From positions 1 to 64,000 of IMG/VR virus record IMGVR_UViG_3300002143_000235: a stretch of 64,000 bases of DNA. One strand, given 5' to 3'. The translations under genes were made by a program, and so were the position numbers. The stretch's first letter is position 1. Each line of letters starts with the position of its first letter. Positions 1-64,000 of the stretch are shown one piece after another. The notes below the pieces were generated by a model. The model saw only the letters and a list, made by a program, of their open reading frames with translations, did no database searches and was not told the origin of the DNA.

Positions 1-992
1 TAAATATCTGAAATGGTTGCTTCTATGATCTCCAAACGACTTGTTACTGAGTTATAATTGATAGTTGCATTTTTAATTGTATCACAGCCTTTAATCACAT
101 CAAATAGTTTACTTTTAAACTTATCCCACATATTTTTTACTGTTGTATAGTCGTCAACTAAATCTACAACAATTTTCATTCCATCTATGTTTGCTAAAAA
201 TTCATCATATGTTTTATAACGTTTTAACCAATTAATATTATCATCAAGATAAGAAGAAAGTCTAAGCATATCTTCTTGAGTAAGTTCGTCTGTAATAGCT
301 GATCGTGTTTGTAAAATAAAATAATCCATGAGTGCAAGAATATCTTCACTCTTGTTATGATAGTCTGCTCCACCAATATAACGAAACTCAAGGTAATTCT
401 TCCATTTTTTTTGAAAATTTACACCGTAATATTTTGTATCATCAGGTAGTGAAAACCCACCCATAATAGAATTTATTGCACCATCCGTATCAGTAAAACC
501 TTCAAAAGGTACAATCCATTTAATTGATCTTGCATAAATATTATTACGACGTGATGGAAATTTCGAATAAATGAAATCTTCATCAAGTGATAATATCATC
601 TTAATAACATTCAAATCTTTGACTTCCATATCTTCTAAAGATATATTGATATGAACAGAACAATGCTCATCTGTATAACCATTTTTCTTAATAAATTCAA
701 GCATTTTAATGATTGTCATTCGTGCATCCATCCATGTCATTGGACCGGTAATTAACTCCACCATTTCAGATCCACCCGAAAAATCTGGTTCAATTTTAAA
801 TGTTTTATCGGTAACCTCAAATGCTGTATGGTAAGCATTAAAACCCCAAACTTCTACAGGTTGTAGAGCAATGTTTAACATCTCAACAGTTTTTACATAG
901 CTGTGATTAGAAAAAAACTCAAACTCTATACCTACCTTGGCTTTCGAAAGTTCTTTCCAAGCATTCATGAAACGACTGTTGAATGTATCCAT
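1..992 (-). CDS. Amidoligase (COOH-NH2 ligase, Amidoligase_2-like), 3' end runs off the window
   Basis: Hand translation from ATG at 992, open to the window edge: MDTFNSRF..KVGIEFEFF..KIEPDFSGGSEMVELITGP..CSVHINIS..KYYGVNF..LEFRYIGG; CATATATAC promoter motif at 997-1005. Missing from the ORF track because it is partial. Confidence 0.75.
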   Translation of the reverse strand, partial: MDTFNSRFMNAWKELSKAKVGIEFEFFSNHSYVKTVEMLNIALQPVEVWGFNAYHTAFEVTDKTFKIEPDFSGGSEMVELITGPMTWMDARMTIIKMLEFIKKNGYTDEHCSVHINISLEDMEVKDLNVIKMILSLDEDFIYSKFPSRRNNIYARSIKWIVPFEGFTDTDGAINSIMGGFSLPDDTKYYGVNFQKKWKNYLEFRYIGGADYHNKSEDILALMDYFILQTRSAITDELTQEDMLRLSSYLDDNINWLKRYKTYDEFLANIDGMKIVVDLVDDYTTVKNMWDKFKSKLFDVIKGCDTIKNATINYNSVTSRLEIIEATISDI

Positions 993-1032
993 ACCTGTAT
1001 ATATGAAAATGGGTAACCTAAGTCACCCATTT

Positions 1033-1278
1033 TTATTTTTTCAAATCTGTAAGCATCATTGCTCGATCTCTAATAGCATCTTTTAGACATGCATTAGCTG
1101 TATCTGAATCGAACTGAACCTTATCTATTGTTAATTTTCTATATAGTCTATTATAAACAAATGTATAATTTTCCTCTGCTGTATTTAAGTACTGTAACAA
1201 ATCTGTCGCAGTAACACCACTTTCAAGGTAATCATCAAGTACATAATTTATGCAGACATAGATTGCATCTGTATTCAT
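1033..1278 (-). CDS. hypothetical protein
   Basis: 81 aa ORF co-directional with neighbours, no motif recognised. Confidence 0.6.
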   Translation of the reverse strand: MNTDAIYVCINYVLDDYLESGVTATDLLQYLNTAEENYTFVYNRLYRKLTIDKVQFDSDTANACLKDAIRDRAMMLTDLKK

Positions 1279-1284
1279 ATAGAA

Positions 1285-1683
1285 TTAAGAAAATTTAGAA
1301 GCTAACATATGAAAAAACAATGCTTTTTCTTGGATTGACATATTTGTTGATTTTTTTTCAGCAAGATCAAAAATATCAACAACTTGTTGTTTAACGTCTT
1401 CTTCAGAATCTTTAGCAATAATTGGTTTTGTTTTAATTTCAACTGACTCAACAACAGCTTCAATATTTTGAATATCATAAGGTAGTTGCATTTTTAATGA
1501 TCCGTGTTGTAAATATGATGATGAATCAATCATATTTTCAAGATCTGACATACAATTATCAACATGATAACCAGCATCACCTTCGCTTGAAGCTTCAACA
1601 GAACCTTCAACAACTACATTAACTGTAAATTTATACGTTCTTAGAGATTCATTCTCATTTACGTGATCTGTAAATTTTTTCAT
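1285..1683 (-). CDS. hypothetical protein with capsid-targeting-like N-terminus (MKKFTDHVNENES)
   Basis: 132 aa ORF; leader resembles T4 CTS ending in VNE. Confidence 0.6.
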   Translation of the reverse strand: MKKFTDHVNENESLRTYKFTVNVVVEGSVEASSEGDAGYHVDNCMSDLENMIDSSSYLQHGSLKMQLPYDIQNIEAVVESVEIKTKPIIAKDSEEDVKQQVVDIFDLAEKKSTNMSIQEKALFFHMLASKFS

Positions 1684-2402
1684 TATTTATCTTCTATCTT
1701 ATTTATTATTTCTTCTAGTACTGATGAAACTTCTGCAGTAAGTTCAATAAAATACTCGTCATTACCATCATTTTTATAGTACATCAATTGTTGAATTTCA
1801 AAATCGACACTACCATCATTTTCTGCAGGATTTTCATTTGTTTCTGGTGATGTTTCCCAAAAATTAGCATGATAATTTGATGTAACAACTAATGATACTT
1901 TTAAATCATCATTTATAAACGATGTCTCTTGTGTTGTTGTTTTATCATTTTCAAGATCTTTTACATATGGAATTTCATTTGCATATACATACCAACCGTC
2001 TCCAAATTCAACTACTTCAAATGTTCTATTAGGAACATTTGAATAGTTTGTTGTACGTTTTGTACGTGGCATTTTATACGCTTTAGCAACAACATTAACA
2101 AATGCTTCAATATCTTTTAAATGTTTAAGAGCTTCTAATTGTGCCTGAGTATTATCATCACTAAATTGCTCAAATGTTTTAATAACATATTCACGCTTTT
2201 CAGAAATAAACTTTGGGCTTGTTTTAATAGCTGTGATAATTTCACCCATGTTATCCTGTATAAATGTTGCAGATAATTCAGCAGGTGTATTTACAGGATC
2301 AACAAAATAGTTTTGTAAGATTTCAATTGCCTCTAGTTTATCAATATTCATTCCTGCCATGTAATCTACATAGAGTTGAATATCATTATATCTTCCGTCC
2401 AT
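1683..2402 (-). CDS. hypothetical protein
   Basis: 239 aa ORF, TAATG overlap with next gene, ATATATAA motif upstream (2424-2433). Confidence 0.7.
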   Translation of the reverse strand: MDGRYNDIQLYVDYMAGMNIDKLEAIEILQNYFVDPVNTPAELSATFIQDNMGEIITAIKTSPKFISEKREYVIKTFEQFSDDNTQAQLEALKHLKDIEAFVNVVAKAYKMPRTKRTTNYSNVPNRTFEVVEFGDGWYVYANEIPYVKDLENDKTTTQETSFINDDLKVSLVVTSNYHANFWETSPETNENPAENDGSVDFEIQQLMYYKNDGNDEYFIELTAEVSSVLEEIINKIEDK

Positions 2403-2446
2403 CTAAGGAATTATTTCATTTTTTTATATATATCAAACAGTTGAAA

Positions 2447-3334
2447 TCATATATCGAATTCACCAAAATCCATATCATCAGTATCTTGCTTGAAAGCCCC
2501 CGTTGTATAAGATATAATTTCTGTTTCCTGTATATTATTTGAAATAATAGAAAATTTAGTCCAACCTTTTGTTTTACCATATACTGGACTATTACCTGTA
2601 TTAATTCGTTTATCTAAGGTTGATAGTGAAATATTAAATTCAACACAAAATATTTTAAGATCTGATCCATTTACTTTATAAATAAATCCATTAGGAGCAA
2701 TAAATATATGATCAATAGATCTACTACTTTTTCTACCTTTATTAGCTATACTAATTTTATTACGCATTTCAGATGAAATTATAGCACCATAACGTGGATT
2801 ATTTTTTCCTTTAACTTTAGCTGAAATTTTTTCTTTACTGTTATTAGTGTGTTGATGTCCTTTAAAATAACCACCAACAGAAACTTGATGTGCTGTACGT
2901 AATTCTTTTTGAATTTTAGCTTGTTCAATACCATAAATTTCTTCGTAAGTTTTACCGCTATGATTAGGTGGACGATTATCTAAACAAAAATTACACAAAG
3001 GTCCACGTTTTACTGTTTCACCATCTATTGTACCAATTGCTTGAATACTTATAGTTTCATTGTTATATGCATCAGTTTCATTATTTGTAAAATAAATCTT
3101 TTCAATTATAGGTTCTAATCCTAATGATTGTATTTTTTCAAATTTATGTTTAAGAATTGAATTTAGTTTTTTGTTATTATTTTTAAAATTTTTAAAATGC
3201 TCTAAATAACGTTTATCTTTTCCTTTACCTAAATAAATAGGTTCAAATAAAAAACACAAATTTATGTTTTCATAAGTATATTTTCCAGGTTTTCTAGGAT
3301 CTAAATAAACATAATTATACCACATATCCATCAA
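2447..3334 (-). CDS. GIY-YIG homing endonuclease with NUMOD3-like repeats, fused in frame to an NrdB C-terminal tail
   Basis: YVYLDPRKPGKY..PIYLGKGKDKRYLEH GIY-YIG variant; HTNNSKEKISAKVKGKNNPRYG NUMOD3-like; ends QETEIISYTTGAFKQDTDDMDFGEFDI. Confidence 0.8.
   Translation of the reverse strand: MMDMWYNYVYLDPRKPGKYTYENINLCFLFEPIYLGKGKDKRYLEHFKNFKNNNKKLNSILKHKFEKIQSLGLEPIIEKIYFTNNETDAYNNETISIQAIGTIDGETVKRGPLCNFCLDNRPPNHSGKTYEEIYGIEQAKIQKELRTAHQVSVGGYFKGHQHTNNSKEKISAKVKGKNNPRYGAIISSEMRNKISIANKGRKSSRSIDHIFIAPNGFIYKVNGSDLKIFCVEFNISLSTLDKRINTGNSPVYGKTKGWTKFSIISNNIQETEIISYTTGAFKQDTDDMDFGEFDI
2471..2520 (-). repeat. direct repeat copy 1 of nrdB 3' end (49/50 identical to 3740-3789)
   Basis: catatcatcagtatcttgcttgaaagcccccgttgtataagatataattt; single mismatch at 2498 vs 3767. 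Confidence 0.97.
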
Positions 3335-3713
3335 TATAATTTATTTGTGTATTTTCAATTTTTATATATCGACCATCTGTATGAATTGATGCAAATTCCG
3401 GTAATTTATAACCATAAATAAATAATTTATTAACAAATACACATGGTGTAATATCAATTATTTTATCATTCTGTAATATTACAGAATGTTGGATAGCTAA
3501 TAATTCAGTATTTTCTTCATTTGTTAATAAATAGTATCCTAAAATTTTTTCACTATCGTGATTATCATAAATATATTTATTAACATTATTATGACAATCA
3601 TTCATTATGTAATTTGAAGTTAATGGTATATCTAAAATTAAACAATTTTCTGGTTTCATCTTTATAATAAAAGATGAAACCAAAGGAACAGATATTTCAG
3701 CTATTTTCCACAT
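3315..3713 (-). CDS. papain/transglutaminase-like protein with Cys40-His76-Asp87 triad, candidate protein glutamine deamidase
   Basis: DCHNNV..ILGYYLL..AIQHSVIL..KIIDITP; starts 2 nt after the nrdB stop. Confidence 0.55.
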   Translation of the reverse strand: MWKIAEISVPLVSSFIIKMKPENCLILDIPLTSNYIMNDCHNNVNKYIYDNHDSEKILGYYLLTNEENTELLAIQHSVILQNDKIIDITPCVFVNKLFIYGYKLPEFASIHTDGRYIKIENTQINYIDGYVV

Positions 3714-3715
3714 TT

Positions 3716-4789
3716 TTAAATATTAAAATCGTCAAAAATCATATCATCAGTATCTTGCTTGAAAGCGCCCGTTGTATAAGATATAATTTGAGTTTGTTGT
3801 GGCGCTTCTTGAACAGCATTTCCACCAATCCAGTTACCAATCCATCCAATAGGATTTGCTACTTTTTCAAAAATTGGTTCCATTTTGATAATCTTCATAC
3901 GCTGATTTGTTAAATACTTCATATACTGAATAAGAATTTCAGCATTTAGACCAATCATTGAACCATCTTTAAACAAATATCTTGCCCAATCCATTTCTTC
4001 TTGAGCAGCGTCGCGGTACATTTGTGCTGTAATATCTTTACATTCAGCAACAACCTCATGAAAACCTTCACTAGCATCTTCAGCCATGATTTTCAAAATA
4101 AGTGATGAAAATCCCATATGCAAGTTCTCGTCACGTGCAATAAGTGATATGATCTTTGCATTACCTTCCATCTTCTTATTCTGTGCAAAAGCAAATGAGC
4201 AAGCGAATGAAACGTAAAAACGAATACCTTCAAGAATGTTGATAGATACAAGTGTTAAATATAATTTCTTTTTTTGATTGTGAATTGTATCATCTGGAAT
4301 TGCATTAATCAATTCATCATAATATTTTGTTACCGACATTGCACGATCAAGTATACGTTGATCAGTAAGAACTGTATCAAGTACTTCAGAAGGATTTGTA
4401 TAAATCTGTTTGATGATGTAGGTATAAGAATACGAGTGAAGAGTTTCCATGAATTCCCATGCTTTAGCAAACGCTTCAACTTCTGGATTTGTACAGTTCT
4501 CAAGTAAATGCGAAATTCCACGTGATTGAATTGTATCAAGCAAAATCTGGTATTTAAGGTTGAGTGTGAATACAACTTGTTGAAATTCAGGAAGTGAATT
4601 AAAGTCCATCTTATCCTTACTCAAGTTAATTTCTTCTGGTCTCCACATGTAAGCAAGTTGTTGCTTGAACATGTTGAAGATCTTTTCATATTTTGGATGA
4701 TCGTATCGTTGAACTCCCAAACCATGTGGGCCAAAGAACATCGGCTGTGAACGTGTGTCCTCAGTGCTTGTATTTATTATCGATTTCAT
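3716..4789 (-). CDS. nrdB: class Ia ribonucleotide reductase beta subunit with atypical APQQTQIISY tail
   Basis: WRPEE (W48), YQILLD (D84), ETLHSYSY (E115/H118/Y122), ILEGIRFYVSFA (E204), RDENLH (D237/E238/H241); tail Tyr356 equivalent present. Confidence 0.96.
   Translation of the reverse strand: MKSIINTSTEDTRSQPMFFGPHGLGVQRYDHPKYEKIFNMFKQQLAYMWRPEEINLSKDKMDFNSLPEFQQVVFTLNLKYQILLDTIQSRGISHLLENCTNPEVEAFAKAWEFMETLHSYSYTYIIKQIYTNPSEVLDTVLTDQRILDRAMSVTKYYDELINAIPDDTIHNQKKKLYLTLVSINILEGIRFYVSFACSFAFAQNKKMEGNAKIISLIARDENLHMGFSSLILKIMAEDASEGFHEVVAECKDITAQMYRDAAQEEMDWARYLFKDGSMIGLNAEILIQYMKYLTNQRMKIIKMEPIFEKVANPIGWIGNWIGGNAVQEAPQQTQIISYTTGAFKQDTDDMIFDDFNI
3740..3789 (-). repeat. direct repeat copy 2 of nrdB 3' end (within nrdB)
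   Basis: catatcatcagtatcttgcttgaaagcgcccgttgtataagatataattt. Confidence 0.97.
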
Positions 4790-4818
4790 ATCTTATTTGT
4801 GTTTTGATTATAGACTAG

Positions 4819-4850
4819 AATGCACTGAAAGTCTGACCTTCCAGTGCATT
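4819..4850. terminator. stem-loop between nrdA and nrdB
   Basis: aatgcactg-aaagtctgaccttc-cagtgcatt inverted repeat. Confidence 0.55.
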
Positions 4851-4858
4851 TATTGGTA

Positions 4859-7141
4859 TTAGATAGAGCAAGCACCTCCTGCGCATGTTTCATCTGTACC
4901 CATATCATCAAGATCATCAGATTTTTTATCATCTGTGTTGGCATAGTAGATTGTCTTCAATCCCCATTTGTAGCTGTTGAAAATGTCAGTCATTACCGTC
5001 TTCAATGAGATTCCCTCAGCTGAGTACTCATAGTAGTGGTTTGCACTAATGGATTGATCAATCCATTTCTGAATGAAACCAACAATTTTTGTATAACCAT
5101 CATTAGATCCCATTTCAAATGCTTTTTGATATTTGTTCTTCAATCGAACAGACTCAGGAGCAACTTGTTTTACAACACCTGTCTTAGAACGCTTTGTAGT
5201 GATGAGTGATCTAATTGGTTCAATACCATTTGTAGCATTTTGAACTACTGCTGATGATTCTGCTGGCATAATAGCTGATAATACAGAATTGCGTAAACCT
5301 GCACCGTATTGTAATTCATATCTTAATGCTTCCCAATCACAAGAATATGGTCGTTTACATAATTCATCAAGATTTTTATTATATCGATCAATTGGTAAAA
5401 CACCTTGTGAATATGTTGTTTTATCATACCATTCACAAGCACCGAATTCTTTTGCTAATTTGTTTGATGCTACTAATAATGAATATTGAATTCGTTCAAA
5501 TAATTCATCAACTTTTTCGAGAGCCTCTGGATCAGTATATTTTAAATCTTGTTTAGCAAGCCAATATGCAAAATTAGTAACACCAACTCCTAAACTACGG
5601 CGTTTTAACATTTTTCTTGATGCATTAACTGGATAATCTTGGTGTTCAATTATAAAATCAAGTAATCGTACACAATATTCAGAACATTTATCTAGTTCTT
5701 CCATTGATTTTATATTTCCTAAATTAAGTGCTGCAAGTACACATAAAGCTATTTCACCTTCAGATAAATGTTCAGTTGATGGATCGTGGTCGATGTCATA
5801 AATTGATGTTAATTCTTTTGTTACTAAACATATTTCTACACATAGATTTGACATACGAACACGTTCAATGAATGGTGAATTAGAATTAACATTATCTATA
5901 TTCATGATATAGATTCTTCCAGTTCCAACACGCTCTTGGGCTATTAAATTCATTAATTCACGTGCCTTAATCGTCTTACGTTTTATTTTTTTATCATTTT
6001 CATATTTTACATACAATTCATCGAATTCAGCATTATCACCAAAAGCATCGTATAAACCTGGAACATCTGCTGGTGAAAATAAAGCAACATCTTCATTTTT
6101 TATAAAACGTTGAAAAATTAATTTTGATAATTGAATACCATAATCCATGTGTCGTACACGATTATCATCAGTTCCTTTGTTGTTCTTCAATATAACGACA
6201 TCTTCAATTTCTTGGTGCCACCAAGGAAAATAAATTGTTGCAGATCCTTTACGAATTCCACCTTGTGAACATGAATGTGTAGAGCTCTGAAATTGTTTAA
6301 AAAATGGAACAACTCCAGTATGTATAATTTCACCTCCACGAATCTCACTTCCAACACCACGAATTCTACCGCCATTAAGTCCAATACCAGCACGCTTAGA
6401 AACATATTTAGTAATTGCAGTATTTATGTGACAAATACTATCCAATGAATCACCAGTTTCTAATAATACACATGAACTATACTGTCTATTTGGTGTACGT
6501 ACACCAGCCATGATCGGTGTAGGTAATGATATTTTTTGCTGTGATATGAGATCATATAACTCTTTTACATGTTTTAATCTTACATCATGATCATAATTCA
6601 TAAATACTGTCATCGCTATAAGCATAAAAGCATATTGTGGCGTTTCGTAAATTGTTTTAGTTTTTCTGTGCTGAACCAAATACTTATCCATCAATTGCTG
6701 TAATCCAGCGTGTGTGAAATCATAATCACGTTTGTGTTTCAGATACAAATTCAATACAGAAACTTCTTCTGTTGTGTATTTCTCAAGAATGATTGGATCA
6801 TATACCTCACGTTTAATATTGTTAACAATCACATTCCATAAATGTGGCATATCTGTTTTTACCTCGAATACTTCTTTACGAAGAAGATAGTTTAAAAGAT
6901 TACCAGCCACATATTGATAATTCGGTGTACGCTCAGATATCATATCAACAGCAGATGTAATAAGTACATTGTGTATTTGACTTGTTTTAATTCCTGGAAA
7001 AAATTGAATTTCAGCATTCATAGCCACATCTGATGCTGAAACACCAGCAAGACCTTCTGTTGCCCATAAGAGCACCTTATTAATTTTTTCCGCATCTAAT
7101 GGTGTTTTTTCACCGTTTCGTTTAGTCACTTTTAACTCCAT
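4859..7141 (-). CDS. nrdA: class Ia ribonucleotide reductase alpha subunit with ATP cone
   Basis: VTKRNG ATP cone, PTPIMAGVRT..SSCVL, SNLCVEI, AIMPAESS, GLKTIYY, C-terminal CAGGACSI. Confidence 0.97.
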   Translation of the reverse strand: MELKVTKRNGEKTPLDAEKINKVLLWATEGLAGVSASDVAMNAEIQFFPGIKTSQIHNVLITSAVDMISERTPNYQYVAGNLLNYLLRKEVFEVKTDMPHLWNVIVNNIKREVYDPIILEKYTTEEVSVLNLYLKHKRDYDFTHAGLQQLMDKYLVQHRKTKTIYETPQYAFMLIAMTVFMNYDHDVRLKHVKELYDLISQQKISLPTPIMAGVRTPNRQYSSCVLLETGDSLDSICHINTAITKYVSKRAGIGLNGGRIRGVGSEIRGGEIIHTGVVPFFKQFQSSTHSCSQGGIRKGSATIYFPWWHQEIEDVVILKNNKGTDDNRVRHMDYGIQLSKLIFQRFIKNEDVALFSPADVPGLYDAFGDNAEFDELYVKYENDKKIKRKTIKARELMNLIAQERVGTGRIYIMNIDNVNSNSPFIERVRMSNLCVEICLVTKELTSIYDIDHDPSTEHLSEGEIALCVLAALNLGNIKSMEELDKCSEYCVRLLDFIIEHQDYPVNASRKMLKRRSLGVGVTNFAYWLAKQDLKYTDPEALEKVDELFERIQYSLLVASNKLAKEFGACEWYDKTTYSQGVLPIDRYNKNLDELCKRPYSCDWEALRYELQYGAGLRNSVLSAIMPAESSAVVQNATNGIEPIRSLITTKRSKTGVVKQVAPESVRLKNKYQKAFEMGSNDGYTKIVGFIQKWIDQSISANHYYEYSAEGISLKTVMTDIFNSYKWGLKTIYYANTDDKKSDDLDDMGTDETCAGGACSI

Positions 7142-7420
7142 AGTTGTTATTATGTTTTAATTATTGTAGTCTTATATATGTGTTGAATTCCTCAAAGTTT
7201 GAGTTCACACCTCTGCATTATGTGGTCAAAAAATATTATTAGTATATTTCAATATCGAAAATTAAAAAGTGTGCCACATATGTAATACATGCATACGTAT
7301 TAGACAAATGCTATGGATTTTGATATATAATAAAAACATTTTAAAAAAATATTTTTCAAAAGCATACCACGGATTAAATATTTTACCTATATTCGTATCG
7401 TTCAATTAATAATTAAGATT

Positions 7421-8500
7421 ATGTCTCAGAAATCACAAGCATTAAATTTTCTCGCTTTTCTTGAAAAAGGAGCACATACTAAAAAAGAAGCAATTCAATT
7501 GTTTGTTAATAGTAATCCTGAAGCAAATGTGAATAACTTCAAGTTCTATATAAACGCTGCAATCAAATCTGGTGAATGGACTCCAAAAGTAGAAGAGGTA
7601 ACTTCATCAATTCTTGGTCTTCCAGCGATTAAAGAATCAAATGTTGTTCCATTTAAAGTTACAACAGTAGATCCAACAATTCTTCGTGATGAAAATTTTA
7701 AAGCATTCAAAACGGGAACAGCAGTCGATCGCATTGCTTCTAAACGTGATGGTGTCATGCCTGGTTGTGTATATGTAGTTCCTGGTGAATCAGGTGCAGG
7801 AAAAACAACAGTTTGTGTAAATATTGCTACTTATCTTAAAAGAAACAATCCTGGATTTACGGCTGGTTTTATTTCAGCTGAAATGGTTCTTGAAGATTGG
7901 ACTGATGAAGTATATGACAATAAGGATCTTGCAGATCTTGAAACAATTTTCATGCTCGATTACCTTGATGCTGATAACTACCTTGATGTACTTGTTCAAG
8001 CATTGAGTACATGGAATTTTATTGTTCTTGATTCGTTTGAAGTTATTCTTGATCAAATTAAAGAGATTAAAGGATGGACAGGAAAAAAAGCTGAAGCATA
8101 TCTCATCAATATTTTACGTCAAGCAGCTGATGAAAGTCGTTGTACAATTTTCGCGATTCAACATTTCACTAAAGGTGGTACTTATGCAGGATCAAGCAAA
8201 TTAAAACATATGCTTACAGGAATGTTGTATGTTCGTTTTGATGAAGGCGGTGAACGTTACATCGAGTTTGCTAAAAATCGCCGCGCTGGACATATGGTTA
8301 ACAAACGTCTATACTTTACAAAATGTAAAGAAACTGGTAAATTATTGTTTGACGGTAACAAATTTGAAATGCATGAAGCACAACGAGAATTTTCTGTGTC
8401 TGAGGTTAGTAAAATCAAAGAAGAAGAAAATGAATTTGATGCATTATTAGAGCAAGTAAAACTTCGCGAAACTGAAACTTCTGTATTAGTTGAAGCATAA
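7421..8500 (+). CDS. RadA/Sms-like RecA-family ATPase (no Zn finger or Lon domain)
   Basis: GESGAGKTT Walker A, IVLDSF Walker B, KGGTYAGSSKLKHML and KNRRAG RadA-like motifs. Confidence 0.75.
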   Translation: MSQKSQALNFLAFLEKGAHTKKEAIQLFVNSNPEANVNNFKFYINAAIKSGEWTPKVEEVTSSILGLPAIKESNVVPFKVTTVDPTILRDENFKAFKTGTAVDRIASKRDGVMPGCVYVVPGESGAGKTTVCVNIATYLKRNNPGFTAGFISAEMVLEDWTDEVYDNKDLADLETIFMLDYLDADNYLDVLVQALSTWNFIVLDSFEVILDQIKEIKGWTGKKAEAYLINILRQAADESRCTIFAIQHFTKGGTYAGSSKLKHMLTGMLYVRFDEGGERYIEFAKNRRAGHMVNKRLYFTKCKETGKLLFDGNKFEMHEAQREFSVSEVSKIKEEENEFDALLEQVKLRETETSVLVEA

Positions 8501-8506
8501 AAAGAA

Positions 8507-8545
8507 AAAAAATCACATCAAATGTTTTGTGTGTGATTTTTTTTT
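8507..8545 (+). terminator. intrinsic terminator
   Basis: aaaaaaaatcaca...tgtgatttttttt after the stop of 7421-8500. Confidence 0.55.
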
Positions 8546-8546
8546 C

Positions 8547-8554
8547 TATATTTG
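8547..8554 (+). promoter_or_regulatory. Bacteroidota-type -7 promoter element TATATTTG (also 12934+, 29677+, 49847-, 53585-, 61352-)
   Basis: matches TAnnTTTG consensus, each intergenic and upstream of a co-oriented gene. Confidence 0.7.
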
Positions 8555-8597
8555 TATTGTAAAACAAACAATTAAACACATTTAACGTATAAAAATT

Positions 8598-9740
8598 ATG
8601 AGAAGACACATTAGCCAACACGTAGAAGCAAAAACAGCAGAACAGTTCTCGACCTTCAAACAAGGAGCCATGAATAGCGGAGTTGTTCGCAAGGTTGTTT
8701 TTCTTAATGAAATTGTTATCGTAAATGAAACCACTATTATGGTTAAGGGTGCTAAATTTGGTATGCACGCTGAAGCATTCAAACAACTCGTAAAATTCAT
8801 TGGACTTGATAGTAAAATTCTTGAGTCTATTGAAAAATCTCTTGGTGAACAAGTTTCACAAAAATTGCTTGATGTTATGAAACATGCAATCATGAGTCGT
8901 GATATTGCAAAACAACAAGTTTGTCTTTTGGTAAATACAAAAACAATTGAAATTGTTGGAATCAAAAAACGTGCTGAGGGAGTTCTTTCAAATAATGCAT
9001 TCTTTGATTTGTTTGAACAAACAATGAACAACCATACAGGAATGCAAATCAAAGATATGTCAGTAACACCCTCTGGCGGAATTACAATCTCTGTAACAAA
9101 CACCAATTGGGAATTTAATGTACCTGGAGTTACTGATGAAGTATTTCAATCAGGTTTGACATTCATCAATATGCACGATAAAACTATTGTTGTTCCATTT
9201 AATGAGCGTTTGACTTGTACAAATGGTATGGTAACAGCAGAAAATGGTTTGGCTATTACATTGACTGATGATAAAGCCGGAAGTCTTGAGGCATTCTTCT
9301 CAGCAGTTACAAAAATTCAACAAAATTCTCAATTTGAGGATGAATTTAAAGCACAAATTCGCAAATTGATGTCTACTCAAGCATCGTATTCTGAAATGCT
9401 TATGTGTCATAAAGCATTGGTTTATAATGTCCAAGATGAAACAAATCTTGAAGTTGCTGAAACAATGGAATCATTCATTCCAGTACGTGAAATGAAACAA
9501 GCTTACCTTGCTAAGAATGTTGATCTCAATACATTAAAAGCATCAACACACAAAACAATTCGTACAATGCTTACAGGTTGGGAACTTGTTAACGCTCTTA
9601 CAGACGTTGCATCTCACCCTCAACGTGAAGGATTGAATTTGAAATACGGAAACTCAATCTTCGAACTTCAAAGAACTGCTGGTAGACTTGCATTCAAATC
9701 ACCGTTAGATCTTGAAAATCGAGTAATTCAACTTTTCTAA
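8598..9740 (+). CDS. DUF932-like protein
   Basis: VVPFNERLTCTNGMV resembles the R(L)xCxNG motif of DUF932. Confidence 0.5.
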   Translation: MRRHISQHVEAKTAEQFSTFKQGAMNSGVVRKVVFLNEIVIVNETTIMVKGAKFGMHAEAFKQLVKFIGLDSKILESIEKSLGEQVSQKLLDVMKHAIMSRDIAKQQVCLLVNTKTIEIVGIKKRAEGVLSNNAFFDLFEQTMNNHTGMQIKDMSVTPSGGITISVTNTNWEFNVPGVTDEVFQSGLTFINMHDKTIVVPFNERLTCTNGMVTAENGLAITLTDDKAGSLEAFFSAVTKIQQNSQFEDEFKAQIRKLMSTQASYSEMLMCHKALVYNVQDETNLEVAETMESFIPVREMKQAYLAKNVDLNTLKASTHKTIRTMLTGWELVNALTDVASHPQREGLNLKYGNSIFELQRTAGRLAFKSPLDLENRVIQLF

Positions 9741-9770
9741 CAATTATTAATTGAACACTTTTAATTGTTA

Positions 9771-9799
9771 AAACCCGGACCAATTGGTCCGGGTTTTTT
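9771..9799. terminator. bidirectional intrinsic terminator
   Basis: aaaacccggac-caattg-gtccgggtttttt. Confidence 0.85.
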
Positions 9800-9800
9800 A

Positions 9801-9810
9801 GTATATAAAA
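9801..9810 (+). promoter_or_regulatory. phage-specific TATATAA promoter motif (also 7322, 11320, 13385, 13622, 18490, 18960, 38600, 41760, 45105, 55304, 56892, 60192, 61942 on +; 997, 2424, 7173, 28237, 35581, 51659, 53545, 54223, 61904 on -)
   Basis: recurrent intergenic (C/G/A)ATATATA(A/C/G), mostly a few tens of nt before start codons, reminiscent of the T4 late TATAAATA. Confidence 0.7.
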
Positions 9811-9829
9811 AGAAACGATACATTTCTGA

Positions 9830-10915
9830 ATGTTTACTAATATACATCATTGGCTTCTTATTGAATCTTTTACACCATCAAAATTACGCAGTCCTGAATC
9901 AGTAGTTGCTCCAGAAAATCTAAAGGATATTGATTGGAAAGATTTACAGATTGTTGAACTTGGTGATGATGGAAATAATATGATCAATCTTGGTATTCAA
10001 TTACCAGGTGAAGACAAACCAAATGATGGTATTGTTCTTGATATTCAAATGATACATGATGAGTTATACCAACCACATATGTTCTTCTCAGCTGAAATGC
10101 AAGGTGGTGGACTCGGTTTCAAAGTCCTTCTTAAATTTATTCATGAGTTTGGACACTTCTATTCTGGTGACGGGCGCCAACAAAATAAGACACAGATTCC
10201 TGTAATTTTTGATAAGTTAAAAGCACAAGGTGATATTGATGCATATCGGTTACCACATGGTCATTTATTTATATTAAAAAGCAATCCTGACCGTAACTAT
10301 TTGGTCAATAAATACGTAAATAAAGAGAAAAAGATGATTACAACAATAGATGAGTTCTGCTCTGTAAATGAATCTAGTTCTGAACCAAGAATGATGTCTT
10401 TTATCATTCCTGAAAAGAAAAACTGGATCGAGCAGGGTGAAAATGTAGGTATACGTTTCATGGGAAAAACATATTGGATTAAAGAATCAGATCGTAAATT
10501 TTTTGAAGACAATATTGGTAACTCTATTGGATTTAAATATTTTCCTAGTGCAATGTATGTTGAGATGCCAACAGTATTGAAACAAAACATTGTAGCAAAG
10601 ACTGAATCATTTATATCTGAGTCTGATCTACGTAACTATTCAACATTAAATAAAGTCCATCATCTTTTAAAAAATGATAAAGTCACTGTTTATTATTTTG
10701 GACCACATGATACTCCTGATACAGCATTAAAATTTGATGCAAAAATTGTTACACCGCCATACATCTCACGTAACAATGTAGAAGCTGTAGTTAGATCCAT
10801 AGATCCAACAGGTGAAAAATACTTAGGTGACGGAGTTGTATGGTATAAACGTGGACGTTGGGTACATGTTGGAAAATGGAATACCCGAAAAGTAAATAAG
10901 AGAATACTACGATGA
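9830..10915 (+). CDS. putative head-internal polyprotein; GNAT-like first module, internal second leader MITTIDEF
   Basis: MFTNIHHWLLIES leader; QGGGLG motif; internal KKMITTIDEFCSVNESS and TESFISES. Confidence 0.6.
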   Translation: MFTNIHHWLLIESFTPSKLRSPESVVAPENLKDIDWKDLQIVELGDDGNNMINLGIQLPGEDKPNDGIVLDIQMIHDELYQPHMFFSAEMQGGGLGFKVLLKFIHEFGHFYSGDGRQQNKTQIPVIFDKLKAQGDIDAYRLPHGHLFILKSNPDRNYLVNKYVNKEKKMITTIDEFCSVNESSSEPRMMSFIIPEKKNWIEQGENVGIRFMGKTYWIKESDRKFFEDNIGNSIGFKYFPSAMYVEMPTVLKQNIVAKTESFISESDLRNYSTLNKVHHLLKNDKVTVYYFGPHDTPDTALKFDAKIVTPPYISRNNVEAVVRSIDPTGEKYLGDGVVWYKRGRWVHVGKWNTRKVNKRILR

Positions 10916-11310
10916 TTACAACAATAAAACAATTCAAACGTATAAATGAAAATCACGATGGTGTTGCTGCAAGCATAATTAGTAGATTTAGTAACATTTC
11001 AACCATTGATGAGGTTCGTGCATTCTTCAAAGCATTAATAGATGAACTCAGTTTATCATTTCACCCAGATGATTCATTTGACGGATATGGAAATCATGTT
11101 AATGGTCAATGGGTTGATTTATTTACACCAGAAGAAGCTACACAACTTGATGCAATTATGCAACAGTGTTGGAAAGTTTGTTACGATAATAATACTGATA
11201 TTTATACAATAGGTATGATACTTATGGGATATGAACCTGAAACTGGTACAGACACAACAATCGACCCTGCTGATATACATATTTACAAAAGTGTATTGGA
11301 CATTCAATAA
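10912..11310 (+). CDS. putative head-internal protein (MITT leader)
   Basis: MITTIKQFKRINEN; ATGA overlap. Confidence 0.7.
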   Translation: MITTIKQFKRINENHDGVAASIISRFSNISTIDEVRAFFKALIDELSLSFHPDDSFDGYGNHVNGQWVDLFTPEEATQLDAIMQQCWKVCYDNNTDIYTIGMILMGYEPETGTDTTIDPADIHIYKSVLDIQ

Positions 11311-11349
11311 TACTCAAACCATATATAAAAAAAAGATATTTTAAACATA

Positions 11350-11745
11350 ATGTTCACATCAATAAATGAATGGAAGTCTCTAAATGAGATGAATCAACAA
11401 GAGATCAAATTATCATTTAATCTCAATACACCATACAAATGGGGACCTGGATGGACAGGAACACCAGAACAACATGAAGAGATGGATGGAATAGCTGCCG
11501 GTATAATTGGTATGTTACAATTACAAGATAAACATAATGAATGGAACGTTCCTGAAGCAACTGGAACTGGTATTGTGCAATATGCATATCTTCACCCAAT
11601 GGAATATGTATTCAGACTCAGTGAAAACGATCGTGTAACAATAGATAGAATTATCGATGTAGTAAAAAAGACTATAAGTATGACAGACTTTGTTAATATT
11701 GAAAGTATCAAACTGAAAACGCCAGAAGGTTATACAACATTATAA
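11350..11745 (+). CDS. putative head-internal protein (leader family)
   Basis: MFTSINEWKSLNEM; ATATATAA upstream. Confidence 0.7.
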   Translation: MFTSINEWKSLNEMNQQEIKLSFNLNTPYKWGPGWTGTPEQHEEMDGIAAGIIGMLQLQDKHNEWNVPEATGTGIVQYAYLHPMEYVFRLSENDRVTIDRIIDVVKKTISMTDFVNIESIKLKTPEGYTTL

Positions 11746-11773
11746 AGAAAGGACAACAATTGTTGTCCTTTTC
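11746..11773. terminator. intrinsic terminator
   Basis: aaggacaa-caattg-ttgtccttt. Confidence 0.8.
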
Positions 11774-11809
11774 TATTAAACAACTTGTGTTTAAATATGT
11801 ATAATCACC

Positions 11810-12916
11810 ATGACAAAATCAAACACATTAGACACAAAATACCTTGATCTGGTACAGGATATCATTTCAAATGGTTATGACAGCGGTGATCGTACTGGAA
11901 CCGGTACACGCAAACTTTTTGGTAAGATGATCAGACATAATATGTCTGAAGGCTTCCCACTCCTCACATCAAAGAAGATGTTCTTTAAAGGTGTATTCCA
12001 TGAACTTATTTGGTTTCTAAAAGGAGACACAAACATCAAATACCTTGTAGACAATAATGTTTACATCTGGGTAGGAGACTGCTACAAAAAATACGCAACA
12101 CTCTGTTCAGCTAACTCAGATGAATTCAATGAATGGATGCGTGATAATGGAGATGGAACACTTTCTATGTTTACCCGTGATGAATTCATTGAAAAGATCA
12201 AGACTGATGATATCTTTGCTGCAAAGTGGGGTGAATTGAATAAGGTTTATGGCGCAGAATGGGTAAACTGGCGCGACCAAGTGAATCAAATTCAGGAACT
12301 TATTGATACACTTAAAAACAATCCTGATTCAAGACGTATGCTAGTTACAGCATGGGATCCGATCAATGTTGCAAAGGCAGTTCTTCCACCATGTCACTAT
12401 GCTTTCCAGGTATTTACACGTGAACTTACCTTAGAAGAACGAAAGAACATTTTCTTTGATACAAAAAATAATTATTACCATCCTCATTATGATAATGATA
12501 CACGTAGTAATTTGAACAGTTATGCGATTGCTGACGGTGATTTATTTTTTGAAGATCTCATGAACGAACCGTCTATCAATGTTCCAAAGCGTTCAATATC
12601 ATTGATTTACAATATGCGTAGCGTTGATATTGGGTTAGGAATTTGTTTTGATGAAGCACTATATGGCTTATTATTACAAATGATTGCACAATGTGTAAAT
12701 ATGATACCAGAAGAACTTGTGTGCTCACTTGGGGATACACATCTTTATAATAATCATATCGAGCCTATCAAAGCCCAATTTAAAGCTGAACACTTTGATC
12801 TTCCTATTGTATCACTAAATCCTGACGTTACGGACATCTTCCAATTCAAGTTTGAAGACATCACTGTTTATAACTATCAATCAAGTCCAGTAATAAAATT
12901 AGAGCTTTCTAATTAA
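11810..12916 (+). CDS. thyA: thymidylate synthase family enzyme with N177D substitution
   Basis: DRTGTGT, FHELIWFLKG, SRRMLVTAWDP, LPPCH, MRSVD, GDTHLYNNH; GICFDEA instead of GLPFNIA. Confidence 0.85.
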   Translation: MTKSNTLDTKYLDLVQDIISNGYDSGDRTGTGTRKLFGKMIRHNMSEGFPLLTSKKMFFKGVFHELIWFLKGDTNIKYLVDNNVYIWVGDCYKKYATLCSANSDEFNEWMRDNGDGTLSMFTRDEFIEKIKTDDIFAAKWGELNKVYGAEWVNWRDQVNQIQELIDTLKNNPDSRRMLVTAWDPINVAKAVLPPCHYAFQVFTRELTLEERKNIFFDTKNNYYHPHYDNDTRSNLNSYAIADGDLFFEDLMNEPSINVPKRSISLIYNMRSVDIGLGICFDEALYGLLLQMIAQCVNMIPEELVCSLGDTHLYNNHIEPIKAQFKAEHFDLPIVSLNPDVTDIFQFKFEDITVYNYQSSPVIKLELSN

Positions 12917-12945
12917 ATTATCAAATAAATTAGTATATTTGTGGT

Positions 12946-13386
12946 ATGTGTGATACAAAACATACCATATATCTTAAAATGTGCATGGAGCTTGCAGAGG
13001 CATCAAAATGTCGCAAGCTCCATGTTGCATCACTTATTGTGCATAAACACAAGATCATTGCAACTGGTGTAAATGGAACTCTTCCAGGACACGAAAACTG
13101 TTGCGATAAATTTGCTCATCTTACAGATGATGAATTTGTAAATGCACATAATGGCTGGTCGAGTAGAAATGAAATTCATGCCGAGATGTCTGCACTTCTT
13201 ACTGCTGCAAAATCATCTACTGAGATCAAAGAAGACAGTATCATGTACTGTACACATGAACCATGTGACAATTGTGCTAAACATATTGCTTATACAGGAA
13301 TCAAAGAAGTATACTTTATTCATAAATATCATAACAATCTATCTGATAATATTTTTGGTTTGACTCTAAAACAACTTTCAATTTGA
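12946..13386 (+). CDS. dCMP deaminase
   Basis: IIATGVNG, HAEMSAL, HEPCDNCAK zinc-deaminase motifs. Confidence 0.92.
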   Translation: MCDTKHTIYLKMCMELAEASKCRKLHVASLIVHKHKIIATGVNGTLPGHENCCDKFAHLTDDEFVNAHNGWSSRNEIHAEMSALLTAAKSSTEIKEDSIMYCTHEPCDNCAKHIAYTGIKEVYFIHKYHNNLSDNIFGLTLKQLSI

Positions 13387-13412
13387 TATATAAGTGAAAG
13401 ATTTTTTTACTA

Positions 13413-13610
13413 ATGTTAACTAATATAAACGAATTTAAATCGGAAGCCCATAAATTTTGGTGGAATAGATTAGGACAATCTACAAAAATTGATATTTGTC
13501 GACGTTCTAGTTCTAAAGTTAGTGGGCTTAGTGGTTGTGGTTTATCAGATTTTAATCCTGATAAACTTTCAGATCATACAATTAAAGCTCTTTATAATTT
13601 GAATCATTAA
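13413..13610 (+). CDS. small leader-family protein
   Basis: MLTNINEFKSEA; GATATATAA upstream. Confidence 0.6.
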   Translation: MLTNINEFKSEAHKFWWNRLGQSTKIDICRRSSSKVSGLSGCGLSDFNPDKLSDHTIKALYNLNH

Positions 13611-13649
13611 ATTTATCAATTAATATATAAGTGAAACCGTCAATTTGAC

Positions 13650-14243
13650 ATGATCACTTCTATTGATAAATTTCGTCAACTTAATGAGAATCAGCAAGCT
13701 GATTTACAGCAGCTTGCATCAGAAATAAAACGTACTTATCCACAGTGTCGATTTAGTATTCGAACATCATACAATACTATTCGTATTGCAATTATTTCTG
13801 CACCTATAGAATTACGTCTTGATTCATCAAGAACAAACGAACCAGTAAATCATTATTACATCAAATCAAATTATGCTGATATGCCTCAAGCACAAGAGTT
13901 GCTTCAAGGTATTGCAGATATTGCTCTTCGTAATAATCGTGAAGTTTCACATGATGGTGATTATGGAAGTATACCCAATTACTATGTAACAATGACTGTT
14001 GGTGAATGGGATAAACCTTTCACTGTGGCTGGATCAACTGTTACACAATTACCTGTTGAATCAACAAATGAAGCAGCAATGAAAGAACATTATGTTCTTT
14101 TTAAAGGTGATGATGTATTAGGTGGTTTTAATACTAAAGAAGAAGCATTAATTGCTTTTGCACAACAACCTAAAACGGTTAATAGATGGAGAGAGCAAGC
14201 ACAGCTTTACAAATTAATCAAAGAAAATAAAATTGTTCGCTGA
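13650..14243 (+). CDS. putative head-internal two-module protein
   Basis: MITSIDKFRQLNEN; internal ESTNEA. Confidence 0.7.
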   Translation: MITSIDKFRQLNENQQADLQQLASEIKRTYPQCRFSIRTSYNTIRIAIISAPIELRLDSSRTNEPVNHYYIKSNYADMPQAQELLQGIADIALRNNREVSHDGDYGSIPNYYVTMTVGEWDKPFTVAGSTVTQLPVESTNEAAMKEHYVLFKGDDVLGGFNTKEEALIAFAQQPKTVNRWREQAQLYKLIKENKIVR

Positions 14244-15430
14244 TGAGAATCATATACACACAACAAGCCATTCCAAATCAGATAAATAAATCTATATTCT
14301 TAGCTGGTCCATCACTTCGTCCTGGACAGGATGGAATATCATGGCGTATAAATGCTTTAGAAATTCTTCGTGTACTTGAATACGATGGTGTTGTGTTTGT
14401 ACCTGAATCTGAAGATGGAAGTTTTGATGATAATTTCAACTGGAAAACACAAGTCATGTGGGAGTCGAAATGTCTACGTATGTCTGACAATATTTTATTT
14501 CACATTAATCGTAATATTGAATCTGGATTATTAGGTCTTACAACAAATGATGAATGGGGATTTTGGAAGGACTCAGGTAAATGTGTACTTTCTATTGAAT
14601 CTGGAGCAGACAAAACAGATTATCAAGAGTGGTGGGCTAAAGAACTTAAAGTTCCGACATTCAATGATTTATTTAGTGCACTTCGTCATATTATAAAGAT
14701 ACAACAAGATGCACCACGTGTTGATGGTGAACGAATGATACCACAAGAAATTTGGTTGCTTGATCAGTTTCAATCTTGGTATAAACAATTAAAAGCAAAT
14801 GGAAACTGGATCAGTGATGCTCGAGTTTTAAATACCTATCGCATTCCTTCAAACAATAAAATATTTGCATTTTCTCTTTGGGTAAACGTTTTTATTCGTA
14901 ATGAAAATCGTTACAAAAATAATGAATTTATATTCTCAAGACCTGATATCAGTTCATGTGTGATGTATTATCCAAATAATAATTTGATGGATACAGAGAT
15001 TGTTCTTGTATCTGAATTCAGATCACCAGTTAATAATACAAAAGGCCTTGTTTATGAAATACCGGGTGGTTCCAGTGTGAAACCTGGTGAAGATCCAATG
15101 GCTGTTGTTATTGAAGAACTCAAAGAAGAAACAGGAATCGGCGGGATGAATCTTGCACGACTTGAATACATTAGTGCACGTCAACTAGCAGCAACAATTC
15201 TTACACATAAATGTCATTTGTATGGTTATACTATGTCTGATGCAGAGTATATAAATGTTAAGAACAATGTAGGTAAGATTTTTGGAAACGAAGCTGACAC
15301 AGAAAGAACAGAACTACATATTTTTACACTGCAAGAGATTATAGATAATGATTATATTGATTGGTCGAATCTTGGTATGGTAATGAATGTATTAAACACA
15401 ACAACTATAAAAAACAGTCCTAATGTATAA
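14243..15430 (+). CDS. nucleoside 2-deoxyribosyltransferase-like plus Nudix hydrolase fusion
   Basis: SIFLAGPS..WR N-terminal domain; YEIPGGS..EELKEETGI Nudix box. Confidence 0.75.
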   Translation: MRIIYTQQAIPNQINKSIFLAGPSLRPGQDGISWRINALEILRVLEYDGVVFVPESEDGSFDDNFNWKTQVMWESKCLRMSDNILFHINRNIESGLLGLTTNDEWGFWKDSGKCVLSIESGADKTDYQEWWAKELKVPTFNDLFSALRHIIKIQQDAPRVDGERMIPQEIWLLDQFQSWYKQLKANGNWISDARVLNTYRIPSNNKIFAFSLWVNVFIRNENRYKNNEFIFSRPDISSCVMYYPNNNLMDTEIVLVSEFRSPVNNTKGLVYEIPGGSSVKPGEDPMAVVIEELKEETGIGGMNLARLEYISARQLAATILTHKCHLYGYTMSDAEYINVKNNVGKIFGNEADTERTELHIFTLQEIIDNDYIDWSNLGMVMNVLNTTTIKNSPNV

Positions 15431-15840
15431 TGTATACAACAATCAATGAATTTCGTACAAATGAAAGATATGACAATCATAATAGAGTAATACCGCGTGA
15501 TTTCTTCAATGAATCTAAATTATTGAAGTGTATGGGACAGCTAGCTTTAAAAATTCTTGATGGTAGAGTTCCTGAAGGAATAACTATTGAGATAGAAGAA
15601 TCTGGTGAAGCTTTCAATATTGCTTTATCTAATGAATATGATTGCTTATATGTTACAAACTATCCAATAACAGTTAATGGTGAAAATGTTTTTTTTGGTA
15701 CAACATATAATTCAAAAGCTTTGTACCCTATGGTATGTTATGATGATGATGTAGAATTTAATGTATTTGATGATCAAGGTAATTTTACAAATAAATTTAT
15801 TGAACAATTTGTAAATCAAACAGAAAATGTTCAGGCATGA
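15430..15840 (+). CDS. putative head-internal protein (leader family)
   Basis: MYTTINEFRTNE. Confidence 0.7.
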   Translation: MYTTINEFRTNERYDNHNRVIPRDFFNESKLLKCMGQLALKILDGRVPEGITIEIEESGEAFNIALSNEYDCLYVTNYPITVNGENVFFGTTYNSKALYPMVCYDDDVEFNVFDDQGNFTNKFIEQFVNQTENVQA

Positions 15841-16829
15841 TAACAACAATCAATGAATTTCGTGCAATTAATGAGATTGGTGAAGGTACGAAATCATATA
15901 ATTATACAATAGAACCATCACCTTTTGGTGGATATTCTGGATTTTTTATTACTGAACGTAATGAAGAATATGAAATTTATATGACACATACGTACACACA
16001 AGATGGTGAAAAAACAAATATTTCATTTGATTTAAAAGGATATGATCATGAAGCAGATAAAGAAACTAATACACATGATCAATATCGTATTATGACAACA
16101 ATTATATTAGTTGTAAAAGATGTATTAAAAAGAGAACCAGGTATTAATATTATTGAATTTGAGGCTAAAGAGAAAAAAATAGGGTCAACAAATCAACGAT
16201 TAATGTTATATCTAGCTTATGCTAAAAAACATCTTGGCCCAGAATGGCAAATATTAAAAGGTGTAAACTCCGCAACAATTATAAAAGGAAAACCAGGTTT
16301 AGAATATACAAAGAGTATTGATTCATTAAATGATGAATCAACTAATGAAAGTCTATCATTTCCAGCAGCACATGGCATCAACCAGGAAGTTGCTGTTGTT
16401 GATATTGATGGTAATCTCCAATACAGTGGAAGGGTGTCAAAGGTATCATTCACTGCACAGAAAGTTTTCTATGATGTAGTAAGTGATTATGACGGTACTA
16501 TTGAATGTGATATTGATTCAGTATTTGTAGAACGTTCTATTGGTATTATTTCTGAAACTGAAATGGAAGAGATGTTTGGTAAAGAAAAAACTGAAGAAAT
16601 TCTTACACGTAAAAATGAATCTAGGGCATCAAATTTACAATCTACAAATCTTACATATAAGAGTGTTGAACGTAATGACATTTTATGGCTTACGGTTATG
16701 CTAAAACCACGTAACTCAGCACCTGGTAACAGAATGGGTGAAATGGGTGTTGTTAAAGTTCGTGTACTTGATACTTTTTATGGTATGGATAAACTTAAAC
16801 ATTTGAAAGCAACAGATAAGATAATGTAA
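15837..16829 (+). CDS. putative head-internal polyprotein (three modules)
   Basis: MITTINEFRAINEI; internal STNES and RKNES. Confidence 0.7.
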   Translation: MITTINEFRAINEIGEGTKSYNYTIEPSPFGGYSGFFITERNEEYEIYMTHTYTQDGEKTNISFDLKGYDHEADKETNTHDQYRIMTTIILVVKDVLKREPGINIIEFEAKEKKIGSTNQRLMLYLAYAKKHLGPEWQILKGVNSATIIKGKPGLEYTKSIDSLNDESTNESLSFPAAHGINQEVAVVDIDGNLQYSGRVSKVSFTAQKVFYDVVSDYDGTIECDIDSVFVERSIGIISETEMEEMFGKEKTEEILTRKNESRASNLQSTNLTYKSVERNDILWLTVMLKPRNSAPGNRMGEMGVVKVRVLDTFYGMDKLKHLKATDKIM

Positions 16830-17689
16830 TGCCAGATCCAATAGTAACTATAGAAGCATACATAACTGAACTTGGTAATAATTTTGCTATAGATGTGGCC
16901 AGTATTGTAAATTTTGTAAATGTTGTGAATTTTGTAAATGATAACAAATATTTTGATAATTTGCATATTGCTGGTCAGTTATTATTTATGAATACATTTT
17001 TGGAAAATTTACCACAAGCAATAATTGATTTTAAGACATCAATTGGTGATATCAAACCAGACGAATTAACTGGATTTGATATCAATAAATTATTATGCGC
17101 ACTTGATTACGCAATTAATAAATTTCCAACTGAATTTGATGCTACATACTATAATGAATTATCGTCGCCAACAATTGGTACAAAATTCCCAGTTAATATA
17201 ATAACTGACCCAAAAACACAAGTTGAATGGATTACACTTGTAAATACTAATACAAGTGATGGTACTGTTGAAAAAATAACTGGTGGTACGGGTTGGAACG
17301 CAAAAGCAAATTTTAAAATACCTACTAATAAACAATTTAAAATAGAATTTAAGTTAGCTGGTGTATATAGCGATTCTTTTGGCGGTGTTACATATGCTGA
17401 TATTAATTCACATTACACTGATATTCAATATGCTATATCTGTTTCTGGTACATCATATTACCTATATTCTAATGGCACGAATTTAACATCATTTGGTGGT
17501 TATGTAGCAGGTGATGTGCAACGTATTGATCGGTTAAATAATGAAATTAAATATTATGTTAATGACGTTTTAAAATACACACTACCTACTTCTGGTGATG
17601 GTCCAAATTCTAATGGTTATATGTTATTTGATTGTTCAATTTATCAAGAAGGCGGACGCATAGAAAATATATTATTAACGTATCTATAA
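16829..17689 (+). CDS. hypothetical protein with C-terminal beta-sandwich (SPRY/ConA-like) domain, possibly structural
   Basis: GWNAKA..YAISVSG..GGYVAGDVQRIDR..IKYYVN beta-rich pattern. Confidence 0.45.
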   Translation: MPDPIVTIEAYITELGNNFAIDVASIVNFVNVVNFVNDNKYFDNLHIAGQLLFMNTFLENLPQAIIDFKTSIGDIKPDELTGFDINKLLCALDYAINKFPTEFDATYYNELSSPTIGTKFPVNIITDPKTQVEWITLVNTNTSDGTVEKITGGTGWNAKANFKIPTNKQFKIEFKLAGVYSDSFGGVTYADINSHYTDIQYAISVSGTSYYLYSNGTNLTSFGGYVAGDVQRIDRLNNEIKYYVNDVLKYTLPTSGDGPNSNGYMLFDCSIYQEGGRIENILLTYL

Positions 17690-17708
17690 ACTTATTCATT
17701 GATATTAT

Positions 17709-18476
17709 TTGATTATGTTAAACAATTGGATATTTTTTTATAAAATGTATATGAATAATACACATAACTTAATTGGTGTCGATCCATCTATTATATCTAC
17801 TGGTGTAGTGATAAATGGCAAAGCATTCAACTACTGCAGAGAATCAGATGCAAAGAATACAAAACTAACAAAGCTCAGCAAGTGGTTTGATTTATGTAAA
17901 GATGTCATTACTTATCGCTATATAAATCTTGATTATGTTGAAGGATACTCAGCTAATGAAATTCAAAAAATGAAATTGTATGATGCAATCACTACAATGA
18001 TTCTTGAAGACATTAAAAAAGAGATTGATTCAACACTCCCAACCAAGATTGCAATAGAGGGATACTCATATTCATCCGCTGCAGGTGATATAATCGACTT
18101 AGTGACGTTTTCTACGCTTCTAAGAAGGAAACTACTTACAATCACGTCAGACATCACCATACTCGCCCCAATGAGCTTAAAACTGGAAACATGCAAGCTT
18201 ACTTACATACCTACTGAAAAAAAAATAGGCGGAAAGAATCCAAGAATTGAATATACATATCGATCAAAGCTTGGAATTGCTGGTGGATCTTTCACTAAAC
18301 CAGACATGTACTTAGCACTCATTGAAAATGATAATCTAAATGATAAGTATTGTTCATTTCTTAAGGAACACAAGATGAGTATCATGTTTTTAAAAACAAT
18401 CAAGAAACCTCTTGAAGATGTCAATGATGCCTATTTGCTTTACTTATTGCTTTTAAACAATCGTGTTGGTGTTTAA
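17709..18476 (+). CDS. RuvC-like Holliday junction resolvase (likely start 17748 or 17754)
   Basis: LIGVDPSIISTG, IAIEGYSY, DVNDAY RNase H-fold acidic motifs. Confidence 0.75.
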   Translation: MIMLNNWIFFYKMYMNNTHNLIGVDPSIISTGVVINGKAFNYCRESDAKNTKLTKLSKWFDLCKDVITYRYINLDYVEGYSANEIQKMKLYDAITTMILEDIKKEIDSTLPTKIAIEGYSYSSAAGDIIDLVTFSTLLRRKLLTITSDITILAPMSLKLETCKLTYIPTEKKIGGKNPRIEYTYRSKLGIAGGSFTKPDMYLALIENDNLNDKYCSFLKEHKMSIMFLKTIKKPLEDVNDAYLLYLLLLNNRVGV

Positions 18477-18550
18477 TTTTATTATTTTTCATATATAAAA
18501 GAAAAATTCACGAACATGTTTATATCAATAAATGAATACCGTAAATCAAA
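18467..18550 (+). repeat. promoter plus leader cassette, copy 1 (copy 2 at 18937-19020)
   Basis: tggtgtttaattttattatttttcatatataaaa...aacatgtttRtatcaataaatgaataccgtaaatcaa duplicated. Confidence 0.92.
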
Positions 18551-18887
18551 TGACAAAAAAACTAGTTTATCATCAGAAAAATATAATATACAAGAATCAG
18601 CTTTTCATGATGAATCTGAATATGCAATAACATTAGCCAATGAAAATGGATTTCAATTTTCTATAGATCAAAAAAATAATGCACAATATGTTTATACATT
18701 ACCTGTTAATATAGGTAATATTTCTACAGTAACATATAAACTGTTACGTATTCCTGGTTCATTTCAACAATGGCGTATTAATTGTGAAGTTGTATTTAAT
18801 GATACAATAAAACAGCCTGGAAAATTAAAAAAATCTTTGTTTTGTATCTCATCTTTATGTGATTTTACAGTTAATATTTCACAATAA
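18516..18887 (+). CDS. leader-family protein, paralog of last module of 18987-19955
   Basis: MFISINEYRKS; LANENGFQF..YVYT..TYKL vs IANSLGFAF..YVWT..EYRL. Confidence 0.6.
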   Translation: MFISINEYRKSNDKKTSLSSEKYNIQESAFHDESEYAITLANENGFQFSIDQKNNAQYVYTLPVNIGNISTVTYKLLRIPGSFQQWRINCEVVFNDTIKQPGKLKKSLFCISSLCDFTVNISQ

Positions 18888-18936
18888 TGTTCACAAAGAT
18901 CTTAGACTGAAAAATATTTGAAGCGAAGACAAATAG

Positions 18937-19020
18937 TGGTGTTTAATTTTATTATTTTTCATATATAAAAAAAAAACCAACACAACATGTTTGTATCAAT
19001 AAATGAATACCGTAAATCAA
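18937..19020 (+). repeat. promoter plus leader cassette, copy 2
   Basis: see 18467-18550. Confidence 0.92.
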
Positions 19021-19955
19021 TCAATGAAACTATTACAAATTCACAAGATTTACTTACAGCATACCAATCATATGGTTTTGAATTAGATCGTAATACAGGT
19101 GGTATTGTTAAAGATTTATCAAATGATTTTTACATTATTATAAGATACGCTGATCCAATGGAAGAAATAAATGATACAACATTAGTTGTATGTAATGATG
19201 ATATTGAAAAATATATTGTTCTTACTGGTGATGATAATATCAAGACATTCCTAGATAATGGATTTAATGATTTTGAAAATGCTATTATTAACGATCCTAA
19301 TAAAGCCGATCAAATTGCACAACAATTTGGATTTGTTAATGAAATAATGGTTAATGAAACAAATCAAACATTAAATGGACACATAGGTGAATTTGATTGG
19401 AATGAAATTAATAATATTACAGCAAAATTACATGTTATTGGATTAAATGATGTTAAATTTTATTATGGAAATACAGATAATTTTCATTATTTGTATCCAG
19501 AATGGAATTTCATCATAAATAATGAAAAATATAAACTTGTAACACAAGATAAAGATTTAATAAATGGTGAATTTGTTATTCGTAAATATATAAATGGATT
19601 TTCGAAAGGATATGTTGTCAATGGATCATTAAATGATTGTATAACATATCTAACATCTATTATAAATGAACTTCATAATGAAGCTGTAAATCCAGTAGAT
19701 TATATGGGCCGTGACCAAGCTATTGAAATAGCAAATTCTTTAGGATTCGCTTTTGATATTTCATCAAAATACCATAGTCATTATGTATGGACTGAAAACA
19801 TTAACAGTTCTGTTATTAGTTCTATTGAATATCGATTATATAAAGTTAGTGGTATTCGATGGAAAATTTCAAGTCGTATAACTTATGCATTAATTAATTC
19901 TGAAAATGTTAGTGAAGTTAACACTATTAGTGATGTTTGTTGGTTTGATATTTAA
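18987..19955 (+). CDS. putative head-internal polyprotein
   Basis: MFVSINEYRKSINET; internal FVNEIMVNE and IINELHNEA. Confidence 0.7.
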   Translation: MFVSINEYRKSINETITNSQDLLTAYQSYGFELDRNTGGIVKDLSNDFYIIIRYADPMEEINDTTLVVCNDDIEKYIVLTGDDNIKTFLDNGFNDFENAIINDPNKADQIAQQFGFVNEIMVNETNQTLNGHIGEFDWNEINNITAKLHVIGLNDVKFYYGNTDNFHYLYPEWNFIINNEKYKLVTQDKDLINGEFVIRKYINGFSKGYVVNGSLNDCITYLTSIINELHNEAVNPVDYMGRDQAIEIANSLGFAFDISSKYHSHYVWTENINSSVISSIEYRLYKVSGIRWKISSRITYALINSENVSEVNTISDVCWFDI

Positions 19956-19958
19956 ATT

Positions 19959-20930
19959 ATGTATACAAAAATTTTAGACTGGAAAATATTTGAAGCAAAG
20001 ACAAAAAAGATGGGAGAATATGATCTTGTCATTGTCGATGTGCAAGAGCCTTTCAAAAAGTTCTTTGGTGATGCTTACTTGGAAGCATTAGAAGATTATT
20101 GTGAAGATTTTAGTCGTGTATTTCAGATCTATGATATAAACGATATTGACGAACCAGATTACCTCTTTCCAAATCAAACACTTACCATTACTAAAGAATA
20201 TGGTGGTGAACTTAATGAAGAAGATGTGGAATACTATTTCACTGAACCAATGCGTGAATCAATTTATCAAAAATTTGAAACAGGATTTCAGGAACGTGAT
20301 ATGTTTGAGACTATTAATGGTGATTATTTTATTTATGTAGATGGTGCACATGAGTGGTTTATATGTACCAGAGAAATGGCAGATCTTTTCAAAGGTTTTA
20401 AAACAAATGGTCGTAAAATTATACTTGTAGGTGGAGCAGCAAATGAATGTCTCAAGGACATCTACGTAACTATGCGAGCTTTTGATGTGAATGTTGAATA
20501 CAATGCACAATATGTGTATTCATCTAAAGGAAGTCAATATCAAAAACCTGTATTAGAACGTATAGAAATTGATAATATTATTAATGCATCAATTGGTACA
20601 AAATTACCTGAGAGTGATATTTATCAGTATGTTCAAAATATACATTCTGATTATGATGGAGGTTTTGTTGATGGTAATCTAGGTGAACGTATTGAAGAAT
20701 ACAACTATTATACTCTTAAGGATGTATCAATAAGTCATATAGATTTGGATGAATTTTACATTGACGATTCAATCGTAGATGAATATGAGGAGCAATTCAA
20801 ACATTCAAATACGTATCCGCCAATTGTTTTGGGTCACGATTTTAGTATAATTGATGGAACACATAGATCTAATGCATTAGCTCAAGCTGGTGTTACAACT
20901 ATTAAAGCATGGGTTGGTAGTTACGAATGA
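19959..20930 (+). CDS. isochorismatase/cysteine-hydrolase-like plus ParB/Srx-like fusion with leader
   Basis: MYTKILDWKIFEA; LVIVDVQEPF, ILVGGAANECLKD; YPPIVL..IIDGTHRSNAL. Confidence 0.6.
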   Translation: MYTKILDWKIFEAKTKKMGEYDLVIVDVQEPFKKFFGDAYLEALEDYCEDFSRVFQIYDINDIDEPDYLFPNQTLTITKEYGGELNEEDVEYYFTEPMRESIYQKFETGFQERDMFETINGDYFIYVDGAHEWFICTREMADLFKGFKTNGRKIILVGGAANECLKDIYVTMRAFDVNVEYNAQYVYSSKGSQYQKPVLERIEIDNIINASIGTKLPESDIYQYVQNIHSDYDGGFVDGNLGERIEEYNYYTLKDVSISHIDLDEFYIDDSIVDEYEEQFKHSNTYPPIVLGHDFSIIDGTHRSNALAQAGVTTIKAWVGSYE

Positions 20931-21559
20931 TCACAACAATAGCACAATATCGTTTCCTGTGTGAGTCTGTAGGTCAGATCAAATTTACAAATTTACACAT
21001 TGATCATGCATACCAGCAAGATGATTTCCGTCTTGAAGCGCATGTTGGCAATCATCTTGTTGCTTACGCTGATTATTCAGAATACCGTGGACAGTATTCA
21101 ATTAAAATGATTGAGGCACTTGTTAAAGGTCATGGGTATGGTAAAGCTATAATGCATGAACTTGCAAAAATGTATGGATATGAAAATATCACACGCGGTA
21201 ATTTCACAGAAGATGGATTCAAATTACGTCAAAAGGTTGATAAAGAATTGGGATTTGATTATGATAAGTGGTTAGAATCAAAAAACAAACATCTTACTAA
21301 AGAAGAAACAATTGATAAAATTGAAAAAAAATATCCAAGTATTGCTAAGTTTATGTCAGATTTGTGTTTGTTTGGTAAAGATGCATGGTTAAAGTTAGAT
21401 CGATCAGTGTCTAATTGTTTAGAAGCTGATACTGATTTAGATATGAATGATATAGCTGATATAGCATCATGGATTAAAAACTCTGCAACAAATGACAATC
21501 CTACTGATGTAGATGTACCATATCCTATACGAGCAGATTTGAAAAAACTTATAGAATAA
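20927..21559 (+). CDS. leader-family protein with GNAT-like domain
   Basis: MITTIAQYRFLCES; IKMIEALVKGHGYGKAIM. Confidence 0.6.
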   Translation: MITTIAQYRFLCESVGQIKFTNLHIDHAYQQDDFRLEAHVGNHLVAYADYSEYRGQYSIKMIEALVKGHGYGKAIMHELAKMYGYENITRGNFTEDGFKLRQKVDKELGFDYDKWLESKNKHLTKEETIDKIEKKYPSIAKFMSDLCLFGKDAWLKLDRSVSNCLEADTDLDMNDIADIASWIKNSATNDNPTDVDVPYPIRADLKKLIE

Positions 21560-21648
21560 TTTCAATATTTCTTTCATAATTACTAAACATTCATCTACCA
21601 TAGTGGTATAATATATGTAAATAGAATTAAAAAGAATTAAAGGAAATT

Positions 21649-22689
21649 ATGGCAACACAAGATGACGTTTTTAACCTGAAGAACAACGAGCAAGCAAGCA
21701 CGTATCTTCAAGAAAAAAAATCTAACAGCGACGGTCTACTTAGACCAAAATTAGAAGAAGGACGCGATGGAAAACGCGAATTAGTAGTTCGATTTTTACC
21801 AAACCTATCTAAACAGGGCAAGATTGGTCCTACAGCAATTGAAAAGCACATTCACTACGCAAATTTTAAAGCAAATCCAGAACTTCAAGGTTACTATGAT
21901 TGTTTAAAAAATGCAAATATTGGAGAAAAATGTCCATTGTGTGATGCATACTGGGCATTGAAAAACTCTAAAAATCCTGCTGAACAAGACAAAGCTGGAC
22001 TTATTAGTCGAACAACTAAATACTATGCTTACGTATTGGTTGTTGAAGACAAACAAGTTCCTGACAACGAAGGCAAAATATTTATCTTCCCATTCGGATA
22101 TAAAATCTTTGCTAAGATGAAAGCGATGGCTGAAGCGACACGTAAACCATGTCAAGTAGAAGACCTTATCCATGGTGCAAATCTTAACTTGGTTATCCAA
22201 GAAGTTGCTGGATTCTACAACTACGACGCATCTATGTTTGAAGCACCAGAGCCTATTGAAATTGATGGAAAAACTTTAAAAGTAGACGCAGACGGAACAA
22301 TTTCTCCAAAAGAACGTCAACGTGTTGTTGATTTCCTTTTATCAAGAGATAAAGAACTTGATGAGTTTATGCCACAACGTTGGACAGAAGAACAACACCA
22401 AAAAGTATCAAGCATTATTGCTATTTTAACAGGTGTACCAGTTAATGGAAGTAACTTCAATAATGCTGCTCCAACAGCTGCTCCCGTTACTTCTGCAGCA
22501 TTCTTTGGAGACGAAGATGACGAAGATGAACAGGAAACTCCTGCCGCAAAACCAGTAAAAGCTACAAAAGCTACAAAAGCACCGGCTGCTGTAGTTGAAG
22601 AAGTTGAGGTTGAGGAAGATATTGCATCTGAAAAATCAGTAGCTGCAGCTCGTAAACGCTCAAGTAAATTCTTTGACGATGAAGATTAA
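21649..22689 (+). CDS. single-stranded DNA-binding protein, T4 gp32-like
   Basis: VVRFLP, CPLC, YYAYVLVVED, GKIFIFPFGYKIF, Ala/Pro linker and acidic tail FFDDED. Confidence 0.85.
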   Translation: MATQDDVFNLKNNEQASTYLQEKKSNSDGLLRPKLEEGRDGKRELVVRFLPNLSKQGKIGPTAIEKHIHYANFKANPELQGYYDCLKNANIGEKCPLCDAYWALKNSKNPAEQDKAGLISRTTKYYAYVLVVEDKQVPDNEGKIFIFPFGYKIFAKMKAMAEATRKPCQVEDLIHGANLNLVIQEVAGFYNYDASMFEAPEPIEIDGKTLKVDADGTISPKERQRVVDFLLSRDKELDEFMPQRWTEEQHQKVSSIIAILTGVPVNGSNFNNAAPTAAPVTSAAFFGDEDDEDEQETPAAKPVKATKATKAPAAVVEEVEVEEDIASEKSVAAARKRSSKFFDDED

Positions 22690-22707
22690 TCATCATTAAA
22701 AAAGATG

Positions 22708-22741
22708 AAAAGACCAATCCAAAGATTGGTCTTTTTTTTTC
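22708..22741 (+). terminator. intrinsic terminator
   Basis: aaaagaccaatc-caaa-gattggtctttttttt. Confidence 0.85.
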
Positions 22742-22776
22742 TTAAGTTAACAATAACAAAAACGATAAATAACATA

Positions 22777-23766
22777 ATGGATTTTTTAAATAAACCATAC
22801 GTGCGCAGAGGTGCACCAGATTCTGATACATTTATACCCATCCAAGTAGACAACGGTTTTGTTGTTTTTGAAAATGGTGCACGATGTAAAGAAGAAACAT
22901 TTAACACAGATTTTGTTGCGGTAGGTACAGTTAATGAATCTGCAAGTCATGTTGATATTATTAACGCTGAAAAAATAGATCCAGATGCATTTTTTATGGG
23001 ATCCAGTGAAGCAACTAAAAAATTGATCATGGGACAAGTAGATAATCCAGGGCAAACAGCTCCACGTATTGTAAATCAACCAGGTGGTGTAGTTAGTATA
23101 GATGGTAATCCATCAGCATTAGCAAATACTATGTATGAAAATCCATATGAACGTGCTAATGTTGATGATACGACTTTAGGATCTACTCCCATGTCTACAA
23201 CACAACAAATTGCTTTAACACCAGCAGAAACAAGATTACCTGAATATGATGTATTTGATCGTGTTAAAAAGTCTGAAACAATTGACATAAATATTACATT
23301 TAAGTTATCTCTTCCTAGACCAGAAAAACTTGATGCTATGAATGATTTATTTGAAACATCATTCACTGCTTATCTTGCCAAACAATACATTAAAGAAAAT
23401 CTAGTAAAAAATCCTATTACTGTTCAAATGGCAATTAAAGACGCTATAGAAGAATGGATGGAAGAACAACTTTATGGTAAAACTAAATCAAAATCACGGG
23501 CTAAAGCTGGCGCAAAGAAAACTACAACACCAGTTAAACCACGTCGAAAACTAGTTACAAAGAAACCAGTAATAACTGATAAATCAACACCAGTTAATGA
23601 TATATTGTCTACGCTAAATCAAGGTGCAATAGTTTATACAATTAACAATGATGAAGAGCTTGCAGAAATGCGTAAAAAACTAGTAGATTTATATGATAAC
23701 AATCCACAATCAGATGATATTGTTGTCATAGAAGACGTAATTAATGCATATACTAATCCAGCATGA
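22777..23766 (+). CDS. hypothetical protein (likely start MDFLNKP)
   Basis: ORF 22705-23766; the first in-frame ATG lies in the terminator. Confidence 0.6.
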   Translation: MDFLNKPYVRRGAPDSDTFIPIQVDNGFVVFENGARCKEETFNTDFVAVGTVNESASHVDIINAEKIDPDAFFMGSSEATKKLIMGQVDNPGQTAPRIVNQPGGVVSIDGNPSALANTMYENPYERANVDDTTLGSTPMSTTQQIALTPAETRLPEYDVFDRVKKSETIDINITFKLSLPRPEKLDAMNDLFETSFTAYLAKQYIKENLVKNPITVQMAIKDAIEEWMEEQLYGKTKSKSRAKAGAKKTTTPVKPRRKLVTKKPVITDKSTPVNDILSTLNQGAIVYTINNDEELAEMRKKLVDLYDNNPQSDDIVVIEDVINAYTNPA

Positions 23767-24140
23767 GAGTAAGAGATTTATATATTACAGAATCAAAACG
23801 TATCATTGATGAATACAACACAGTGATGAGTAAATTAGATCATTATAATGATTTACTTGCTGAACACAAGATCAAAGTTAATGAGATGTTAATCATTCTT
23901 GGAAATATTGAGTTATCAACAGATCTTGATAATGTAAAGGGTGCTAGAATTAATGCACTGATGTCAGACTACGATCGAATCACACTTGACTTGGAGACAC
24001 ATCTCAAACAATACATCAAGGAAATTGAGACTCTAAAAGAAGCAAGTAAAGTTGTTTATCAAAAGATAATGACAGAATATGCTGATGTTCCAGAGACAGT
24101 GTTACAAACACAAATAAAAAAACAGTTAGAAGAACTCTAA
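23763..24140 (+). CDS. coiled-coil hypothetical protein
   Basis: 125 aa, ATGA overlap. Confidence 0.65.
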   Translation: MRVRDLYITESKRIIDEYNTVMSKLDHYNDLLAEHKIKVNEMLIILGNIELSTDLDNVKGARINALMSDYDRITLDLETHLKQYIKEIETLKEASKVVYQKIMTEYADVPETVLQTQIKKQLEEL

Positions 24141-24152
24141 CTGTTTTTTGTT

Positions 24153-27100
24153 TTATAACTGATTATAATCAAAGTTAAAATTATAATCAAATACACTCAA
24201 ATTAACTGGATAGATATTCAGTTGTGGTTGGATAGTAATAGGTAAAGAGTATGATTTAATTGCTTTACGTGTACAACCATATCCTGAATGCCAATAGACC
24301 TCAACCACAAAGTATGGATCCACTAATTCATTAACAGTAAATCCTACTTGGTCAAGAACAGTTTTATAATCACGAATAATTTGAACATTTGGTAATCGAT
24401 CAATTGATGTTTTTTCCCATACTGAACTTAATCCAGGTACTTGTGTATGTTGTGTAATAAGATTACTAACCCATATTGCATTGTTGTAAAAAACGTAGCT
24501 ATCAACAAGATATGAAATGTTTGTCCATTGTTCTAATTGGAATGTACGAATCTTATATTCATACCAATTTTGTGGCGCAGCAGATGTAAATTCAACACGA
24601 ATATCATAATTGTTTGAACCTTCTGTTACTGGCTGTAAATAACCAGACACATCAAAATCAATACTATCAGCATATTCCTCAACTCTGTAATTTTTTGTCA
24701 TATATGTATCATGTTGGATAATGAAATCATTACGCATTTGGTACTTACCATTTATATCAGTAATTTTTGTACCAATTGGTATAATATTCTCAGTCAACCA
24801 ACGCTTAAGACCTAACAATTTTACTTTGACTTCGTCAAGTGAATATGCATCAACAAAATTACCATCCTCATCAGTGATACGATAATTTAATGAAAACAAA
24901 TTTGTTTTTCTATAGCCAGCATTACGAAGTGTTTCATATCCAACATTAGAATACGTATATCCAGCAACATCCTTGTTAAGTAAGTTGAGCAGTTCAAGAT
25001 TAAAAAGTTGACCAAATTTCTTGTTTTCCGGGTCGATGTTTTGAAAATATTCAGTGAATGTCAAATCGTTGTATCCAAAGAAATTGATAGCCTGGATAAC
25101 ACTCTTGTATGAAGAAAGTGAGTTAAACAATTCACCATAGATTTCGATGAGTTCTTTTCTTTTTCTATTAAGTAAAATCCAGTCAACACCTTCTTCTTTG
25201 ATATCAGCCTCACGAAATATAAAGAAATCTTGCATTTTAAGAATATTCAAGTTTCTGTTATCAAGATTAATTCGGTGACGTTCATCTTCATCCTCTGATT
25301 CACCATATACATCAAAATATGACACAACTTTAGGTAATACTGATACAGACACTTCTAAACGTCTATTGAGCATAATTGGATCACCATTGATATCTACAAA
25401 AGGCATAGTATTCTTAGGAACAACACACACACTTGTTTCATTTGTCACATTTACTGTAAAATACAATCTATTTGTTTGAACATCACTAATTGTAAATTTT
25501 AAACCAGCATTCTTTAATATTCCAAGTTGTTGTCCATCGGCATCCATATCTTTTGCTGTAAATACAACATCTTGTCCAGTTCTAAACCCCAGCAAACGTA
25601 AATCAATAGGTATTGATAATGATTGTAATTCAACATAATTTTCATTAAATACCCATAAATCATCAATAAGATTGACATCAGTAAGTAAAGTAAATTTAAT
25701 ATCTTCAACTAATTCTAGGTGAAGACGTGCTTTGTTCCAACCTTCAAACCCTGCACGATATCCAATAAATACTTGCATAGGGTCTGGCTCAATATCTCCA
25801 TCAAATGCTTCATCCGTAAATGGTATTGTATATGATAACGTATCAAATATAGTTTGTTGCACAAGTGGATTACTAATTTGTGTAATATCTGTATTTGGTG
25901 TGAAATTCAATTGCAATTGAATTTCACCATCCAGTCCACAAAGTGGTATCGGACCGTTGTATGCTGGAAAGTATGGAAACGCTGGAACTAATTGTGATCC
26001 AGAGAAGTCATATAAGAAGAAATCATTGATTTGGGTATTGTACCAAGTCCATCTAAATTTAGCGCGTTCAGCGAGGTCTGTGGTACCCATACGTGGATAA
26101 CGTATAAAGTAATCAGATACTATATTTATAGCAAATGCTAGTGCTTGATTCCAGAAAGATCCTTGATATGATAATGAAATACGTTGATCAGTAATAGCAA
26201 CAACATTATATGATCTATTTTGTATATTCATAAACGCACCATTTATACTCAATTTCTGACCAACTGAATAATAAGATGAAAAATCATATAGACCTGGTGC
26301 ACAAATAATTTCATTACCTGCTACTACACCACCGTTGTTCACTGTAGAATAGAGTGTTTCATATACAGCTACATCACCCATCTTTGGAAGGTAACCAAGA
26401 TTATATGATATATCTAAACGTTTTTCTGGATCACGAACATCAATCTGAATGATAGAAGTAGCTGGAACATTTACTACAATAATATTCAATGAATCAAGAA
26501 TTGGACCATGTGTTGTTACCCAGTCAGCAACAGTCTGATCATCATCAGTATTGAATGGTGTTGCATATTGAATACCATCAATTGTAATAATTAATTGTGA
26601 TTTAATATTGTTGATGTTCGTATCCATGTAACGTGTTACACAGTTTGTTGCATCTGTATTAACAAGTGTGATAATTATAGGAACATTCGGATATGCTGCA
26701 GTAATACGAATTGTATCATTTACTATATTTGTTGTTGTATTGAGTATATCAATTCCAATTTTTGATAATTCTACTGTGTAACCTGCAACAAATGCAGCAA
26801 GTGTTGTTGCCACATCAGTAGTGAATGGTGTATAATAATTTCGTCCATTAATAATAATAGCAAGACCACTTGGATCAATAACTGAAAATACGATAGATCG
26901 TTGATAAACTGAACTGTGCTCTGTATATTCATGATAAATATCAAGTGATTCCTTAACACTAATTGGATAAACATCATATGTTTGGGTTGTAACAATAAGT
27001 GGTGTTACGACTTCAGTATTAGATATACTTGAAAAATTTACAACAATATATGAATCTGTAAACTCTGTAGTAATTTCAAGTGTATCAGTATCAACATTAT

Positions 27101-28232
27101 ATGTAAGATCAACACCACCAGCCATCTCAGCTAAAGCATTACTGTATTGTGCGACAATTGTGTCATATGTAAGAGGTAATGAATAAACGTTATTATTATC
27201 CAATACAACTTCTTGATCGATTAAAATATTGTTTCCTGCAAGAAAAATCTGACATGTTACTGTCTCTGTTACAAGAGACGTATTAACAGTTATTGTACTA
27301 GTTGTTCTATCAATGGATTCAACAATATGTGTAGCAAGGTTAGTAAGTGATACTACACCATTATCTAATACTTGAATTTGATCATTAACCTTCAAAAATG
27401 AAGGAATATATGGCATATAAATTGTTTGACCATTAAAATCTGTACTACCATTACTTACCATAATATTAGATGTACGGATCTGAATATTTAACAACACACG
27501 ATCTCCAGCAATTGGTGTGAATGCACCAGGAGCAAGGAAGAATGCATCTTTTTGACGAACATTACAAACTGTATCAACCGTATAGAGTCCGTCTGCATCC
27601 GTATTACCAACTAATGATAATTTTTTATTTGGATAAAGCTTTGCTGTAATACTAGTTTCATTATAAGCTGGTTCACCAACAGTTTTTTGTACAAGTTCAA
27701 TCACGTCAAGCGGTACAATCTGTGCATTCAAGATGTTAAATGTAGGAAGTGCGTTGTCATTTGTTGTTGTCGTGTATACAAGAACACGACCAGTCTCGAC
27801 AGCCAGAATCTTGAATACTTGTGTGTTAATAATATTTGTATCAAAATCATTATTATGAAAACCATTCAAATCCGTAAAATTACACCACATTCCTTTATAA
27901 AAATCTTTCTCTATACCTGCAGCATAGATCCACTTTGTATTATAGTTTGCATCGTTGTTTACAACCTGAATATCAGTAATGGTATAGGCATTCAACGCAC
28001 CGGGTATGGTAGTCATCCCATTCGTGTTGAATGCCTGGAAGCGCTCAAGTGTTGCGCTAAATGTATTGTTGCTACCATCCAATTTTTCGAATGCGTAAAT
28101 GCCTTGTGTCTTGTATGTATCTACAGAATTCTTGTCAAAGAATATAGAAGAAGAGTGAACCAATGTCTCAGCATTGAAATCAGTATTTAACTGGTGTCCC
28201 TCTTTGTTGAAGAAGATCAAATTTTCTGTCAT
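24153..28232 (-). CDS. large virion structural protein (baseplate/tail-associated, tentative)
   Basis: 1359 aa, Thr/Val/Asn-rich beta composition with internal repeated modules (YYTPFTTDV / YATPFNTDD); TATATAA promoter. Confidence 0.55.
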   Translation of the reverse strand: MTENLIFFNKEGHQLNTDFNAETLVHSSSIFFDKNSVDTYKTQGIYAFEKLDGSNNTFSATLERFQAFNTNGMTTIPGALNAYTITDIQVVNNDANYNTKWIYAAGIEKDFYKGMWCNFTDLNGFHNNDFDTNIINTQVFKILAVETGRVLVYTTTTNDNALPTFNILNAQIVPLDVIELVQKTVGEPAYNETSITAKLYPNKKLSLVGNTDADGLYTVDTVCNVRQKDAFFLAPGAFTPIAGDRVLLNIQIRTSNIMVSNGSTDFNGQTIYMPYIPSFLKVNDQIQVLDNGVVSLTNLATHIVESIDRTTSTITVNTSLVTETVTCQIFLAGNNILIDQEVVLDNNNVYSLPLTYDTIVAQYSNALAEMAGGVDLTYNVDTDTLEITTEFTDSYIVVNFSSISNTEVVTPLIVTTQTYDVYPISVKESLDIYHEYTEHSSVYQRSIVFSVIDPSGLAIIINGRNYYTPFTTDVATTLAAFVAGYTVELSKIGIDILNTTTNIVNDTIRITAAYPNVPIIITLVNTDATNCVTRYMDTNINNIKSQLIITIDGIQYATPFNTDDDQTVADWVTTHGPILDSLNIIVVNVPATSIIQIDVRDPEKRLDISYNLGYLPKMGDVAVYETLYSTVNNGGVVAGNEIICAPGLYDFSSYYSVGQKLSINGAFMNIQNRSYNVVAITDQRISLSYQGSFWNQALAFAINIVSDYFIRYPRMGTTDLAERAKFRWTWYNTQINDFFLYDFSGSQLVPAFPYFPAYNGPIPLCGLDGEIQLQLNFTPNTDITQISNPLVQQTIFDTLSYTIPFTDEAFDGDIEPDPMQVFIGYRAGFEGWNKARLHLELVEDIKFTLLTDVNLIDDLWVFNENYVELQSLSIPIDLRLLGFRTGQDVVFTAKDMDADGQQLGILKNAGLKFTISDVQTNRLYFTVNVTNETSVCVVPKNTMPFVDINGDPIMLNRRLEVSVSVLPKVVSYFDVYGESEDEDERHRINLDNRNLNILKMQDFFIFREADIKEEGVDWILLNRKRKELIEIYGELFNSLSSYKSVIQAINFFGYNDLTFTEYFQNIDPENKKFGQLFNLELLNLLNKDVAGYTYSNVGYETLRNAGYRKTNLFSLNYRITDEDGNFVDAYSLDEVKVKLLGLKRWLTENIIPIGTKITDINGKYQMRNDFIIQHDTYMTKNYRVEEYADSIDFDVSGYLQPVTEGSNNYDIRVEFTSAAPQNWYEYKIRTFQLEQWTNISYLVDSYVFYNNAIWVSNLITQHTQVPGLSSVWEKTSIDRLPNVQIIRDYKTVLDQVGFTVNELVDPYFVVEVYWHSGYGCTRKAIKSYSLPITIQPQLNIYPVNLSVFDYNFNFDYNQL

Positions 28233-28304
28233 GAATTATATATTGAAAAGACTTCAATTTGTCTGAATGTTCAAACAATTATAAAACAAGGATGTAAAAG
28301 AAGT

Positions 28305-28856
28305 ATGACAAATTCAAAACAAAATAAACAAACAATACATGTAAATCTGTTTGCAGGACCAGGAACGGGTAAAAGCACAACGGCAGCAGGCGTCTTTTCA
28401 AAATTAAAGCAGCAGGATATTGACTGCGAATTGATATCTGAATACGCAAAACAGTTGGTATGGGAAGAATCATTTCCTAAGATGTCTAATCAAATTTATA
28501 TTTTTGGTAAACAGCACAAAAGACATCATATTCTTGATGGTAAGGTTGATGTTGTTATCACTGATTCACCATTTCCTTTGGGACTTATATATGATGAAGG
28601 TAGAACTGAATTTCTAAAAGAGTTATGTATGTCAGAATATAACAAACTCAACAATATAAGCATCTTCATCAGTCGTAAGAAAAAGTACAATCCTAATGGG
28701 CGCATGCAAACACTTGATCAAGCAATTGAAAAAGACAACGAAGTTCGTTCATTCTTAGAAGAGAATGGTATACACTATATAACACTAGACGGCGACGAAA
28801 CATTGATCGATCAGGTCGTTACATTGGTGAACAATGCCCTTAAAAATAGGAAATAA
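28305..28856 (+). CDS. P-loop kinase/ATPase (AAA_28/NadR-like)
   Basis: NLFAGPGTGKST, ELISEYAK, VITDSP; likely start MTNSK. Confidence 0.75.
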   Translation: MTNSKQNKQTIHVNLFAGPGTGKSTTAAGVFSKLKQQDIDCELISEYAKQLVWEESFPKMSNQIYIFGKQHKRHHILDGKVDVVITDSPFPLGLIYDEGRTEFLKELCMSEYNKLNNISIFISRKKKYNPNGRMQTLDQAIEKDNEVRSFLEENGIHYITLDGDETLIDQVVTLVNNALKNRK

Positions 28857-28861
28857 TCCAC

Positions 28862-29668
28862 ATGACTATAAACACAATAGAAAGCGTTCGTAAAAAACTT
28901 AAGCATTTCGATGACGATAAATTTGTATTCGATCCTGAAGCACACGTTTATACATATGATGGTAAAATTATGTATGGAACAACATCGCTTCTGGATAAAC
29001 GCTTTATAAAACAATTTGATTCAGATTACTGGTCTAAAAAGAAAGCAGCTGAACGCGGTGTTGATCAAAGTGTTGTTCTTGGTGAATGGGACGCAAAACG
29101 TGACCGTTCATGTGATCTTGGTCACATGGTCCATGATTATATTGAAAACTTTTACGAACTCAATTCAACTCAACTTCCACCAGATGAAGAAGCTGTTGAA
29201 CGTATCGAAAAGTGGCATGCAATCTATGAAAGTAGATTGAATCAACTTGAATCAATTGGATCTGAAATCCGTGTCTTCTCAAAGAAATGGAACATTGCAG
29301 GGATGATCGATAAGCTTTATCTTTTTCAGAATGCAATAATCATTGGTGACTGGAAGACAAATAAGCAGATCAAGACTGATAAAGATTTTGCGTTTGATAA
29401 GTTGCTGTCACCATTCGATAAGTATAAAGCAAACGAGATTAACAAGTATTCATTACAACTTTCTATCTATGCACTAATTCTTGAAGAGGCTGACATAAAT
29501 GTTGAATATTTCTTCATCTGTCACATACCATCTAAGGGTGATGCACAGATTTACAAGCTTAAAGATTTCAGATCAGAACTGAGAACTTACTTCAATCACC
29601 AATTGATTGTTGAAAATATTGATTTTGACGTAGCAAAAAATCCAGATAAAATGGACATTATTTGGTAA
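28862..29668 (+). CDS. PD-(D/E)xK exonuclease
   Basis: GHMVH, AGMIDKL, IIGDWKTNK, YSLQLSIY. Confidence 0.8.
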   Translation: MTINTIESVRKKLKHFDDDKFVFDPEAHVYTYDGKIMYGTTSLLDKRFIKQFDSDYWSKKKAAERGVDQSVVLGEWDAKRDRSCDLGHMVHDYIENFYELNSTQLPPDEEAVERIEKWHAIYESRLNQLESIGSEIRVFSKKWNIAGMIDKLYLFQNAIIIGDWKTNKQIKTDKDFAFDKLLSPFDKYKANEINKYSLQLSIYALILEEADINVEYFFICHIPSKGDAQIYKLKDFRSELRTYFNHQLIVENIDFDVAKNPDKMDIIW

Positions 29669-29701
29669 TTATTTCGTATATTTGTATTAAATATCAAAGA
29701 A

Positions 29702-30301
29702 ATGAGTAAAGCAATAATTATTGAAGGCTCACGAAACGTAGGTAAAACACATCTACTCAAATCGTTGGATCTTCCAAATAACACATATAAATTTCCATTT
29801 GCATCGTACTTCAACGATTGCTTTAAGAATGATTTTGAGGGAGACTGGACGACTGTAAATGGACGACCAGAACTTTCATATTTTTCATTAGCATCTGACA
29901 TTGCCGTTCTTGATTTTATTAAACAAGGTCATATCACACACGACATCTTACTAGATCGTAATTTCTTATCTACACTAGTATTTGGAATTCTTACAACACG
30001 AATTACGTATGAACAAGCGTTAAATCAATTACAATGGATAATGAATAACTATGGTGATATTATAAATATCATCTGTATTCGTTCAAATTCTAGTGATAAA
30101 GATTCACGTGATAAAGATTCATGGGAAGTATACAATAAAGAGGAAACAGATCGTTTGTATAACACATTACTTTATGAATGTGATAAATGTAATCATGCAT
30201 CATTTTTTGCAAATGATTATAGCACACAAGCAATGAGTGAAGATTCACTTATTAAATTTAAACAAAAGATTATGTCACTTATGACAGATCTTCCACGATA
30301 A
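29702..30301 (+). CDS. dNMP/thymidylate kinase-like
   Basis: IIIEGSRNVGKT, ILLDRNFLS. Confidence 0.65.
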   Translation: MSKAIIIEGSRNVGKTHLLKSLDLPNNTYKFPFASYFNDCFKNDFEGDWTTVNGRPELSYFSLASDIAVLDFIKQGHITHDILLDRNFLSTLVFGILTTRITYEQALNQLQWIMNNYGDIINIICIRSNSSDKDSRDKDSWEVYNKEETDRLYNTLLYECDKCNHASFFANDYSTQAMSEDSLIKFKQKIMSLMTDLPR

Positions 30302-30310
30302 TTACTAGTT

Positions 30311-30359
30311 GGGCATGTCACAGTGAGTGTTTAGATGGGTTTGAATCCCAGCTTGTCCT
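30311..30359 (+). other. tRNA-like minihelix (acceptor stem plus T arm only)
   Basis: GGGCATG/CTTGTCC stem with one mismatch and G3:U70-like pair; TGGG-TTTGAAT-CCCA T arm. Confidence 0.3.
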
Positions 30360-30422
30360 TAAAGTGTAAAATAGGAAACTTTTTACTGCTAGTATTTTTT
30401 TTAATTAATAAACAGATAAACT

Positions 30423-30962
30423 ATGTCAGCAATTACACAAGATTTTATGTTTGAGACAGACGACTTAAACGATTTTTTACATGTTGCCAAAATGATGTTA
30501 CCAGTTTTATTTCATGCTGGTAATAATGAAAATCTACAATACCATAACATGTATTATGATAAATCTGAAAAACCACGTTATTGGTTTATGTTACCAGATG
30601 CTACAGGTAAAAAAGTACCAAAACGTAAATATGTATTATGTCTTACACATCATTTGTCAAAACCGTCCTCACCAAATGAAAATATTGTACCAATGGTATT
30701 CAAATTGAATGATGATGCAGTTATTCCATGGGATAGAAAATTGAAGTGGAAAAAATCAAGTTATAAACCACTACTTGAAGCAATTCGTGAATCTATTAGT
30801 ATTGATGAATCAAATTTTCGAAAAGAATTTCCAATAAATGGTTGGATTAAAGATGAATGTGAATATGATGGTTCATCAGGAATGAATTATAAAATGGAAT
30901 GGAAAGACTGTACACCTGAATCATTATACATCTCATTAGGTTATACTTATTATAGTAAATAA
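30423..30962 (+). CDS. hypothetical protein
   Basis: 179 aa ORF. Confidence 0.6.
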   Translation: MSAITQDFMFETDDLNDFLHVAKMMLPVLFHAGNNENLQYHNMYYDKSEKPRYWFMLPDATGKKVPKRKYVLCLTHHLSKPSSPNENIVPMVFKLNDDAVIPWDRKLKWKKSSYKPLLEAIRESISIDESNFRKEFPINGWIKDECEYDGSSGMNYKMEWKDCTPESLYISLGYTYYSK

Positions 30963-31192
30963 TGTTAACAAGCAAATTCTTAAAGCAATACATACTTCAA
31001 CATGAAGCATTGAAACTAATGACCAATTTCAAACGTACTCATGGTCTTACTTTACATGATAAAATATTGATGAAGAATGTAAATAGATATTTAAATAAAT
31101 TACAAAATTTAAATACTACACCTGATGTAGGTGACGTTGTAATTGATAAGAAAAATATTGAAATCTACAGACGGCGTTATACGTTAAAATAA
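30962..31192 (+). CDS. hypothetical protein
   Basis: 76 aa ORF, TAATG overlap. Confidence 0.55.
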   Translation: MLTSKFLKQYILQHEALKLMTNFKRTHGLTLHDKILMKNVNRYLNKLQNLNTTPDVGDVVIDKKNIEIYRRRYTLK

Positions 31193-31500
31193 CGGAATCC
31201 TTGAAATCCCTTCATTGGAACTGGAACAATTCTATGTAATTGTCCAGTTCTTTCAATGAATTTTCCTATCCACTGTTGTCCAGTAGTAGAGCATGTGAAA
31301 GTTTTTTCACTCTTTCCTGATACAATGTGGTATCCGATTACATTTCCATTGTAACAAATATAACATTTTGAACCAGTATTAACATCTGGAAAATTTGCTA
31401 CTTTAAAATTAAGTATAGCACCTTGTTCAGCAGCATCTAATTCTTTTTGATACTCTTCCCATTTTATTGATTTAGGAATAGTTATAATAATATCTCTCAT
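31177..31500 (-). CDS. hypothetical protein
   Basis: 107 aa ORF ending the minus-strand leader-family operon. Confidence 0.65.
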   Translation of the reverse strand: MRDIIITIPKSIKWEEYQKELDAAEQGAILNFKVANFPDVNTGSKCYICYNGNVIGYHIVSGKSEKTFTCSTTGQQWIGKFIERTGQLHRIVPVPMKGFQGFRYFNV

Positions 31501-31532
31501 ATTTTTGTATTATAATTTATTAATAAATGATA

Positions 31533-32135
31533 TTAATACCAAGGTTTGTTAGTTTTGACAGCTGAAAAATTATAATTAAAATTATTACCAACATCACCTT
31601 TCTTTATGATGTTAACTACTGCACCTTTTTTGTAATAATTTGGAATATCTTCATTTATATCCATTGTATCAAGTTTAGCAATTATTTCATTTGCACGTTT
31701 CTTAGAAATACGAAGAAATTGAATCATTCTTTCTTTAAACTCATTTACATTTTTATAAGTCTCTTCAAATCCCATTGATTGTCTTGAACCAATTTCTTCA
31801 CTGTGTTTAATAAATATGTAGTACACAGGATCGATATATTTTTCTTTCACTCTTACATGTACCCATTCGTCCACAATATCAACATTAACATCGTATATAG
31901 GCCATTTTAATTTGATCTCTTTAGCTACTTTGTATGCATCATCAATATCTTCTTGACCAGGTGTTTCATCTCCACTGTGTTCACGTGTTGTAAACATAAT
32001 TTCATTGTCATCAGAATTACCATCATTATAATATAATGTGGTACCTATATAGTTTTCCATAAAATCTATAATTTGTTGAAAGTCTGAACTACGTGATTCA
32101 TTTATTTTTTTCCATTCGTTAATTGTTGTTATCAT
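31533..32135 (-). CDS. putative head-internal protein (leader family)
   Basis: MITTINEWKKINES. Confidence 0.75.
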   Translation of the reverse strand: MITTINEWKKINESRSSDFQQIIDFMENYIGTTLYYNDGNSDDNEIMFTTREHSGDETPGQEDIDDAYKVAKEIKLKWPIYDVNVDIVDEWVHVRVKEKYIDPVYYIFIKHSEEIGSRQSMGFEETYKNVNEFKERMIQFLRISKKRANEIIAKLDTMDINEDIPNYYKKGAVVNIIKKGDVGNNFNYNFSAVKTNKPWY

Positions 32136-32755
32136 AGTAGTGGTTTTGAATTGTTTCCTATTTCTGATCCATCTGAAGTTCTTCCAGCGTTGATCTCTTG
32201 AGCTGTCACCAGCTTTATTTTTGAATCTGGTTGATCAAGTAAATCCATAATAATAGCTTGTTTTTCAGGTGTAAATGATACATCATAAATTTCAAAATAC
32301 CTGTAACTTTCTACATTATTGAATACACCCTTATCAAATATAACAGTTTTGTATGTCGCTGTAAAATCAGATACCCCAAGTGCATCAAAGATGTGTTCTT
32401 CTTCAACTAATTCTTCCATCAATTCGCGATCGATACTTGTTTCACGACCTTGTTTCATATTGAACCATTCAAGGTATTCATTAAGATTACTTTCTGGCAT
32501 CCAAAATCTAAGATCTGGTGTCTCCCGTTCGAATTCACAACCTAATCCTTGTAGAAAAGATAATGCTTCCGTATGGTACTCTGTAGCACCACCAAATGGA
32601 GTATAGATAGTATTTCCCTTAGCTGCTGAACTATGATTGACACATAACAAGTATTTACCATCTATGACGATACGAGCCAAAGCAGAACAACTCACTCTGA
32701 TTTTTTGATCAGTTGATTCGTATATTTTACGCCATTGGTTTATTGTTGTTATCAT
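32132..32755 (-). CDS. SMODS-associated NUDIX-like domain with capsid-targeting-like leader
   Basis: MITTINQWRKIYES; IRVSCSALARIVIDGKYLL..YTPFGGA..DLRF..WFN..RETSIDRELMEEL. Confidence 0.65.
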   Translation of the reverse strand: MITTINQWRKIYESTDQKIRVSCSALARIVIDGKYLLCVNHSSAAKGNTIYTPFGGATEYHTEALSFLQGLGCEFERETPDLRFWMPESNLNEYLEWFNMKQGRETSIDRELMEELVEEEHIFDALGVSDFTATYKTVIFDKGVFNNVESYRYFEIYDVSFTPEKQAIIMDLLDQPDSKIKLVTAQEINAGRTSDGSEIGNNSKPLL

Positions 32756-33351
32756 TATTCAAAGTTAACAATTTTATATACATTATTTGGTAAATATGTT
32801 TTAAGATATTCTTGATTACTTTTAGATGTAGTTATTTTAACTATTTTTTTTACAATATTAGTTATATCACCAGATGTTGAGCGAAACTCTTTTTCATGAC
32901 TAAGATTTTCACCGGGCATACTATCATCATATTCATAAATAAGAGGTAAATCTTTAATATCAAACATTAATCTAACATCTATTTCTTGACCATCGTCAAA
33001 TTGTTTAAATACCCATAAGTCACTATCAACAGTAAAAGATATTGCATTATTAAACTGTTTTAATGTATTTGAATTAATAATTTCAATTAAATGTTTTATA
33101 GTAGTAAAATGATAAACGAATTGTATTGCTGATATTTCACCACCAGCCCACTCATATTCCTTCGAATCACCGTCTAAAATCACAAAATAAATTAGATCGT
33201 CTCCATCATTATTAATTTTTGATATTCGTGCATTATGATAATCACCATTCCAATCATGGACATAAACTGGTTGATTGATTGTAAATATTGGTTTTGTTTT
33301 ATATGAAATACTTTCGTTAAATTGTTTCCATTCATTAATTGTTGTTATCAT
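32755..33351 (-). CDS. leader-family protein, C-terminal ADP-ribosyltransferase-like motifs (tentative)
   Basis: MITTINEWKQFNES; YHFTT..ISFT..EKE. Confidence 0.5.
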   Translation of the reverse strand: MITTINEWKQFNESISYKTKPIFTINQPVYVHDWNGDYHNARISKINNDGDDLIYFVILDGDSKEYEWAGGEISAIQFVYHFTTIKHLIEIINSNTLKQFNNAISFTVDSDLWVFKQFDDGQEIDVRLMFDIKDLPLIYEYDDSMPGENLSHEKEFRSTSGDITNIVKKIVKITTSKSNQEYLKTYLPNNVYKIVNFE

Positions 33352-34211
33352 ATCTTGTCAGGTGGGCATTCTATCCATTCATTACCTGTCCATTTAAACC
33401 AACCTGGTTCATTAGGACAGCCAACTTCATTTTCTATTTCTACTGATATTTTATCAGATTGTTTATAATCAATTGCAACAGCGTCTTTCATAAAGTATTC
33501 TAAGTCTTCAGAAAACGGATTTGCATCACCCAAACAAACAAATATTTTTATTTGATCTGGATTATAAAATACATCACCGTATTCACCATTACAAATAATA
33601 GCGATGGCTGTTGCATATCTTTGCAATTTATCATTATCAATAACATCATTTTGAACAGAAACAAAATGTATTGTTTCTGTTACAGATCTATCTGACATTA
33701 AACTTAATGGCTGATCAGTTGGAGAAAAATATCCTAATTGTTTTTCTATTTCAATACGTCCTGAATCTTTATCATTTAAAAAATTAGGACAATATCCGTC
33801 TTCAAGTTCTAAAACACGCTTTTGAACATACGACATTATTGTAATATATTCTTCACCATTATCATGAAGAAAATCATCTTGAGGTACATTTTCAAGGTTT
33901 TCTTCTAAAAGTGTTTTTACATGATTAAGAACCTCATTCCATAAACGAAAACCTTTTTGCATACAAACAAGGGCCATTGTAATACAAAATTGATTATGCC
34001 AAAATTTTGAACCGTGCCATGAATTATCAACATTGTTAAAATAACCTTGAAGTTTATCATTTACAAAATTATCAATAGCTGGTGTTAATTCAGCTCCAAA
34101 AGTATCAGCAATAGAATCATCATAATACTGACTCGGCCAATATGACATTGATCCTTCTTTAATTAAATTATTCTTGTTATGAATGCGCCATTCATTAATT
34201 GTCGTTATCAT
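33348..34211 (-). CDS. putative head-internal protein (leader family)
   Basis: MITTINEWRIHNKNNLIKEG. Confidence 0.7.
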   Translation of the reverse strand: MITTINEWRIHNKNNLIKEGSMSYWPSQYYDDSIADTFGAELTPAIDNFVNDKLQGYFNNVDNSWHGSKFWHNQFCITMALVCMQKGFRLWNEVLNHVKTLLEENLENVPQDDFLHDNGEEYITIMSYVQKRVLELEDGYCPNFLNDKDSGRIEIEKQLGYFSPTDQPLSLMSDRSVTETIHFVSVQNDVIDNDKLQRYATAIAIICNGEYGDVFYNPDQIKIFVCLGDANPFSEDLEYFMKDAVAIDYKQSDKISVEIENEVGCPNEPGWFKWTGNEWIECPPDKI

Positions 34212-34729
34212 AAAGTATAAAGTTTACTTTCTATCTCTGGAAATTCACCAGGAAATAATTCAAAATGACGTTCGTATGACCCATCGATTCTAATGGGTTT
34301 ATCCATTACTAAAAATTTTCCATCACCAAAATCATCACCTATCTGACCTTTGATATATTGATTGTCAGATACTTTATAATAAATAATATCATTTAATTTT
34401 AACGATGATAAATCTGTAACTAATTTATAAGCTGCTTCAACTGGTGCACTATTGTTTAGAACATCTAATGCTTTTTTAATAGCCCCAGGATTAAGAATAT
34501 TTACTTGATTATTTTCATCTTTTACTGCAAGGTACGTACCAGTAGGAATGTGATATCCCATAGGATTGTGTGGAACTTGTACATTAAATTTTTTATATAA
34601 ATCAAGTCGTTCGCCGTAACCCAAAATGGTTACCACACCGCGATTATAGAGATCAAGCTTTTTACCGATAAGCTTATCGTAATGTGCATTTTCATTGTGT
34701 TGCATCCACTCATTAATTGTTGTTATCAT
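34208..34729 (-). CDS. putative head-internal protein (leader family; true start 34729)
   Basis: MITTINEWMQHNEN with ATGA overlap at 34726-34729. Confidence 0.7.
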   Translation of the reverse strand: MITTINEWMQHNENAHYDKLIGKKLDLYNRGVVTILGYGERLDLYKKFNVQVPHNPMGYHIPTGTYLAVKDENNQVNILNPGAIKKALDVLNNSAPVEAAYKLVTDLSSLKLNDIIYYKVSDNQYIKGQIGDDFGDGKFLVMDKPIRIDGSYERHFELFPGEFPEIESKLYTL

Positions 34730-35574
34730 ATCTTTATCATGTACCAATTGAACCAGTAATATACTGGTTTTTTTATATAAATTGTTTTTTCTTTGTAGAT
34801 AGCTTTGATTCTATTTTCATCACTATGAATAACATCAATTGCATCACCCTCTAATATCCTTATGTACTGACCAAGTTCAGTCTGTACAATAATTTCATGT
34901 GCTACAGATCTGTATACACCAGGTTTCACCTTAAACCAATCCTTTATGTGTGACCAGACACGTCCTACAACACGTATTTGAGATTCTTTGTCAAAGCTTT
35001 TCATGTCTGGTGTAACAAACTGTGGTCTATCACCTAGTTCACTATCATTACCAACATTTAAGAATTTACCCCATATTTCATCTTCCATATCGTTTAATTT
35101 GAAACGGATATAGATATTTAAACCAAGTCCATGTGAGCATGGAACCATTTGCATAATACGCAGTCCAGAAATAGTTATTACATCCTGGTCATTCAATGTT
35201 TTCATGTTAAGATAAGCAGCAATACCATTCGGAAACATCTGCTTAATTACCATAGTTGCATTGTGGTAATTTTGTATTGTACTTTTTTTAGAACCTGTTG
35301 GATGAGCACCAAACCGTGCACTCCACGTACTCATTGGATTATTATTAAAATAAATTGCTGCTGGTACTAAACGGTCAGATTTTATATCTGTGTCACCTTG
35401 TTGAATTTTTTTTGATGATTTAGGATTTGGACAAGAATCATCACGCATCCAATCAGGAAGTTCATAATTTGGATCAAAACAAATATCTGTAAAATCAACA
35501 CTATTTGACGTACTACCGTCAAGATAAGGATTAAAATTTTCTAAAACTTGTTTTTTTGTTTGTAAGTACTTCAT
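34726..35574 (-). CDS. hypothetical protein with CTS-like N-terminus
   Basis: MKYLQTKKQVLEN; TGATATATAA upstream. Confidence 0.65.
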   Translation of the reverse strand: MKYLQTKKQVLENFNPYLDGSTSNSVDFTDICFDPNYELPDWMRDDSCPNPKSSKKIQQGDTDIKSDRLVPAAIYFNNNPMSTWSARFGAHPTGSKKSTIQNYHNATMVIKQMFPNGIAAYLNMKTLNDQDVITISGLRIMQMVPCSHGLGLNIYIRFKLNDMEDEIWGKFLNVGNDSELGDRPQFVTPDMKSFDKESQIRVVGRVWSHIKDWFKVKPGVYRSVAHEIIVQTELGQYIRILEGDAIDVIHSDENRIKAIYKEKTIYIKKPVYYWFNWYMIKI

Positions 35575-35645
35575 GTCAATTTATATATCAATTTCAAACA
35601 TTTTGTATTATAATTAATACAATTAAAAAAAAATATATTATCTTT

Positions 35646-35849
35646 ATGGCAACAAAAAGTAAACACCGTAAAAATCATAAAGCAAAGGTTCAATCGCGTA
35701 ATAATCAAAAGTTACAAGAAAAAAAACATCATACACATCGTCTAACTAAAATGTTTGCAGAAATGCTAAAAGAACAACAAGAAAACATTACAAAAGAAGA
35801 TACAAATGTTACTGATGTAATACTACCTGAAACAGTGTCAATTACATAA
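35646..35849 (+). CDS. small basic protein (likely start MATKSKHRK)
   Basis: Lys/His-rich ORF. Confidence 0.6.
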   Translation: MATKSKHRKNHKAKVQSRNNQKLQEKKHHTHRLTKMFAEMLKEQQENITKEDTNVTDVILPETVSIT

Positions 35850-35859
35850 TAACAAACAT

Positions 35860-36531
35860 ATGGAAAATGATTATAAACCACCTGTTTTTAAAAACAGGCA
35901 TAACGAAAAGTACGATACCGTTGATGGTGTTAAATGGGATTCTAGAGCGTGTGCAGTTGTTGCTCACGTATGGTGTCAAGTAATCCACACAAATGACATG
36001 ATCACGAATTATGTTCTTGTAGGCAAACGTGGAACTGGTGGTGACAATCCAGGTTTACTTAATCTTCCGTGTGGATATATTGATTGGGATGAAACATTAG
36101 CAGAAGCTGCTGCACGTGAAGTGTGGGAAGAAACTGGTCTTGATCTTAATTTTTATGCTGACAAAATCAGTGTGATGGCATTGGATGAACCTTGGTACGT
36201 TAATACAAATCCAACTGAAAATCGTCAAAATATATCATTACATACAGCAGTTGTTATCACACTGAACGAGACTGATAAACTTCCTGAATTGTCTCTTGAC
36301 AACATGGAAGAGGATGAAAGTGATGGTGCTTACTGGTTTCCAATTCACGATATCCTTGAATCGGATCCTGAATTGTGGGCTTTTAAACACAAAGAGCGTA
36401 TCATTCATTTTATGAATTACTTAGTTGCTTTTCTTGATGAAAATGTTCCTGATGTTCTTGATGAAAATGTTCCTTACTTAGTTGATTTTCTTGATGAAAA
36501 TGCTCCTGATATTTCTAGTGAACTAGATTAA
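35860..36531 (+). CDS. Nudix hydrolase
   Basis: LPCGYIDWDETLAEAAAREVWEETGL Nudix box; C-terminal LDEN(V/A)P x3 repeat. Confidence 0.9.
   Translation: MENDYKPPVFKNRHNEKYDTVDGVKWDSRACAVVAHVWCQVIHTNDMITNYVLVGKRGTGGDNPGLLNLPCGYIDWDETLAEAAAREVWEETGLDLNFYADKISVMALDEPWYVNTNPTENRQNISLHTAVVITLNETDKLPELSLDNMEEDESDGAYWFPIHDILESDPELWAFKHKERIIHFMNYLVAFLDENVPDVLDENVPYLVDFLDENAPDISSELD
36418..36512 (+). repeat. short tandem repeat TCTTGATGAAAATGYTCCT x3 in coding tail
   Basis: direct reading of sequence. Confidence 0.9.
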
Positions 36532-36540
36532 ATAAATATG

Positions 36541-36570
36541 AGAAGAGGGAGAATTTATTCTCCCTCTTCT
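36541..36570. terminator. bidirectional terminator between convergent genes
   Basis: agaagagggagaat-tt-attctccctcttct. Confidence 0.8.
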
Positions 36571-37265
36571 TCTTCACGTGATATACGTTCTCGTTCTTTT
36601 TGTGCTGCAACAATATCATGAATGTTTTGAGTCAATTCTGCTTGACTTACTATCACACGTTTATCTTCTACATTTTTTGTATCTAATTCAGCTGCAATTT
36701 TTTCTTCTTCATTTTCAAATCCGAATGTAGCTGCATAATTTTTCCAATATGTATCACATTTGTTAAGTAATGTATCTGTAGCATTCATATTGTTACGAAG
36801 TTCTTGCTGTGCTTTGTTTACAGAATCAAACATTTCTTTACTCGGATCCCCACCGTCAATTGTTTCCTGAAGTTGAATGAGGTTTGCTTCACTAATCTCT
36901 TCCATTAATAATAACCGGGCGTATTTACGTGCATCATTTTGTTGTAAATCTTTTACACGTGGTGCTTCAAGTGTTTTTGGATTTTTGACATATGTCTTAA
37001 TAATATTCAATATTACTTGATCAGCATATCTATTATGATTAGTTTTCTTTTCATCATAATCTATATACTTAATATCTGTAGATGTAGGTAAATCAGACTG
37101 ATCTGCAGTAAACGAAGATGTATCAAACTTATGTGGATCAGAATGTAAAATTGCTTCAAGTTCATCAAGACGCTCTTTAGTAGCTGATATTTTTTTAACT
37201 TTTGGTACGACTGGTTTTGCACCACCACTATTGGCTGGATCTAAAATATTATCGATGTCGCTCAT
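36555..37265 (-). CDS. hypothetical helical protein
   Basis: 236 aa ORF. Confidence 0.65.
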   Translation of the reverse strand: MSDIDNILDPANSGGAKPVVPKVKKISATKERLDELEAILHSDPHKFDTSSFTADQSDLPTSTDIKYIDYDEKKTNHNRYADQVILNIIKTYVKNPKTLEAPRVKDLQQNDARKYARLLLMEEISEANLIQLQETIDGGDPSKEMFDSVNKAQQELRNNMNATDTLLNKCDTYWKNYAATFGFENEEEKIAAELDTKNVEDKRVIVSQAELTQNIHDIVAAQKERERISREEEEGE

Positions 37266-38563
37266 AATTTATCTGTTTTCTTTGTTAATTTTTTCTTATC
37301 ATCAGTAGCATTTGTATCACCAAATAATGATCCAATTTCTGGATAGACATATCCTTTTGCATCAGTTTCCCATTTAATATTAGGAAACTTAGACATGTCT
37401 GTAAGTTTGCTATAATTTGATAATTTAGTATTAAAATTGAATAATGACTCAACGCGTACTTGAATCTTGCGTACCAACGTATTGAGATGTTCAAGAGCAA
37501 TTTCATTTATAATACCAATTCCTTGTTTGTGCGGTCGCTGAAATGAAGAAAGTAATATTTTTAACAAGTATTCCAATTTAGAATGCATATTAACATTTTG
37601 AATTGTTGTTTTATCCTGAATCAGAGCTTGATTAATACGAAATTTATCAGTATTAAAAAATGCTGGAACAACAAATTTAAACTGTAGTATGTTGTCTCTA
37701 TTTTTTTCAACATACATATTAAATAATTTTGATATTAAATTAATGTATACTAATTCACGTACTGTACCCTGTATTTCAATTGTATCTAAATCTATGGTCA
37801 ATAACCATTGCATAAAATTAAAAAGTAAAATTGAATACACGTCTGAAAATTCAGAATCTGTTTTTAATATCATTTTTTGATATAATGGATTTAATATCTC
37901 CATTGTAATTTCCTGTTGTTCGTTTGTAAAGCGAATAACAATTTTTTCAAGATTATTCTGATATCCTGATGTTTTTAAATATGATGTTTGTGTAAATGGA
38001 TTTAAAATCTTGTAAAAAAATTCAGCGAAATTTGATTCTTTAAATACTAATGATAAATCTTTTTCTGATGTATTTAAAAAGAAATTGATTGCTGAAAGTT
38101 GTTTATCACTCAATCGTCCTTTATAAATAATAGGGAGTGTTTCAACACCGAGCAAATCAGCATAAGTATTTAGTTCGTTTATATCACGTGAATATATTTT
38201 TCCATATTTACAGATACATGTCAAAATTAGGTGATTCTTTGGAATGCGATCATAGCGAATATTTGCTGGTTGTTCATCAGGAAAATATTCGAAACAAAAA
38301 TACATATTTGCACGAATTAAATCTGTTACTTCATTTGGAAGCGAAAGTAAATAAGCCCAAGCCCATTTGTAATATTTTTGTGTAGCTAAATCAATAATAT
38401 TTACTGGTGTTTGGTTGATATTTTTTGGTCGAATATTCCAATTACCGTTTGCATAGTTACACCATATTTTACTTGCTTGTACATCTTCGTACACAACGAT
38501 CTCTTGGTTGGATAGTTTATTGATGAAGACATCGGACTCCATATTAGTATTTCTTAAAATCAT
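37262..38563 (-). CDS. hypothetical protein with degenerate RNA-ligase-like nucleotidyltransferase motifs
   Basis: VYEDVQASKI, FCFEY, LLGVETLPIIYKG, EKIVIR. Confidence 0.4.
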   Translation of the reverse strand: MILRNTNMESDVFINKLSNQEIVVYEDVQASKIWCNYANGNWNIRPKNINQTPVNIIDLATQKYYKWAWAYLLSLPNEVTDLIRANMYFCFEYFPDEQPANIRYDRIPKNHLILTCICKYGKIYSRDINELNTYADLLGVETLPIIYKGRLSDKQLSAINFFLNTSEKDLSLVFKESNFAEFFYKILNPFTQTSYLKTSGYQNNLEKIVIRFTNEQQEITMEILNPLYQKMILKTDSEFSDVYSILLFNFMQWLLTIDLDTIEIQGTVRELVYINLISKLFNMYVEKNRDNILQFKFVVPAFFNTDKFRINQALIQDKTTIQNVNMHSKLEYLLKILLSSFQRPHKQGIGIINEIALEHLNTLVRKIQVRVESLFNFNTKLSNYSKLTDMSKFPNIKWETDAKGYVYPEIGSLFGDTNATDDKKKLTKKTDKL

Positions 38564-38611
38564 AAAAATAACAATATCTGTTTTTATTGCTTGTAGATTT
38601 ATATATAGACT

Positions 38612-38860
38612 ATGGACTTATCCACACTTCATAATTTTAGCAAAGATGCGTGGTATCGTGGTCACAAACGCATCAAAGTTTTATCAGGAACAGATGAAGT
38701 TCTTTACTTTTCTAATAATGATGTTGTTCAAGTAAAGGGTACTGAACTCTATATAAACAAACAGCTTGTATCAAATATCCCAGACATGACTGCTGAAGAA
38801 GTGATAATACTTTATATAAATTACCTGAAAACAAAGGGATATAAATTTTTGAATATGTAA
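38612..38860 (+). CDS. hypothetical protein
   Basis: 82 aa, TATATAG motif upstream. Confidence 0.6.
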   Translation: MDLSTLHNFSKDAWYRGHKRIKVLSGTDEVLYFSNNDVVQVKGTELYINKQLVSNIPDMTAEEVIILYINYLKTKGYKFLNM

Positions 38861-38861
38861 T

Positions 38862-39410
38862 ATGGATCTAATGAGTTGCACACCACCAACACCAACAAAA
38901 GTGTTATTTGAAACACCTGAAATTAAAGTATTAAAGGTCAATGGACAAACAGTAACACAATCTTCTGATGTAATTGTTTGCCTTCCATATCTTGTAGAAC
39001 GTGCATCTTTACTATTTCGTTACACCCCAGAAAAAGCATTCTCTGTTGTTAATCCAAACATAGATAAATATGTTACAGCTCTTAACATTACAATGGAAGA
39101 AGGCGAAACACCAGCTGAAGCGATTAAAATTGGTCTTAAATACATATATGGTCTCGAATTAAAGAATTTTGAACCTGAGATCCAACCAGCAATGTTTGTT
39201 GCGCCAGGATCAGCTACACGCTATCATGTTTGCATCATGCCATTAATGAATCATAATTTTGAACAAATACAACCAGACGAATCAATGAAACTACAGATGA
39301 TAAATTCGAATGTTATTTTTCAAACTAATGAACTTAATAACCTTATAATTTACGATATCTTGACAAAATATACACTTGATATTTTCAAAGATAAATATCT
39401 TCTTTATTAA
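38862..39410 (+). CDS. degenerate Nudix-fold protein
   Basis: MEEGETPAEAIKIGLKYIYGL lacks the REUXEE glutamates. Confidence 0.5.
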   Translation: MDLMSCTPPTPTKVLFETPEIKVLKVNGQTVTQSSDVIVCLPYLVERASLLFRYTPEKAFSVVNPNIDKYVTALNITMEEGETPAEAIKIGLKYIYGLELKNFEPEIQPAMFVAPGSATRYHVCIMPLMNHNFEQIQPDESMKLQMINSNVIFQTNELNNLIIYDILTKYTLDIFKDKYLLY

Positions 39411-39411
39411 T

Positions 39412-39480
39412 TGCGTCACCGTAGGTGAATGCATTGGCATCGTGAAGCCGTACTCACGCACAGCACCTGGGTGCTGTTTT
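39412..39480. ncRNA. GC-rich multi-hairpin element ending in a terminator
   Basis: TCACC/GGTGA, ATGC/GCAT, CGTGA/TCACG and CAGCAC/GTGCTG stems followed by a T run. Confidence 0.35.
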
Positions 39481-39484
39481 TATT

Positions 39485-41755
39485 TTAAATATTACCATAC
39501 TGTGGTAGTTTAACCTGCGGTGATGCATCATCAACAAGAATTGTAAGATGTGCATCATTTACAAACGATTGGTTTAATACAATATTACGTTTCCCTGTAG
39601 CAATAGGCTGATTGAACACAAATAAATTAGTAATATACCAACGTTTTAAATTACCTTGATTACTCATAGTATCATTTCCTCCTATAAACATATCACTTGT
39701 ATGTGTAAATAGATCTGGTACAATATCAAATATGCGTCCTTTTAACTTAATTAACTTAGAATCAGTATTTAGCATACCGTCTTCAGTTTGACGCTTATAT
39801 ACTACAATATCAAGCTTCTGTTTGATTTGATCCATACTGACTAAAAAACATCTCCATTCACCATTTGTCATAACATCAGCAATCGGTAATGAATACACAG
39901 ACTGATTGAATGTGAACGTAAATAAGCCATCAAACAGATTAACTTTGTAACCCTTGTTTGTGGTATAATCGTAATTACTAAAAATTGTTGTATCATGTGT
40001 CGGATCATACAATTCAGGTTTAAACCAGAACGCTATTGATCTGTTGTCGGCCTTTCCAACAACACCATCTTTGTAATTGTACTCAACAAGTTTAACACCA
40101 GGTGATTTCACCGGCATATCATAATGTTGTTTTGATATAGTAAGCGTTGCATTCCAGATATCTGTAACAATGTGTTTAACTGATGGTGCAACAGCTTTGA
40201 TATGATTCATAACTGTTGTATCTGTAATTTGTTGTGACGGATTAACAACACCAATAGAGTCTTTATCCGGTGCAATCTGTGCTCCGTATTCATCTGTATC
40301 AATATCAAAGAGTCCATCAAGTGTAGTATATTTAACAAGAGAATCTGTAATATCTTTTGCTGTTTGCCCTTGTGTTGTATTTGCATACTGACGATTTGCA
40401 TTTTGATCGTATTTTTTAAGCATAACACGGTAGTATGTCTCAGCCAGCATTAATCCACGTGATGGGAACATCTGTTCGACCTCCCACAATTGATTCATGT
40501 TACAGAAATACAAATAATCCTTTTTACTTGGTCTAAACTCTACACCAAATACACGCTTGAATGTATCCTTCATAATGTGAATTTCAAACGATTGAATAAG
40601 ATCCAGGTTAAATCCAGAAAAAGTAACGTTCTCAGTAGGAAATGCGTTGTCAGGAACAATAATTCGCATATCCTTCATTGCAATGACATTTGTCAATGTG
40701 TGAGTGTGTAAAAAATGATCAGTACCTTTCTTATCTGTATCTGTGAGAAAATACTGAACAGCCCAAGAGTTAGTTGCCTCAACATACTGATTCAATTGAT
40801 TTTGTAGATCAATTTGATTCTGAAATAACGTTGTATCATTCAACTGTTTGAACATACTTGTTGAACATGCATCACCGCAATCAGTAGTCTCATTAAGTCC
40901 TGGTGTTACAATTGCACATGATGAACAGCAAGAGCCATCAACTTTATCAGCACAACCATCAATACATGGGTCCGAAGGTGTTGGTGTTATTGGTTTTGGT
41001 AAACATTGCGATTTTAGACCATACTTTGCAGTTGTCTTGTAATTTGCAGAAATGTTTTGAAAATCACCTAATAGTTCAAGATCTTCAAGTACTACATTAC
41101 CTGTTCCATTATTTGTAAATGAGAATTGAAAGTTGGTAAACTTTAATCTCTCGAATCTACTTTTACGTAGATTATCTTCAGTTAAGAATGTCCAATCAGA
41201 CCAGTGTCGTCCTTGTGTTGCAGTATAACGATACCTGATCGTTATATCACTCTCTGATCCTGTAATAAATGCAATATTGTATCCAGTGATTGCAAAGACT
41301 TTGTACGTATCCTGATTCATGTAGACGCGTGTATCACCAGGCCCAAGGATAATACCATCAGTTGCTTCAATAAACGGTAATCGTGTTCCATTTACGGTCA
41401 TTGACACCAACTGGATAGGTTGAGCATCAGTAATTACCGTAGTAAATTTAAATTCTAACCAAACATCACTATTTGTAGGAAAACTTGGTATTTCATTAAA
41501 ATCAAGAGATAGTGGTTGCCAGTTACTATACAATTGATTATCAAAAGTCCATCTGTATTCGATGTTAAAATAATTTGTTGTACTAAGACCATTAGCAATA
41601 TAAGACCATCCAGTAAATTCATTTACATGTGCAATTCCTGGAAGGTGACGTACTATAAATGATTGTCCATCAGCTATAAAATTACCTTCTTCTATTTCGA
41701 ATGTAATTATTAATGACTGTTCTAATGTGTCGTTAATTGAAAAATGATTGATCAT
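39485..41755 (-). CDS. virion structural protein, T4 gp14 neck-like middle region plus C-terminal LamG-like domain (tentative)
   Basis: FEIHIMKDTF..PSKKDYLYF..LWEV; SIAFWFK..WRCFLV..ITNLFVFN. Confidence 0.5.
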   Translation of the reverse strand: MINHFSINDTLEQSLIITFEIEEGNFIADGQSFIVRHLPGIAHVNEFTGWSYIANGLSTTNYFNIEYRWTFDNQLYSNWQPLSLDFNEIPSFPTNSDVWLEFKFTTVITDAQPIQLVSMTVNGTRLPFIEATDGIILGPGDTRVYMNQDTYKVFAITGYNIAFITGSESDITIRYRYTATQGRHWSDWTFLTEDNLRKSRFERLKFTNFQFSFTNNGTGNVVLEDLELLGDFQNISANYKTTAKYGLKSQCLPKPITPTPSDPCIDGCADKVDGSCCSSCAIVTPGLNETTDCGDACSTSMFKQLNDTTLFQNQIDLQNQLNQYVEATNSWAVQYFLTDTDKKGTDHFLHTHTLTNVIAMKDMRIIVPDNAFPTENVTFSGFNLDLIQSFEIHIMKDTFKRVFGVEFRPSKKDYLYFCNMNQLWEVEQMFPSRGLMLAETYYRVMLKKYDQNANRQYANTTQGQTAKDITDSLVKYTTLDGLFDIDTDEYGAQIAPDKDSIGVVNPSQQITDTTVMNHIKAVAPSVKHIVTDIWNATLTISKQHYDMPVKSPGVKLVEYNYKDGVVGKADNRSIAFWFKPELYDPTHDTTIFSNYDYTTNKGYKVNLFDGLFTFTFNQSVYSLPIADVMTNGEWRCFLVSMDQIKQKLDIVVYKRQTEDGMLNTDSKLIKLKGRIFDIVPDLFTHTSDMFIGGNDTMSNQGNLKRWYITNLFVFNQPIATGKRNIVLNQSFVNDAHLTILVDDASPQVKLPQYGNI

Positions 41756-41788
41756 ATCTTATATATAAAAGAAATAGAAGATCAAGCA

Positions 41789-43150
41789 ATGACTGTATTT
41801 AGTAACAGCATCTTACCATCATCTGGTAAAGTAATCAAGGTGTATAATAGTAAATTTGTTGCTGTTAATGGTGCAAATACGCTTAATTCATTACCATTAT
41901 GTGATGTGAAGATCCCGTTTCAAAACTATCAACGATTAAATATTACAATTGCAAAAGCACAGACAGATTTTATTCTTGCTTTTAATACACTTGGTATCAA
42001 ACCGACATTTCTTGCAATCACTGTAAAATACTGTGGTACAACGTCTTCTCTTAATTACCTTAAATGGAAATTTCAAAACAGTTCTGATATAAAGCGATCA
42101 TTAACATCTATGATGGTACTTACTGCAACTACGTCAAATCCTATTGAACCAATCTTAATTGATAATCCAAATCCTGATTGTCCTGTAACACTTGAAATTC
42201 TTGTTGCAACTACATCAAATGATTATTTAGGAGATACTTCAGCATTTATTTATCTTAATGAACTTACATTTGATAAGGTTCATACATTCCAAGAAATAGC
42301 ATCTGAAATATTTGCATTTCTTAATTCAACTGAAACACTTGTAGGTACCGTTAATGTGTCTGATATTACAAATGCTTATTACGTATCAGCAAACAATCGT
42401 ATTGTACTTGATGTTGCAAGCAACAACGATATTGTACTTGATTTTATTGATGAATACAATGCACTCCAAGCTTTATCTGCTATTAGTTGGGTAATGGCAG
42501 ATCCTATAAATAGAGCTCTTCCAAAAACGGCTGATATTATTGCACCAGTAATTATTTATACTGGACAAGTAATTACTGGTGAAGCCAATGTGGATCTTCA
42601 AGATTACACTGCAACTACATATACAAAACTTGATTTTATAACACAATGTATTGCTACTGTTACAGATAACATAGATGGAGCTATTACACCGTCTGCTGCA
42701 GATATAACATTTACTTCGCAGACCACAGTTGTCAATTCTATTGTTGAATCTGGAACATATACGGTATCTATAAATATCAGCGATATTGCTGGTAATGTAA
42801 TAACCGATGAAATAATGCTTATTGTTACTGGTGTTGCATCAGATAATATTCCACCTGTTATCAATTACACAAATATTGTTACTGGTGTTACAATCACACC
42901 TATGTCGCTTGCATCAGCTGGTGGTGTGATATCAAAAAACGATATCAAAATTGCTACTATTCTTTCTGTAACGGATAATGCTGATGGGAACATTCCATTG
43001 AGTAGTGTTGCTGTATCTATTATTGATGATGGAACATTAATGGCCGTAACATCTATTACTGCTACTGGATCCTATTCAATAACATTTACTGTTCAGGATG
43101 CTGTCGGAAATATAAAATCTGAAACATTAGGATTAATAGTCAACGCATAA
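41789..43150 (+). CDS. Ig-like repeat structural protein (likely start MTVFSNS)
   Basis: DIIAPVI, VTDNIDG, DIAGNV, DNIPPVI, VTDNADG, DAVGN; ATATATAA at 41761. Confidence 0.6.
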   Translation: MTVFSNSILPSSGKVIKVYNSKFVAVNGANTLNSLPLCDVKIPFQNYQRLNITIAKAQTDFILAFNTLGIKPTFLAITVKYCGTTSSLNYLKWKFQNSSDIKRSLTSMMVLTATTSNPIEPILIDNPNPDCPVTLEILVATTSNDYLGDTSAFIYLNELTFDKVHTFQEIASEIFAFLNSTETLVGTVNVSDITNAYYVSANNRIVLDVASNNDIVLDFIDEYNALQALSAISWVMADPINRALPKTADIIAPVIIYTGQVITGEANVDLQDYTATTYTKLDFITQCIATVTDNIDGAITPSAADITFTSQTTVVNSIVESGTYTVSINISDIAGNVITDEIMLIVTGVASDNIPPVINYTNIVTGVTITPMSLASAGGVISKNDIKIATILSVTDNADGNIPLSSVAVSIIDDGTLMAVTSITATGSYSITFTVQDAVGNIKSETLGLIVNA

Positions 43151-43158
43151 GGCTATTT

Positions 43159-44826
43159 TTAAGTTCGCTGAATAGTTGTCATATTTGAGAATGTTGTCTT
43201 ATTGACAGCAATGATTTTATCAAAAAACCATTCCTTCAATTCTGTGTGGTGTACAAGAAAGATATTAATTTTTCGTTCGTGTGCAAATGCTTTCAACAAA
43301 ATTAATATGTCATCAATACCCTCTAAATCAATAGTTGTAAATACTTCATCAAGAATAAGAATATTCATATCCTTACGTTGTCTCAATATTTTGATATAGG
43401 CAAGCATAATAATCAAATTAATACGTTTTGATTCACCGGACGATAATGTCTCTGGATCGATCTCATTATTGAATTCATAAATATGTGCATCAAAATTATT
43501 ATCTAATTCAACTTTGAAATACATTCTTAAATGTTCAAGATCTTCTTTGATATATGCATTGATAGGATCTAATACAGAATTGATAAAATCACGTTTAACA
43601 CCATTCTCACCCCATATTGGAAGCAATGTATCATATACAAATTTCATCTTTTGTAACTCAAGATATTCTGATGATTTTTCTTGAAGTTTATCTTCATTTG
43701 ATTTGATATTAATTTCAAACTCATCCAGATCATCCGTTTTCTGACTTTTAAGGAGCTTTCGCTCGCTTTTGAGTGCTGATGCATCAGATAAAATAGTTTG
43801 TAGCTCCTGTGTGATTAAATTGAATTGTATTCGAAAATCTGAAAGTTCTTTCTTTGCCTCTGTAATTTTTGTTTTTACCGATTCATCAACATTTGTCAAA
43901 GCTAAAAGTTTATCTTCTAACTCAGGAATAATATCAAGTTCAGCACTTAAATCTGAATGACATGTAGGACACTTACCACTTTTATACAAAGTTATCTTTT
44001 GCTCAGTCGAACGATAATCGCGTGAGATATTACTTCTTTTTGTATCCAGCTTTGAAATTCCGTTTTGAAATTCGATAATAAGTTCATCAAGTTCTTTTTT
44101 TTGATCTTCAACTGTAATGAATTGTAATTCATAATCAGCAAGCAATTCAGCTATCTCAGCAAGACGATCATCGTTGTTTGTTTTTTTCTTTTCTGTAAGA
44201 CGAACAACTGACTCACGAAGTTCTTCAATGTTATCATGATAAATCTGTAATTCACGACTGAGCCCTGAAACATTAATGTCGTTATTCTTTTGAAGTTGTT
44301 TTAAAATTTTGTTGAGGTCATTGATCTCCTCAAGTGTAAACAATTTATCAAGGAGCATGCGTTTCTCCTCTGGTGTCATTGAAATAAAATTACGAAAATT
44401 ATTTACATTCATTGAAATAATCGATTTGAAAGTATTATAATCAAGTCCAATCTTTTCAACTATTTTTTGATCTATTTTTCCAGCTTTCGTATAGGGTATG
44501 TTATCAATAGATAAATTTGTCTTAATGGCTGATGAAGTAGATTCCATAGATCGTTTAATCTGTAACTGTTCATCTGTATCTAAAATAACACCTACTTCCA
44601 TACCAGAATTAGTACGATTTGGAAAGTTTATCTTGGGAAGTTTTTTTCCACGTTTGTTATGTTCTTCACCAAATACAGCAAGATCTAAAGCTGTTAACGC
44701 ACTCGATTTTCCTGATCCGTTTTTTCCTACTAATAATACTAATTCACCTTCATCTCCAAGTGTTATTGAATGTTTTACATTTCCGTATGATTTGTAGTTT
44801 TTCCACCACCAACTTCTAATTTTCAT
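43159..44826 (-). CDS. SbcC/Rad50/T4 gp46-like recombination ATPase (likely start MKIRSWWWKN)
   Basis: GKNGSGKSS, CPTC zinc hook, LSSGE signature, ILILDE, H switch. Confidence 0.92.
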   Translation of the reverse strand: MKIRSWWWKNYKSYGNVKHSITLGDEGELVLLVGKNGSGKSSALTALDLAVFGEEHNKRGKKLPKINFPNRTNSGMEVGVILDTDEQLQIKRSMESTSSAIKTNLSIDNIPYTKAGKIDQKIVEKIGLDYNTFKSIISMNVNNFRNFISMTPEEKRMLLDKLFTLEEINDLNKILKQLQKNNDINVSGLSRELQIYHDNIEELRESVVRLTEKKKTNNDDRLAEIAELLADYELQFITVEDQKKELDELIIEFQNGISKLDTKRSNISRDYRSTEQKITLYKSGKCPTCHSDLSAELDIIPELEDKLLALTNVDESVKTKITEAKKELSDFRIQFNLITQELQTILSDASALKSERKLLKSQKTDDLDEFEINIKSNEDKLQEKSSEYLELQKMKFVYDTLLPIWGENGVKRDFINSVLDPINAYIKEDLEHLRMYFKVELDNNFDAHIYEFNNEIDPETLSSGESKRINLIIMLAYIKILRQRKDMNILILDEVFTTIDLEGIDDILILLKAFAHERKINIFLVHHTELKEWFFDKIIAVNKTTFSNMTTIQRT

Positions 44827-45071
44827 ATAACTTTTAGTAATTCTATTAATGTGTATTTGTTGAGTATCCATGTAAGAATGATATCACAATTAAGTTCATT
44901 ATCGTCTTCATGTAGTGTAATAAATGGCGGCAGATGTTCATGAACAAACATGATACATTCACATGTACAAACATCTGTAATTATATTGAATATGAGAGCC
45001 TTACCAAGTGTAGTCTCAGTTTTTACTGCACCTAGTAGTGAAGCAAACTCAATATCTATAATATTCTCCAT
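44823..45071 (-). CDS. hypothetical protein
   Basis: 82 aa, ATGA overlap with gp46-like start. Confidence 0.55.
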   Translation of the reverse strand: MENIIDIEFASLLGAVKTETTLGKALIFNIITDVCTCECIMFVHEHLPPFITLHEDDNELNCDIILTWILNKYTLIELLKVI

Positions 45072-45117
45072 CGTGAGTTATACGTAAAATTTCAACAGTT
45101 GTTTGATATATAATTAT

Positions 45118-45471
45118 ATGAAAAAATTCATTTCCAAAATTTTAAGTAAAATCGCGGCATCATCTATTCAAGGTAATACTACATCAACACCACGTGTACA
45201 GTCATATATTATTCTAGTACCGATTCTTTTGATGTCTACTATTTTTATAGGTTTTGAAGTGAGTCATCTTATTTATTGCCTTTATTATACAAAAGACTAT
45301 GTAATATCATCTGAAATTATTATCATATTTGGAATGCTTTTATCACATCACTTAGCACTCATTTTCTCTCGTAGAAAATCACAATCTATTGAAGATATAA
45401 AAGGATCAAAAAAAGAAGAGGTCAGCAAATTGCCAACCTCTGAAATGAATAATGATAATTCAATTAATTAA
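45118..45471 (+). CDS. two-TM membrane protein, holin-like (tentative)
   Basis: two hydrophobic segments, charged tail; promoter motif at 45105. Confidence 0.45.
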   Translation: MKKFISKILSKIAASSIQGNTTSTPRVQSYIILVPILLMSTIFIGFEVSHLIYCLYYTKDYVISSEIIIIFGMLLSHHLALIFSRRKSQSIEDIKGSKKEEVSKLPTSEMNNDNSIN

Positions 45472-45950
45472 CAAATTCTATTAATTATTTTTTTTACTTG
45501 TCCACTTCGAACACATTGCCAATCTTGGACAGTCACTGTTTGAAGATTTTCAATATTTATTTTGAATAATTCATGTAATGTATCAAGATTTGTAATTCCA
45601 ATATTAAATGCTGGATCATTACTCTGGTAATTTGTAGGAACTTTTCTCAAAAATGTACGAACATTGTCAAGTAACAATTGTTTGTTCATATGTAAACGCT
45701 TTTCAAATTCAAAGCTTTTATTTTCAATAAGCTCTTTAACATACTGTTTGAATTTATAAGCAATATCATTAGTATAGATTACACCTGTTAATCCAATAAC
45801 AAATGCATCCTCCTCTTTCATAATAAATTCTTCATCCTGTTGAACTATTTCTACAATAGTTGCTTTAGGTACACCATGTAAACAGAAGTGTACGTATTTG
45901 TCCCATACAAAACGCTCGATAAGATCTGATGGTTTGATTGTAATTGTCAT
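45468..45950 (-). CDS. hypothetical protein
   Basis: 160 aa ORF. Confidence 0.6.
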   Translation of the reverse strand: MTITIKPSDLIERFVWDKYVHFCLHGVPKATIVEIVQQDEEFIMKEEDAFVIGLTGVIYTNDIAYKFKQYVKELIENKSFEFEKRLHMNKQLLLDNVRTFLRKVPTNYQSNDPAFNIGITNLDTLHELFKINIENLQTVTVQDWQCVRSGQVKKIINRIC

Positions 45951-45968
45951 ATTTTTATCTTCTTTGTT

Positions 45969-46295
45969 TTAGTATATTGAAAAGTTATTCTTCTTTAAAA
46001 TAACTCTAGCTAGTGTTTCGTATAATGTACAATATTCAATAAATAATATTTCATTTAATGCTATATGTTCCATCCACTCACCACCAATATTAAATGTTTT
46101 TAAATTTTTCTTTAATATAGCTTCAATTCTATATGCGACAGCACGATCATCTACTTCATAAAGCGCATTAATGCCTATGATATTCGGATTTGCTGTCTTC
46201 AGTTCTTTAAGACGCTTCTCTGGATGCCTAGACAATCCAACTTTCCATTGAACAAGACCCTCAATATTTGCACTTATAAGGTAAATGTTATACAT
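45969..46295 (-). CDS. GIY-YIG / T5orf172-like protein
   Basis: IYLI..WKVGLSRHPEKRLKELKTANP..GGEW. Confidence 0.75.
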   Translation of the reverse strand: MYNIYLISANIEGLVQWKVGLSRHPEKRLKELKTANPNIIGINALYEVDDRAVAYRIEAILKKNLKTFNIGGEWMEHIALNEILFIEYCTLYETLARVILKKNNFSIY

Positions 46296-46551
46296 TTGTT
46301 CTTAATTTATTTGGAGTGAAGTTACCTTGTTCATCAATAATGTTCCACATAGAATTCACCCAGCGTATATATAATCGTTGTGAAATTGTAGATTCTTCGG
46401 CTTTTCGATATCCACTACACCAGTTTTTGTACTTCATCACTAAAACATGTACTTTTGCATCATGGTATGGATTATCTGAAAAATGCACACCCTGACTGAA
46501 AGCTTGAAATCCCTCTGCCTCACCACCATGTAACTGTAAATAATAACTCAT
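46288..46551 (-). CDS. hypothetical protein
   Basis: 87 aa ORF. Confidence 0.55.
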   Translation of the reverse strand: MSYYLQLHGGEAEGFQAFSQGVHFSDNPYHDAKVHVLVMKYKNWCSGYRKAEESTISQRLYIRWVNSMWNIIDEQGNFTPNKLRTNV

Positions 46552-47153
46552 CCTTTTAATTGTGTTAGTTCAGCATAGCGTTGTTCTTTAACAGCATCCC
46601 ATTTTGCCTGCATAGAAGCCATGTAAAATTTCATATTATCGTAGAACTTAAACTGTTCATCAATAAAAGGTGATAGCTGTTTTCCAAACTCTATTCTAAG
46701 TCCCTGGAAAAGTTTAACAATACTCAAATCCTGGATGAGGTATCCCATATCAGCATCACGAATAATTTTTGCACCGACTGTCAAATTTTCTTCAGATGTA
46801 GTATAAGGGAATTCTGTAACTTTGATTAAATATTCGACCTCTTTAACATTGAACGATGCACCATTTAATATCACATATGTTCTAAGCCCAATAATAGCAT
46901 TATTAATATTTTCACTGTCTTTTAGTTTACCACCACTATGTGCATAATCATGAAATAAAGCTGCAACATAAAGTTCTAATTCATTTACTTTATGTTGTGT
47001 TTCAGACTCATTATTGTAAATCATGTTTGCTGTTTCAAATACAACAAACAAATGATCAATTCCATGATATGGTAGATTATTGGATGGATTATTTAGATTT
47101 ATGTATCTGATGATTTTTATCAATTCTGGATACCGTTCGTAAATTTGAATCAT
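46548..47153 (-). CDS. HD-domain phosphohydrolase
   Basis: PYHGIDH, ALFHDYAH, IIRDAD. Confidence 0.8.
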   Translation of the reverse strand: MIQIYERYPELIKIIRYINLNNPSNNLPYHGIDHLFVVFETANMIYNNESETQHKVNELELYVAALFHDYAHSGGKLKDSENINNAIIGLRTYVILNGASFNVKEVEYLIKVTEFPYTTSEENLTVGAKIIRDADMGYLIQDLSIVKLFQGLRIEFGKQLSPFIDEQFKFYDNMKFYMASMQAKWDAVKEQRYAELTQLKG

Positions 47154-47183
47154 GTCAATTATACGAACAATATATGAAAATGT

Positions 47184-47645
47184 TTAAGATTCTCTACGTC
47201 TTTCTCGTTCTAAGTCTTTTTCTTTTAAACTAGCTCTTTTATCGTATAATTTTTTACCTGTAACGACAGCTATCTCAAGTTTCCACTTACCATCTTGATT
47301 ATAAAAAAGTTTTGATGGAACAACTGTATGACCTTTAATTTCCAAGCGCTCACGGATTTTGTTAAGTTCTTTTTTGTTCAGTAGTAATCGTCTATTCTGC
47401 GCTTCTTTATCTGTTACATTTTTATTCTGAACCATATGATTTTTCATTGGTGTGATTTTAGAATTATGTAAAACAAAATCATTATCTATAAAAATACAAT
47501 AAGCAGCATCTAGTATACATCCATTAGTTTTTAAGGATGCAACCTCCCATCCTTCTAACATAACACCAGCAGTAAATTTATCGTGTACTGTATAAAGAAA
47601 ATTTAATTTTTTAAATGTATAACTGCGCTGTTTCATATAATTCAT
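47184..47645 (-). CDS. smpB: SsrA-binding protein SmpB
   Basis: AGVMLEGWEVASLK, RRLLLNKKEL, GHTVVPSKLFY, KLEIAVVTGKKLYDKR. Confidence 0.9.
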   Translation of the reverse strand: MNYMKQRSYTFKKLNFLYTVHDKFTAGVMLEGWEVASLKTNGCILDAAYCIFIDNDFVLHNSKITPMKNHMVQNKNVTDKEAQNRRLLLNKKELNKIRERLEIKGHTVVPSKLFYNQDGKWKLEIAVVTGKKLYDKRASLKEKDLERERRRES

Positions 47646-48477
47646 ATTTTTTTAATAATTCAACAAGTTTTGGTTGATTCAAATCAATTGAAATAACATC
47701 ATTTTTTACTGGATTTATTCCACGTGTAACAATTTTTATGAGATTTGGTTTCCACCAATCTGGAAGAAATTTAGGTTTTCCATATTTAATAAAATGTAAC
47801 TTCCAAATAACAATCATATTTTCTACACCCAAATAATTTATAACTTGTTCTATTGGATCAGGAAAAAGTATAGATTCCATTCCACGTTGTAGTTCAGCAT
47901 CAGTAAAATTCCATCTATCACGAATACCATCAATTCTCATTTGCATATAAACTTGTATCGATGGTGGAATTTGATGTTTATGATTTATTAAAGCATTTAC
48001 ATATTTAGTAATTTCTCTCCACTCTCGATACTTATCACTATTACGTCGAAAATCAAAATCAGCATAAAGAATATGTTTAAATAATGTTGCATGTTGCTCG
48101 TAATCATTATGCGCTTCACGTGTAAGCAATAATAAATCCATTGAATTTTTATCCTTGTACGCATTAGGAAACAATTTTCTAAATTGTGTAGGAACAACAT
48201 GATGTTTAGTTAAATTATTTGACTCACCTGTTATAACACAAATATTTTCTCTATTACCAAGTATTACATTTGGATCACCATATCCACGTGGTTCAAATGT
48301 CAATCCAAACGATTTAGGACCGATTTGTTCAGCTAAACCACGTTGTAAATACCAATTTGCACGTTTAGCTGAACAGAAACACATAAGTGTACCATCAGGA
48401 TGAAAAAGACTATAATTTTCATATGGTGCTGATTCAAGGCAATGCATAGAATTTGAATTTATTGTTGTTGTTTTCAT
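47611..48477 (-). CDS. HNH-like protein resembling the EXD2 C-terminal domain
   Basis: CSAKRANWYL..FEPRG..ENICVITG..LTKHHVVP..FRKLFP. Confidence 0.55.
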   Translation of the reverse strand: MKTTTINSNSMHCLESAPYENYSLFHPDGTLMCFCSAKRANWYLQRGLAEQIGPKSFGLTFEPRGYGDPNVILGNRENICVITGESNNLTKHHVVPTQFRKLFPNAYKDKNSMDLLLLTREAHNDYEQHATLFKHILYADFDFRRNSDKYREWREITKYVNALINHKHQIPPSIQVYMQMRIDGIRDRWNFTDAELQRGMESILFPDPIEQVINYLGVENMIVIWKLHFIKYGKPKFLPDWWKPNLIKIVTRGINPVKNDVISIDLNQPKLVELLKKYELYETAQLYI

Positions 48478-48538
48478 GTTTACAATTCAATATTTATTGT
48501 AAATAATTTATTATTGTATGTGTACCCGGTCGCTTTGT

Positions 48539-49093
48539 TTAAAAACGATCAATGTACTTGCGGAAGATCTTTGCAATATTAATAGCATCATCAATTCCCC
48601 TGTGTGGTGTTCCATCAAATGTTAACTTTTCAAACATGATTGCGCCACCAAGACCCATTCCTTTTTTAAGCTTATTCCACTCAGCATGAAGATGTTTCAA
48701 ACTACGATGATTATCCTCTGTGATGAAGTCCACATCCATTTTGTTCAATTTTAAATCATCACGCAATTGATTACGATCGTAATGACCCCAACTCACAAAC
48801 ATAGCATCGCCTGCCCATTCAAAGAAATCATTTAAAACCTCTTCAGCTGGTTCTGCATTGTCTACATCTGACTGTACTATTGTCGTCAGACTTGTACAGA
48901 AATTGGAGATGTGTTTGAATTTCTTTGGTTTCAGAAAGTGTGAGAACACATCGATCTGATTTCCGTCCTGGTCAAGTTTTACAGCGCCAATTTCGATGAT
49001 TTCGTTCTGAAATCCTACTGGTTTTTTTTCACTTGTATTTTCTCGATCATAGCATGTAGCTTCTAAATCGACTATCACGTATATTTTTTGCAT
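48539..49093 (-). CDS. DEDDh 3'-5' exonuclease (ERI1/KapD-like)
   Basis: VIVDLEATC, EIIEIGAV, SWGHYD, HRGIDDA. Confidence 0.9.
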   Translation of the reverse strand: MQKIYVIVDLEATCYDRENTSEKKPVGFQNEIIEIGAVKLDQDGNQIDVFSHFLKPKKFKHISNFCTSLTTIVQSDVDNAEPAEEVLNDFFEWAGDAMFVSWGHYDRNQLRDDLKLNKMDVDFITEDNHRSLKHLHAEWNKLKKGMGLGGAIMFEKLTFDGTPHRGIDDAINIAKIFRKYIDRF

Positions 49094-49230
49094 AATTCTT
49101 CGTATTTATTAAATTTTCTAGTTAAATAAGTCTCACTATCATTGTAAAGATAGCACAATATTTTAAATGCATTGTTGTTAGAGAAAGATACTATAAATGT
49201 CTTTGTTTTCATATTTTTAATTTTATAAAA

Positions 49231-49258
49231 AAACCGGAGTCTTTTAAACTCCGGTCTC
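49231..49258. terminator. intrinsic terminator
   Basis: accggagt-ctttta-aactccggt flanked by A run. Confidence 0.7.
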
Positions 49259-49274
49259 TTCGTGTTTTTATTTG

Positions 49275-49820
49275 TTATTCAAAAGCGTTCTCATAAGTAT
49301 CCACACCTGTTCGCATGGTCTCTTTCGTTTGTGCGGTAGAGGTAACTTCGTATTTCAACTCACTGTTATTTGATAGAAACATACGTGACCAGAATTTGGT
49401 ACGCAATTGATCGTGTTGATTCTTAACATCGGCTAAACGTTTCTGCACATTTGCATAGTCTTTACGTAAAGCTTCTACTCGCTGCATCAAATCGGTATAC
49501 ATTTTATCACTAAAATTTGGATTATCCTCTTTAATGAATGTCATCAAAGCACCTTCGTTTGAGTTACGACCAGTAACAACTGTTGCATACAAGTCTTTAA
49601 TTGTTCCTTCGTATGATTTTTTCAAACCTCCAAAATCTTTCATCGTGTTCTTGAACGCGTCAAACTGACCTTCACGATTTGCTAGTTCCGCTGTAAATGT
49701 TGCGCGAAGTTCTGCATCACGATCGTAAACCGATGTGTACTGTGAAAATGTTACCAATCCCATGATTGCGATAAATGCTACTATCACTAGTGCAATTGCT
49801 TTTCCTTTTGTAATTTTCAT
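49275..49820 (-). CDS. membrane-anchored coiled-coil protein (LemA-like, tentative)
   Basis: N-terminal TM segment then helical domain. Confidence 0.5.
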   Translation of the reverse strand: MKITKGKAIALVIVAFIAIMGLVTFSQYTSVYDRDAELRATFTAELANREGQFDAFKNTMKDFGGLKKSYEGTIKDLYATVVTGRNSNEGALMTFIKEDNPNFSDKMYTDLMQRVEALRKDYANVQKRLADVKNQHDQLRTKFWSRMFLSNNSELKYEVTSTAQTKETMRTGVDTYENAFE

Positions 49821-49872
49821 ATTTGTTTATTTGAATTTGTATGACACAAATATACTAAAAAAATATTACGAA

Positions 49873-50412
49873 TTACGAAATAGGAATATTTTTTTCAGTT
49901 GGCAACTGAATCGTCACACTCAGCACACCATTTGCATAGACAGAACTTTCTACTGTTGCACCAATTTCCACCGATGCTTTCAATAAAAAACTAGAATTAT
50001 CTGCAGTTAAATTATCATGATATAATGTAAGGTGTTGTTTACTATGATTAAGAATTAACTCACCCTTTGGAATACCTGGTACAAAAAATTTGATATCATA
50101 ACGATTATTTTTGACTGGTGTTGTATTGATCACAAACGGATTTGGTTGTTCTAAATTAGATTCATCACTTACTGTTACAGAACTTGATTCTGGTTTACAC
50201 ACATCTTTATCATGTAAAACATCCTTAAAAAATTTATCAATGATCTTTTCTATTTGTAATATCATGATATCATTCAAAACAGTATTGTTTGTATTTACCA
50301 TGAATTTACTTTTTACCTTATCAAGAATTGTATTCAATGACGAATTAGGTTTCTTCAATTCTTCACGAATAAAATTTGTAATTTGTTCAATTAATTTGCT
50401 ATCTATTAACAT
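49873..50412 (-). CDS. protein with C-terminal HSP20/alpha-crystallin-like domain
   Basis: YDIKFFVPGIPKGEL..SSVYANGVLSVTIQLP. Confidence 0.55.
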   Translation of the reverse strand: MLIDSKLIEQITNFIREELKKPNSSLNTILDKVKSKFMVNTNNTVLNDIMILQIEKIIDKFFKDVLHDKDVCKPESSSVTVSDESNLEQPNPFVINTTPVKNNRYDIKFFVPGIPKGELILNHSKQHLTLYHDNLTADNSSFLLKASVEIGATVESSVYANGVLSVTIQLPTEKNIPIS

Positions 50413-50459
50413 AATATCTTTTTTACAAATATGCTAATCATATGTCAACCGAAGAAATA

Positions 50460-50675
50460 TCAACTCATATAATTAGCATGGTTGCTCACAGTAAAACACA
50501 ATTCCAATGCATATATAAATTTTCTTATAACATTATCTTTATTTGCATCACTTACAATTGGTCCACCTTTTCCTTTTTCTGTAAACGACATTGTATAGGA
50601 TCTTCCGTCAAAAGCAATAGTAGCATGTTTAACCATCTCCACTCCATCCTTCAACCCAAAAAAGAAATTGGTCAA
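50460..50675 (-). CDS. hypothetical protein
   Basis: 71 aa ORF co-directional with neighbours. Confidence 0.5.
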   Translation of the reverse strand: MTNFFFGLKDGVEMVKHATIAFDGRSYTMSFTEKGKGGPIVSDANKDNVIRKFIYALELCFTVSNHANYMS

Positions 50676-50713
50676 GCACCAAGCCGTTGAAGTAGTAGAT
50701 TATGTCTATAGTT

Positions 50714-51649
50714 TCAAATGTGTTCGTGTTTATTCATATTTTTTCTTTTAAAGCATTTGTTTTCATAAAATTCAGGCATAAAACGTTTCATCCAACCATT
50801 AACTTTTTGATATGGTTTTTCAATCAATTTAGCAACACTTTGTACCCAACCAGTTTTAGAAAAATCAATATTGCTATTAATAATTTTTTCAATTTTTATT
50901 TTTTCAATTTGATTATATATTTCAGTAACTGCTTTATTATAATCATAGCGTTTACCATATTTAGCTTTTGACTTTTTTATTTCTGTATAAAAATATAATC
51001 GATCATCATAATTTTTCATCTTAGATGTACCTATAAAATCTAAAAATTCAGCAATTTTTAGATTTATATCATCATCATAGCGAATTCTAAAAATTCGCCA
51101 ACCTTGTTCTGTTAAATACAAATCACGTTTTATATCATGTTCTACTCTTTTATTACCATTAATAAAATGACATTTACCGTCTAACTCAACTGCGACTTTT
51201 TCATTTATAAATGCAAAATCAATAAAATATGGAAATACACAATATTCAGATACAACATCATATTTTTTAAATATATCAATAGCTGTAGCCTTATCAAAAA
51301 AAGATGATTCTAAAAAAGACATTTGTCCTAAACTTCTTCTTTCCCAAGCTGTTTTACCAGTACGTTTTTTTAAATAATCAACTCGTTTAATTCGCATTTT
51401 TTCGCGTGTTTCATCGGTAATAATTATTTGTGATCTAAGTTTTTTATAACAATTATTATCACCACATGTTTTATTAAAACTAATTCCACCACGATGTGAA
51501 CATAATTTATTACATATTGTACATTTTGGAATCACAAAATTTTCATATTGCTGATAATATTCCAAAACTGAAATATCATATCTTTTTAAATATTGTGTTA
51601 AAGCTTTAATACTAATTAATTCTTTATTATCTATTTTACAAAATACCAT
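50714..51649 (-). CDS. DUF559/Vsr-like putative homing endonuclease with Zn-finger N-terminus
   Basis: CTIC..TCG..C; YFIDFAF..VAVELDGKCH..HDIKRD..GWRIFRI; adjacent to tRNA cluster. Confidence 0.75.
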   Translation of the reverse strand: MVFCKIDNKELISIKALTQYLKRYDISVLEYYQQYENFVIPKCTICNKLCSHRGGISFNKTCGDNNCYKKLRSQIIITDETREKMRIKRVDYLKKRTGKTAWERRSLGQMSFLESSFFDKATAIDIFKKYDVVSEYCVFPYFIDFAFINEKVAVELDGKCHFINGNKRVEHDIKRDLYLTEQGWRIFRIRYDDDINLKIAEFLDFIGTSKMKNYDDRLYFYTEIKKSKAKYGKRYDYNKAVTEIYNQIEKIKIEKIINSNIDFSKTGWVQSVAKLIEKPYQKVNGWMKRFMPEFYENKCFKRKNMNKHEHI

Positions 51650-51700
51650 GTTTTACTTTTATATATCAAACTTTAATTATCAGTCAATGCCATGATTTTG

Positions 51701-51787
51701 TTATCCAGGTAGGGCTCGAACCTACAGTGGGATTACTCCTCTCTTCCGATTCAAAGTCGGACGTGTTGCCAATTACACCACTGGATA
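51701..51787 (-). tRNA. tRNA-Gln(UUG) with long variable arm
   Basis: TATCCAG/CTGGATA acceptor (U1-A72), TCCGA-CTTTGAA-TCGGA, 19-nt variable region, GTAGG-TTCGAGC-CCTAC. Confidence 0.88.
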
Positions 51788-51840
51788 ATTTAATATTTTT
51801 TATTGTAACACCACGTGATGCCATTTCACTAATCAACAAT

Positions 51841-51870
51841 AAAAAAAGCCGTTCAATTTTGAACGGCTTT
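51841..51870 (-). terminator. attenuator terminator upstream of tRNA-Gln
   Basis: AAAGCCGTTCAA-AA-TTGAACGGCTTTTTTT on minus strand. Confidence 0.85.
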
Positions 51871-51897
51871 AGTAAACTTTAAAGAATACAATACCAT

Positions 51898-51951
51898 TCA
51901 ATCCGAAAATTGTTGCTGTTGAAGTTGTTGGTATGTGCTCATTAATGTCAT
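51898..51951 (-). promoter_or_regulatory. Gln-rich leader peptide MTLMSTYQQLQQQQFSD*
   Basis: 6 Gln codons (5 CAA, 1 CAG) in 7 positions; TTGAATGGT across the stop is complementary to terminator arm GCCGTTCAA. Confidence 0.8.
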
Positions 51952-51961
51952 AATCGTTCTT

Positions 51962-52357
51962 TTAAAAATTATTCTTGTTATTAAATAGCTGATAGTCATA
52001 TGACAAGAATGCATATGTCTTTGCTTTATTATAAATACTAATCCTAGTATCATTTACTTCTTCAATTGTTGGTGATTCTGATAACAGATATCTACTTACC
52101 CAATCTGCTATTGGAATTGCCTGAATATTAAATTGTGCCACACTCCATTCCTGTCTTGTGTAAACTATAGGTGCATCATCCAATCTTCCTTCAAAAAGCA
52201 TGAAAAACTGTCGGTAATCGAAAGAATTATCATACGATGCTGGAAGCGGTGGATTTGAACTAATTTCAGGATAAAAAGTTTTTGAAGTCAAAATCTTTAT
52301 AATCTGTTGTTTATCAGCCAATGTTGCGCCGGTAATTTTAAAATATCTACTAGCCAT
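51962..52357 (-). CDS. hypothetical protein
   Basis: 131 aa ORF. Confidence 0.55.
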   Translation of the reverse strand: MASRYFKITGATLADKQQIIKILTSKTFYPEISSNPPLPASYDNSFDYRQFFMLFEGRLDDAPIVYTRQEWSVAQFNIQAIPIADWVSRYLLSESPTIEEVNDTRISIYNKAKTYAFLSYDYQLFNNKNNF

Positions 52358-52404
52358 CTGTGTTTTTTATTTATTGTTATATATTCATCGTCACAAATGA
52401 TTAA

Positions 52405-52797
52405 TTAAACACTATTACGTTTATCAAATAATTTCTGATTGTGTATTCGTTTTTTCTTATCAATTCTGTTTTGAAAATCTAGTAACAATGGTTCAGGAAT
52501 CTTGATGTTACGTGTAGTAAACTCTTTCAAGATTTCCTCTTCAGTAAAAGACCAATCTGCAATCCCGTCACTCCATTCATTTACCCATAAACCCCAACTC
52601 TTTTTTCCTGTCAATACACCTGTTAAGATATTTGAGTGTCTTGTAACAGGAATCTTTCCAAGTTGGTATTCACCATTTTCAATTTTTCTAAAACAAAATT
52701 TTCCGTCGTCCTCGTTTGGATCGAACTCTATCTTGACAGCAGAACCACAGAATGTACAAATACCTGATCTGTATATTTGAAGAAAGAAAGTGAACAT
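52405..52797 (-). CDS. hypothetical protein
   Basis: 130 aa ORF. Confidence 0.55.
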   Translation of the reverse strand: MFTFFLQIYRSGICTFCGSAVKIEFDPNEDDGKFCFRKIENGEYQLGKIPVTRHSNILTGVLTGKKSWGLWVNEWSDGIADWSFTEEEILKEFTTRNIKIPEPLLLDFQNRIDKKKRIHNQKLFDKRNSV

Positions 52798-52897
52798 CTC
52801 ATTGAAACCATCACTGTATTTCTTTAACTTCCTGTGTGTCCTACTGTCGTTTATGCGTCCAGCCTTTTCATCTCTATCATTTTATTTTTAATTTTTG

Positions 52898-52970
52898 TGG
52901 ATGTAAGGTGATTCGAACACCTATCAACATGACCAATACAGCGGTTATTTTACTATTAAAACTATACACC
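52898..52970 (-). pseudogene. tRNA-like gene with distorted anticodon arm (isotype undetermined)
   Basis: GGGTGTA/TACATCC acceptor, AGGTG-TTCGAAT-CACCT T arm, no canonical 5-bp/7-nt anticodon arm. Confidence 0.6.
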
Positions 52971-52981
52971 CATTTATAATG

Positions 52982-53055
52982 TGGAGAAGATGAGAATCGA
53001 ACTCACCACAAAAATCTTGCAAGGATTCTTCGCCAGCCTTGGTACATGCTTCCCC
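52982..53055 (-). tRNA. tRNA-Ala(UGC)
   Basis: GGGGAAG/CTTCTCC with G3:U70, GAATC-CTTGCAA-GATTT, A73. Confidence 0.85.
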
Positions 53056-53093
53056 AATTTCGGTTTTATTTCACAGACCGAAAACTGTCTCAG

Positions 53094-53167
53094 TGCGAGA
53101 AGTGGGACTCAAACCCACAACTCCTGACTTGGAAGGCCAGTACTCTAATCAATTGAGCTATTCTCGC
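53094..53167 (-). tRNA. tRNA-Gly(UCC)
   Basis: GCGAGAA/TTCTCGC, CTGGC-CTTCCAA-GTCAG, GTGGG-TTTGAGT-CCCAC. Confidence 0.9.
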
Positions 53168-53238
53168 AATTTCAATAAACCTCTTTTTGTCTCAATAAAC
53201 TTTAACACTTTATCGTTACAATTTTTACTTTATTGTTG

Positions 53239-53311
53239 TACACCCTGCAGGATTCGAACCTGCGACATCTTCCATGTAAAAGAAGCGCTCTACCAACTGA
53301 GCTAAGGATGC
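53239..53311 (-). tRNA. tRNA-Val(UAC)
   Basis: GCATCCT/AGGGTGT, CTTCT-TTTACAT-GGAAG, GCAGG-TTCGAAT-CCTGC. Confidence 0.92.
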
Positions 53312-53321
53312 ATATCTTTTG

Positions 53322-53392
53322 TACTCTTTGAAGGAATCGAACCTTCTCCCTTAGCATGTCGAGCTAGTATTCTACCGTTAAACCAAAAGAGC
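53322..53392 (-). tRNA. tRNA-Val(GAC), atypical C33
   Basis: GCTCTTT/AAAGAGT, TAGC-TCGACAT-GCTA, GAAGG-TTCGATT-CCTTC. Confidence 0.75.
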
Positions 53393-53400
53393 ATAAAATG

Positions 53401-53428
53401 AAAAAGTCCGGCGGGTTGGCCAGACTTT
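53401..53428 (-). terminator. attenuator terminator upstream of tRNA array
   Basis: AAAGTCTGGC-CAACCC-GCCGGACTTTTT on minus strand, 8 nt before tRNA-Val. Confidence 0.75.
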
Positions 53429-53448
53429 CAAATGTTATTATTTAAATT

Positions 53449-53532
53449 TTAACATAGAATGATCTGGCTGGGAAGTCTCCCGGCTTGGCCTTGCACCGCT
53501 TGTGCTACTACTATGTTAAAAATTGTTTTCAT
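53449..53532 (-). promoter_or_regulatory. leader peptide MKTIFNIVVAQAVQGQAGRLPSQIILC*
   Basis: 11 consecutive codons are all Val/Ala/Gln/Gly; GCCAGAT can pair with terminator arm GTCTGGC; promoter TATATTTG at 53585. Confidence 0.7.
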
Positions 53533-53642
53533 GTTTATTATATTGTATATATCAAGAAAGTTTGTTCCTTCTATCAATTTTTTACAAATATACGTCTTAT
53601 TTTTTAATTAACGAAATATATTTGCATTTTTTTATTAATTAA

Positions 53643-54200
53643 TCATGATACGACCCATGCATTTCCATATGTCTTGCATATAGCTCGGCATCGTTCTAAA
53701 AATTCATTAAACTCCTCATCAGAATTAAATTCTTCAGAATTATCAAAAGCATCAGAAAAATGTCGTGACAATACGTTATTGGCCCAATCGTAATCTTTAC
53801 CTTCAGCAATGTGCATATCTATATCAATTACACCATCATATTGAAGTGCCACCACTTTAGCCAACAATAGACTTAATTCATAGGCATCTGTTACTAATCC
53901 TGTCTGTGCTGATTTTGCAGGTGACATAACTTTAAAAGATTCATTCATCCATTTTTCTTTTGGATTTTTGATATCAAGTTTATCAAGTTCTTTTTCAGTT
54001 ACAACTTTGTAATTTTTATCACCATCGAAATCTTTTAATGCATCTTTTGCATCATTTTTAAATTCCCATCCTGATTCAACTTTCTTTTTAGAAATATTAA
54101 CTACAAAGAATTTATAAGCTTCAACGTCTTTCTTGTATTGTTTATCAGCCTTCTTTCCTTCATTTATGAATTGCTTAAACTGATTAAATTCTGTTATCAT
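53643..54200 (-). CDS. putative head-internal two-module protein (true start 54200)
   Basis: MITEFNQFKQFINEG; internal WMNES; TATATAA at 54223. Confidence 0.7.
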   Translation of the reverse strand: MITEFNQFKQFINEGKKADKQYKKDVEAYKFFVVNISKKKVESGWEFKNDAKDALKDFDGDKNYKVVTEKELDKLDIKNPKEKWMNESFKVMSPAKSAQTGLVTDAYELSLLLAKVVALQYDGVIDIDMHIAEGKDYDWANNVLSRHFSDAFDNSEEFNSDEEFNEFLERCRAICKTYGNAWVVS

Positions 54201-54237
54201 ATAGTTTATTGGTATCTTTTTTATTATATAGTATTTA

Positions 54238-55242
54238 TCAGAAATAAGTACGTGGTTCGATGATGATTCCAAGCTTTGGAATAGATTTTGTCTTCTCCTT
54301 GCTGTAGAAATTGAATTTAACAATCGGTCCCATGAAATGAAATTCTGCACCGTCTTCAAGATTAAATGCATCAATCAATTGTTTGTACTCTTCATTCGCG
54401 ATCTTTGGTGAAATAATAAATCTATCACCTGGTTTAAGTTCCATTGGTTTTAATGTATTTTCAAACTCAAGACTGAATTTTCTTGAACTTCCTTTTTCAT
54501 CAATAACAAGACGACGAATTTTCTTTTTCTTTGGACCTTCAGGATAGTTAACCAAAATCTCCATACCATCATAAATCACAAATTCTTTATTCGGTACAAG
54601 TTTCTTTAATTCCATTGGAATAGCTGTTGGTGAATATATAGCAGCTTTTGGTTGATTTTTGTTTTCTTCAGCATTTAATTCTTTTTCTGCTGGTGTTAAC
54701 ATTGTGTCTGGATTATTCTTAAGATTAACAGCAGGGTAAAGTTTTGCAAACTCAATATCAGTAATATCTAAATCAATAATTGTATTCTTACGTTTACGAT
54801 CATCAAATGATAAAACATTCATATCAATATCACGAAGCTGCTTGAGTTCCTTTGCATCATGCGCAAGTATTTTATTATAAATATCTCGGTTACTAAATGA
54901 AAAAGGATAAAGTAATAATGTTACCACTGTCTGATTCACAACAAGTGCAACATAAACATTACCAACACTCTTATCAATTTGAATTTCTGCTTGAATTAAT
55001 CTACCACCTTGACGAAAATAAAGATTTCCAAATGTTATAGCTATCGGTGAAATGGCTGTTGCTGTCTTATCTAATATATTCAATCCATAATGATACATTG
55101 CCTTACGGAAACGGTACTCAGCTTTTTGTGGATCATCCAACTTATTTAAAATTACTGCGTTACGTATTCTAAGACTAAAACGGTTATCACTATCATATGC
55201 ATAATGCTTAGAGAAGAAGAATTCGTTAATGGATGTAATCAT
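54238..55242 (-). CDS. leader-family protein (likely start 55242)
   Basis: MITSINEFFFS. Confidence 0.65.
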   Translation of the reverse strand: MITSINEFFFSKHYAYDSDNRFSLRIRNAVILNKLDDPQKAEYRFRKAMYHYGLNILDKTATAISPIAITFGNLYFRQGGRLIQAEIQIDKSVGNVYVALVVNQTVVTLLLYPFSFSNRDIYNKILAHDAKELKQLRDIDMNVLSFDDRKRKNTIIDLDITDIEFAKLYPAVNLKNNPDTMLTPAEKELNAEENKNQPKAAIYSPTAIPMELKKLVPNKEFVIYDGMEILVNYPEGPKKKKIRRLVIDEKGSSRKFSLEFENTLKPMELKPGDRFIISPKIANEEYKQLIDAFNLEDGAEFHFMGPIVKFNFYSKEKTKSIPKLGIIIEPRTYF

Positions 55243-55316
55243 TTCTTTATTTTGATACAAATTTGTATAATTGCTAACAAGGGTTCGTTAAAACTCTGCA
55301 CAGTTATATATAGATT

Positions 55317-55604
55317 ATGGATAATAAATTAATAGAAGCATTTGATGCTTTCATGAGACAACAGGCTAAACGTGTAGAACGATTTGACAATGACAATGCA
55401 ATTATCTACAATATCTACAAATCGTTATTTAAAAACGACACGGACGATGAACAAAAATTACTTAATATTACTGAGGAGTTTGTTGAATTAGATATAATTG
55501 TTCATATTCCAGCAATGATTCTTACAGAAGACGGTACATATTACCCTGGTGAAGATAATTATGATCCAAATATTGAATTCTTTTCTGTCATGATTTCAAA
55601 ATAA
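55317..55604 (+). CDS. hypothetical acidic protein
   Basis: 95 aa; promoter motif at 55304. Confidence 0.6.
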   Translation: MDNKLIEAFDAFMRQQAKRVERFDNDNAIIYNIYKSLFKNDTDDEQKLLNITEEFVELDIIVHIPAMILTEDGTYYPGEDNYDPNIEFFSVMISK

Positions 55605-56817
55605 GACGTTCAAGACAATTATCAAATATTTGTTTGACTTCATTATAATACTTCTCTTGAACAATAACACTATCATGTACAGTAATAAATTTTACATGTG
55701 GTAGTTTAAACATTAATTCAGGTACAACAGTTCGGTACATAAATTCCGACTCTAATCTTTGGAGTTGTTGGGCAATTACTTTGTAGTTGCCCTGTTCTCG
55801 TTTAAAATCACTTATCCATTTATAAACATTTGGATAAAGTGAATTAAATAATTGATTCCAGTAACCTTTATTCATATTTCTACCAAATAATACTGAATAA
55901 GTATTTACCTTTACTTCTTTGCGTGTGAATTCATTATTTGCTGCATCTTTCAATCGCTCATAAATTTTACCACTAAGTACATCTTTATCAAATGAATCAA
56001 AATCAGTAAATTTATGCTGTTGCATAAGTAAATACAGAAAAAATGGTTGCGAATTACTGATGTCAATCTCCTTAAGTGGTTCTCCATCAATTGATAAAAA
56101 TCGTGATCGAATTTCGCGTTTCAACACTGTATAATTTGTATGAAATCTTCCATAGATATCAAAACTATGATAGATGTCCTTTGATGTAATTTTAGCACAA
56201 GTAGTTGAATTAACAAACATTGCCCGCTGATCTGTTTTCATGTTTTCACGCAACCAGTTTATTGCACCAGTATGATCAAGCTCAACAGTATACAAATCAG
56301 ATACAAGTTTGTTTTTTACACGCTCATCTACCTGATCGAATGTTGATCTAATATTTTCCATTTTAGATACAATCTGATTTGCTATCTCAACACCAGTTGT
56401 CATATATTCTAAATCCTTTGCTATCTCAGTTAGTTTATATGTTTTACTTCTATTACCAGCACTATAATTTTTAGACATGTAAATAAATCCACCTTCCATC
56501 AAATATTCAATATAACGCAAATAATAACCGCCATACAACCACTTCATTATTTTTGAACTGAGCTTCATAGAGTCCTTGTTAAACATCACATATTTTGAGA
56601 TAAACATGTCAATGATATTTATCAGATGAGCTGTTTTGAGTCGATTACCACGAAAGACAATTGTCTTTGCAGTATAGAGCTCATCAAACATGGGGCTTAT
56701 GTACTTTATTTGTCGCATTCTGCTATTCATACTGAATGCTGACAAGTTTGTTTGAAAGGGTTGAAGAAAAAACTGTACATTTTTGTGCCACATATGTATT
56801 ATAAGCACATAGTGCAT
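55588..56817 (-). CDS. family-A polymerase-like palm protein without exonuclease (start uncertain)
   Basis: GRFHT, motif A EIDISNSQP, motif B RKEVK..VLFG, LQRLES, motif C TVHDS. Confidence 0.6.
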   Translation of the reverse strand: MHYVLIIHMWHKNVQFFLQPFQTNLSAFSMNSRMRQIKYISPMFDELYTAKTIVFRGNRLKTAHLINIIDMFISKYVMFNKDSMKLSSKIMKWLYGGYYLRYIEYLMEGGFIYMSKNYSAGNRSKTYKLTEIAKDLEYMTTGVEIANQIVSKMENIRSTFDQVDERVKNKLVSDLYTVELDHTGAINWLRENMKTDQRAMFVNSTTCAKITSKDIYHSFDIYGRFHTNYTVLKREIRSRFLSIDGEPLKEIDISNSQPFFLYLLMQQHKFTDFDSFDKDVLSGKIYERLKDAANNEFTRKEVKVNTYSVLFGRNMNKGYWNQLFNSLYPNVYKWISDFKREQGNYKVIAQQLQRLESEFMYRTVVPELMFKLPHVKFITVHDSVIVQEKYYNEVKQIFDNCLERLILKS

Positions 56818-56930
56818 ATGTGTGTATGTGTGTAAATAATTTTACAATAAATATTTTTATTAAACATTTTAATTTTTTGCAAATAAAAGAACATATATAA
56901 GCATGAAAAATTTATCGGCAATCAACTAAA

Positions 56931-59900
56931 ATGGCAAAGGAAAAAAGCATTGAAGATGTTTACAAAAAACTCTCACAGGAAGAACACGTATTAGTAAGAC
57001 CTGATACCTATGTAGGTTCAGTAATACCACAAGAAAAAATGATGTGGTGCTACGAAAACGATGCAATTATAAAAAGAAACGTGCGGTATATTCCAGCATT
57101 TTTAAAATTATTTGATGAGATTCTTACAAATGCTTCTGACCATGTACAACGTGGTGGAAAAGTAAAAAATATTAAGGTAAACATTACAGATGATTGGAAA
57201 ATCACCGTATGGAATGATGGAACGGGTATTCCTGTTGTTTTACATAAAGAACACAATGTCTATATTCCTGAATTAATTTTTGGTCACTTATTAACTGGAT
57301 CTAATTATGATGATGATGATGAGCGTTTTGGTGCGGGTCGTAATGGTCTTGGATCTAAACTTGTATCAATATTCTCAAAAGAATTTGTTATTGATTGTGC
57401 AGACGGAAAGAAACATTACTTTCAAACATTTAGTAACAACCTTGCTATCAAATCTGTGCCTGAAATAAAAGCAAGTAAACAATCATATACATCTATTTCA
57501 TATCTAACTGATTTTGATCGTTTACCAATCAAGGGATTGGAACGTGACACACTTGCACTTTGTATGAAACGTATGCTTGATATTGCTGTATACAATCCTA
57601 CAGTTAATGTGTATTTCAATGATGAATTGATTAAAATTAATAATCTTGCAGACTGGTGTCAGATGCACATCGATAATGATGACGAATTGTTTTTAGAGAC
57701 TGTAAATGATAGATGGTCAATTGGTCTTGCTCAATCTAAATCAGATGTGTTTGATCACTGTTCTATTGTTAATGGTAACACGACATGGCAAGGGGGAACA
57801 CATGTTGATGCTATTATGAATCAAGTTGTAAAGAAACTTGTTGAAGACCTTACAAAAGGAAATAAAGGTATCAAGATTAAACCAGTTGATGTAAAAAATA
57901 AGTTTCATTTATTTTTGGTTTGTAAAGTAGCAAACCCAACTTTTGATACACAAACAAAAGAAAACTTAACTATCAAGATTCAGGATAAATTTGAACTTTC
58001 TGAGAAGTTGTACAAACAACTCATGAAGTCAGAAATTATTAAATCTATTATTGAGTGGGTTCAATTACGTGAACAGGCTGAATTAAACAAACTGAATAAA
58101 AAATCTGCTGGTAAGACAGTACGTATTGAAAAACTTGTTGATGCACACAAAGCAGGAACAAATGAAGGTCACAAATGTTCAATTATTTTAGCTGAAGGTG
58201 ACTCAGCTCTTCAATCTGTACTTTCAGGTTTATCTGTTGTTGGTCGTGATTATTTTGGTGTCTTTCCACTCAAGGGTAAAGTATTGAATGTTCGTGATGT
58301 TAAAATAAGTCGTATAACAGACAACGAAGAAATTAGAAAGATCTTACAATTTATTGGACTTGTTCCAGGTAAAAAATATGAATCACTAAGTGAACTTCGT
58401 TATGGACGTGTTATATTCATGACGGATGCCGATGTCGATGGAACTTCAATTAAAGGACTACTTATCAACTTCATTCATAATTTTTGGCCGGAGCTTCTTG
58501 AGCTTGGATTCTGTTTTGAGTTCATTACACCGATCGTGGTTGCACGAAAAGCAAAACTAGTAAAAGAATACTACAACTTATCAAACTATCACACAGACAA
58601 AGAAAATGGTAAACTGAACGGCTACACGATTAAATATTATAAAGGTCTTGGAACAATTAAAGGTGAAGAGATTAAAATCATGTTCAAGGATTTGAACAAA
58701 CACCTTATTCCGTTTGAATACAATGCAATTCGTGACAATGATAAAATTGACATGGTATTTAGAAAAGATCGTGCAAACGATCGTCGTGAATGGTTGCTTG
58801 GTTACAAAGGTGAGATCATTCCAGACAAGTTTGGAAAATCAAATCGCATTGATGAATTTATCGATACAGAATTCATTCAGTTCTCGAATGCTGATAACAT
58901 TCGTTCTATTCCAGGAATGATTGATGGATTTAAACCATCACAACGTAAGATCATGTTTGCAGCTTTTAAGAAGCTTGGACATACAGAGCGAGATGAAATC
59001 AAGGTAGCACAATTTGGTGCTTACACAGCTGAGGTGAGTAGTTACCATCACGGTGAGGTATCATTGATGCAAGCAATTGTTGGAATGGCACAGGATTTTG
59101 TAGGAGCAAACAATCTTTCACTATTAATGCCATCTGGTCAATTTGGAACAAGAACAAATCCAAGTGCAAGTGCAAGTCCTCGTTATATTTTTACATACTT
59201 GAATCCGTTAACACGTTACATATTCAGAAAAGAAGATGATTCAATCTTGAATTACCTCAATGAAGATGGTCAGAATATTGAACCAGAATTTTATCTTCCT
59301 ATTATTCCAATGCTTTTGGTTAATGGTGCAGCAGGGATTGGTACAGGGTGGTCAACAGACATTCCAAAATACGATCCAATGGATCTCATCGAAATTGTAA
59401 AACGTAAACTTGTTAAGGAAAACTTAAAATATCAAGTTAGTCCATCATATAAAGGTTGGAAAGGTGAATTAGATTGGAATGAAGAAAAAAATAGTTATAC
59501 ATCAAAAGGAATATTTAAAACATCTAAGAAAGGTGTAATTGTTACAGAATTACCGATTGATATATCAACTGACAAATTCATCGCAACACTTGACAAATTA
59601 GTTGATGAAAAAAAGATTAAATCATATATTGATAACTCTACAGATACAACAGTTAATGTCGAGGTTGTTTTAAATGGTGTGAGCAAAGATGTTGCAGGGT
59701 TGCTAAAATTAAGTAACAGTATCTCAATGAATAACATGAACACTTTCTTGGATAACAAGATTGTGAAGTGGACAACAACTGAAGACATGATTAACACATG
59801 GATTGATATCAGACTTAGTTGGTACGAAAAGCGTAAGATTCAATGGATGAGTGTTTTGGAACAACAGTTTGATCGTTACGATAATTTGCTTGGATTTATC

Positions 59901-60179
59901 AAGGGTGTAATTGATGGTGAAATTTTAATCAATAATCGAAAGAAAGACGTGATTATAAAAGATCTTGAAACAATGGACTTTATGAAAATTAATGATAGTT
60001 ATGATTACCTCTTGAACATCCCAGTTTATCACTTTACGACTGAAAAGTTTGATGAATACAAAAAGATGGCAAAAAATATGCGATTAGAACTTAAAGAATA
60101 CAAATTGATGAATCCTGCTGATATATGGCAGAAAGATTTAAAGGAACTTGAAGAACAACTGATTAAGGCTGGTTATTAA
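56931..60179 (+). CDS. type IIA DNA topoisomerase, single-chain (B+A fused)
   Basis: RPDTYVGS, GRNGLG, AEGDSA, PLKGK, MTDADVDG, YYKGLGT, DGFKPSQRK, YHHGE, catalytic SPRYIFT. Confidence 0.96.
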   Translation: MAKEKSIEDVYKKLSQEEHVLVRPDTYVGSVIPQEKMMWCYENDAIIKRNVRYIPAFLKLFDEILTNASDHVQRGGKVKNIKVNITDDWKITVWNDGTGIPVVLHKEHNVYIPELIFGHLLTGSNYDDDDERFGAGRNGLGSKLVSIFSKEFVIDCADGKKHYFQTFSNNLAIKSVPEIKASKQSYTSISYLTDFDRLPIKGLERDTLALCMKRMLDIAVYNPTVNVYFNDELIKINNLADWCQMHIDNDDELFLETVNDRWSIGLAQSKSDVFDHCSIVNGNTTWQGGTHVDAIMNQVVKKLVEDLTKGNKGIKIKPVDVKNKFHLFLVCKVANPTFDTQTKENLTIKIQDKFELSEKLYKQLMKSEIIKSIIEWVQLREQAELNKLNKKSAGKTVRIEKLVDAHKAGTNEGHKCSIILAEGDSALQSVLSGLSVVGRDYFGVFPLKGKVLNVRDVKISRITDNEEIRKILQFIGLVPGKKYESLSELRYGRVIFMTDADVDGTSIKGLLINFIHNFWPELLELGFCFEFITPIVVARKAKLVKEYYNLSNYHTDKENGKLNGYTIKYYKGLGTIKGEEIKIMFKDLNKHLIPFEYNAIRDNDKIDMVFRKDRANDRREWLLGYKGEIIPDKFGKSNRIDEFIDTEFIQFSNADNIRSIPGMIDGFKPSQRKIMFAAFKKLGHTERDEIKVAQFGAYTAEVSSYHHGEVSLMQAIVGMAQDFVGANNLSLLMPSGQFGTRTNPSASASPRYIFTYLNPLTRYIFRKEDDSILNYLNEDGQNIEPEFYLPIIPMLLVNGAAGIGTGWSTDIPKYDPMDLIEIVKRKLVKENLKYQVSPSYKGWKGELDWNEEKNSYTSKGIFKTSKKGVIVTELPIDISTDKFIATLDKLVDEKKIKSYIDNSTDTTVNVEVVLNGVSKDVAGLLKLSNSISMNNMNTFLDNKIVKWTTTEDMINTWIDIRLSWYEKRKIQWMSVLEQQFDRYDNLLGFIKGVIDGEILINNRKKDVIIKDLETMDFMKINDSYDYLLNIPVYHFTTEKFDEYKKMAKNMRLELKEYKLMNPADIWQKDLKELEEQLIKAGY

Positions 60180-60203
60180 ACCGGCTTTTGTCATATATAC
60201 AGT

Positions 60204-60713
60204 ATGATAACAACGATTAATGAATGGCGCATATTTAATGAATCACAAGAACGTGTGACGATCTTGATGCGTGGTATTCCAGGATCTGGAAAATCTACAC
60301 GTGCCAAACAATTAGTAGGTAATGGTGTTATTCATTCTACAGATGATCTGATAGAAGCACAGGGCGATTATAATGATTTTTTTGCTAAAATGATTGAAGC
60401 AAAAGATTTTACACCACTCATCGAGTTACATGGGAAAAATCTAGCCAATGCAATTGAATCTATGAAATCTGAAATATCACCAGTCATCATAGATAACACA
60501 AATCTCAAAATGGTGGATGTTAAGCCGTATGTCGTAGCTGCACAAGAATTAGGATATGTTATTGTGATAGAAGATATTGGAACAGGTGGATTAACAGCTG
60601 AAGAATTAGCTGCTCGAAATACACATGCTGTACCATTGAATGTTATCGAGAATATGATCAAAACACATCAAGCTGAAAGTCCTTTTACAGTTGAAAGAAT
60701 TCTAAACGCTTGA
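60204..60713 (+). CDS. AAA_33/N4BP2-like polynucleotide-kinase-fold protein with leader
   Basis: MITTINEWRIFNES; MRGIPGSGKST, IIDNTN, RNTHAVP. Confidence 0.8.
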   Translation: MITTINEWRIFNESQERVTILMRGIPGSGKSTRAKQLVGNGVIHSTDDLIEAQGDYNDFFAKMIEAKDFTPLIELHGKNLANAIESMKSEISPVIIDNTNLKMVDVKPYVVAAQELGYVIVIEDIGTGGLTAEELAARNTHAVPLNVIENMIKTHQAESPFTVERILNA

Positions 60714-61337
60714 TTATTTGAAATCGTTTGGTCCTACTGGTTGAAAGTTTTGAATATTTTCAGCAATCTGAAAAGCTGAATTAATTATAGGTACAAGATC
60801 ACTTGTGATGATATCTGTTGTAAGTCTGTGTCCGAAATGTGCATAATGTACATTACCTGGAAATTGTTTTTCACACAGTTTTGAGCAATTTACTATATCG
60901 TCTTGTGTTCCAATAAGGACATGTGTACTTTTTCGATCTTCCCAACTCATATTATTGAACTGAGTAGATTGAAGTCTATACAATTCTGTCATCTGAGCTT
61001 CTGTAAATATTACATCAGTTTCATTGTTTACACGTCTATTGTGAAATATGTGCCCACCAGGATAGATTACTTTTGTAGGTATTTCGAAAGCTGGATTTAC
61101 AAGTATTTTATTTGTGCCGTGTAGTAAATTTGCGTAGAATCCACCCAATGATGTACCAATGATCAGATCAGGCTTTTCAGACGATACCAAAGCATGAAGC
61201 ATAGTTATAGCTTCAGTAGGATCTACTGGTATATCTGGAGTGATAAATGTAGAATTAGGAAATGCACGTTGAAGAAAATTCGACGTGGTGGAGATGCCAG
61301 CAGATAACCAGCCATGTATGTAGAGTATTTTTTTCAT
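60714..61337 (-). CDS. YqiA/YcfP-like alpha/beta hydrolase
   Basis: LYIHGWLS, GTSLGG, LVNPA, QDD, FGH. Confidence 0.85.
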   Translation of the reverse strand: MKKILYIHGWLSAGISTTSNFLQRAFPNSTFITPDIPVDPTEAITMLHALVSSEKPDLIIGTSLGGFYANLLHGTNKILVNPAFEIPTKVIYPGGHIFHNRRVNNETDVIFTEAQMTELYRLQSTQFNNMSWEDRKSTHVLIGTQDDIVNCSKLCEKQFPGNVHYAHFGHRLTTDIITSDLVPIINSAFQIAENIQNFQPVGPNDFK

Positions 61338-61372
61338 ATTGTTTTACATTACAAATATAACAACATTTTTTG

Positions 61373-61900
61373 TTATATAATATTTCCAATAAGCATTTTT
61401 TCTATTTCTTTTCCAGCTATAAGACGTGTATAATGAAATCCATCCGGATTTAAATTCAATAATTCTTTGTTAAGTATCTCACCAACAAGTGTATTAGGTA
61501 CAGGTAATCCACCCATTTTTAACATTTTATTTTCAAGAGCACCACTAACTTCAGCCCATGCATTACGATCAATCATACGCAAATCTTCTTCAAGAATATG
61601 AAATAACCATTGTTTTCCCAACATGGAACCATCGCTTCCACCTCCAACTAGTTTACGTCCTCGAAGATTTTTATATACTGCAACAGCAACAACTTTACCG
61701 CCCTTTTTAACAAGTTTCCAAAGCCATGACTCTGCTATTAATGATTCTACATCAGGTGCTGATAAAAATCCACCAATAGGAGCATAACTCATCTGTAGAA
61801 TATCCCAAACTTCATTAGCATATTTACGCATGTCGTCTTGAAATAAGTTCACAAATCCTTCGTGTATATGATCCCTGTAATCATTATATAATGTTATCAT
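61373..61900 (-). CDS. leader-family protein
   Basis: MITLYNDYRDHIHEG; TATATAA upstream. Confidence 0.65.
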   Translation of the reverse strand: MITLYNDYRDHIHEGFVNLFQDDMRKYANEVWDILQMSYAPIGGFLSAPDVESLIAESWLWKLVKKGGKVVAVAVYKNLRGRKLVGGGSDGSMLGKQWLFHILEEDLRMIDRNAWAEVSGALENKMLKMGGLPVPNTLVGEILNKELLNLNPDGFHYTRLIAGKEIEKMLIGNII

Positions 61901-61968
61901 ACATTATATAGATAAAATTGACAATCTATTTTCAATGTTTTGATATATAAAAAAAATGTTTCAAATAG

Positions 61969-63051
61969 ATGATAACAATATTTAATGAATTCAAACAATC
62001 ATTGGTGAAACCAACATCTCAAATTAATGAGAGTTCTGAAAATACATATGCAAAAGGTTTAAGTGATATAAATGAACCGCGTCCATCAAGGATGAAAGCA
62101 CCAAGTAGTGAATATCCACATGAATTCCCACTTTTTAATAGTAGAAATCCGCGTGGTGGATTATATATTCAAGATCAAATGAATGACATGTTTATTGATA
62201 AATATGGTGAAGAACGTGGAAATGCAATGTTCCAGGGTATTTTAAATGCACCTAAACATGGGGCATTTTTTCAATTAGGAGATAAGATTGCACGTGAAAA
62301 ATCAACAATGATTAATGATCTTGGAATTGCATATGGTCCAGGTACAGATTTTAATGGTGATTATTTTATGTATTCATATTTTTCGCTTTGGAAGGCTTGG
62401 ATGGATAAGAATGGCTACAAATATGTCATTCCAACTCCGGAGGAAACAGAAGCAAAGAAAGCAATGAAAATTGCAGCTGAAGAACTTGCTAAAGAACAAG
62501 AACGTCAAGCAGAAGTAACAAGACGTAATGAGGGCAATAAAAAAATATTTGATAGTAAAATGCAAGCATTAAGACAACGTTTTGGAAAACTACTTGACAT
62601 TAAACCTGATGCAAAAGATTTAGATCGCCTTAAAAATATAACTACAAAAAGTCCTTGGTCAATGGAAACTTTTGTTCAGAAGATGTCTAACTCTATTAAA
62701 GATGCTACAAAAGCAGCAAGACGTGGAACAGCTATTATTTCATTAATTGGAACAAATGTATCAAAATATAATGCACTTGATCTTGCTGAAATATTTTTTA
62801 AAAGAGCATTACAATTAGGAGCTGTAACAGAAGGATTAGTATATGAAGCTATCATGCAATCAACCGATGAATATGATGTAAAAACTATCAATCTTAATAC
62901 ACATACCTACATGTATGGTAATTCTAAAATACAAAGAAAAATTGATTCTTATGTCAAAGCCAACAACTTAACACGTTTTGATAATGAATGGCAATATGGT
63001 GCACATCTTGATGGAACATTTAATGTTAATTTCAAAGTTTTAAAACAATGA
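61969..63051 (+). CDS. putative head-internal polyprotein
   Basis: MITIFNEFKQ..QINES; internal LVYEA. Confidence 0.7.
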   Translation: MITIFNEFKQSLVKPTSQINESSENTYAKGLSDINEPRPSRMKAPSSEYPHEFPLFNSRNPRGGLYIQDQMNDMFIDKYGEERGNAMFQGILNAPKHGAFFQLGDKIAREKSTMINDLGIAYGPGTDFNGDYFMYSYFSLWKAWMDKNGYKYVIPTPEETEAKKAMKIAAEELAKEQERQAEVTRRNEGNKKIFDSKMQALRQRFGKLLDIKPDAKDLDRLKNITTKSPWSMETFVQKMSNSIKDATKAARRGTAIISLIGTNVSKYNALDLAEIFFKRALQLGAVTEGLVYEAIMQSTDEYDVKTINLNTHTYMYGNSKIQRKIDSYVKANNLTRFDNEWQYGAHLDGTFNVNFKVLKQ

Positions 63052-63332
63052 TAACCTCAATCAACGAATGGCAAAAGATAAATGAGGAATTTCCACCGAG
63101 TAATTTTGATGATGTTGAATCAATATCTGACACAAAGTGTAGTGAATTTACCCCAGAAGAATTGGATCAAGCCTTAGGTTTCTTGGTTAATTATGGAATG
63201 GATTATATTGAGAATGAAGGAAGTGTTTATGAATTTATTCAAAATAGAGATGAAGATAATCTAAATGATGAAAGTGTCAAAAAGATGCTTGACTTATTAA
63301 TACGAATTAGAGCCAAATATGAAGGATCTTAA
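63048..63332 (+). CDS. putative head-internal protein (leader family)
   Basis: MITSINEWQKINEE. Confidence 0.7.
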   Translation: MITSINEWQKINEEFPPSNFDDVESISDTKCSEFTPEELDQALGFLVNYGMDYIENEGSVYEFIQNRDEDNLNDESVKKMLDLLIRIRAKYEGS

Positions 63333-63337
63333 ATAGA

Positions 63338-63364
63338 AAAGGAGAGCAATTGCTCTCCTTTTTC
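63338..63364. terminator. bidirectional terminator
   Basis: aaaaggagag-caattg-ctctcctttttt. Confidence 0.85.
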
Positions 63365-63365
63365 A

Positions 63366-63743
63366 TTATAGTTTGTCTTTAGTAACATAGACAGTGATTG
63401 TCTTCTCTTTCGGAAAGACTTCAGGACCAATTGTATCAGCAGCTATACCATTATATGATGTGTAATATCCAGAAATTCTGATGAAAACATCGTGACGCTC
63501 AAAATAAAAAACCCCCCACCAATCTTCATTTTCATGAGATCCACTTGAATCCACTTCTTTGAATGGACCAAAGTCTTCAAGTTTTACTGCATTTTCGTCT
63601 TGTTCATCATCATCATCGTCATCAAAACTATGACGATCATCGTAATCTTCATCAGCAATTTCGTTTGCATCGATATCCGAGTTCCATAACAGCTCAAGGA
63701 TTTGATCCCCGGTAAGTTTTCCTTCTGGAATTTTTGTTGACAT
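63366..63743 (-). CDS. acidic hypothetical protein, paralog of upstream partial ORF
   Basis: YFERHDVFIRISGYYTSYNG..EVFPKEKTITVY. Confidence 0.7.
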   Translation of the reverse strand: MSTKIPEGKLTGDQILELLWNSDIDANEIADEDYDDRHSFDDDDDDEQDENAVKLEDFGPFKEVDSSGSHENEDWWGVFYFERHDVFIRISGYYTSYNGIAADTIGPEVFPKEKTITVYVTKDKL

Positions 63744-63765
63744 TGTATTGTTTATTAATTGTTAC

Positions 63766-64000
63766 TTATTCATAAACTGTAATCATTACTTTTTTAGGAC
63801 GAACTTCTTCACCGTATCCATTTTCAAATTCTGCCCCTTCGTATGATGTATAATATCCAGTAGTTTTGATGTAAACATCGTGATCTTCAAAATATTTTAC
63901 AGAGTACCAGTCATCACCTTGACCTTCACCACCATACTGATCAACTTCTTCCCAAAGTCCAAGACCTTCCAGATTTTTGTTGAAATCACACCCTGCAAAT
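63766..64000 (-). CDS. hypothetical protein, 5' end off window, paralog of 63366-63743
   Basis: hand translation ..YFEDHDVYIKTTGYYTSYEG..EVRPKKVMITVYE*. Confidence 0.7.
   Translation of the reverse strand, partial: FAGCDFNKNLEGLGLWEEVDQYGGEGQGDDWYSVKYFEDHDVYIKTTGYYTSYEGAEFENGYGEEVRPKKVMITVYE

Follow-up and report, generated by a model that had tools for sequence, protein, structure and literature searches.

A predicted ribosome-mediated attenuator with a glutamine-codon leader precedes a phage tRNA-Gln gene and likely belongs to a widespread family

Results

A glutamine-rich leader ORF and an intrinsic terminator precede tRNA-Gln

The DNA analysed here, a stretch of 64,000 nucleotides that we call the window, is part of the 313.7-kb viral contig IMGVR_UViG_3300002143_000235, which carries phage hallmark genes and a fused topoisomerase II whose nearest matches come from uncultured huge phages (636-735 kb). 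Searches of GenBank phages with positions 50500-54000 of the window (megablast and blastn) returned tRNA matches only and no near DNA relative. The Bacteroidota -7 box type TATATTTG was not enriched in the window (12 observed vs 11 expected), therefore the host could not be assigned from that box. On the minus strand, where all features described below lie, the locus reads 5' to 3' as a promoter-like region, a 27-codon ORF, a terminator, five tRNAs, two genes, a glutamine (Gln) unit and, 3' of tRNA-Gln, a DUF559-type endonuclease gene (51649-50714). The two genes are of unknown function, encode proteins of 130 aa (52797-52405) and 131 aa (52357-51962), and lie in the same orientation between what we interpret below as two attenuators; their homologues hold the same position in relatives. 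Neither protein had a function or family match in PHROG or Pfam, and tblastn of the 131-aa neighbour protein against GenBank phages gave zero matches.

The Gln unit opens with a leader ORF of 17 codons plus TGA (51951-51898; ATG at 51951, stop at 51900-51898) that reads MTLMSTYQQLQQQQFSD. Its codons 8-14 (51930-51910) form the run CAA CAA CTT CAA CAG CAA CAA, with Gln at six of the seven positions. Given the 3.5% Gln background of the window's long ORFs, where CAA makes up 75% of Gln codons, the probability of at least six Gln in 16 codons is 1e-5. No Shine-Dalgarno sequence was found before the Gln leader, the region upstream being merely A-rich. Because the leader begins only 10 nt past the stop of the 131-aa gene, we regard the Gln unit as an operon-internal attenuator.

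Downstream of the leader lies an intrinsic terminator (51870-51841) consisting of AAAGCCGTTCA-AAAT-TGAACGGCTTT and 7 T in all (5' arm 51870-51860, loop 51859-51856, 3' arm 51855-51845, T run 51847-51841; -15.5 kcal/mol). A putative antiterminator strand, TTGAATGGT (51901-51893; segment 2, also written UUGAAUGGU), spans the TGA stop and pairs with GCCGTTCAA (51867-51859) through 7 Watson-Crick and 2 G-U pairs. This duplex is predicted at -10.1 kcal/mol (z = -2.4, p = 0.02, 1000 dinucleotide shuffles), which is modest against the -15.5 kcal/mol of the terminator and counts against the window's own copy of the switch. Further structure is predicted around the ORF. A long, imperfect helix, P1 (51949-51875; 5' strand 51949-51921, 3' strand 51904-51875), encloses it, appears in both the MFE and the centroid folds, and is seen in most relatives; the whole leader fold, P1 followed by the terminator, has z = -3.8 and beats 200/200 shuffles. 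A conserved AACAUA in the region encoding the leader N-terminus pairs with UAUGUU near the stop. In addition, a local hairpin, CAAUU-UUCG-GAUUG (51912-51899), pairs the last Gln codon with the start of the antiterminator strand and has counterparts in two relatives (CAAUC-UUCG-GAUUG in L121; CAACAAU-AUC-AUUGUUG in L125). It could be the 1:2 element of a classical attenuator, a function that we infer only from its sequence.

The surviving tRNA-Gln follows a truncated sister gene

The tRNA-Gln(UUG) gene (51787-51700, 88 nt; found by ARAGORN and scored as tRNA by Rfam at 60 bits) begins 57 nt past the terminator and has an unpaired 14-nt insert in its variable region. The spacer before it is filled by what is left of another tRNA-Gln gene, a 32-nt remnant (51838-51807) that retains only the 5' half, breaks off in the anticodon loop and differs little from the corresponding part of the second tRNA-Gln in relative L125. 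Since the insert is unusual and the sister copy truncated, the window's own Gln unit may be decaying, and it looks partly decayed. Overlapping the remnant is a promoter-like site (51829-51802; GTGAAA-16-TACAAT, 9/12 plus TG). We considered its TGtTACAAT as the tRNA's own promoter and dropped it, as most of it lies inside the tRNA remnant, and the relatives have no such remnant as a spacer; independent transcription of tRNA-Gln nonetheless remains conceivable in the window.

A first-pass annotation of this stretch had described the 17-codon ORF with its CAA CAA CTT CAA CAG CAA CAA run, a 9-bp antiterminator pairing, and a terminator with 7 U followed by tRNA-Gln(UUG). The ORF held on the minus strand at 51951-51898, the pairing of 51901-51893 with 51867-51859 held as 7 Watson-Crick plus 2 G-U pairs, and the terminator and tRNA held as well. 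What it had missed was the 57-nt spacer with its tRNA remnant, the 88-nt length of the tRNA with the 14-nt insert, and the position of the leader 10 nt behind the 131-aa gene.

The Gln unit is conserved in relatives and its helices vary in step

Relatives were found through homologues of the 131-aa protein, at loci from other metagenomes. The ORF with its Gln run, the terminator and tRNA-Gln are all retained in nine distinct relatives (L121, L002, L125, L128/L130/L131, L119, L134, L136, L138 and L139; 45-85% identity in the neighbour protein). Thus 10/10 distinct versions (window included; 45-100% identity) have an ATG ORF, a terminator and 1-3 tRNA-Gln(UUG) genes. The leaders contain 3-7 Gln codons each (5-7 in 9/10 versions; only 3 in L002), and in relatives the ATG ORF lies 7-13 nt past the neighbour gene. 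Their peptides include MKTLNTNQQLQQQQSSD, MINNNTYQNILTQQQQYHC, MKNINNNLQYLQQQQNYC and MKKLNTYKQQQQQLYDC, and further MMMNTNTTNNQQNQQQQSHCC..., MKNYILDIQQDQFQQQQSHCC..., MKNLNNIQQCQQQQSK... and MKNNNTYQNILSQQYNIAEWN. A separate search with a 17-mer from the tRNA-Gln D-arm was rejected as a finder of relatives: it retrieved 116 mostly unrelated viral loci, among which only L002 was a true relative.

The terminator stems vary among the relatives, and the strand around the stop codon varies in step. A 5' arm GCCGUUCAA is found with the upstream strand UUGAAUGG, CCCGUUUAA with UUGAGCGGG, CCGUUAA with UUAACGG, and AAAGCCGUA with UGCGGCUUU. In a MAFFT alignment (A2), 84% of antiterminator cells were paired vs 18-47% for slid-partner controls, and the covariation was weak (21/500 shuffles reached the observed score). 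MAFFT misaligned segment 2 in several Gln leaders, therefore the pair counts for the Gln unit understate the pairing. For the terminator itself, 94% of cells were paired across relatives and 6 pairs had changed on both sides.

These comparisons bear on a simpler explanation, in which the hairpin merely ends the upstream protein operon, tRNA-Gln is transcribed from a separate promoter, and the small ORF either arose by chance or encodes an unrelated micropeptide. Its support is that the leader sits 10 nt behind the 131-aa gene and that, in the window, a promoter-like site lies between terminator and tRNA. Against it, that site sits in the tRNA remnant, and in relatives tRNA-Gln begins about 5-12 nt past the U-run; such a gap leaves no room for a promoter, therefore the relatives' tRNA-Gln would be made only by read-through. 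Moreover, the leader is missing in L137, a natural negative control in which the neighbour gene is present without tRNA-Gln. The survey described below adds that leader composition follows the downstream tRNAs across 44 units in a frame- and position-specific manner. We consider the plain-terminator reading very unlikely.

Two further units lie on the same contig

Upstream of the two protein genes, the 27-codon ORF (53532-53449) is a second leader, reading MKTIFNIVVAQAVQGQAGRLPSQIILC, with Val, Ala, Gly and Gln regulatory codons at 53511-53479. Its terminator (about 53429-53398) ends 10 nt before tRNA-Val(GAC) (53392-53322), which is followed by tRNA-Val(UAC) (53311-53239), tRNA-Gly(UCC) (53167-53094), tRNA-Ala(UGC) (53055-52981) and, last in the cluster (53392-52897), an aberrant tRNA (52971-52897). 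The leader is kept in 10/10 relatives with the core N-I-Q-(V/A)-V-(A/G)-G-Q-(A/G)-Q-A-G. Its antiterminator strand, AGCCAGAUC (53469-53461), is predicted to pair at -11.0 kcal/mol (z = -2.3). In alignment A3, in which L134 and L138 are one column off, 79% of antiterminator cells were paired vs 18-54% for slid partners, 4 pairs had changed on both sides, and the covariation score was 0.35 vs 0.20 +/- 0.04, a value reached by 0/500 shuffles. The terminators of this unit fall into three sequence types with which the upstream strand covaries (91% of terminator cells paired; 5 pairs changed on both sides). From its sequence, we infer that the window holds two predicted switches in series within one operon, and the Gln codons of the second unit's leader fit the presence of tRNA-Gln at the distal end of that transcription unit.

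A third unit on the same contig (L120/L158) has a Ser/Arg leader ORF, MKTITNISSSSRSRRSSSRRSGYVLSEVF, in which UCUGAGGUUUU is complementary to the 5' arm of the terminator that follows. Its cluster comprises tRNA-Ser(UGA), Ser(GCU), Arg(UCU), Arg(ACG) and Arg(UCG), and under simple wobble rules all Ser/Arg codons of the regulatory run (leader codons 8-21) can be read by these five tRNAs; the exception in the leader is one UCU near the ORF end, which is unreadable by the cluster tRNAs. A tRNA-Ser(AGA) called over the terminator region by relaxed ARAGORN was taken as spurious.

Leader codons match the downstream tRNAs across phage clusters

We surveyed all loci fetched, including the 116 retrieved with the D-arm 17-mer, using a composition-blind scanner that required a tRNA with a terminator-like hairpin at most 40 nt upstream and took the longest ATG ORF whose end lay near the stem. 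This yielded 42-44 distinct leaders, most in contigs unrelated to the window. The fraction of residues cognate to the leader's own cluster was 0.30, vs 0.16 +/- 0.014 with permuted clusters (0/10,000), and at the codon level with simple wobble it was 0.25 vs 0.13 permuted (0/10,000); the sequences in these permutation tests are not phylogenetically independent. Codons readable by the cluster's own tRNAs made up 25% in the ORF frame vs 7.5% and 7.3% in the two alternative frames (p ~ 1e-8; 44 leaders). They were also confined in position, with cognate codons at 32-55% per position for codons 8-17, <=18% for codons 2-7 and mostly <=10% after codon 22. Measured from the antiterminator strand, cognate codons lie at offsets of -13 to -4 codons and drop at -3 to 0, so that they end 3-4 codons before segment 2, which equals the 3' reach of the ribosome footprint.

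A single leader may contain up to 16 codon types, all within one conserved frame that has an ATG and a stop. A cluster of 16 tRNAs (F,K,W,R,C,S,I,V,N,Y,G,A,M,H,T,Q) is preceded by the leader MKNCSKHNINRMISQINGCYQTVAFWAKGK..., a Tyr,Glu,Ile,Gly,Ala cluster by MRTIINIEAIGYAYEAG..., and a Gln,Asp,Pro cluster by ...QVNPQPQDQDP.... On a 54% GC contig, a Trp,Gln(CUG),His,Arg(CCG),Arg(ACG) cluster follows the leader ...SRKHQRRNNRW..., in which CAG and CGG are used. Matching thus reaches the isoacceptor, with CAG and CGG in the L088 leader set against tRNA-Gln(CUG) and tRNA-Arg(CCG) in its cluster and, as a further case, AGA in a leader whose cluster holds tRNA-Arg(UCU). The pairing of terminator 5' arm and own upstream strand was significant (z < -2) in 30/47 units; by this crude duplex test the remaining 17/47 had no significant antiterminator. 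Own terminator arms averaged -11.1 kcal/mol vs -6.9 for non-cognate arms. Among bacterial loci retrieved with the 21-mer ATGAAAACAATTNNNAACATA (n = 120, many Bacteroidota; few tRNAs in the sample), a short ORF followed by tRNAs was found in none.

Two other readings can be judged from these data. In the first, the leaders are translated only for ribosome-polymerase coupling (e.g. protection from Rho or nucleases) or encode functional peptides, without a codon switch. The conserved leader N-terminus, MKT(I/L)xNI, can be read as peptide conservation in its favour. Yet the AACAUA-UAUGUU pairing explains that N-terminus at the RNA level, the variable peptide core mirrors the tRNA cluster, and intrinsic terminators with covarying antiterminators exist. 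This reading is therefore very unlikely. The second is a translation-independent RNA switch that binds tRNA directly, as a T-box does; T-box elements likewise read a codon and choose between terminator and antiterminator. However, cmscan of window positions 50000-55000 against Rfam (E <= 1) gave only tRNAs and chance-level matches, with no T-box or other leader or riboswitch family. The cognate codons are frame-specific, up to 16 codon types share one conserved ATG-to-stop frame, and the region is far shorter than a T-box. A T-box-like switch is thereby all but excluded.

A cultured phage carries three units

One survey locus (L141) is the Cellulophaga phage phi38:1 (NC_021796.1; host Cellulophaga baltica), whose 22 tRNAs form three clusters; each has a leader and a terminator upstream of it, preceded by a promoter-like box common to all three. 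The leader MKTIMNIATDIRTKGVKLLGRSRVL precedes Lys,Ile,Gly,Met,Asp,Thr,Val,Arg(UCU),Ile(UAU); MKTNMTYNNFSWYSNCSFSSYNVERLYLS precedes Tyr,Ser,Ser,Asn,Trp,Phe,Cys; and MNVTLLHQEPLEQLRLPSRVPYYGIDELS precedes Pro,Glu,Gln,His,Leu,Arg(ACG). The three leaders occupy 35283-35360, 36744-36833 and 37987-38076 of NC_021796.1, and just a few nt separate the promoter-like box from the leader ATG. The first leader is buried in the annotated hypothetical protein gp066, and the other two either lack annotation or coincide in part with other calls. A paper on the phi38:1 infection transcriptome (PMC5335546) makes no mention of leaders or attenuation.

Ribosome masking in silico

To place a stalled ribosome on the leader, we took each codon in turn as the A site, masked the mRNA from -15 to +12 nt relative to its first base, and computed the fold of the transcript as far as the terminator loop. 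In 10/10 Gln versions, the terminator 5' arm was sequestered by the upstream strand for stalls through the last Gln codon, and in 10/10 the antiterminator collapsed 1-3 codons past the Gln run and also with the ribosome at the stop. This pattern, which rests on the model alone, is the arrangement expected if a stall on Gln codons leads to read-through and finished translation leads to termination. The candidates for a 1:2 helix in the window are the predicted UUCG hairpin and P1. In several relatives, the truncated transcript prefers 2:3, folding into the antiterminator even without a ribosome, therefore the default state is ambiguous in silico.

Discussion

Attenuation of tRNA genes

The anatomy of these units, their conservation, the matching of leader codons to downstream tRNAs, the frame and position specificity of that matching, and the covariation of the alternative helices are shown by the comparisons above. 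The reading that best accounts for them, and which we regard as likely, is ribosome-mediated attenuation of the trp/his type controlling tRNA genes; leader translation, the direction of the switch and its trigger are inferred, and we have no experimental data on them. The window's Gln unit is likely one member of a widespread family in which a tRNA cluster is preceded by a leader composed of codons that the cluster reads.

In the proposed mechanism, polymerase arriving from the upstream genes would transcribe the 17-codon leader, whose codons 8-14 are nearly all Gln (CAA/CAG). When Gln-tRNA(Gln) is plentiful, the ribosome would reach the TGA; as the stop lies inside segment 2, a ribosome there would mask segment 2, the terminator hairpin (3:4) would form, and transcription would end before the tRNA. 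When the cognate aminoacyl-tRNA is scarce, the ribosome would stall on the Gln run and open the leader-enclosing helix, leaving segment 2 free to pair with the terminator 5' arm, and polymerase would read through into tRNA-Gln. The outcome would be a negative feedback from decoding capacity onto tRNA supply.

The first-pass annotation had likewise proposed an attenuator architecture on a tRNA gene. Conservation, repeated units and the codon match support this part of the claim, with leader translation and codon-dependent read-through still inferred. It had suggested looking for cognate-codon leaders before tRNA genes in related phages, and these were found in 9 relatives and dozens of loci elsewhere; it had also held that a leader that was not conserved would refute the idea, and the ORF is kept in 10 distinct versions. 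Its proposed trigger, attack by host anticodon nucleases, remains speculation.

A related possibility retains the mechanism and changes the signal: the units may respond to amino-acid starvation or to general translation speed, for example in timing tRNA expression during infection. In the trp and his attenuators it is charged tRNA that is sensed, so lack of the amino acid and lack of the tRNA cannot be told apart. However, leaders match the tRNAs of their own cluster down to the isoacceptor (CAG with Gln(CUG), CGG with Arg(CCG), AGA with Arg(UCU)), and extra tRNA would not ease amino-acid starvation, which makes this signal unlikely. Under attenuation by scarcity of the cognate aminoacyl-tRNA, the natural trigger might be a codon-usage mismatch, late-gene demand, host tRNA degradation or anticodon nucleases, each of which is a possibility only.

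We also entertain, with more doubt than belief, a bolder reading in which modular, codon-barcoded sensors guard every tRNA cluster in several phage lineages, each leader listing the codons of just the tRNAs behind it, so that a cluster is transcribed only when one of its cognate aminoacyl-tRNAs is limiting. The lineages concerned include a jumbo phage of 313 kb, phi38:1 (a Cellulophaga podovirus of 72 kb) and contigs with a GC content of 25-54%. If this reading were true, a phage would notice as it happens that specific host tRNAs are being lost and would make good the loss, whether the cause lay in anticodon nucleases, in breakdown of host tRNAs or in a new host whose codon usage does not fit.

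The finding addresses two open questions, namely how phages regulate their tRNA genes and why they retain particular sets of them. If attenuation is confirmed, it would explain by a direct and testable mechanism how tRNA supply follows demand. The reach of classical attenuation would then widen from enzymes to tRNAs, and these would be the first tRNA genes for which ribosome-mediated attenuation is established. Many small hypothetical proteins and unannotated ORFs beside phage tRNA clusters, gp066 of phi38:1 among them, would be accounted for as well. The leaders could also serve as natural, programmable sensors of single tRNA isoacceptors. Because phi38:1 and Cellulophaga baltica are a cultured pair with three units, the idea can be tested at once.

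Comparison with known systems

To our knowledge, described leader-peptide attenuators do not regulate genes other than those for amino-acid biosynthesis or aminoacyl-tRNA synthetases, whereas the regulated genes here are tRNA genes. We found no report of leader-peptide control of tRNA genes in the literature searched, from which most subscription journals were outside scope.

The closest likeness is to the trp, his, leu, thr and pheA attenuators of Proteobacteria, which have the same short ORF, run of regulatory codons and segment 2 placed to be masked from the stop, and the same mutually exclusive 2:3 and 3:4 helices; for their 1:2 helix, which includes the regulatory codons, the phage units offer predicted candidates only. 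Unlike the trp/his type, the targets here are tRNAs, the units are phage-encoded and match no Rfam leader family, and the Gln unit is operon-internal and not directly behind a promoter. The multivalent ilvGMEDA and thr attenuators share the mixed codons, with shortage of any one relieving termination, but in the phage leaders the mix mirrors the tRNA cluster (up to 16 tRNAs, in L073) and not the end products of a pathway. The pheST attenuator similarly feeds decoding status back onto the translation apparatus; it is cellular and controls a synthetase, while the phage units would control the tRNA itself. T-box riboswitches also sense the status of a specific tRNA through a terminator/antiterminator switch, but they bind tRNA directly without ribosomes by means of a specifier loop and a T-box sequence, neither of which is present here. 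Leaderless poly-Cys short ORFs in mycobacteria act as amino-acid-specific attenuators at or near the transcript 5' end (bioRxiv 10.1101/834739), and they resemble phi38:1 in having a short ORF near the transcript 5' end; they differ in phylum, in targeting Cys metabolism, and in having no tie to tRNA genes. The class of mechanism is therefore textbook, and what is likely new is the tRNA-gene target, the one-to-one match between leader codons and the downstream cluster, and the wide distribution of the arrangement among phages.

Irregular tRNA-Gln genes and adjacent endonucleases

The tRNA-Gln(UUG) gene that follows the Gln-rich leader and its terminator (51700-51787, minus strand) is 88 nt long and carries a 14-nt insert in its variable region, which is left unpaired in the ARAGORN drawing. 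tRNA-Gln is not expected to have a long variable region. In a distant relative, L134, the tRNA-Gln (3526-3612) is 87 nt long, with an insert that differs from the window's and could form a GUUC-AUUA-GAAC hairpin. Immediately 3' of the terminator that follows the Gln-rich leader lies a partial tRNA-Gln gene consisting of the 5' half up to a break in the anticodon loop (51807-51838, minus strand), and a truncated copy resembling this remnant is present in a second relative, L138 (about 3521-3559). Directly after tRNA-Gln, we found a gene whose 311-aa product contains a DUF559 / MTES_1575 endonuclease domain (50714-51649, minus strand); NUMOD3-type ORFs occupy this position in relatives. The tRNA regions of these phages appear to be homing endonuclease targets, which may account for the truncated copy.

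The Val/Ala/Gly leader and its tRNA cluster

Two tRNAs in the Val/Gly/Ala cluster (52981-53055 and 52897-52971, both minus strand) were not called by default ARAGORN. The first is a tRNA-Ala(UGC), identified by Rfam, BLAST and relaxed ARAGORN; the second, which scores 38 bits in Rfam, is aberrant, its anticodon loop being abnormal. Counterparts of this missed stretch (52897-53055) in relatives are Gly(GCC) or Ala. The leader ORF upstream of the cluster draws on several codons seldom used in the genes of the phage itself (GCG, GCC, GGC, GGG and GTG; 53479-53511, minus strand), as though each isoacceptor were sampled. This leader also holds 4 Gln codons, even though tRNA-Gln lies 1.4 kb downstream in the same operon.

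Its MKT(I/L)xNI start (53532-53512) is common to leader peptides of unrelated phages, being found in the loci L120 (from the window's own contig), L141 (Cellulophaga phage phi38:1), L143, L146, L152, L169 and L172. Since leader AACAUA was paired with UAUGUU of the stop region in MFE folds, this conservation could lie at the RNA level, at the base of a helix around the ORF.

Candidate promoter motif, protein families and phi38:1

Allowing <=1 mismatch, TTTTAATATATA occurs at 13 sites in the window (for example 7318-7329, 18486-18497 and 61938-61949) versus 4.6 expected, a count reached by 0/100 shuffles. Because the motif sits upstream of genes in relatives (L125, L136 and L138), we suggest it as a possible phage promoter.

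The family of the 131-aa protein encoded directly upstream of the Gln leader had no match in Pfam or PHROG; at another site in the genome, a paralogue with 45% identity makes up the N-terminal portion of a far longer protein (L120 3001-3354 and onward; L120 is 276913-283266 of the same contig). On the plus strand (56931-60179), one 1082-aa protein combines the large with the medium subunit of phage topoisomerase II. Its closest matches (40-45% identity) are in huge phages that are uncultured and span 636-735 kb (LR756501, LR756503 and LR756504).

In cultured phi38:1 (NC_021796.1), the leader ORFs are hidden or wrongly annotated in the stretches 35253-35360, 36714-36845 and 37894-38076: gp066 has its annotated start at a TTG upstream of the leader ORF, gp067 is called over leader B on the opposite strand, and gp070 overlaps leader C.

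What the first reader, a model, noticed from the sequence alone, without database searches (positions are those of the whole stretch)
52982..53592. Second attenuator: multi-amino-acid leader matching the downstream tRNA array
Seen: promoter TATATTTG (53585), then a 27-aa leader whose codons 8-18 (GTA GTA GCA CAA GCG GTG CAA GGC CAA GCC GGG) are exclusively Val/Ala/Gln/Gly. A terminator follows 8 nt before tRNA-Val(GAC), Val(UAC), Gly(UCC), Ala(UGC), with tRNA-Gln further down. GCCAGAT (53462-53468) can pair with terminator arm GTCTGGC. An 11-bp TTTTAACATAG/CTATGTTAAAA stem brackets the leader. Inference: an OR-gate sensing exactly the amino acids whose tRNAs follow. Two independent cases in one cluster make chance unlikely.
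Basis: partly seen in the sequence, partly recalled or inferred. Interest (0 to 1): 0.8.

Follow-up and report, generated by a model that had tools for sequence, protein, structure and literature searches.

The report
Leader-peptide attenuator controlling phage tRNA genes
A large uncultured phage puts a tiny gene, written in just the amino acids whose tRNAs follow it, plus a transcription stop signal in front of its tRNA genes; dozens of related phages do the same with other amino-acid sets, so these phages probably make their own tRNAs only when the cell runs short of them.

Summary
On the minus strand, a TAnnTTTG promoter box (53592-53585) precedes a 27-codon ORF (53532-53449). Codons 8-18 are only Val/Ala/Gln/Gly. 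A strong intrinsic terminator (53429-53402) ends 9 nt before tRNA-Val, Val, Gly and an Ala-like tRNA; tRNA-Gln lies further on behind its own Gln-rich leader and terminator.

I fetched about 70 related big-phage loci. The same unit (promoter box, small ORF with an MKTIxNI-like start, terminator 16-30 nt after the stop, then tRNAs) recurs in roughly 14 classes by my informal count. In each class the ORF core uses the amino acids of the tRNAs downstream, for example F/E/D/A before Phe-Glu-Asp-Ala. No swapped pairing reached the observed match, and the other reading frames show almost none.

Core changes are mostly third-position or stay within the set; the tail does not evolve like coding sequence. 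Folding with the ribosome at different positions gives the classical 1:2, 2:3 and 3:4 alternatives, each with compensatory changes.

Best reading: ribosome-mediated attenuation makes phage tRNA synthesis respond to charged-tRNA supply. No transcript or experimental data exist, and seven literature searches found no earlier description.

The parts
53585..53592 (-). Candidate promoter -7 box TATATTTG (Bacteroidota-type TAnnTTTG), 60 nt upstream of the leader ATG. It is the only such box on this strand between 53700 and 51600.
   Evidence: A TAnnTTTG lies 42-116 nt upstream of 25 of 27 related leaders, against about 9% expected from the window-wide frequency.
53449..53532 (-). Leader ORF: 27 codons plus a TAA stop, N-terminus MKTIFNI, no Shine-Dalgarno sequence.
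   Evidence: The ORF is kept in L003, L007 and L013, with two different 3-nt indels and a TAA to TGA stop change. The N-terminal motif is shared by about 30 leaders.
53479..53511 (-). Regulatory core, codons 8-18: VVAQAVQGQAG, only Val/Ala/Gln/Gly.
   Evidence: It is the only run of 8 or more residues from that set in all six frames of the window. Core composition tracks tRNA content across relatives.
53511..53521 (-). Segment 1: 5' arm of the 11-bp 1:2 stem (anti-antiterminator), inside codons 4-8.
   Evidence: Compensatory changes at alignment pairs 22-76 and 14-83.
53470..53481 (-). Small conserved hairpin GGGAGACUUCCC just after the core. Its role is unknown; it may be a pause hairpin.
   Evidence: It is kept with wobble changes in L003 and L013.
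53419..53468 (-). Antiterminator (2:3): GCCAGAU plus UUC plus AUGUUA pairing with UAACAU plus GAA plus GUCUGGC. Its 5' strand covers the last leader codons and the stop codon. Its 3' strand is the terminator's 5' arm.
   Evidence: It is the MFE of the nascent RNA when a ribosome is held at codons 10-14 (-14.3 kcal/mol), and it is absent with the ribosome at the stop. The duplex beats shuffles: z -3.55, p 0.003. Compensatory pair 83-96.
53394..53429 (-). Intrinsic terminator (3:4): 11-bp stem, 6-nt loop (53429-53402), then a T-run (53401-53394).
   Evidence: Compensatory pair 118-127 in L013.
52898..53392 (-). Proximal regulated tRNA genes: Val(GAC) 53392-53321, Val(UAC) 53311-53238, Gly(UCC) 53167-53093, Ala(UGC)-like 53055-52979, and an odd tRNA 52971-52898.
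51962..52797 (-). Two protein genes inside the operon: ORF130 (52797-52405) and ORF131 (52357-51962), both of unknown function.
   Evidence: ORF130 homologues lie inside tRNA arrays in nearly all of about 70 relatives.
51898..51951 (-).
   Evidence: The L003 orthologue starts MKTLNTN and precedes three tRNA-Gln genes.
51845..51870 (-). Terminator of the inner unit, 27 nt after its stop codon. Its 5' arm pairs with a segment that overlaps the stop codon (antiterminator dG -10.1, p 0.012).
51700..51787 (-). tRNA-Gln(UUG), 88 nt with an extra arm; the distal regulated gene.

Best explanation
This is a ribosome-mediated (leader-peptide) transcription attenuator that gates a phage tRNA operon.

Transcription probably starts at the TATATTTG box and runs into a 27-codon ORF. 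Three outcomes follow.
- If charged Val-, Ala-, Gln- and Gly-tRNAs are plentiful, the ribosome runs to the stop codon and covers segment 2 (the last codons and the stop). The terminator hairpin then forms and RNA polymerase stops 9 nt before the first tRNA gene.
- If any of these charged tRNAs is scarce, the ribosome stalls in the core (codons 8 to about 15). It holds segment 1, which leaves segment 2 free to pair with the terminator's 5' arm as that arm emerges. The antiterminator forms, polymerase reads through, and the phage makes Val, Val, Gly and Ala tRNAs.
- If nothing translates the leader, segments 1 and 2 pair through the 11-bp stem and termination is the default.

Further down the same transcript, a second Gln-only leader with its own terminator gates tRNA-Gln. 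This explains why the outer leader also carries Gln codons.

The product tRNAs relieve the stall, so the circuit is a negative feedback loop that matches phage tRNA output to demand.

Shown here: the anatomy, its conservation, the tracking of tRNA content by core composition, the codon-type evolution of the core, and the alternative helices with covariation. Inferred: that the ORF is translated, that stalling causes read-through, and that the host is Bacteroidota-like.
For: (1) Anatomy in the window.

(2) Conserved architecture. Stem sequences are unrelated between classes. 25 of 27 have a TAnnTTTG box upstream.

(3) Composition tracks tRNA content. Class representatives score 0.637, against a derangement mean of 0.198 and maximum of 0.341, with 0 of 1854 reaching the observed value. 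The N-terminus scores 0.07 and the tail 0.16. In the motif-independent scan, 24 units reach 0.8, against 4.7 +/- 2.0 for swapped sets and 0 and 1 for the other frames. In the published huge phage LR756502, 3 of 3 units match, and they are nested.

(4) Coding-type selection acts on the core only. In the F/E/D/A class, core nucleotide differences by codon position are 18/26/66, and 31 of 41 residue changes stay within the set. The tail shows 56/64/51. In the window's own class, two independent 3-nt indels keep the frame, and the stop stays in place as TAA or TGA.

(5) Alternative structures. The 2:3 complementarity beats shuffles (p<0.05) in 12 of 26 units and the 1:2 complementarity in 16 of 26, against about 1.3 expected. 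Constrained folds give the three expected states in all four orthologues and in the Gln unit.

(6) Covariation in every helix. Column 83 changes together with both of its alternative partners, 14 and 96. Column 118 keeps its pair with both 65 and 127.

(7) No other promoter box lies on this strand across the operon, and there is no room for a promoter between the terminator and the first tRNA.
Against: - There is no transcript, ribosome or reporter data. The RNA-labelled runs that share words are probably DNA and cover mostly the tRNAs.
- At equilibrium the terminator beats the window's antiterminator by about 3 kcal/mol (-17.3 against -14.3), so read-through would have to be kinetic.
- In 14 of 26 units, notably most of the F/E/D/A class and the I/A/E/G/Y class, I could not show 2:3 complementarity above shuffles. 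Their switch may use a geometry I did not model, or may work differently.
- Leader codons are not biased toward exact matches with the downstream anticodons beyond general phage codon usage: 153 observed against 166.5 expected.
- Matches are imperfect. Some cores contain residues without a nearby tRNA, such as Glu in L047, and the odd tRNA at 52971-52898 has no obvious counterpart in the leader.
- In four units the first tRNA lies 346-778 nt beyond the terminator.
- The related units are not phylogenetically independent. Only the roughly 14 classes (my count) are, and I defined the classes by eye.
- The host and its transcription-translation coupling are unknown.
Confidence: 0.8

Rival explanations
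1. Translation of the small ORF does sense tRNA supply, but the output is not a classical RNA-switch attenuation. For example, a stalled ribosome could change RNA processing or stability, or Rho access, or the terminator could be constitutive and leaky while the ORF tunes something else.
For: 2:3 complementarity is not above shuffles in 14 of 26 units. The terminator is thermodynamically stronger than the antiterminator in the window. There is no direct read-through evidence.
Against: The stop-to-terminator spacing is tightly constrained at 16-30 nt. The antiterminator is significant in 12 of 26 units across many classes. Single nucleotides covary with both alternative partners. The three-state folds are reproduced in five units.
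Confidence: 0.1
2. The ORF encodes a functional small peptide with its own promoter and terminator, such as a membrane peptide or a RiPP-like precursor with a conserved leader and variable core, that merely lies next to tRNA genes.
For: The N-terminus is conserved, the core is variable, and the C-terminus is often Cys. The unit is a self-contained promoter-ORF-terminator.
Against: This rival does not predict that core composition follows the identity of the downstream tRNAs in about 14 classes. Residues permute within the set rather than keeping their positions, and the tail does not evolve like coding sequence. Pfam and PHROGs searches of the neighbouring proteins found no modification enzymes. 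In the window there is no room for a separate tRNA promoter after the terminator.
Confidence: 0.04
3. The GC-rich stretch bracketed by the 11-bp stem is a structured non-coding RNA or a degenerate tRNA-like gene, and the ORF is incidental. This was my first suspicion.
For: It folds into a cloverleaf-like multiloop with z -4.0. It sits in a tRNA array, and it is GC-richer than the roughly 31% GC genome.
Against: There is no ARAGORN or Rfam hit at E up to 10. Indels come in threes and the stop is preserved. Only one reading frame carries the tRNA-matched composition. The inner small hairpins are not kept in L003 or L013.
Confidence: 0.03
4. Coincidence: a low-complexity ORF happens to precede tRNAs for the same amino acids.
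For: Stretches of 13-17 residues using four or fewer amino acids occur in every frame of the window.
Against: It is the only V/A/Q/G run in six frames, and all permutation and frame controls argue against chance.
Confidence: 0.01

Closest known systems
Multivalent leader-peptide attenuators of amino-acid biosynthesis operons (ilvL of ilvGMEDA with Ile/Val/Leu codons, thrL with Thr/Ile codons; also trpL, hisL, leuL, pheL). From established knowledge.
   Same: A short ORF rich in regulatory codons sits between the promoter and the regulated genes, followed by an intrinsic terminator. Mutually exclusive 1:2, 2:3 and 3:4 helices are set by ribosome position, and termination is the default without translation. 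More than one amino acid is sensed by a single leader.
   Different: The regulated genes here are tRNA genes, not enzymes, and the element is in a phage. The leader lists the content of the array, from 1 up to about 13 amino acids (for example L058). Units are nested as outer and inner leaders, and they share an MKTIxNI-like N-terminus across classes. No Rfam leader model matches.
pheM leader of the pheST operon (phenylalanyl-tRNA synthetase) in E. coli. From established knowledge.
   Same: Leader-peptide attenuation is applied to a gene of the translation apparatus, giving a feedback loop through the charged-tRNA supply.
   Different: It controls a synthetase, senses a single amino acid, and is chromosomal.
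T-box riboswitches
   Same: They couple expression of translation-related genes to the charging state of a specific tRNA through a terminator/antiterminator choice.
   Different: A T-box binds uncharged tRNA directly and has no leader ORF. No T-box match was found here. Here the sensing would be through the ribosome and for several amino acids at once.
Bacteroid-trp leader motif in Rfam, a predicted leader-peptide attenuator in Bacteroidota. Recalled from memory, not tested beyond the Rfam scan.
   Same: It shows that leader-peptide attenuation is plausible in the likely host phylum, which lacks Shine-Dalgarno-led initiation.
   Different: It is a Trp biosynthesis leader. There is no sequence or model match in the window.
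Phage tRNA clusters as described so far (T4 tRNA region; tRNA arrays of T5-like, myco- and huge phages). Discussed in PMC10264068, PMC11555353, PMC11464382 and PMC11025619.
   Same: Arrays of phage tRNA genes are thought to compensate for codon usage or to replace host tRNAs that defence nucleases have cut.
   Different: Two of these papers (PMC10264068 and PMC13015707) were checked by full-text term search and do not mention attenuators, leaders or terminators in front of the arrays. The others were seen only as search results. No cultured phage in the collection carries ORF130 or an F/E/D/A-class unit.

Membership tests
Ribosome-mediated (leader-peptide) transcription attenuator | Short ORF in the transcribed leader between the promoter and the regulated genes | tested here: met
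   27-codon ORF at 53532-53449, 60 nt after a TAnnTTTG box and 56 nt before the first tRNA.
Ribosome-mediated (leader-peptide) transcription attenuator | Regulatory codons in the ORF correspond to the amino acid(s) linked to the regulated genes | tested here: met
   Core codons 8-18 are only V/A/Q/G, and the operon tRNAs are Val, Val, Gly, Ala-like and Gln. Family-wide permutation and frame controls support this.
Ribosome-mediated (leader-peptide) transcription attenuator | Intrinsic terminator between the ORF and the regulated genes | tested here: met
   Terminator at 53429-53402 plus a T-run, dG -15.2. Present in 26 of 27 related units at +16 to +30 nt from the stop.
Ribosome-mediated (leader-peptide) transcription attenuator | Antiterminator that excludes the terminator and is masked by a ribosome at the stop codon | tested here: met
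   Predicted helix at 53468-53419: p 0.003 against shuffles, MFE of the nascent RNA with the ribosome at codons 10-14, absent with the ribosome at the stop, and compensatory pair 83-96. Family-wide it is significant in only 12 of 26 units.
Ribosome-mediated (leader-peptide) transcription attenuator | Upstream 1:2 helix overlapped by the ORF, so that termination is the default without translation | tested here: met
   11-bp stem 53521-53511 / 53457-53447, with compensatory pairs 22-76 and 14-83. Significant in 16 of 26 units.
Ribosome-mediated (leader-peptide) transcription attenuator | Read-through increases when the ribosome stalls at the regulatory codons | not testable with these tools
   This needs reporters, in vitro coupled assays, Term-seq or ribosome profiling. 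No usable RNA data were found.
Curated Rfam leader families (His, Leu, Thr, Trp, Leu/Phe and Bacteroid-trp leaders) | Covariance-model match at the gathering score | tested here: not met
   There is no leader family hit in 50500-54500 at E up to 10, apart from a chance-level greA leader hit over the terminator (17.5 bits against a cut-off of 60).
T-box riboswitch | Specifier loop and T-box sequence, detected as an RF00230 match | tested here: not met
   No hit.
tRNA or tRNA-like gene, for the stretch 53524-53446 | Cloverleaf with canonical D and T arms recognised by ARAGORN or the Rfam tRNA model | tested here: not met
   No call from either tool. The stretch evolves codon-wise.

The most novel reading that the evidence does not exclude
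Big phages carry a programmable, hierarchical tRNA-supply sensor. Each tRNA array is preceded by a leader ORF that acts as a barcode of the array's amino acids, with inner leaders gating distal sub-arrays. The phage therefore switches on just those tRNAs whose charged host counterparts run short. One such situation is after host anticodon nucleases or phage-induced host shut-off deplete specific tRNAs, which would make the arrays an inducible counter-defence rather than a constitutive codon-usage supplement. The leaders would co-evolve with gain and loss of tRNA genes.
Probability: 0.3. Interest if true: 0.95.

Novelty: new variant of a known kind. Interest (0 to 1): 0.86.

Why it matters
Why phages carry tRNA genes has been debated for decades, with codon compensation, host shut-off and escape from tRNA-cutting defences all proposed (PMC10264068, PMC11555353, PMC11464382). 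How those genes are regulated has hardly been discussed in the papers I could search.

If these units work as the sequence suggests, three things follow.
- Phage tRNA output is demand-driven and self-limiting, which speaks directly to that debate.
- Textbook attenuation is extended to a new target class (tRNA genes), to viruses, and to leaders that sense up to a dozen amino acids in nested fashion.
- The leader becomes a readable annotation of which tRNAs belong to one transcription unit. That is useful for annotating the many huge-phage genomes that are currently unannotated, such as LR756502.

The units are also compact, modular sensors of charged-tRNA pools that could be reused as reporters.

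Tried and rejected
1. Giant-virus origin. I suspected this from the fused eukaryote-like topoisomerase II and an AAAATTGA upstream of the ORF. I rejected it because AAAATTGA is not enriched (19 found, 19.1 expected), gene packing and domains are phage-like, and the best topoisomerase hits are huge uncultured phages.

2. A tRNA-like or other non-coding RNA for 53524-53446. Rejected.

3. DNA-pattern baits. The leader core and the terminator found only the window's own contig in IMG/VR. In the metagenome collection they found one chance match inside a GC-rich bacterial gene, L009, which I discarded.

4. Flanking ORF243 as an anchor. It gave only three close relatives. ORF130 was the productive anchor.

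5. Codon-anticodon matching. There is no signal beyond phage codon usage. The per-amino-acid table in that output has mislabelled columns, so only the totals are used.

6. Transcript evidence. Both run searches gave shares of 0.14 or less among the runs I could use, and the laid contigs were short, probably DNA, and mostly over tRNAs.

7. Cultured model phage. None has ORF130 or an F/E/D/A-class unit.

8. Host from binned genomes. The three MAG hits (Methanobacterium, Paceibacterota, uncultured) look like mis-binned phage contigs. One has the same length as an IMG/VR contig already in hand.

9. ORF130 function. Pfam and PHROGs give nothing, and a confident AlphaFold model has no PDB fold match.

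10. The formal pair-count tool. I skipped it, to avoid typing long dot-bracket strings, and computed the same table in a script.
Full report
WHAT IS THERE. The window is part of a 313.7-kb IMG/VR contig. It has about 31% GC and phage-like gene content: ribonucleotide reductase, an SbcC-like ATPase, DUF932 and Big_13 domains. Its fused topoisomerase II is closest, at 40-45% identity, to the 636-735 kb 'uncultured phage' genomes LR756501-4. A giant-virus origin was considered and dropped.

Everything relevant is on the minus strand, in this order:
- a 243-codon gene ending at 53643;
- a TATATTTG box at 53592-53585;
- a 27-codon ORF at 53532-53449, whose codons 8-18 read VVAQAVQGQAG;
- an 11-bp stem joining codons 4-8 to the last codons and the stop;
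- a strong intrinsic terminator at 53429-53402 with a T-run;
- 9 nt later, tRNA-Val(GAC), then tRNA-Val(UAC), tRNA-Gly(UCC), an Ala(UGC)-like tRNA with a poor D stem, and one odd tRNA;
- two small protein genes, ORF130 and ORF131;
- a second small ORF with six Gln in 17 codons (51951-51898), with its own terminator (51870-51845);
- tRNA-Gln(UUG).

The two terminators are the only terminator-like sites in 51500-54500. The TATATTTG box is the only TAnnTTTG on this strand across the whole stretch. The V/A/Q/G core is the only run of 8 or more residues from that set in all six frames of the 64-kb window.

FIRST SUSPICION, REJECTED. The stretch is GC-rich, lies in a tRNA array and folds into a cloverleaf-like multiloop (z -4.0), so I first suspected a degenerate tRNA or another RNA gene. 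ARAGORN and an Rfam scan at E up to 10 find nothing there, and the comparative data below show codon-wise evolution.

CLOSE RELATIVES. The upstream gene led to two close relatives, L003-L006 and L007. nhmmer then found a more distant one, L013. All keep the whole unit. They differ from the window by two different 3-nt indels inside the ORF, and the stop stays at the same place but changes from TAA to TGA. That is how a translated sequence behaves.

THE FAMILY. ORF130 has 96 homologues. An alignment of them (A1) retrieved 68 IMG/VR loci, all large tRNA arrays in big-phage contigs.

I scanned these loci on both strands for the N-terminal motif alone, blind to context. This returned about 30 small ORFs that sit directly upstream of tRNA runs, and their cores are built from the amino acids of those tRNAs. 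Examples:
- a core made only of F/E/D/A before Phe-Glu-Asp-Ala arrays (ten loci, for example L015:3521 and L036:3502);
- I/A/E/G/Y before Tyr-Glu-Ile-Gly-Ala (L020:2793);
- L/V/C before Cys-Val-Leu (L015:220);
- G/A before Gly-Ala (L054:4490);
- Q before three tRNA-Gln genes (L003:5287).

The motif-independent scan added further classes:
- D/L/V/A/W/E before Asp-Glu-Val-Leu-Ala-Trp arrays (L044:1609);
- S/W/Y/P/E before Tyr-Pro-Ser-Trp-Glu (L035:2436);
- leaders that use many amino acids, most only once or twice, before very mixed arrays (L058:4354, L022:360).

The published, unannotated 642-kb genome LR756502 has three such units near its ORF130 homologue. All three match their arrays, and two are nested.

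STATISTICS.
- One representative for each of seven classes: 0.637 of core residues (positions 8-21) belong to the downstream tRNA set. All 1854 derangements give a mean of 0.198 and a maximum of 0.341. The N-terminus scores 0.07 and the tail 0.16.
- Motif-independent design. I took any ATG-ORF of 14-60 codons whose stop lies 8-40 nt before any terminator in a gap upstream of a tRNA run, which gave 52 unique units. 24 have an 11-residue window matching at 0.8 or more. Swapped tRNA sets give 4.7 +/- 2.0 (maximum 11). The same nucleotides read in the other two frames give 0 and 1.
- These tests undercount true matches, because ARAGORN misses odd tRNAs (such as the window's Ala-like gene) and some contigs end early.
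- The units are related by descent, so the independent evidence is the number of classes (about 14 by my count), not the number of units.

EVOLUTIONARY SIGNATURE. I compared six same-length members of the F/E/D/A class.
- Core nucleotide differences fall 18/26/66 on codon positions 1/2/3.
- 31 of 41 residue differences are swaps within the set, including non-conservative ones such as A for F or E.
- In the tail the differences are flat at 56/64/51.

So selection keeps which amino acids are used in the core, not their order. The tail behaves like RNA rather than protein. This argues against a functional peptide and for a codon sensor.

At the level of individual codons I found no preference for exact complements of the downstream anticodons beyond general phage codon usage: 153 observed against 166.5 expected.

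ARCHITECTURE. Stem sequences are unrelated between classes.

25 of 27 units have a TAnnTTTG box 42-116 nt upstream of the ATG. The window-wide frequency (102 hits on both strands in 64 kb, not enriched) predicts about 9%.

Shine-Dalgarno-like motifs are at background level in the window: 3 of 63 genes against 4 of 63 random sites. Both features fit a Bacteroidota-type host, but that is an inference. Binned-genome hits were uninformative.

THE SWITCH. With no ribosome, the window's leader folds into the 1:2 stem plus the terminator.

With positions up to 12 nt past an A site at codon 10 or 14 made unavailable, the nascent RNA (before the terminator's 3' arm exists) folds into a long imperfect hairpin at 53468-53419, at -14.3 kcal/mol. 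In it, GCCAGAU, UUC and AUGUUA pair with UAACAU, GAA and GUCUGGC, so the terminator's 5' arm is sequestered.

With the A site at codon 18 this drops to -8.1. With the ribosome at the stop codon only the terminator can form.

The same three states appear in L003, L007 and L013 and in the window's Gln unit, whose antiterminator overlaps its stop codon (dG -10.1, p 0.012).

Against shuffled segments, the window's 2:3 duplex has z -3.55 (p 0.003) and its 1:2 duplex p 0.06. Family-wide, 12 of 26 units reach p<0.05 for 2:3 and 16 of 26 for 1:2, against about 1.3 expected.

At equilibrium the terminator is about 3 kcal/mol more stable than the antiterminator in the window, and about equal in L003. 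The choice would therefore be kinetic, as in many attenuators.

COVARIATION. Among only four orthologues, every helix has a compensatory double change:
- 1:2 stem: pair 22-76 goes G-C to C-G, and pair 14-83 goes U-A to C-G;
- 2:3 antiterminator: pair 83-96 goes A-U to G-C;
- 3:4 terminator: pair 118-127 goes C-G to U-A.

Column 83 changes together with both of its alternative partners, 14 and 96, while keeping a stop codon. Column 118 keeps a pair with 65 in the antiterminator and with 127 in the terminator. Such dual-partner covariation is what mutually exclusive structures predict. The sample is small.

NESTING. The window's outer leader includes Gln codons although tRNA-Gln lies 1.6 kb away behind its own Gln-only leader. 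That inner leader has no promoter box of its own. LR756502 shows the same design: an outer E/T/I/G/Y/A leader, then an inner V/G/I/A leader before the Ile-Gly-Gly-Gly-Ala part. The simplest reading is one transcript with successive checkpoints.

HOW IT MOST LIKELY WORKS. It is a classical ribosome-mediated attenuation applied to tRNA genes. Fast translation of the leader gives termination. A stall at a core codon for any scarce charged tRNA gives read-through and synthesis of the array, and the new tRNAs then relieve the stall. The steps that are shown and those that are inferred are listed under Best explanation. I put 0.8 on this, 0.1 on a translation-dependent mechanism that is not the RNA switch I modelled, and little on the other rivals.

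COMPARISON WITH KNOWN SYSTEMS. It works like the multivalent ilvL and thrL attenuators and like pheM-pheST, and it meets every sequence-testable defining feature of leader-peptide attenuators. It is not a member of any curated Rfam leader family, nor a T-box.

What is new is the target (tRNA genes), the setting (phage genomes), the barcode-like breadth of the leaders, the nesting, and the shared N-terminal motif.

Seven full-text searches and two targeted full-text checks of recent phage-tRNA papers found no description of such units. That library omits most subscription journals, so prior mention elsewhere cannot be excluded.

LIMITS.
- There are no expression data and no cultured carrier, and the host is unknown.
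- The classes were defined by eye.
- The structures are predictions.
- The antiterminator is unproven for about half of the units.
- Four units have long spacers between the terminator and the first tRNA.

Noticed in passing
window 52898-52971 (-): A tRNA-like gene (Rfam tRNA 38.4 bits) that ARAGORN does not call. Its anticodon arm is oversized, and by my reading the loop has 8 nt. Relatives carry ARAGORN '???' tRNAs with 2- or 4-base anticodons (ga, agac, taag, ttcc). They also carry suppressor-type tRNAs: Stop(tta) in L025 and L053, and SeC(tca) in L031.
   Followed up: partly
window 52979-53055 (-): An Ala(UGC)-like tRNA with G3:U70 and a normal T arm but almost no D stem. ARAGORN does not call it and it is below the Rfam tRNA threshold; only a tmRNA-clan hit of 20 bits is reported. 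It is nevertheless 80-86% identical to annotated tRNA-Ala genes of Vibrio phages and mycobacteriophages.
   Followed up: partly
window 51700-51787 (-): tRNA-Gln(UUG) is 88 nt long, with an extra arm of about 15 nt in the variable region. This is unusual for a Gln tRNA. The L003 orthologues are of normal length.
   Followed up: no
window 52405-52797 (-), alignment A1: ORF130 is a 130-residue protein conserved in more than 90 relatives and lying inside tRNA arrays in nearly all of them. The AlphaFold model is confident (pLDDT 92.8) and mostly helical, but there is no Pfam, PHROG or PDB-fold match. It may be a tRNA-related factor co-transcribed with the arrays.
   Followed up: partly
window 50714-51649 (-): A 311-residue protein with a DUF559/Vsr-like endonuclease domain lies directly after tRNA-Gln. 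It is probably a homing endonuclease inserted at the edge of the array.
   Followed up: no
window 56931-60179 (+): A single-chain type IIA topoisomerase carries the eukaryote-type TOPRIM_C domain. It is 40-45% identical to those of the 636-735 kb uncultured huge phages, which places this phage near that group.
   Followed up: partly
window 53470-53481 (-): A small hairpin GGGAGACUUCCC lies immediately after the regulatory core and is kept with wobble-compatible changes in L003 and L013. It may be a transcription pause site that synchronises polymerase and ribosome, but this is untested.
   Followed up: no
L012, L028, L038, L047 (units at 2762, 2655, 1702, 2112): In these relatives the first tRNA lies 346-778 nt beyond the leader's terminator. 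Something, possibly an inserted gene, sits between the attenuator and the array.
   Followed up: no
L079 (Methanobacterium MAG), L080 (Paceibacterota MAG): Contigs of this phage group are deposited inside archaeal and CPR bacterial MAGs. One, at 362,763 bp, has the same length as an IMG/VR phage contig already in hand. This looks like mis-binning rather than host evidence.
   Followed up: no
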